Assembly (NCBI RefSeq): GCF_001194135.2
Contig: NC_068983.1
Span: 145,212,366 to 145,251,960, forward strand
Length of the DNA stretch: 39,595 nt
Origin: Octopus bimaculoides
Taxonomy: Eukaryota
Reading direction: 5' to 3'
Part shown: positions 1 to 39,595 of the stretch, piece by piece
Numbering within the stretch: the stretch's first letter is position 1
Layout of the letters: the number at the start of each line of letters is the position of its first letter
The notes under the pieces: generated by a model
The model's input: the letters and a program-made list of their open reading frames with translations, nothing else
Databases searched by the model: none
Told to the model about the DNA's origin: nothing
Translations under genes and position numbers: made by a program

Positions 1-161
1 TATATATATATATATATATATTAATGTGAGTTTAGACTAGCTGTTTGAAAGAAGCTACGAAAAACAATTATGCCCGGTTCATATGCAACTGATCGTACTC
101 TGCGAGGTGGAAACCCGTGTAAATCATCATAACCATAAAAAGTATGCTGCATAACATTATA

Positions 162-374
162 TGAGGGGTGCTGAAAAGTTCTTGGCTTTAAGGGTGCGAA
201 AGGCCCGTTTGGAGACCCAACCTTTTGAGTTCTTTTACAGGACTTAGAAAAACTGAAGGACTGTTGCAATAAGTGTGTTTATCTTAGAGGGGAATATATT
301 GAATAAAATCCTAATTAACTGATCCTCCTGTATTTTTTTTTACCCAAACACAGGAACTTTTCAGCACCCTCTCG
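162..374. mobile_element. Mariner-derived MITE / internally deleted mariner (~213 bp)
   Basis: Terminal inverted repeats GAGGGGTGCTGAAAAGTTC (163-181) and GAACTTTTCAGCACCCTCTC (354-373) in a TA context; mariner-type TIR; no intact ORF. Confidence 0.8.
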
Positions 375-419
375 CATATATCATTTACTGCTGTGCTGCA
401 AATATTAAGTACCAATCGT

Positions 420-567
420 TCGTCTTTACGTTCTGAGTTCAAATTCCCCCGAGGTCGACTTTCCCTTTCATTTTTTCGGTGTTGATAAAATAAGTACCAG
501 TTGAGCACTGGGGTTAATATAATCGACTTACGCCCTGCTAGTCTTGTGCCAAAATTTGAAACCAATG
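420..567 (+). mobile_element. SINE family A copy (GATAAAATAAGTACCAGTTGAGCACTGGGG core)
   Basis: Same core recurs at about 5290-5437(+), 7150-7360(-), 8242-8333(+), 11610-11740(+), 12430-12570(-), 16210-16360(-), 17870-17960(+), 18415-18600(-), 25190-25260(-). Confidence 0.8.
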
Positions 568-1910
568 TTAAGTACCTATTAAATTCATTTAAATTTTGCA
601 CAAATACATTTCTACCATAACTCCTCGCTATAAAAATTGCTCCTAATTTGCTGTTGTAGTTTAGATAATATAATAGTAAAGACTTCTTTTTTTAATCAAA
701 CTTAATTATATATACACCGTCTACCCTACGAGATATTGTAATATCTTTTTGCTATTTTCTCATTCTTTCGGCAGCAATTAATTCACCATTTCTTTAAAGT
801 AACCTAAATTCAGAGTATTATTTTGATGAGATACAAATACGCTGAAAGTCAAATTCAAAATGAAAAGTGTAAATATTTTTAAATTGGAAAACGGTGACAG
901 CGCAAATTGGTAATTAGAAACTCAAATGATAAAATTTAGAACACGGTATTAACCACGAGAAATAACTCTTTCTCTTAATTTTCATATTTTTATGTATAAG
1001 ATTTTATGTAAATCTTTATGTATAAGAAACCTAGAATAATTTTGAGATAGTTTTAATGTTTTCATTTCATTTCATTTTGATATATGCGATTTCATTGTTC
1101 GTTGTTATCACTTTATTATCGACAAAAAAAAAATTATTTCACCAATTTACATTCTTCACCAAATTTCCAGGAGCACATGACTTGAACTTACCATCTAACT
1201 ATATGCGACCGAGCCGGTTTCGATTACCAGTTGAATCTGTTTGACTTCCGTTACACAGCTAATATCTTTACAAAAGGCTTGAATACGGTCCAGATGAGAA
1301 TCTTTGGGTCTTCGTTATCTTCCAATCACTTAAGGAGTTCAATTCTCAATTAAACTTTTTCAAATTTTCCACACAAATATAGTTTTCAAGTTGATGATCA
1401 ATATTGCGATCATCTTTCCGAAAAATTAATAATGAACAGGATAGAAATGTTTAAAATTATATATTTTTAGCCAATGGAATGAGTCCAGTGTCCTCTCTAG
1501 GGGAAGTCGAAACTGTTTGCTGCCATACTTGCCACGGCAACAAGCAAAATGTCGTTGAAAATGAAGACAAAAAGGGAACCGTGATAATTGAATAGCATTT
1601 TTTTTTTAAAGATTTTAATGTAAGAAAACAAAATAAACAATAAAGGACGTTTATTTAAGATTTATATTTATATAATGAACAAGATAGAAGCGTTTAAAGT
1701 TATATACTTTTGTCCAATGAAGCAAAACAAACAAAAAGGGAGTCATTTTAAGATTTATATACAATTAGAATAATAATATTATTGCCATAGTCACATGTCC
1801 TACTTTCGACCTGACGGTAGAAATAACAGTCGAATTGAAAGAAAAACACAAGGACTGTCAATAAAAGAAAACAATTATGAAATTAAATAATGTAGCAGAA
1901 TGTTATGAAT

Positions 1911-2430
1911 TTAACACAATTGAGCTACGCACTCCAGTATCTTTTCAAAGAAATCATATTTTTCAGACCTGAGTCGCCACATAATCTCACAGAGATACAA
2001 GTCCACTGCAGAACGATGAGTGCCAGATCGCTGTTAACTCCCTCGCTTAAGATAGGCCCAAGTGCTTTCAACTCTTTAAGTATTGGTCCCGTCTTGCGAG
2101 ATTACAAACTCAGCGCTGTGGTCCACCGTTCTATGGTGAAAATAGTACCCTGGTATCTCAGGTCACATTAAATAGCTGTTCCCAGCAGAATTGATTGGCG
2201 GGTGCAATCTTTGAGTGTGTTACGATGGCGAAAAGAAAAACTTCACGAGTTTTGCGAACACACCGCCGAAAACCCACTGTTCGAGTAGCATTATTCGATC
2301 CCGAATAATGCTTCTCGGAAAGACTGCTTCGTCTATTTCAACAATTCTGCCGGAACCACCAATCTTCATTAGATTGCGGAGCAAATCGTCAACTCAATCC
2401 TGCGTAAATAATTTTTATAATCTATTACTG
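1911..2430 (-). pseudogene. Merlin (IS1016/ISXO2-like DDE) DNA transposon transposase relic
   Basis: Manual minus-strand translation across frameshifts and stops: MKIGGSGRIVEIDEAVF...EQWVFGGV..., SILLGTAI*CD, HRTVDHSAEFV..DGTNT, RVESTWAYLKR, DLYLCEIMWR. These match the Merlin motifs IGG.G.IVEIDE / QWVFGG / ILPGT.I.SD / TVNHS..FV / IES.W / YL.EFMWR. Confidence 0.85.
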
Positions 2431-3209
2431 CAGTCACACCAACCCCTAGATCATCCTTACAAAACCTAGTAGTTTTCAACTCTTTGACCTAGCAGTAGAT
2501 AGATAAAATTAAACTTCTCAGTGGAAGGGTTCTCCCTTCCAACCACATGCCTCTTCTCACGGACACAGACTCTTCACCCAGTATACGCAGTCATAAAACG
2601 AAAAAATATTTCATGAAATAGAGTTGCCATGGCAACAAACGATTTCGACATCTGCTGTGAGGATAGTGGCTTAAAATCTATTGACTTTAAATGCTTCTAA
2701 TTTCTTTATTTTAAATTTCACAAAATAATAAATGCAATATTAATAATCATCATCATGCAAAACTATATCAAAAGTATATTTTTATAATTTTTCAGATTAA
2801 AATTTGTGACTGGAATAAAATGAAAAAGATTCAAACCTTTACATGATTGCTCAATTTGCGTGAAATATTAGCCAAATAGCTCTAAAATCACAACGCATCA
2901 TCTTTAAAAAATTAGTCTGTCGTAAAGTGTGGCCCTACGTGTATTATGTCTGACTAAAAGACAGAATGTCATGGATAGGTCGTCTTTTATTATTAGTCTG
3001 CTAGGTCAAAGATGACCTGCTGCTGATCAAAAACAATACCAATGCGAAGTTTCAATATAACTTACTATTCTTACATTTGTTCCTGAATTATATTTATTAG
3101 TATTCCAAAAGAAACAAGCAGTTAATTTTTTCTACAAGAAGGTGACTGCGATAAAGAAGGACGATTCTAAGAAACTGATTTCTTCATACAATTAGTTTTG
3201 GTTGCTTTT

Positions 3210-3335
3210 GCTTTTGTGAGCGACCAAGTGGTTTTGAGTTCAGTCACTGCGCAGCACCTTGGGAATGTGTCTTCTGCTATAACCTCGAGTAGACTTTGTG
3301 AGTGAATTTGTAAGTCGGAAATTGTGGGGAAACTC

Positions 3336-3386
<51 letters not shown>

Positions 3387-3580
3387 CTTTGTATCGTGTC
3401 TGTCCCCTGCCACCATTTGATGACCACTTCGCGTCCCCGTAACTAAGCGGTTCAGTAGAAGAACTAGATAGAATAAGTACTAAACTTAAAATTAAGTCTT
3501 GTGGTCATTTGTTCAACTAGGTCTTTCAAGGGTGTGGTCCAGCATGACCGCAGTTCAATGACTGAAACAAGCAAAAGAAA
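3210..3580 (+). mobile_element. SINE family B copy (tRNA-like head, central (GT)n, CAATGACTGAAACAAG tail)
   Basis: Recurs at about 3820-3890(-), 8475-8860(+), 12205-12420(+, 3' half), 13850-14240(-), 23790-24030 plus 24764-24890(-, split), 32790-33150(-), 35690-35830 plus 36300-36370(-, split by gap). Confidence 0.8.
3338..3384. repeat. (GT)n microsatellite inside a family B SINE
   Basis: Directly visible. Confidence 0.98.
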
Positions 3581-4639
3581 GATAAAAGATAATCGCAGGG
3601 AGAAGGATATTTCCATGAGCTTTTACAGAACCTTTGTGAATGGCAAGAAAACGAGAAGAAGCTATTCTCTGCCGAGAGACCCAGCTGCAATGTCTGCAAC
3701 TGAGCGTACTTCGCTAAAGAACCCAAAGATTAGCTGGTGGAATTAAGCCAGACGATGCATTAAGTCAACAACTTATGACTCGCGAACAAGATCGGCTCCT
3801 TCCGATTAAGTTCTACATTGTTTCAATCTACCAAATTTCATGCACAAGGCTTTGGTCACTCCAAAGCTATGGTAGAAGACACTTGCCCAGGTTGCTGTAC
3901 ATTGGAGGCGAACTCGAAATTACGCGACTGCAAAGCAAAATTTATATTGGACAACCAAGTGTGCATCAATCTCCATTACAGACATTTCGCTTTCCCGCAA
4001 AGCGCTTTAAGAAAGTAATTACCGTCACTACACTCCTTTTTATCTTATTACTGAATTCTATGCAGCTTATGTCAGTGATAATGTATTCTTTCTATCAGAA
4101 AAGTTCAACCAATTAATTCCTTTTATTTCAATAAATGCTTGATATGAATAGCTACCCGTATTTAATACAGTGAGCATTAAAAAAACTAATTATAAGTAAT
4201 TATGCCGTGAAGAAAATCAACATTAGTTTATGACTAATATTTTATTATATTTCCCAGAAAACTCAGTAGACAACTCGTGATATATTTTGGTATTATTAGA
4301 CCTCCACAGTTGTTGAATTACTGTTGATAGAATGACTAAATAAATATAAAATGTAGTTTAGGAGTAGGCGTAAATTTAGCATGATTTACTGGATTTACCG
4401 ACAAATAATGTTTCTATTTTATTATCTTATTTCTATTTATTAAAGAGTAGCCTGAAAGCAAGTTTTCAAAACCCATTTATTTAATTATTCATCATTGATT
4501 TGGTTTGGCCAAACATTCTTGTCTTTTAACGAACCTATTTTAAAATTTTCATATCTTTCCTGGTGGTATTAAGTGAATAAATTGAGCAAACTGACTTGAA
4601 CCGAGGATTTAAACTGTGCTACGTACGAGCCAATGAGTA

Positions 4640-4850
4640 TCCTCTTTCTAGTCGCTCAATCTACTATAAAGAGTAGCCAAAATTTACCTCAAATAATCTA
4701 TTAGCGTTTTAGAGAAGAATAAAATGGACAATGTTATTTTCAGGATCTTCTATATGGAAGAAAAGGACGGGATGGCCATAGCTGAAATGTGTTTGATGAT
4801 AAATCCACTTTACTCAGTGGCAGCTACCTGCGACTAAACATCAAGAACAA
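4640..4850 (+). mobile_element. Decayed SINE-like repeat (family C)
   Basis: TAGCCAAAATTTACCTCAAAT...GACGGGATGGCCATAGCTG...GCGACTAAAC; weaker related pieces at about 11985-12160 and 14320-14430. Confidence 0.45.
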
Positions 4851-5489
4851 CAAACTGTACAGCATCTGCTGCTGGCTTATTAATTAATGTCCAAAAATTT
4901 GATTAATTCGATTGATGTTAATTTTACTTGAACACCCCTCACCAGGCAAGACTGGCTGGGAAGCCAGTTTCATCGCTGACAACCTGACCATGCAACCGGT
5001 TGTTCTAATGGACTTCATGTTACCAACAGCATACGTGAACTTAAACTAACAATACAATAAAAAAGAAGAAATGAGTCACGGCTCAAAAATGTATCTCGTT
5101 ATAATTTAATAAAAAGTTGCTGAAGACCAGCCGGAATTATTTAAAACCGCATATGGATTGCAAATAAACTGAACAAGCCCCCTGTGTGCAATAAAAAAAA
5201 TAATAATATTTAGCCAAATGTAGCACAGATCTATATGGAACTCTTGAAAGACAGTGAACAAAATGCTTTGCGGCATTTCTTCTGGGATTTTTCATTTTGA
5301 ATTCAAATTCCCCGACATCGACTTAACATTTCATCCTTTCGGGGTCAATAAAATATGTACCAGTTGAATACTTGGGTCGATGTAATTGACTTCTTTATGT
5401 TCTAAAATTGCTGGTCTTGTGCTAAAATTTGAAACCGTTATTCAATACTTTTTATTCTATAATCTTTCTCCCAGCAGTAGGGTGTCGGG

Positions 5490-5896
5490 ATCTTTTCCTT
5501 TTGACCGGCACGTAGAAAAAATAATTTTTTGTAACTAAACACAAAATAAACTGAAAATGTTTTTAAATAACTAATAGCTGAAATGATTAAACTATACACA
5601 CGTGTATCTCAAATGTAAATATATCAGAAATAACAGTGACAAACTAAATTTACACCGCCAGAACGTCTTGTTGACAAACCACAGCAGTAATTGTTTTCAC
5701 CTCAATGGACGTCATTGATTGGTTGCAACTACCGAAATACAACTTTAACACGAAATAACTTCGAAAATAAACAATTTTCTTTAACATGCCAAGAGTAAAT
5801 GGTGTTTTAAATGACACATTCTACCAGTATACGAAATTTGAAAGTGTTTAGTTACCAAAAATTATTTTTTTTATGTACTGGCCAAAAGAAAAAGAT
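5490..5896. mobile_element. MITE with ~55 bp imperfect terminal inverted repeats
   Basis: 5490-5545 (ATCTTTTCCTTTTGACCGGCACGTAGAAAAAATAATTTTTTGTAACTAAACAC) aligns with the reverse complement of 5844-5896. Confidence 0.7.
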
Positions 5897-6016
5897 GCAG
5901 GTGTCATTTCAGGTTTGGCTGTCATTTCTACCATATCGAATGATCTCACTCGTTGGTTTGTGATTATCCCGGTTGACTTCATAGTATGTGGAAATGACAT
6001 TTTACAATTCCTTTAG

Positions 6017-6448
6017 NNNNNNNNNNNNNNNNNNNNNNNNNNNNNNNNNNNNNNNNNNNNNNNNNNNNNNNNNNNNNNNNNNNNNNNNNNNNNNNNNNNN
6101 NNNNNNNNNNNNNNNNNNNNNNNNNNNNNNNNNNNNNNNNNNNNNNNNNNNNNNNNNNNNNNNNNNNNNNNNNNNNNNNNNNNNNNNNNNNNNNNNNNNN
6201 NNNNNNNNNNNNNNNNNNNNNNNNNNNNNNNNNNNNNNNNNNNNNNNNNNNNNNNNNNNNNNNNNNNNNNNNNNNNNNNNNNNNNNNNNNNNNNNNNNNN
6301 NNNNNNNNNNNNNNNNNNNNNNNNNNNNNNNNNNNNNNNNNNNNNNNNNNNNNNNNNNNNNNNNNNNNNNNNNNNNNNNNNNNNNNNNNNNNNNNNNNNN
6401 NNNNNNNNNNNNNNNNNNNNNNNNNNNNNNNNNNNNNNNNNNNNNNNN
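6017..6448. other. Assembly gap (N run); other gaps at about 7977-8241, 15355-15576, 20668-20830, 24313-24423, 27679-27791, 35939-36269
   Basis: Runs of N, mostly next to microsatellites. Confidence 0.99.
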
Positions 6449-7373
6449 TATATATATATAATGTGTGTGTGTATGTGTATATATATATATATATATACAC
6501 ACACACAGAGAAAGAGAGATAGAGTTCTATTATAACGTGGATTGTAAGTTTTAAGAGCGCCATTCAAAACGTCATTTCCCTGGACTGTATCAACGTATCT
6601 TTCGAAAGTCAGCTTGCTAAAATCATCCTTATATCAAATACCTAGAATCTTTGGAAGCTAATCAAACTGCACTAACCTATGGTCACTATTTATTAGGAGC
6701 ACAAAATCATTAGTGAATTGTGTGTGTATGCATGTATGTGTGTGTATGCATGTATGTGTGTGTATGTGTGTGATCACGCGTGCGCGCTGTTTACGTGTTT
6801 TAGATTTTTGCAACATACCTTATTCTACAGAAGACAAGTCGAACTTTACAGACCAAAATTTACAACTACAAAAATACAGCTATGGAGGATCAAAACTTCC
6901 ATGTGAAATGCAGCAGCAGTGAGAAGATAGTGACGATGTGTGAATGTTCGCACTTCATATTTACCCTATCTACAACATCGACTTGTATACTGGAAAATAC
7001 TGTAGTCATGACTCTGTGTCTACACCCAACACACTCAATCCTCAATTGCTGTCAGAGATTCTAGGTAGGCTCTGAACCTGTAAGAGATAGCAATATTACC
7101 TTCCTTAAATAAGAGAAGGGCACAATAATTATATACATTATAAACGTGTCAAATTTTGGCTCAAAGCCAACAATTTCGGGTGAGGAGTAGCACTATAACA
7201 TCGACCCCACCAGGCTCGACTGGTACTTCTTTTATTGATCCCTGAAGAGATGAAAGGTAAAGTTGACCTCAGCAGAATTTGAACTCAGGACGTAAGGTCA
7301 GAAGAAATACCGTCCTGCATTTTTTCCCGGTGCAGTGTCGATTTTGCCAGTTCGCTGTCTTAGTTATATACAG

Positions 7374-7374
<1 letters not shown>

Positions 7375-7442
<68 letters not shown>
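7375..7442. repeat. (AAT)n microsatellite, probably the tail of a truncated minus-strand family A SINE (7443-7492)
   Basis: Directly visible; followed by the reverse complement of the family A 3' end. Confidence 0.85.
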
Positions 7443-7494
7443 TTTGCCACAAGGGCATCAATTTTGGGAGAGAGGATGAGTCGGTTACATCGGC

Positions 7495-7944
7495 AAAAGA
7501 ATTTGATAAGCTCAGAAAATATAGATTTGCTGATTGAAATGGACAAATGTGACATCTCGAGGTGGTTATAATACCAGTCATTGTAGGAGCACTTGGAAGA
7601 TTTAAAAGGAAACTGAAGATTATTTGAGGATGATCCCTGGCTTACCATCCATGCAGGAAATGCAAAAGGATGTCTTAACTGGTACGCACACGTATTGAGA
7701 AGAGCATTGTTGCTGTGAATTTTCTTCCTTTTCCCCTTTATTTTCTTTACTTTCTTTTTTTTCATTTTTTTTTCTTTTTTACCTTCTTTCTTCTGTCTTT
7801 CTTCCCTTCTTTTTTTATCTCATGACTGTAAATCAACAATTTGGTGTGTTTATTTTGATGGCTACCAACCTATACAGTGAGTTTCTTTGCCCTGAGTGTT
7901 GGGAAGACACTCTGCAAGAAATCGAAACAAAATTGAAAGAAGAC

Positions 7945-7976
<32 letters not shown>
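7495..7976 (+). mobile_element. 3' end of an R4/Dong-type non-LTR retrotransposon with (AAT)n tail
   Basis: Translation EVVIIPVIVGALGRFKRKTEDYLRMIPGLPSMQEMQKDVLTGT..LRRALLL* is the typical C-terminus of RLE-bearing R4/Dong ORFs; 3' UTR ends in (AAT)n at about 7944. Confidence 0.8.
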
Positions 7977-9042
7977 NNNNNNNNNNNNNNNNNNNNNNNN
8001 NNNNNNNNNNNNNNNNNNNNNNNNNNNNNNNNNNNNNNNNNNNNNNNNNNNNNNNNNNNNNNNNNNNNNNNNNNNNNNNNNNNNNNNNNNNNNNNNNNNN
8101 NNNNNNNNNNNNNNNNNNNNNNNNNNNNNNNNNNNNNNNNNNNNNNNNNNNNNNNNNNNNNNNNNNNNNNNNNNNNNNNNNNNNNNNNNNNNNNNNNNNN
8201 NNNNNNNNNNNNNNNNNNNNNNNNNNNNNNNNNNNNNNNNNATAAAATAAGTACCAGTTGAACACTGGAGTCGATGCAATTGACTTACCTTCTTCGCTCG
8301 AAATTGCTGGCCTTGTGCCGAAATTTGAAATCAATATTAAAGACTTTCTTTTAATTTTAGATCTAAAATGGTATTAGTTGTTTCTTTTGAGAAATCACAT
8401 TTGGGGGCTGACGTAGATAAGTGATATATGATATTCAAGCTTTTCTAAAAACTTTTATCAAATATGGGTGTATAGTTAAGACGCTTACTTTGCAACCACG
8501 TGGTTTTGGATTCAATCTCACTGCGCGGCACTTTGGGCAAATATCTATTAATAAAGCCCCTATCTGATTAATATTTTATGAATGAATGTGATAGACGGAA
8601 ACTTTGTGGAAGCCAGTTATATATGTGTGAGAATGTATGTTTGTGTATGTGTGTGTGAGTGTGTGTAGTGTGTGTGTTTGTCCTTGCCCCACTTGACTTA
8701 TGTTGGTTTGTTTGTGTCCCGTATGTTAGCGGTTCGACAAAAGAGACTGCCGGAATAAGCATCAAACTTTAAAATAAGTGCTGGGGTCGATTCGTTCCAC
8801 TAACCAGATGAAGCATTGCTCCAGTATAGCCGCAGACTAATGACTGAAACAAGTAAGAAAACAGAGTAACTATATTGAAATTTCCTGAACTATGAACCGA
8901 AATTGGATAACGTATTTCTGTCTAATGAGAAGTGACCTTTTGCTCTACAATGTTTATATCGTTTTATTAAAGTAATATATTCTTTTTAAGCCTCTATCGT
9001 CAAAACAGGAAACATTTATTATTATCTTATATTCTTTTTTAG

Positions 9043-9303
9043 GCTGACATGCGCTCTCAAGACCAACATTTAGCCCGCCAATTGCTTTGCATCCGACAAG
9101 ACATTCAACAACTTAAACTAGATAAAAGTTGTGAGGTTCACCAAGATATGTTAGCTGATGTTGAATTGGAAATGGAGGAGCTAGAAGAACTGGCTGAGAT
9201 CTGCGACCAGCTGCCCCCAGATCCTGGACTCCACGACAATCCCTTACGCCATATTGGAGTCACTAGGATGAACATAAGTAGAAGGCGCTTTTCAACATGT
9301 TGA
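9043..9303 (+). CDS. FAM167A: Terminal coding exon of a FAM167-family protein (DUF3259 domain)
   Basis: ADMRSQDQHLARQLLCIRQDIQQLKLDKSCEVHQDML...NPLRHIGVTRMNISRRRFSTC* matches the FAM167A/B C-terminus (EMR.QD.QLARQL..LR.DI..LK...C..H..ML...PL..IGVT.MNI..RRFS.C*). Preceded by a pyrimidine tract and AG (9041-9042), phase 0; AATAAA at 9671. A versus B paralog cannot be assigned; upstream exon not found. Confidence 0.9.
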   Translation, partial: ADMRSQDQHLARQLLCIRQDIQQLKLDKSCEVHQDMLADVELEMEELEELAEICDQLPPDPGLHDNPLRHIGVTRMNISRRRFSTC

Positions 9304-11227
9304 TGATGCGGAAGAATTTCTTGTGTGTGCTATACTAGTGAGACTTTTTTTTATCATAATCAATAATACCTTGCCAATAGTATGAGACACAAGCATTTTC
9401 AACTCAACCGTTATTCATATACATACTCTCATCTTCTTTCTTTCTTTGTTTCTCTTCGTCTTCCTTATTAATTCTGGTTCTTCATATTTTCATTTCTTTG
9501 TAAGTGTGAGGGACTAAGATCACAAAACCTATGCAAGGAAAAATCATAAACAAAAGTGACTTTGCGTGTTTCTGCATATATATGCGCATATGTGCCTCTC
9601 TGTGTATGTGCTTAAGCTCGTAGTAAGCAAAACATACGGTTATCTATCAAGAATCATTTTAATCTAATGAAATAAATAATTTTTTGATATTTCTACTTTT
9701 ATTTCGGCATATTTAGAGAAATTTATTATTTATTTCACTGCAATGCTTTTGTTTGGAGGAATTTCAATACCTATTAAGAGCTATTCTCTTTTTTATGACA
9801 TGGATAATGATATTATGTCAACGGACTGCAATTATTGTCTGTTTGGATATTACAATCCCTTAAAATTTTGGAAAATTCTGGAGGGTTATCGTTTTGCGAA
9901 GAAAGAAATGAGTGAAGTGGTTGACGGGGTATATGGGGTTAACGGGGTATAAGCAGAAGATGATGTGAAGAGGAAAAAGTGAGAAAACACTGTGTTAGTG
10001 AGTTAGAAAGTAGAGTGTATTTCTGACTAGAAATTCAATCATGGATATATTTTCTTAAGGATTTAGAAATGCAAATATCAATCTGTGGATTTTATACATA
10101 AATATGCATAAAGACGTGAAAGCGTATATGAAATATATTTTCCACAGAAACGTTTACTAGTTACTTCGAAGTTTCCTTGGTCGCTGACTTCCACAGATAT
10201 AAGATGGCGCCAGTAAAGCATATTGGCGTAAATACTTAGTGAAATATCTCTTTATAAAAATGGATGTTAAAATACTCTTTTGTGTCTTATTGTATTTATA
10301 ATTCGTTAACTAGGAATTTTGAGGCACTTTCCCACATTGATGTGTGTGTGTATGTGTGTATGTGTGTTAGTGTGCGTGCGTGCTCGCGTTATGCGTTTGT
10401 TGGCGTGTGTGTGAGCATGTGTGTGAGTATGTGTGTGTGTGCATATATGTACGTTTTCGGAAACCATGAGTCCGGACTAGAGCATCGGTGGTTATTTCAA
10501 TTATAAGTTTGTATTTCCAACGCAACGGTAATGAAACAAATAAAAGATAATGTATATATACATGCATACACCCACATAGACACACGCGCACGTACACTCA
10601 CACACACACACACATATATATAAGGACGGAGAGAGAAAGAACATGTGTGATGTGTTGGAGAGGTTAAAAATAATGTTGATATGCAATAAATATCTCTACT
10701 TAAAGAAAAAATCATTGCCTGTTTAGATGTCTTAATTTATTAATGCTAAATCAAATTAATGGAGTTATTTTTGTTCTCCAGCATTGCCTCTTCCGTTTAA
10801 TTAATTTTAATCATGGAACAAATACATCAAATTTTTAAAATCATAGAGTGTTTCTTTTTCTGTCTTTTATACTCGCCATATTGTCTACAACTTGTGAAGC
10901 AGAAGATAACCAGTCCATCTTAGCTTTATCTTGAAAGCATTGAGAGCAGTTTACCAAGATATTCTCACATACACTTACACGATTTATTCTCTGGTGCATC
11001 TATTTCACTTTCCTGATAATGTTCATACGTTCTGTACAAACGTACGGACATTATCAGAAAAGTGATACAATTGTATGAACGTTATATAACACATACCTTC
11101 GAAATCAATAGGTTTTTTTTAGCCCATCGATGGATGTCACTCGTTATCAAAGATCAAAAGAGCAGTGAGCTGGCAGAATCGTTAGCACGCTGGGAATTCT
11201 ATCAGCCTTACGTTCTTAGCGTGGAGA

Positions 11228-11600
11228 CGCAATGGCCCAGTGGTTAGGGCAGCGGACTCGTGGTCATAGGATCGCAGTTTCGATCCCCAAACCGGGCGTT
11301 GTGAGTGTTTATTGAGCGAAAACACCTAAAGCTCACCGAGGCTCCGGCAGGGGATGGTGGCGAACCCTGCTGTACTCTTTCACCACAACTTTCTCTCACT
11401 CTTCCTGTTTCTGTTGTGCCTGTGATTCAAAGGATCAGCCATGTCACACTGTGTCACGCTGAATATCCCCAAGAACTACGTTAAGGGTACACGTGTCTGT
11501 GGAGTGCTCATCCACTTGCACGTTAATTTCACGAGCAGGCTGTTCCGTTGATCGGATCAACTGGAACCCTCGACGTCGTAAGCGACGGAGTGCCAACAAC
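11228..11600 (+). mobile_element. Well-preserved tRNA-derived SINE (family D, ~370 bp)
   Basis: Pol III A box TGGCCCAGTGG (11233-11243), B-box-like GTTTCGATCCC (11277-11287), long non-tRNA body, (CAA) tail. Confidence 0.85.
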
Positions 11601-13500
11601 GTTCTTAGCTCAAATTACGCCGAGGTTGACTTTGCTGTTCATTCGTATGGAGTCGATAAAATAAAATACCAGTTGAACACTGGAATTGATAAAATCGACA
11701 CGCCATGTCTCACAAAATTTCAAGCCTTGTGCCTATAGAAGGGAGAATCATCAAAGATCAAATAGGTGAACTTACTGAAACTTCCAGAGTGTAGCACGAA
11801 GTTTTGGGTGTTTTTTGTGGGGCAAGGGGTCTTAACAGCGTCCCCCACTTCTTTTCTTTTTTTTTTCTTTTAGTATGCTTTTATAGTTATACTAAAATGT
11901 ATAACTATAAAAAAATAGTTATACTTTTTAGAAATAACTATAGGAGAGGGTTTTAAAACCAGACGAGCAAGCCACAACATGCTTGCTCGATCTTCTGGTA
12001 ACAGTCACCAAATTATCGTATTTCACTTTGCTATCTTAAAACAGAAGAGATACTTATTAAATAATATAGCCCTGAATTACACTGCCTAAAACAGAGACAA
12101 GTTTGTCACGTCTAGAATGTTATGTTCAATTAGAGCTGATCCGTGGAGAAAGCAACAGCTTTTGTATCCCATGCTATACATTTTCTGCCCTTATATGTGC
12201 GTGCGTGTGTGTGTGTTTGTGTCTGCGTTCGTCCCCCGCCACCGCTTGACAACCGATGCTGGTGTGTTTACGTCCTCGTAACCTAGCGGTTCGGGAAAAG
12301 ACCTGATAGTTTAAGTACCAGGTTTTAAAAAGGAAAAAGTACAAGGTCGATTCATTCGACTAAAAATTCTTTAAGACGATATTCTAGCATGTCCGCAATC
12401 TAATGACTGAAACAACTAAAAGATAATATATGCACAAGGCCTGAAATTTTGAAGCGGATGAGAATAGCAGATCATATCAACCCCGGAATTTTATTAATAC
12501 TTCATTTTATCGATCCCGGAAGTATAAACAAATTTGACCTCAGCGGGATTTGAACTCAGAATGTAAGAACCCAGAAGAAACACTCCTCAATTACACAGTA
12601 ATGCTACTTCTAACAGAAGTAAACTCTACAAACCTATTTAGTTAGATAGTTGTTTAGAATTTATTGTCTTGGTCACGGAAATAACACAATATTGATTATA
12701 GGAACCAACAGCATCTCAACTGGTTGTTTAATATCCACTGCCTCGACCTTCTAATTTATTGTAACAAATGTAATAATGTAAAACCGTTCAATCAGCCATT
12801 TACTGTCTCTGTCAAATGTATTCATTCGATATTAGCAAGATATAAAGACAGAAATATATATAATTGTTTATGAAGTTCAATATTATTCTGGACACTTGCG
12901 TAAGATTATATTGTCAAGTAAGATTTATAAGCCTGTGTGTGTGTGTGTGTGTGTGTGTCTTTATATATAATTTTTGAAACTGCAGTTTCGATATTATGAG
13001 GAAATATACACAGTTGTGGACATGTAAACGACGTAGTTAAATTTCTTATGAAGTAGCCATTTCAATATAGAAATGTCAATTTATAATCTACGTTGATGGA
13101 CATGCAAATAGGAACACGTTGTTGCGAGGGGATTTAGGCTGAAAAGGCCGAAGTAAAATGCACGCATAAGTTAATCAATTGCTGAGTCGCCATTTCAGTC
13201 TCTATTAACAAATGTGTCTTTATTAACAACGTCGTGTGTTTCGTTTTATGCATAAAATTTATCTATAAGTAAATACTATACTGTTGTGTTTCACAATAAA
13301 GGTTCTTACGGAAAACATATATCAAATATGACCCATTCTTGAGTGTGTGTCGATCCTTGAATATCTCGTAGTTTTCAAAGAAAATTCGCTGATGATGTTG
13401 TGTGTTAACAAATTAGCTCGTGCTTACTCTGCGTTACATCTAATTGATCTCAGAAAAGAGAGAGAAAAGATGATTGAAATTGTGAATATCATAATATTTC

Positions 13501-13769
13501 GGTTAAACTCCATTTTCAGACCCGGGCAAAAAAATTGAAAAAAAAAAATAGTGTAATATGTGTAAAAGAACGTTTAGCAATAGAATATGAAGGAAAAAAT
13601 GCGCGCTGACAAACGGCGCGGGGGTGGGTTCCGAATCCTCTCACCACTCCCCCGTTCGTCGTCGCAAATTTTTTTCTTCATATTCATTTACTACACATTA
13701 TTTTACACTTCTTACGCTATTTTTTTTTTTTTTCAAATTTTTGCCCGGCTCCGAAACTGCGGCTTAACC
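13501..13769. mobile_element. Foldback MITE: nearly the whole 269 bp is one imperfect palindrome
   Basis: 13501-13616 aligns with the reverse complement of 13651-13769; termini GGTTAA...TTAACC. Confidence 0.85.
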
Positions 13770-14062
13770 AATATTTCTTTATACAGAACATTGCTTTGTT
13801 CAAAAGTTTCTTCAATGCAGAATTATATATCGTATATAATTTTACTTATTTCAGTCATGAGACTACGATCATGCTGGGGCACTACCTTGAAGAGATTAGT
13901 CGAACAAATCGATCCCGCCACTTATATATATATATTTTTAAGTCTCTTATTTATTGTATCGGTCTCTTTCGCCAAACTGCTATGTCACGGAGACGTAAAC
14001 AAAGTAACGGGACTAACATTGATTGTCAGACAGTGGAGAGGACAAGCACAAATAGACACACA

Positions 14063-14110
<48 letters not shown>

Positions 14111-14714
14111 TGTGCGTGCGTGTGCGCACGCGACGGGCTTCCACTCAGTTTCTGTCTACCAAATTCACTCACAAGATATTGATCGATTCGTGGCTATAGC
14201 AAAAGACATTCTTTGAAGGCGGATGCAAAGCAAACTTCTTAACCAGACAGCCGTGCCTTACCAACTAGTAAGCAGTGTGAATCTTTTGCTTTCCTTTACC
14301 TCCCACCTGATCTTACTCAGAAAATTACAATTTACTTAAGTATAGCTTAGTAAGTACGATTCTTTCATGTAGATCAAGGGTGATAAAGACGTTTCAGGCT
14401 AGTTTGTCTTAGATACACGCCCTTAATTCTAGGTCGTCAGTACTGTTCCATTGTCTATATGATTTATGAGATTCTCCACGTTGATGTAGGAGTATCTAAC
14501 TAGATAAATAAATAATGTATGGATATAATTTATTATCTAGTTTTTGAATATCTTTAAGGTCATCAGGAGGGACACGTGATATTTCTTAGGATTCTAAATC
14601 ATTTGATGGTTCCAATCAATGTGTAATACGAATATTAGTGCGTATATTTAAAATGGTAAATAATACTTTTACCAGAAGCTGCACACGCACACACACATAC
14701 ATAGATGCACGTAT

Positions 14715-14715
<1 letters not shown>

Positions 14716-14769
<54 letters not shown>

Positions 14770-14770
14770 T

Positions 14771-14809
<39 letters not shown>

Positions 14810-14915
14810 TGGATAGGTGTATATACATGTATACACACGCACATACGGAGACACACATATCTATCTATCAATCTATGTAAACATACATACATACATACAT
14901 ACATACATACATACA

Positions 14916-14944
<29 letters not shown>
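14716..14944. repeat. (ATAG)n (14716-14808) and (ACAT)n (14880-14944) tetranucleotide arrays
   Basis: Directly visible. Similar compound arrays at 25541-25706, 33551-33636, 34930-34977 and 35090-35300. Confidence 0.97.
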
Positions 14945-14946
<2 letters not shown>

Positions 14947-16686
14947 GAACTAACTGTTACTTTCTCAGATGCCGCACTGAATTTTGTCAGTGAACAGGTC
15001 GCGATTTCAAAGCGACGAAAATATTTTGATAAATTAAATTTAAATGTTGAAGTGAATCTAACGGTTTTCGTGTGTTTTTAAATGGCTTATAAACTCCTTC
15101 TATACTGCAATTGTTTTTGTTTCAGCACACGATCTCAAATCAAGTCACTTGCTATGCAAGTACATCTCCGTAATTCCGAAAGCTTGAGCCAGGCTACCAA
15201 AACTCTGAGGAAAGCCGTTACTTGTTGCTTGGGAAAAATAACAGCTAAGCAACAGCTTCATTTCATTAGACACTAGACTTAATCCCTTTGTCTGTCCTTG
15301 TTTGTCTCATCTATGTTTAGCCCCCTGTGGGCAATAAAGAAATACACATATATANNNNNNNNNNNNNNNNNNNNNNNNNNNNNNNNNNNNNNNNNNNNNN
15401 NNNNNNNNNNNNNNNNNNNNNNNNNNNNNNNNNNNNNNNNNNNNNNNNNNNNNNNNNNNNNNNNNNNNNNNNNNNNNNNNNNNNNNNNNNNNNNNNNNNN
15501 NNNNNNNNNNNNNNNNNNNNNNNNNNNNNNNNNNNNNNNNNNNNNNNNNNNNNNNNNNNNNNNNNNNNNNNNNNNNATAAACGAAGATGACCAATTTATT
15601 AATAAATAATTGTTAACTTCCTTATCTCCATTTTCTTTTCTTCTTTTAACTGGATATAAACTATATGCTTAATATACACCTACTGTTTTAAGACTGAACG
15701 CAGAATGGTGTGGCTAGGAAGCGAGCTTTTTACCACTGCCCTACACACATACATTGTCTTTTGAAGATGCCACAAATAGCAAACAAAGAAGGGTTCCGAG
15801 TTAAATTCTTTTCTGTATTTAGATCTAACCCTTTCTTTTTTTTATTCGGAGCTACTGGTGCCATCCTACACATAAAGAAATCAAGGGAAGAAAAACCTAG
15901 TATAAAGGCTAAATACTAAATAAAGGTTGCTCGACATTTACAGAAGAAAATTCGAACGGATTGTAATTCTGAGCGGGAATTATTGGAGAAACATTTTAAC
16001 GGCAATCCTGGTAGCTGGGGATACAGGTAGATACGTCTGACTTGGATGGAGATGGTATACAGTTTGCCTGTTTAGGTAAATTTGTAGAGCAGTAATTTTA
16101 ATGCGTTGGTTAAAGAAGTCTATAAGCTCTCTTAATGCACTGTGAACCGGGCAAAGCGACTGAATCAAACATGAATTAAGAAAAATCAATGGGTGTTAAC
16201 AAATAGGGATATTATCTACTATAATCACTGTTTCTGATTTAGGTGGAAGTAGTTAAGTCAACAGCAGTACCTAATTCAAGCTTTATTTTATCGACACCGG
16301 TGGAATGAAAAGCAAAATTGTGGTCCATGAGATTTGGGCTCGGAACCTTAAAGTGCCGGAACAAATATTCGCAAGGTGTCTTTTCTTGCTTTTTCATTTT
16401 TTTTTTTCAATACTCTAACGACTCTACCAATCTACGGGTTTTTTTTTTTCTTTTTACAGAAATAACAACAACAATGAAAGAAATGCCATTTTATATATTT
16501 TGTGTTAAAATACATTTTATTACTATTTGTTCTCTTTAAAGAATTTTAGTTATTTTCTATGTTAGTATAAAGTTATTAATGTTAAAGTGACCTTGTTGTT
16601 TTTATAATTGGTATGGTAACAATAGTGCTTATTTCTTGTCAAAGAAAAGAAAAGAGAGATTCTATTTAGAATGAGAAAACATGAAA

Positions 16687-16692
16687 TTTATT
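16687..16692 (-). terminator. Candidate polyadenylation signal of the secreted-protein gene
   Basis: AATAAA on the minus strand ~300 nt after the stop codon; in AT-rich DNA this is weak evidence. Confidence 0.4.
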
Positions 16693-16995
16693 AGTCACGG
16701 CCTAACTATACATAATAGGGTTTTCCGGATATTCAGCTAACTGCATTCCGTATTTTCCAGCATACAAGTCGACTTACTATATAGTGTAAACATGTAGAGT
16801 AAATATTCAAACATCGTCACTATCTTTCCAAATTCTGATGCATTTCACATGGAATTTTTGAGTATATAAGTCAACCTCTCTTCTTTGGCTGTAAACTTTG
16901 CTCTAAAATATTCGACTTGTATGCCAAAAAATGCAGTATTTCAAACTACAAAACATGAATGGTATTGTTGGCACGGAGAATATTAGAATCTTGTT

Positions 16996-17598
16996 TTAAG
17001 TACCAGCTCTTCCTTTCGGTGCTCCGTCACGACTTTTAGGTGTAAGGGGTTTTATAGTTGAAGTAATTCCTGTTGCAGGAATACTTTTATGAAGCCAATA
17101 GACATACATCCCTTGGATGATTGTAACATATACAGGACGAAATTTCTGCGGATAATACTTCGTCGAATACATGTTCCTCAATGTGTCTTCAGAAACTCTC
17201 AGTAAATCCTTGAACTTTAACACAATATCGAAATCCGAAAGCACTCTAGGACAGATTAAAAAATAATCTTCGTTTTTCATGTTACCAAAGTATTTAAGAT
17301 GTGGTCTCATTCGTAGTGGAAATTGACGAAGAGAGACAATATTCTTCATTGGTGAAATTTCGCATTCCCAGTATGCTAATTTGTATCTCGACTCGTTACT
17401 TTCCTCGGATGAGCTTATGAAGGATTCTAACGATTCCTCTGATGTTCTGCCACCGAAGCGATATACATTCCTATTTGCATATCTACCAGTTAAGCGTGTC
17501 CTGACCTCTTCAGATGAATCAGCACCAACAATAGTTTGAACTGATAGAAAATATGTCAATAATAACTCAAGCAATGCTACGAATTTGAAAGACTTCAT
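16996..17598 (-). CDS. Uncharacterised secreted protein, 200 aa, single coding exon; signal peptide, acidic Ser/Glu cluster, two Cys
   Basis: Longest non-repetitive ORF in the window. First ATG at 17598 (the track start at 17646 is TTG). MKSFKFVALLELLLTYFLSVQTIVG resembles a signal peptide. Candidate acceptor (pyrimidine tract + AG at 17740-17739) ~140 nt upstream; AATAAA at 16692-16687. No family recognised. Confidence 0.75.
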   Translation of the reverse strand: MKSFKFVALLELLLTYFLSVQTIVGADSSEEVRTRLTGRYANRNVYRFGGRTSEESLESFISSSEESNESRYKLAYWECEISPMKNIVSLRQFPLRMRPHLKYFGNMKNEDYFLICPRVLSDFDIVLKFKDLLRVSEDTLRNMYSTKYYPQKFRPVYVTIIQGMYVYWLHKSIPATGITSTIKPLTPKSRDGAPKGRAGT

Positions 17599-17738
17599 AG
17601 CAACGGTTGAGAATCTCAATGGAAATCGGAAAAATAACTTAACCAACGAAAGCTAATGAGTGAGATATCCCAAGGTTTAGGTTTGAAGGTGTTTGAAGAA
17701 GTCAGACAGAAAAGCACTGCGAATTTTCTTTCTTCAAG

Positions 17739-17762
17739 CTGAAATATAAGAGAAAATAATAT
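17739..17762 (-). promoter_or_regulatory. Candidate 3' splice site of a 5'-UTR intron of the secreted-protein gene
   Basis: Minus strand ATTATTTTCTCTTATATTTCAG|CTTGAAG. Confidence 0.55.
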
Positions 17763-19440
17763 CTTATTTTAATGTTACAGGTTTACAGTCAGTCGTCATG
17801 TTTAAACTTCAAACGAATAATATTGAGTCAACAGAAACATTAAAGTGTTTAGATTGCCTTCCCACGTTTTTCTATTTCCGACAGGTCAATTTCGATTTTC
17901 CTTCTTCCAGTTTCAATAAAATAGGTACCAGAATGTACTAAGATTGGTTCAGTCGACAATACCCGCCACACCAACCCAGCACAACATGACCTTGTCTCGG
18001 ACGAATGAATCCATAAGTTCCTTGTGATCTTCATTTATTCTCCATTAAGATCTGAGTTGATTACGTGAATGATACCATGACGTGAATGATACCATGACGA
18101 TGCCACATTGTCAGACGTGAACTAAGTTTCCAGTTAGGGGAACTAAGCTAGTGAAAGTTACATATCTTTGCCAAGAATATAGTGTCTCAATGCAAACTGG
18201 AGACTCTTCGGTCGATAAGCCACATCTTGTCAATTCAGCCGGCTGTAACTTTTAGAGTAGCACAAGCATTTATATTTTACTACAGCACATCCTCGCGCAC
18301 GCAAATGCACACACAATCACACACGGTCTCATATACACTCGCGCACACATCCAAAGGACAAATAAAACACTGAGCCCGGGAAAACAAGTAATGTCTGGTG
18401 TCAGTAGAAATAATAGTTTCTAATTTAGGCAGAAGGCGAGCAATTTTGAGGGGAGGAGTCAGTTGATTACATTGAACCCAGCACTTGCTGATACTTAATT
18501 TTATTGATTCGGGAAAGATGAAAAGCAAGGTTGACCGCAGCGGGTTTTGACCTCTGAACGAAAGGAGATGCAACAGAATACCGCTAGGAATTTAGCCGTG
18601 GCTTTTTATCAATTCTTCCAATCCATTCCAGTATGTTAACAGAAATATAGCATCTTGTATGCTGTCGATTCTGACTAGCCCAGTACTTGTAGCTTGCTAC
18701 TTATTTGATAAACTTTGATAGAAGTAATGTCAAAGACAACAGATTAAATAAAATATTTTTTTTTACAAAATAAAGTAAATAAAATAATTTTACGAATTTT
18801 GTTTTCATCCACGCTTATGCACATTTACTGTTACAATAAGTAAACATCATTGCTAATAATAATATAAAACAATAAATCAATGAAGTTAATGACTCAGACT
18901 GTAACCACCATAAAACAAAAAAAAATAGTTAAGTTTGAGTCAATGTATTTAATGTCATAAACAAATAAAAATCTAATTAGAAATATTTATGTAGTGGGTA
19001 AAACACATTAGCTTTAAGACTAATATTGTTTTAACTATTTCAAGCACGACACACATTTATGAAAATTTCTTGTTTCATTTATTCTCGGCGAAACAAACTT
19101 TGAGTGGAGTGCCCTTCACCATATCCAGCCTGCTCGTAAATGGCATAACTACCAAAACATATAGTAGACATGAGAAAAAGCAATCCTGATGAACGGAGCC
19201 TGTGATTCGAAACGGTTCCGATGGTGACCATATAAGGTGTCCACCAAAGAGATGGTGTTGAGCTTTGTAATGATTCAAGTTCAATGATGAAAGTGAAACC
19301 GGCTGTCCTTAAGGCGGTTTCCTCTTTGAATAATGGCTGATTCCATTGAATGTTATATCTAAAGTGATCAGAGATCCACCAAAGTTGGATCTAACCTCAC
19401 TCTTTCTGTTATATACCACACAATACCAAGGTTATTATGG

Positions 19441-20465
19441 ATACGAGGTGCATTCCAGAAGGTTGGCAACATTTTAGGAGAGACTTTTTATAACTGTCCT
19501 GGATGATTGTAATTTTACTATATCATTACTACACATCTAATAAACTGACCTGCCAACGTTTCTTCTAGATTGAAGGAGACGGATGTAATAGCACTTTGAA
19601 CATACCCTACAAAATAGAGCTTGCCCCAACTGACAAACTCACAGAATGCAGTCGGAGCATGAAGACTCTTTGGAACCTCGCTTTGCAATTTAGTTTTGTG
19701 TTCAACTGGACAAAACCGCTACAGAAACTTATGAAATACTTTCAACTGCTTATAGATTAACTTGTATGAGACGAGCATCCGTATTTTTTTCCGCTGGCAC
19801 AAGAGGTTCACGGACGGTAGAGAGAAGATGAGAGATGATGAGAAGTGTGGGAAGAAGAACGACTTCAGGACATCAGACCTGGTTGAGAACATTCGCTAGT
19901 TTCTGGATGAAGATCGTCGTGTGTCTATAAAGACAATAAACATGCAGTTTGGAGTTGGTGTGGCAACTTTAGAGACAGGGTATCCAATTGAAGCATCTTG
20001 ACACCCTCAGACCTAAAGAAAGACAAAGCAAGTCCACCGAGAAGCTCATGATGATCCCCTTTTTCGACAGTAAGGGCAGTTTCTACAGCCACTGAGTTCC
20101 CTCTGGCCAGACGGTCAACAAAGAATACTGTCTAGGTTTTTGAGGGTGGTCAGGAAGAGATTTCGTCACAGAAGTCTAGAGCTCTTCCACCCGGGTCGGT
20201 GCAACACTCCTCAATTCCATCCTGATAACCAACTACTGGACAGAGATGGGCATCAAAACCGTACCTCATCCTTCCTACAATCCAAACATTGCTCCCTATG
20301 ACTTTTGGCTGTTTCCCAAACTGAAGGAAAATATCAGGGGCAGTTTTTGAAGACACTGAAAAGATAAAAGAACCTGGACATCTTCACTTTGGGACATTCA
20401 CAAATGGCTGGAGTGCTATAATAAATGCACTGAAAATGTCTTAAAACGTCTGGAATAAATCTTTT
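19441..20465 (+). mobile_element. Decayed, internally deleted mariner element
   Basis: Left end TACGAGGTGCATTCCAGAAGG. Fragments FCVQLDKTATETYEIL, RWHKRFTDGREKMRDDE, DEDRRVSIK, VPSGQTVNKEY and PHPSYNPNIAPYDFWLFPKLK (YSPDLAP.DF-like motif). Right TIR degenerate. Confidence 0.85.
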
Positions 20466-22499
20466 TATATGTATATATGCTGGTTTTAACAATCACTTTG
20501 CCAAAATTGTCAACTCTGTAATTCGGTCTTTAAATTGTTTCTATTATGTCGATCGTGTTCTTTCTCATCAATATTACCAATTCTTGGTTCACACAAACTG
20601 AAATTTTTACCGTCTGCTGTTAGTTGTTGTAGATATCACCAAAACCAGTGACGAACTTGTCCTGATANNNNNNNNNNNNNNNNNNNNNNNNNNNNNNNNN
20701 NNNNNNNNNNNNNNNNNNNNNNNNNNNNNNNNNNNNNNNNNNNNNNNNNNNNNNNNNNNNNNNNNNNNNNNNNNNNNNNNNNNNNNNNNNNNNNNNNNNN
20801 NNNNNNNNNNNNNNNNNNNNNNNNNNNNNNTATATATAGTTCGTACGGCAGAATATCTAATTCTGGTGATTTGCCCCTCGCAAGGCTAAAGGACACATCC
20901 GCTTGCTCCACAGTCAATTGACACACCCGCTACATTCGCTTTTGAAATTGGTTTTCCATACAACATTGTATCTTTTGCTGAGAGTTACGGCAAACCATTA
21001 TCTGGTCCGTCAAAGACCAGTATGTGACTTCGTTGCCATCCTGCATTTCTGTCACTTGGCATGTCATGCCCTCTTGTTTCACAGCATGTACCTTAACCCG
21101 AACACTGCCTCTTTTGTGGTTCGCGTCGAAGAAATGGTCAAGGGCTCTTCACGTCGTTAATTCGTTATATGCTATTCCTCTTCTAGTCGACCGACTATTT
21201 TTTTAATCTGCTGTTCTCTGCTACTACATTTTGCTAAAACCAACGAACATCATTTCGTTAATTTAAGCATAAAAGTAGCAATCATTATAATAATGTTTTT
21301 CTTTATTTTATAATTTAGGTACAAGGCTAGCAATTTTGATATTATTGACCGTTGTAAATATTTTACAGTTTTCTTTTCTCTAAACAGCGTGACCGCCACA
21401 ACATCTGCATAGAATATAAATAACCTTGATCTGTAAGTACATTTGGGTAGCAACAGAGTATCTAACTGAAGAAAAATGCTGTTTTTTAACGTAAAAGATC
21501 TTATAGTAGAAGAAATGAAAGAAACATATACATAATGAAAATACAAACAACGAAAATAAAAAGTAAAACTAAAATAAGAATATTATATGTAAAAATATTG
21601 AGAATATAAATCTCAAAGATAGACGTAGTGCCTGCAAAACAATATCAAATTACAACTAAATGGATTCCCAAGAAGATCAAATCTCAAGATAATTATACTC
21701 CGAGATAATATAGATCAAAATGGTAAATCACAAATATACTGATTGAAATATGGACTAGAGTAAGGGTGAGAAAATTTCTTAAAATAAATATCTGCGATAA
21801 TCTAAAGGTTAAAGATCTTACGGTTCAATGAAAGACATTTCAATATATAATACTTAGCGATGAAATGACAGCAGGAATAAAATAAGTACAAAATTGACTG
21901 TTGCAGGCTTATTGGAAACAGAGGTGGATGTAATATTCCACAAAATACATCAAATAAACACAACCACAATAATAACAAAGCCGAGTAGGGACATCCTTAA
22001 AGTTTCTGATATACGAAAATCTAATTCTAAGTTAACAACAATATAGAAAAAGATTTAAAAAATAAAGACCGCTCAATTTTTAATAAAATCAACGAAAAAA
22101 AGAAAGAAAGAAAGAAAGAAAGAAAAGGAGAAGCAAACACTACAAAAAAGGAACCCGAAATCATAGAGTACCTAAAGCAAGGGATCTTCGCTAGGTCACA
22201 AAGAATTTATTGTTATGAAATGTGAAACAGTTCTTTAATCAAAACAAAAAGTTCGGTTCCACCCCAAAAACGATTTCATAAACAGAAATTAATTCAACAC
22301 CAACACCAAAAGAAGTGAAATATTTGGGTGTGGAGTATGATGAGTGTACGGATTATCACAGGAGAGAATGTTCAAAAACAGTGGTAAAAAAAATTATCAT
22401 AAAATATCTACTAAAAACTCATAATATCTAGTAAACAATAAAATAAAGCAAAGGAAAATAGTTACCAAACCTGCACAAAACAAAAGACTGTCCTCTGTT

Positions 22500-23250
22500 T
22501 TCGTAAAAACCAATAAATATGACAGGCACTGAGATAGCACACAACTATGAAGATGACAGACAAACAACAACACAAACTATTAGGAAAATAAAAGAAGACT
22601 AGAAGTATCGTGAAAGGATGTTGATAAGAAAAAAACCCTACATGACAAATACCTGGCAAGACAAAGCTACACGGATCTAACAAATGAAAATAACTTATCT
22701 CTAAATGAGGACTGAAAAGGACTGAAAAGTGATACAGAGGGCGAAACACAAGACCAAAAGAAAAACTACTACAAACATATTATGAAGCAGAACAGTAAAC
22801 AGTAGGTTATGTAGAGGCTATGAAGGAACATTCTGTGATTTGGTTTCGAATTGTCCGGTCTTAGCCAAAACGAATGATATAAATACAAGTAATAGAATTA
22901 CAATTTTCATACACTGGAAATTTGGAAAATATATCAGCATTATGGAATATACTCAGAAACGAGACAAACACAAATCACAAACGCTATCAAGAAATTATTT
23001 GACCATTCACACCAAAGTCGAATATGTAAGCTATTATTGTCAAAAACGCTTAGGAAAACAAGTTTCTCCAAATAAATGATTATATCAATTCCATCAGAGA
23101 GCAATATATATCTAAGACACGAAGAAAAGCACTATCCATTTATAAGCTGAAACAATTTCCATAATAATAGATACCTTTGGAATGACCGGAAAAAGCAGAC
23201 AAATATATAAGCAACACTCCAGAACTTATACAAAACATACAAAAATAGTA
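22500..23250 (+). mobile_element. Highly decayed R4/Dong-type LINE (zinc-knuckle and C-terminal region)
   Basis: RLCRGYEGTFCDLVSNCPVLAKT..INTSNRITIFIHWK resembles CRLC..H..SGC..LA..EY..RHN.....IHW; may extend upstream to about 21550. Boundaries approximate. Confidence 0.55.
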
Positions 23251-24053
23251 CTGCAGTTATACTATATGGAGTACTCCTATAGCACCACCACTTCGCCCAA
23301 GGATTCATTTCGCAGAGTCTACACTGTTACAGACTTCAGGGTCAGTGAGGAGTTACCCTCTTCCTTCCCACTAATCTCGAAGGATTTGAGCAGATCATAT
23401 GTGCACCCTTTCCTCTTCAACTAAGTTAAAGCGCAAAAACAAAACAAAACACTGCACGTACCCAAATCACAAAGATCCCGGTTTTGCGGTAAACCATGCG
23501 ATAACGATAAAATATTTGAAATAAGGAGGTGGGGTTACACAGGTTCAAGCCAATAATTAGTGTTAAGGGAACTGTCGATTTTACAGACTATAGTTTCTTG
23601 ATCATATATTTTAGTGACTAAGGCAGGATGAAAAATATATTTAATTCCGATGAGATTTGAACGCAGACTGTAAAGAGTTCTACAATTTTATTTTTTTAAT
23701 AAGCCATACCTGTGTGTGTGTGTGTGTGCGTGTGTGTGTGTGTGTGTGTGAATTACGAACATATGCAATATGCATACGAAGACGCATACCTGCATACACA
23801 CACACACATATCTTTTATCTTTTACTTGTTTCAGTCATTGGACTGTGGTCATATTGGAGCACTGCCTCAAAAGGTTTATTTGAACAAATCTCCCGCAGTA
23901 CTTATTTTCGAAGTCTGGTATTCATTCTTCGATCGTTTTTACCTAGCTGCTTGGTTAAGGGGACATAAACAAACCAACAGGTTATCAGGCGATGGTGGTA
24001 AACACAAACACATACACACGCATAAACTCACACACACACACATACATATATAT

Positions 24054-24094
<41 letters not shown>

Positions 24095-36420: not shown

Positions 36421-36997
36421 ACTAACTTAAGCCTTTTTCTCTCAACGACCACTTTTCTGCACTGTTATTGAATCTTGGCTATCTTGTCTACTTCTCTCCA
36501 GGTAGATTCCTGCTTTTCCAACTCTGACTCCGCCTCCTATCCCGCCTCCAGCTATTTTTAGACAATCATCTCTTCTCCCTCCTTTTGGATTCCAGGTGAG
36601 GCCCTGACGTGTAACGCAGGCTGTTGGTTTCCTTAAAGTGTAGCGTTTCTGTTCTCACCTGCGCTTCAGGATCAGTTCTTCCACTGGCATCCGCCCCCAC
36701 TCTCTTCCACAGCTTGTCTTTTCTTAATCTTATCTAGCCCACAGTGGCACACAGAGATGTGTCAGAGCTAGAGGTCAAAGCTACAGTAGCCTTCATCATT
36801 CTCAAGAACATCTATGCTTCAATAAAATTACAATAAAAGCTAATTTGTGCATCAACTCGAATGTGAAGTCCATCCTTCTCTGTCTGTGGATTAGAGACAT
36901 AGAGAAGGACTAAGGAGACATTGCAGAAGATACAAACCTTCATCAATAACTGTCTTAAGTGTATTCTTCTAATTAGATGGTCAGATAAGATAAGAAG
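36421..36997. mobile_element. RTE-type LINE 3' fragment with an inverted 5' part
   Basis: Plus 36744-36997: DV..VKATVAFIILKNIYAS..NSNVKSILL..RRTKETLQKIQTFINNCLKCILLIRWSDKI. Minus 36742-36421: DKI..DKLWKRVGRMPVEELILKRR*..YTLRKPTACVTRQGLTWNP, ending in a TAAG-like tail. Confidence 0.8.
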
Positions 36998-37575
36998 TTT
37001 AACAGATTTGGTCCGGCAAAATTAACTGGCATGTCACATTACTATACGTTGATAAATTTATAGTCCTGACACGGAGAGCAGCTGCCAGTTATTGCATGAT
37101 CCGGTTATTTGATGAAAATATAAAGAGATACGAAGATAGTAATAATTTATTTGCTTAGCTCCTTAATTTTGTTTTAGCCATTAAGGCTAAGTGCCATGCT
37201 GGAGCACTGACTTTCCCGATGATTGATCGCTTACTCTCACTATCTTGGTGGCATTTAATCTAAACTCAGAAAAACTTGTCACTACTGTGTCAACAACGGT
37301 TACATTACAAGGCGTATGTATATGTTGTATGTGTTGGTGTGTGTTTGCGTGCATTTTTTGCGTATAGACATTTATTCACACAAGCATACATATACGTAGG
37401 TGTGAACGTGTGTGCATGTGTGTTAATGTACATACAAATATATATATTTGTACATATGGGTGTGTATATAGTATGTATGTATTTATGTGTGTGTACATAT
37501 GTAAATATATATGCATGTGTGGGTGTGTAAACATATGTGAATATATGTATACATATATATGCTCCTATCTATCTA

Positions 37576-37614
<39 letters not shown>

Positions 37615-37910
37615 GCGGTGTTTTGGTGTCAAGGAGTTTATCCAGATTACAGTTGGAAATACATGGAATAAATAACAAAATAAATAACAGATCGTGTGAA
37701 ATAACCAATGAAGGAAAGACCAGATTGTTTATTGTAAAGAGATATAACAGAATAGCCGAAGCTATGAACGAAAGGAAACAAACATTGAAGACACAACTAG
37801 TTGGTAATTAAGTTTACATAGGTTAATTGAAGAAAATATGTGACTCATCACAAGTATTATATGAAGCTTTAGACAATGAAAGCTAACTGATAATTTGGGT
37901 GAAGCGTGCA

Positions 37911-37919
37911 AATAATAAC

Positions 37920-37985
<66 letters not shown>
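37911..37985. repeat. (AAT)n microsatellite; further tracts at 39062-39090 and 39253-39272
   Basis: Directly visible; these tracts separate LINE pieces. Confidence 0.97.
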
Positions 37986-39090
37986 TAGATTGGACAAAAA
38001 CTGAATTACCAAAGCTAGACAGAATAACTAGGAAGGAATTCAATATGAATGGAGGACTCCACCCAGGAGTAGCAAGATTATACTTACCTAGAAAGGAAGG
38101 CGGAAGAAGTTAACTCCACGCAGTCTTCTACTGCGTTGAGTTAGCTTGAGTAGTTATGGACTGCTATGTAGGTAATTGTGAAGGCAGTTTATTAAAATCT
38201 ACTAGAGTCAGAGCAAGACAAAGGGAAACCAAAAACCTAAACGAAGTTAAAAACCAGAAAAAGAACAGAAATTATCTAACTGGCAGGAGGTGTTGCACGG
38301 TAGATTTCAAAATTTCAGAAAATAGTAGTAGTGAGACATGGCTACGGTTACAGAAGGGAAAGCGGAAAAGGGAGACAGAAAGTTTGTTAGTAGCTGCACA
38401 GGATCAAGCATTAAGGACTAATTGGATAAAAGCCGAGATAGACAAAACCCAAGTAGATTCCCAATGTAGGTTATGCAAATCAAAAGACGAAAGCGTTACT
38501 CATGTAGTAAGTGAATGTAGCATGCTGGCACAGAAAGAATACAGGAAAAGATATGACAACCTAGGGAGAGTAATCCCCTGGGAGTTATGTAGAAAGTTAG
38601 GATTTGAACATACAAATAAATGGTATGAACATGAACCTAGTAAAGTACTAGAAAGTAAGAAATGCAAGATTTGTGGACTTCAACATTCAAGAAGGCTTGA
38701 TTTAGTAGTAGCAGATAAAGAGAATAGAAAGTGCCAAATGATGAAAAAATCAATATATATGAGAGGTATGTAAAAAAAATAGCGAAGTACCAGGACCCAA
38801 CTATTGAATTACAGAGACTATGGAAATTGCGGATAAAGTGTATTCCAGTAGTTATAAATGCGTTGGGAACTATCCCTAAAGATCTGAACAGATGAATAGA
38901 GGAAATAGGCATAAAACCTAGTTTAGTACAGCTCCGGAAAATAGTATTATTGGGGACAGCCAGGATACTTAGGAGCGTTCTTGGCATCTAAAGTTACTTG
39001 TTGTAGCCCAAAGTTAGGATTTTTTTCTTTTCCAACAGTTTAATCTGTTATGTGTATATGAAATAATAATAATAATAATAATAATAATAA
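37985..39090 (+). mobile_element. 5'-truncated R4/Dong-type non-LTR retrotransposon (zinc knuckle + restriction-like endonuclease), disrupted
   Basis: LDWTKTELPKLDRITRK..GLHP..ARLYLPRKEGGR; ETESLLVAAQDQALRTN; CRLCKSKDESVTHVVSEC (CCHC); EY.KRYD; RLDLVVAD; IPVVINALG...LLGTARILRSVLGI*; (AAT)n on both sides. Confidence 0.92.
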
Positions 39091-39129
39091 CTTCTAATTT
39101 ACTTATGTTTTGAAACATTCTCTAGAATA

Positions 39130-39272
39130 ATACTCTGTGCAAAACCAAATATACAGCATCCTTGTCATAACACCAAATTGAACTTGTCTCTTGAGGTCTC
39201 TGGCTGACATTTGGAGTCAACTTCTACAAACACAGAGCGGAAGCCAAACATATAATAATAATAATAATAATA
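39130..39272 (+). mobile_element. Short 3' end of another R4/Dong-type subfamily with (AAT)n tail
   Basis: CTTGTCTCTTGAGGTCTCTGGCTGACATTTGGAGTCAACTT...CAAACAT followed by (AAT)n; assigned from my recollection of such 3' UTRs and from context only. Confidence 0.45.
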
Positions 39273-39595
39273 AAAACAACGAACTTAGCACCTGAGCAAC
39301 TCTGGGCCCCTATAACAACTGAAGAGGTCACCCAGACACTGCAAAGACTAAGCAACTGGAAGGCACCTGGACACGACAAAATCCCCAATTTCTGGTTAAA
39401 ACACCTGCCAGGAATGCATAAAAAGCTGGCAGAAAACTTTAACAACATACTAGCAGAGCCAGAGACAATGCCTGAATGGCTCACAAAAGGGAAAAACCAT
39501 CTTAATCCCTAAATCCACGGAAACGGAGAAACCACAAAACTATAGACCTATAACCTGTCTCCCTACGATCTACAAAGCCTTTACTGCAATAATAT
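39273..39595 (+). mobile_element. R4/Dong-type RT region (5'-truncated, runs off the window)
   Basis: ITTEEVTQTLQRLSNWKAPGHDKIPNFWLKHL...MPEWLTKG/TILIPK..EKPQNYRPITCLPTIYK with one frameshift; starts right after (AAT)n. Confidence 0.92.

What the first reader, a model, noticed from the sequence alone, without database searches (positions are those of the whole stretch)
16996..17598. Orphan secreted protein with a casein-like phosphoserine cluster
Seen: 200-aa ORF with a signal-peptide-like N-terminus, then seven S-x-E motifs in residues 28-69 (DSSEE, TSEESLE, ISSSEESNE), an N-E-S glycosylation sequon, a ~100-aa aromatic-rich region with two Cys, and a Pro/Thr-rich tail; acceptor and polyA candidates flank it. 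Known: S-x-E is the Fam20C secretory kinase consensus, and SSSEE is the calcium-phosphate-binding cluster of caseins and related SCPP proteins. Inference: a lineage-specific, convergently evolved secreted phosphoprotein (mineral or metal binding, gland secretion, egg coat, adhesive or statolith matrix). I recognise no family.
Basis: partly seen in the sequence, partly recalled or inferred. Interest (0 to 1): 0.72.

Follow-up and report, generated by a model that had tools for sequence, protein, structure and literature searches.

The report
Orphan secreted protein with serine-glutamate clusters
This is a real, evolutionarily maintained 200-codon gene with no detectable relatives beyond one sister species; it probably encodes a small secreted protein whose N-terminal arm carries statherin/casein-like serine-glutamate clusters, but secretion, phosphorylation and expression remain untested.

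Summary
An uninterrupted 200-codon ORF lies on the minus strand at 16996-17598. It has one N-terminal hydrophobic segment, seven S-x-E motifs in residues 28-69, two Cys and a basic Pro/Thr tail.

It is a maintained coding gene. A collinear 1.37-kb contig from a second species carries an 81%-identical ORF of exactly 200 codons. Flanks there have 20 indels; the ORF has no net indel and no stop. Amino-acid changes are fewer than neutral (39 against 50.3, P about 0.001).

It is an orphan. Pfam, PDB sequences, 5.8 billion clustered proteins, an exhaustive HMMER scan of 1.84 billion representatives, JGI metagenomes and IMG/VR gave only itself and that orthologue. The protein is already in UniRef, name masked.

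The casein reading is only partly supported:
- Selection sits on the core (residues 101-175, omega about 0.23).
- The acidic arm evolves neutrally overall (omega about 1.2).
- Five of seven S-x-E sites are kept.
- The mature protein is basic (pI 9.6), and its coding sequence is a single exon, unlike SCPP genes.

The predicted mature N-terminus, VGA|DSSEE-x3-R-x2-GRY, mimics human statherin. Secretion, phosphorylation, expression and taxon were not testable here. Interest is modest.

The parts
16996..17598 (-). Complete coding sequence, 200 codons plus TAA, uninterrupted
   Evidence: The orthologous ORF has identical length in L001-L006.
17521..17598 (-). Residues 1-26, predicted signal peptide MKSFKFVALLELLLTYFLSVQTIVGA, with cleavage predicted after V-G-A
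   Evidence: It is the only hydrophobic segment. The V-x-A|D site is kept in the orthologue as V-R-A|D. Prediction is heuristic only; no SignalP.
17383..17520 (-). Residues 27-72, Ser/Glu-rich arm, probably disordered, pI 5.0
   Evidence: Omega is about 1.2. It has the lowest pLDDT in the full-length model.
17506..17520 (-). Cluster 1, DSSEE, at the predicted mature N-terminus
   Evidence: Identical in the orthologue. Same five residues as the mature N-terminus of statherin.
17431..17445 (-). Cluster 2, TSEES (SSEES in the orthologue)
17392..17415 (-). Cluster 3, SSSEESNE. SSSEES is conserved; the NE and the N-E-S sequon are not.
   Evidence: SSSEES also occurs in beta-casein 1-25.
17074..17382 (-). 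Residues 73-175, basic aromatic-rich core with C79 and C116. This is the part under the strongest constraint.
   Evidence: Residues 101-175 are 91% identical, with omega about 0.23 and no neutral simulation out of 3000 reaching the observed count (P<0.0004). The core-only AlphaFold2 model gives alpha/beta elements at pLDDT 55.9, pTM 0.49.
16999..17073 (-). Residues 176-200, basic Pro/Thr tail, predicted disordered
   Evidence: The last 16 residues are identical in the orthologue.
17599..17738 (-). Conserved leader with no upstream ATG. An in-frame TAG lies 57 nt upstream of the ATG, and there is a purine at -3.
   Evidence: It aligns with L001.
17739..17758 (-). TATTTTCTCTTATATTTCAG: either a 3' splice acceptor of a 5'-UTR intron or a TATA-like element. 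Undecided.
   Evidence: Conserved in L001. L001 is collinear with the window through it, so no splicing is visible there.
16687..16692 (-). AATAAA, 303 nt after the stop codon. The context GTGACTAATAAATTTCA is conserved in the orthologue.
16745..16939 (.). MITE-like inverted repeat inside the presumed 3' UTR, present at the same place in the orthologue
   Evidence: 28-nt arms, 79% complementary. Searches show a second copy at 6890-7000.

Best explanation
This is a taxonomically restricted protein-coding gene whose coding sequence is a single exon. I split the explanation into what is shown and what is inferred, with a probability for each inferred step.

Shown:
- The reading frame is maintained by selection in at least two species.
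- Constraint is concentrated on residues 101-175.

Inferred:
- (1) The N-terminal 26 residues act as a cleavable signal peptide, cut after V-G-A. This releases a roughly 20-kDa basic protein that begins DSSEE (about 0.65).
- (2) In the Golgi, an S-x-E-directed secretory kinase of the Fam20C type phosphorylates the three conserved clusters DSSEE, (T/S)SEES and SSSEES (about 0.45). Hierarchical S-x-pS priming may occur within SSSEES.
- (3) This would turn a near-neutral flexible arm (9 acidic, 7 basic residues) into a strongly anionic one, tethered to a cationic alpha/beta core and tail (21 Lys/Arg against 10 Asp/Glu). The phospho-arm would bind Ca2+, a mineral surface or a cationic partner, including the protein's own basic domain. 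The conserved core would supply a second, specific binding function (about 0.25).

The tissue and the biological role (saliva, egg cement, statolith matrix, adhesive) are unknown. The overall confidence of 0.45 refers to the chain up to and including step (2).
For: Orthologue. A collinear contig from a second species has an ORF of exactly 603 nt that is 81% identical at the protein level.

Coding constraint:
- Flanks carry 20 indel events in 643 bp, 18 of them not multiples of three. The ORFs align ungapped at equal length. P(no frameshift) is about 5e-8 at the flank rate.
- P(no premature stop and ATG kept) is 0.023.
- There are 39 amino-acid differences against 50.3 +/- 3.4 expected under neutrality, P=0.0012.
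- Nei-Gojobori dN/dS is 0.415. Spectrum-aware omega is 0.54 overall (P=0.005) and 0.23 for residues 101-175.

Start codon. There is no upstream ATG within 200 nt in the window or 167 nt in the orthologue. An in-frame stop lies upstream in both species, and both have a purine at -3.

Secretion. There is a single N-terminal hydrophobic segment, and the V-x-A|D site is conserved.

S-x-E clusters:
- Seven in the window and six in the orthologue, against 1.2-1.7 expected.
- Five of seven sites are kept and one is gained.
- S/D/E residues of the arm are conserved 16/19, against 15/27 for the other arm residues (one-sided P=0.04).

Precedent. Fam20C and S-x-E phosphosites exist in molluscs: pearl-oyster fam20C (PMC5824888) and the Lottia shell phosphoproteome, where 16 of 46 sites fit the Fam20C motif (PMC4094399). 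The motifs are identical to the mineral-binding N-termini of statherin and beta-casein (PMC8541499).
Against: - No expression evidence of any kind was obtainable. The orthologue contigs look genomic: they are collinear through the putative acceptor and past AATAAA, and they end in a TA microsatellite.
- The ORF as a whole is no more conserved in substitutions (87.9%) than the aligned flank columns (about 88%). Constraint shows only in the pattern of changes.
- The acidic arm has omega about 1.2, and two S-x-E sites are lost.
The P=0.0007 used boundaries chosen after seeing the alignment.
- The h-region holds a Glu (E11) in the window species.
- No signal-peptide predictor was run.
- Presence of a Fam20C orthologue in this organism was not tested.
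- Structure models are of low confidence.
Confidence: 0.45

Rival explanations
1. It is secreted, but the Ser/Glu arm is an incidental low-complexity spacer or propeptide. The conserved basic core (residues 73-175) alone carries the function, for example as a ligand, binding protein or small enzyme-like domain. Phosphorylation plays no role.
For: Selection is concentrated on residues 101-175 (omega 0.23), while the arm has omega about 1.2. Two of seven S-x-E sites and the N-glycosylation sequon are not conserved. The core-only model shows regular alpha/beta elements.
Against: The contiguous runs DSSEE, SEES and SSSEES are identical in both species while half of the surrounding arm residues differ. 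S-before-E ordering is about fourfold above what composition gives.
Confidence: 0.2
2. The protein is not secreted. The N-terminal hydrophobic segment is an uncleaved signal anchor (type II membrane protein) or a buried helix. The acidic Ser clusters are then CK2-type sites, or unmodified.
For: The h-region is long (about 15-19 residues; hydropathy 1.94 over a 19-residue window) and contains a Glu in the window species. S28, T52, S62 and S63 also fit S/T-x-x-D/E. No predictor was run.
Against: The short basic n-region (K2, K5) followed by a small-residue V-x-A site is conserved in both species. It matches the arrangement ...I-G-A|DSSEE of statherin. The mature statherin N-terminus is documented; its signal part is from my memory.
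Confidence: 0.13
3. It is not a functional gene. It is an open frame preserved by chance between two closely related genomes and picked up by automatic annotation.
For: There is no expression evidence. The substitution rate in the ORF equals that of the flanks. Only two species are known to have it. The window holds other long ORFs that are artefacts.
Against: The joint improbability of no frameshift (about 5e-8 at the flank indel rate), no stop (0.023) and a deficit of amino-acid changes (0.0012). Core omega is 0.23, with no neutral simulation out of 3000 reaching the observed count. ATG, stop position and a leader free of upstream ATGs are all conserved.
Confidence: 0.07
4. It is a prohormone or neuropeptide precursor: signal peptide, acidic spacer and peptides released at basic sites (for example ...YRFGGR, with Gly as amide donor).
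For: It has a signal-like N-terminus and an acidic spacer. G-G-R at residues 49-51 is conserved, and the window species has Y-R-F-G-G-R.
Against: The window protein has no KR/RR/KK/RK dibasic site. The 'RF' is N-L in the orthologue. The most conserved part is a 100-residue core with regular secondary structure, which is not what short repeated peptides would show.
Confidence: 0.05
5. It is an ORF derived from a transposon or a virus.
For: The window is rich in transposon fragments, and a MITE-like element lies 57 nt past the stop codon.
Against: It is single copy. There is no paralogue in the window and only two clusters among 5.8 billion proteins. Pfam, PHROGs, IMG/VR and BFVD gave nothing. 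It sits at the same collinear position in both species.
Confidence: 0.03

Closest known systems
Human statherin (STATH), a salivary SCPP phosphoprotein
   Same: Both have a signal peptide ending in (I/V)-G-A, immediately followed by DSSEE, then basic residues with the spacing DSSEE-x3-R-x2-G-R-(F/Y). Eight of the first 15 mature residues are identical in both octopus-like species. In statherin the two Ser are phosphorylated, and this N-terminus carries the control of calcium phosphate precipitation (PMC8541499).
   Different: Pairwise BLASTP gives E=2e-5 for that single comparison only, over 41 residues. This is not significant in any database search, and I picked statherin after the fact (the signal part of the statherin sequence is from my memory). 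Statherin is 43 residues long, disordered, Pro/Gln/Tyr-rich and mammalian, and by established knowledge its gene has several exons. Here there is a 174-residue basic protein with a conserved, probably folded core, encoded in one exon. The resemblance is convergence or chance, not homology.
Caseins (beta, alpha-s) and the wider vertebrate SCPP family
   Same: SSSEES is the same hexapeptide as in the beta-casein phosphopeptide ...ESLSSSEESITR. Both have clusters of S-x-E after a signal peptide.
   Different: There is no sequence relationship. The mature pI is 9.6, whereas caseins are acidic. There are only three short clusters. The SCPP exon structure is absent. A constrained core is present.
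Mollusc secreted phosphoproteins that are substrates of Fam20C-type kinases (shell matrix proteins)
   Same: Both are lineage-restricted secreted proteins with S-x-E sites. Fam20C is present and functional in molluscs (PMC5824888; PMC4094399).
   Different: Those proteins were found in a mineral matrix and their phosphosites were measured. Nothing is measured here, and no mineral or tissue context is known.
Lineage-specific ('novel') genes of octopods
   Same: It is a gene without relatives outside a narrow clade. Whitelaw et al. 2020 (PMC7656900) report that novel gene families are a large part of octopod genomes.
   Different: That paper treats such genes in bulk, and this gene is not named there. 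The octopod origin of the window was not established with the tools.

Membership tests
Vertebrate SCPP family (caseins, statherin and relatives) | Signal peptide followed closely by one or more S-x-E phosphorylation motifs | tested here: met
   DSSEE begins at the predicted +1 position. There are seven S-x-E motifs in residues 28-69. The signal peptide is judged by heuristics only.
Vertebrate SCPP family (caseins, statherin and relatives) | Characteristic gene structure (established knowledge): untranslated first exon, signal peptide on exon 2, S-x-E on a separate small exon, phase-0 introns | tested here: not met
   Signal peptide, all clusters, core and stop codon lie in one uninterrupted ORF in both species.
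Vertebrate SCPP family (caseins, statherin and relatives) | Descent from the SPARC/SPARCL1 lineage, seen as sequence relationship or location in the SCPP gene cluster | tested here: not met
   No relative other than the orthologue among 5.8 billion clusters or 1.84 billion representatives. No neighbouring gene is recognisable in the 39.6-kb window.
Vertebrate SCPP family (caseins, statherin and relatives) | Intrinsically disordered, low-complexity, mostly acidic or Pro/Gln-rich mature protein | tested here: not met
   Mature pI is 9.6. The 103-residue core is aromatic-rich and 91% conserved over residues 101-175. Regular alpha/beta elements are predicted, at low confidence.
Substrates of the Golgi kinase Fam20C | Entry into the secretory pathway | tested here: inconclusive
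   The N-terminus has a basic n-region, a hydrophobic h-region and a V-x-A site, conserved in both species. No dedicated predictor or experiment.
Substrates of the Golgi kinase Fam20C | S-x-E/pS consensus at the acceptor serine | tested here: met
   Seven sites in the window protein and six in the orthologue; five are shared.
Substrates of the Golgi kinase Fam20C | A Fam20C orthologue in the same organism | not tested
   Only literature for other molluscs. A literature search for cephalopods found nothing relevant.
Substrates of the Golgi kinase Fam20C | Phosphate demonstrated on the serines | not testable with these tools
   Needs phosphoproteomics or an in vitro kinase assay.
Neuropeptide / prohormone precursors | Conserved peptides flanked by dibasic or furin-type cleavage sites | tested here: not met
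   There is no KR/RR/KK/RK in the window protein. K-K-R occurs in the orthologue only. The candidate YRFGGR is YNLGGR in the orthologue.
Transposon- or virus-encoded ORFs | Multiple copies, or similarity to transposase, polymerase or viral protein families | tested here: not met

The most novel reading that the evidence does not exclude
A shell-less mollusc has independently evolved a statherin/casein-type calcium-handling phosphoprotein. The same mature N-terminus (DSSEE-x3-R-x2-GR-aromatic) that anchors statherin to calcium phosphate is here fused to a new basic folded domain. It would be used in a secretion that meets mineral or needs Ca2+-bridged cohesion, for example saliva used in drilling prey shells, statolith matrix or egg-string cement. 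That would be residue-level convergence between a mammalian salivary protein and an invertebrate orphan.
Probability: 0.1. Interest if true: 0.65.

Novelty: new variant of a known kind. Interest (0 to 1): 0.33.

Why it matters
If the reading is right, this is a clean example of a young, lineage-restricted gene. Its short linear motifs (signal-peptide cleavage site plus Ser-Glu clusters) have converged on those of vertebrate mineral-binding phosphoproteins, while the rest of the protein is a new fold. It would give a tractable handle on secretory-kinase biology in cephalopods, where none is described. It would also point to a possible calcium- or surface-binding component of an octopod secretion. 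As it stands, it is one uncharacterised orphan among the many that such genomes contain, so the practical value lies in prioritising it for an expression look-up.

Tried and rejected
- **Family searches.** Pfam on the full protein, the orthologue and the core gave only DUF1512 at 12-16 bits (cut-off 25) and DUF7204 at 12.9 bits. I treat these as chance. PHROGs gave nothing. PDB sequence search gave nothing at E up to 10.
- **Structure.** AlphaFold2 on the full length with the two-sequence alignment gave pLDDT 37.8 and is unusable. The core-only model gave pLDDT 55.9, pTM 0.49. Its Foldseek searches of PDB and BFVD gave no match better than E=0.2, with TM-scores for the top-ranked matches of about 0.3 or less.
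- **More orthologues.** The exhaustive HMMER search, JGI metagenomes and IMG/VR gave none.
- **Expression or source of the window protein.** No contig with exactly this product is on record. The cluster look-up shows only 'UniRef, MetaClust', with names masked.
- **Species and library type of runs SRR11869384-94.** Literature searches for the accession found nothing relevant.
- **Literature search for peptide strings of the protein.** None found.
- **Taxon through a retroelement ORF of the window.** Only unnamed ENA hits at about 50% identity, so the organism remains unverified.
- **Second membrane segment.** I considered residues 155-169 (PVYVTIIQGMYVYWL) as a transmembrane helix and rejected it. 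No window outside the N-terminus ranks among the top hydropathy windows.
- **Alignment artefact.** A gapped global alignment placed two compensating +1/-1 gap pairs and one single-base gap at the stop-codon boundary inside the ORF coordinates. I treat these as scoring artefacts, because the ungapped ORFs are of equal length and 81% identical in frame.

Full report
**1. What is there**

The window looks like a draft animal scaffold. It is 30-40% G+C, dense in microsatellites, has seven runs of N and carries transposon fragments. It has no tRNA and no Rfam match.

On the minus strand, ATG 17598 to TAA 16996 encodes 200 residues. The protein splits into four parts:

| Residues | Description |
|---|---|
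| 1-26 | Hydrophobic N-terminus, MKSFKFVALLELLLTYFLSVQTIVGA |
| 27-72 | Ser/Glu-rich arm, DSSEEVRTRLTGRYANRNVYRFGGRTSEESLESFISSSEESNESRY |
| 73-175 | Basic, aromatic-rich core with C79 and C116 |
| 176-200 | Basic Pro/Thr tail |

- There are seven S-x-E motifs, against 1.2-1.7 expected from shuffles that keep composition (0 of 20,000 reach 7).
- The motif enrichment therefore comes from residue order (Ser before Glu), not just from composition.
- An ATG ORF of 200 codons was never reached in 100 Markov simulations of the window (maximum 177).
- ORF length alone is still weak evidence. The window also has a 209-codon ORF running through a GT repeat and a 205-codon retroelement ORF.

**2. Is it a gene?**

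A search of 5.8 billion protein clusters found the protein itself plus one other protein, P0002. P0002 is 200 aa long and 81% identical. It is encoded on six roughly 1.37-kb contigs assembled from runs SRR11869384-94.

These contigs are collinear with window 17820-16575, covering both flanks and the ORF, so the locus is orthologous. The contigs look genomic rather than transcript-derived:
- They run straight through the putative splice acceptor.
- They continue past the AATAAA.
- They stop in a TA microsatellite.

They therefore give conservation evidence, not expression evidence.

The two ORFs align without gaps at equal length, with 73 differences in 603 nt (21, 20 and 32 by codon position). 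The flanks carry 20 indel events in 643 bp, 18 of them not multiples of three. At that rate, the chance of no frameshift in 603 bp is about 5e-8. Even if half of the flank events were alignment artefacts, it would be about 1e-4.

I placed 73 substitutions at random with the observed spectrum:
- The start codon was kept and no stop arose in 2.3% of trials.
- The expected number of amino-acid differences was 50.3 +/- 3.4, against 39 observed (P=0.0012).

Selection estimates:

| Region | Omega |
|---|---|
| Whole ORF, Nei-Gojobori | 0.415 |
| Whole ORF, spectrum-aware | 0.54 (P=0.005) |
| Core 101-175 | 0.23 (0 of 3000 simulations as extreme) |
| Tail 176-200 | 0.35 |
| Arm 27-72 | about 1.2 |

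Both species have an in-frame stop upstream of the ATG. Neither has an upstream ATG within 167-200 nt, and both have a purine at -3. A conserved AATAAA lies about 300 nt downstream of the stop.

One caution. The total substitution rate in the ORF (12.1%) equals that of aligned flank columns (12.2%), and the synonymous proportion (0.21) exceeds the flank divergence. Constraint is therefore visible in the pattern of change, not in the amount. The flanks may be constrained UTRs.

My conclusion is that this is a maintained protein-coding gene (about 0.85-0.9).

**3. Is it an orphan?**

Yes, as far as these tools can see.
- Pfam gave only sub-threshold noise.
- PHROGs, PDB sequences, JGI metagenomes and IMG/VR gave nothing.
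- An exhaustive HMMER scan of 1.84 billion representatives with the two-sequence profile returned only the query's own cluster.
- There is no paralogue in the window.

The exact protein is already held in UniRef, so it exists as an annotated entry; its name is masked here.

How well cephalopod genomes are covered by these collections is unclear. The window's own transposon ORF found no close copies. 'Two species only' is therefore a lower bound on its distribution.

**4. How it probably works**

The only hydrophobic segment is N-terminal. It is preceded by K2 and K5 and followed by V-G-A|D (V-R-A|D in the orthologue). These are the classic features of a cleavable signal peptide. No predictor was available, and E11 in the h-region is a blemish.

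Cleavage after A26 would expose DSSEE as the mature N-terminus. The contiguous runs DSSEE, SEES and SSSEES are identical in both species, while about half of the other arm residues differ (15/15 against 16/31, P=0.0007). That test used boundaries chosen after seeing the alignment. Two more neutral tests give weaker results:
- All S/D/E residues of the arm against the other arm residues: 16/19 against 15/27, P=0.04.

Five of the seven S-x-E sites are kept, two are lost and one is gained.

S-x-E is the consensus of the Golgi kinase Fam20C. Fam20C and S-x-E phosphosites are documented in molluscs (PMC5824888; PMC4094399).

Unphosphorylated, the arm is near neutral (9 acidic, 7 basic residues). 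The core plus tail is strongly basic (21 Lys/Arg against 10 Asp/Glu; pI 9.8), and the mature protein has pI 9.6. Phosphorylation of six to eight serines would create a polyanionic arm on a cationic body. Such an arrangement could bind Ca2+ or mineral, or drive electrostatic self-association or partner association.

The core-only AlphaFold2 model (pLDDT 55.9, pTM 0.49) suggests a small alpha/beta domain followed by a disordered tail. It has no structural neighbour in PDB or BFVD. The full-length model is useless.

**5. Comparison with known proteins**

Published sequences (PMC8541499) give mature statherin as DSSEEKFLRRIGRFG... and the beta-casein phosphopeptide as ...ESLSSSEESITR. The window protein reads VGA|DSSEEVRTRLTGRY... 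and ...ESFISSSEESNE.

With statherin it shares DSSEE-x3-R-x2-G-R-(F/Y): 8 of the first 15 mature residues, in both species. It also shares, from my memory of the precursor, a signal peptide ending in -GA. Pairwise BLASTP gives E=2e-5 for that one comparison. That is far from significant for a database search, and I chose statherin after the fact.

Membership of the SCPP family fails on three counts:
- Gene structure: the coding sequence is one exon.
- There is no sequence relationship.
- Composition: the protein is basic, with a constrained core.

It may work like an SCPP N-terminus, but it is not one.

**6. Rivals**

| Rival | Confidence |
|---|---|
| Secreted, but the arm is incidental | 0.20 |
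| Signal anchor or intracellular protein, with CK2-type or no phosphorylation | 0.13 |
| Non-functional ORF | 0.07 |
| Prohormone | 0.05 |
| Transposon- or virus-derived | 0.03 |

**7. Verdict**

The solid result is a conserved orphan gene whose selected part is the core, not the acidic arm. The phosphoprotein idea is plausible and testable but unproven. Interest is modest (0.33). The most novel reading still open is true convergence on the mineral-binding N-terminus of statherin, in a secretion of a shell-less mollusc (about 0.1).

Noticed in passing
window 16745-16939 (arms 16745-16772 and 16912-16939); second copy 6890-7000; L001 about 955-1170: A MITE-like inverted-repeat element (28-nt arms, 79% complementary, 139 nt apart) begins 57 nt after the stop codon, inside the presumed 3' UTR. 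It is at the same place in the orthologue, so its insertion predates the split of the two species. A second copy (81% over 112 nt, opposite orientation) lies 10 kb away.
   Followed up: partly
window 18060-18093: A 17-nt unit is tandemly repeated twice, 94-100% identical depending on register (ATGACGTGAATGATACC; it contains a TGACGT core). It lies about 460 nt upstream of the ATG on the gene's strand. It is outside the part covered by the orthologue contig, so its conservation is unknown.
   Followed up: no
window 17820 / L001 1-68: Collinearity between the window and the orthologue contigs ends abruptly at window 17820. All six contigs from different runs start at the same base 68 nt further on. 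This suggests a repeat boundary or an insertion there in the other species.
   Followed up: no
window 16575-17820: The synonymous difference proportion in the ORF (0.21) is higher than the flank divergence (0.12). Either the flanks are constrained UTRs or the small sample and transition bias inflate the synonymous estimate.
   Followed up: partly
window 38156-38773 (+) and 31415-31807 (-): Transposon remnants. One is a 205-aa ORF with a weak zf-RVT match (retroelement tail; relatives at about 50% identity in ENA assemblies). The other is a 130-aa ORF that looks mariner-like by eye but has no Pfam match.
   Followed up: partly
window 13587-14216 (+): A 209-aa ATG ORF, the longest in the window, runs through a (GT)n microsatellite. 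It has low-complexity, hydrophobic content and is most likely an artefact of the repeat.
   Followed up: no
window 25000-27000: Strong positive GC skew (0.24-0.41), coinciding with (AGAC)n and (AC)n/(TG)n microsatellite arrays.
   Followed up: no
window 6017-6448, 7977-8241, 15355-15576, 20668-20830, 24313-24423, 27679-27791, 35939-36269: Seven runs of N (111-432 nt). The window is a gapped draft scaffold, so features near these gaps may be incomplete.
   Followed up: no
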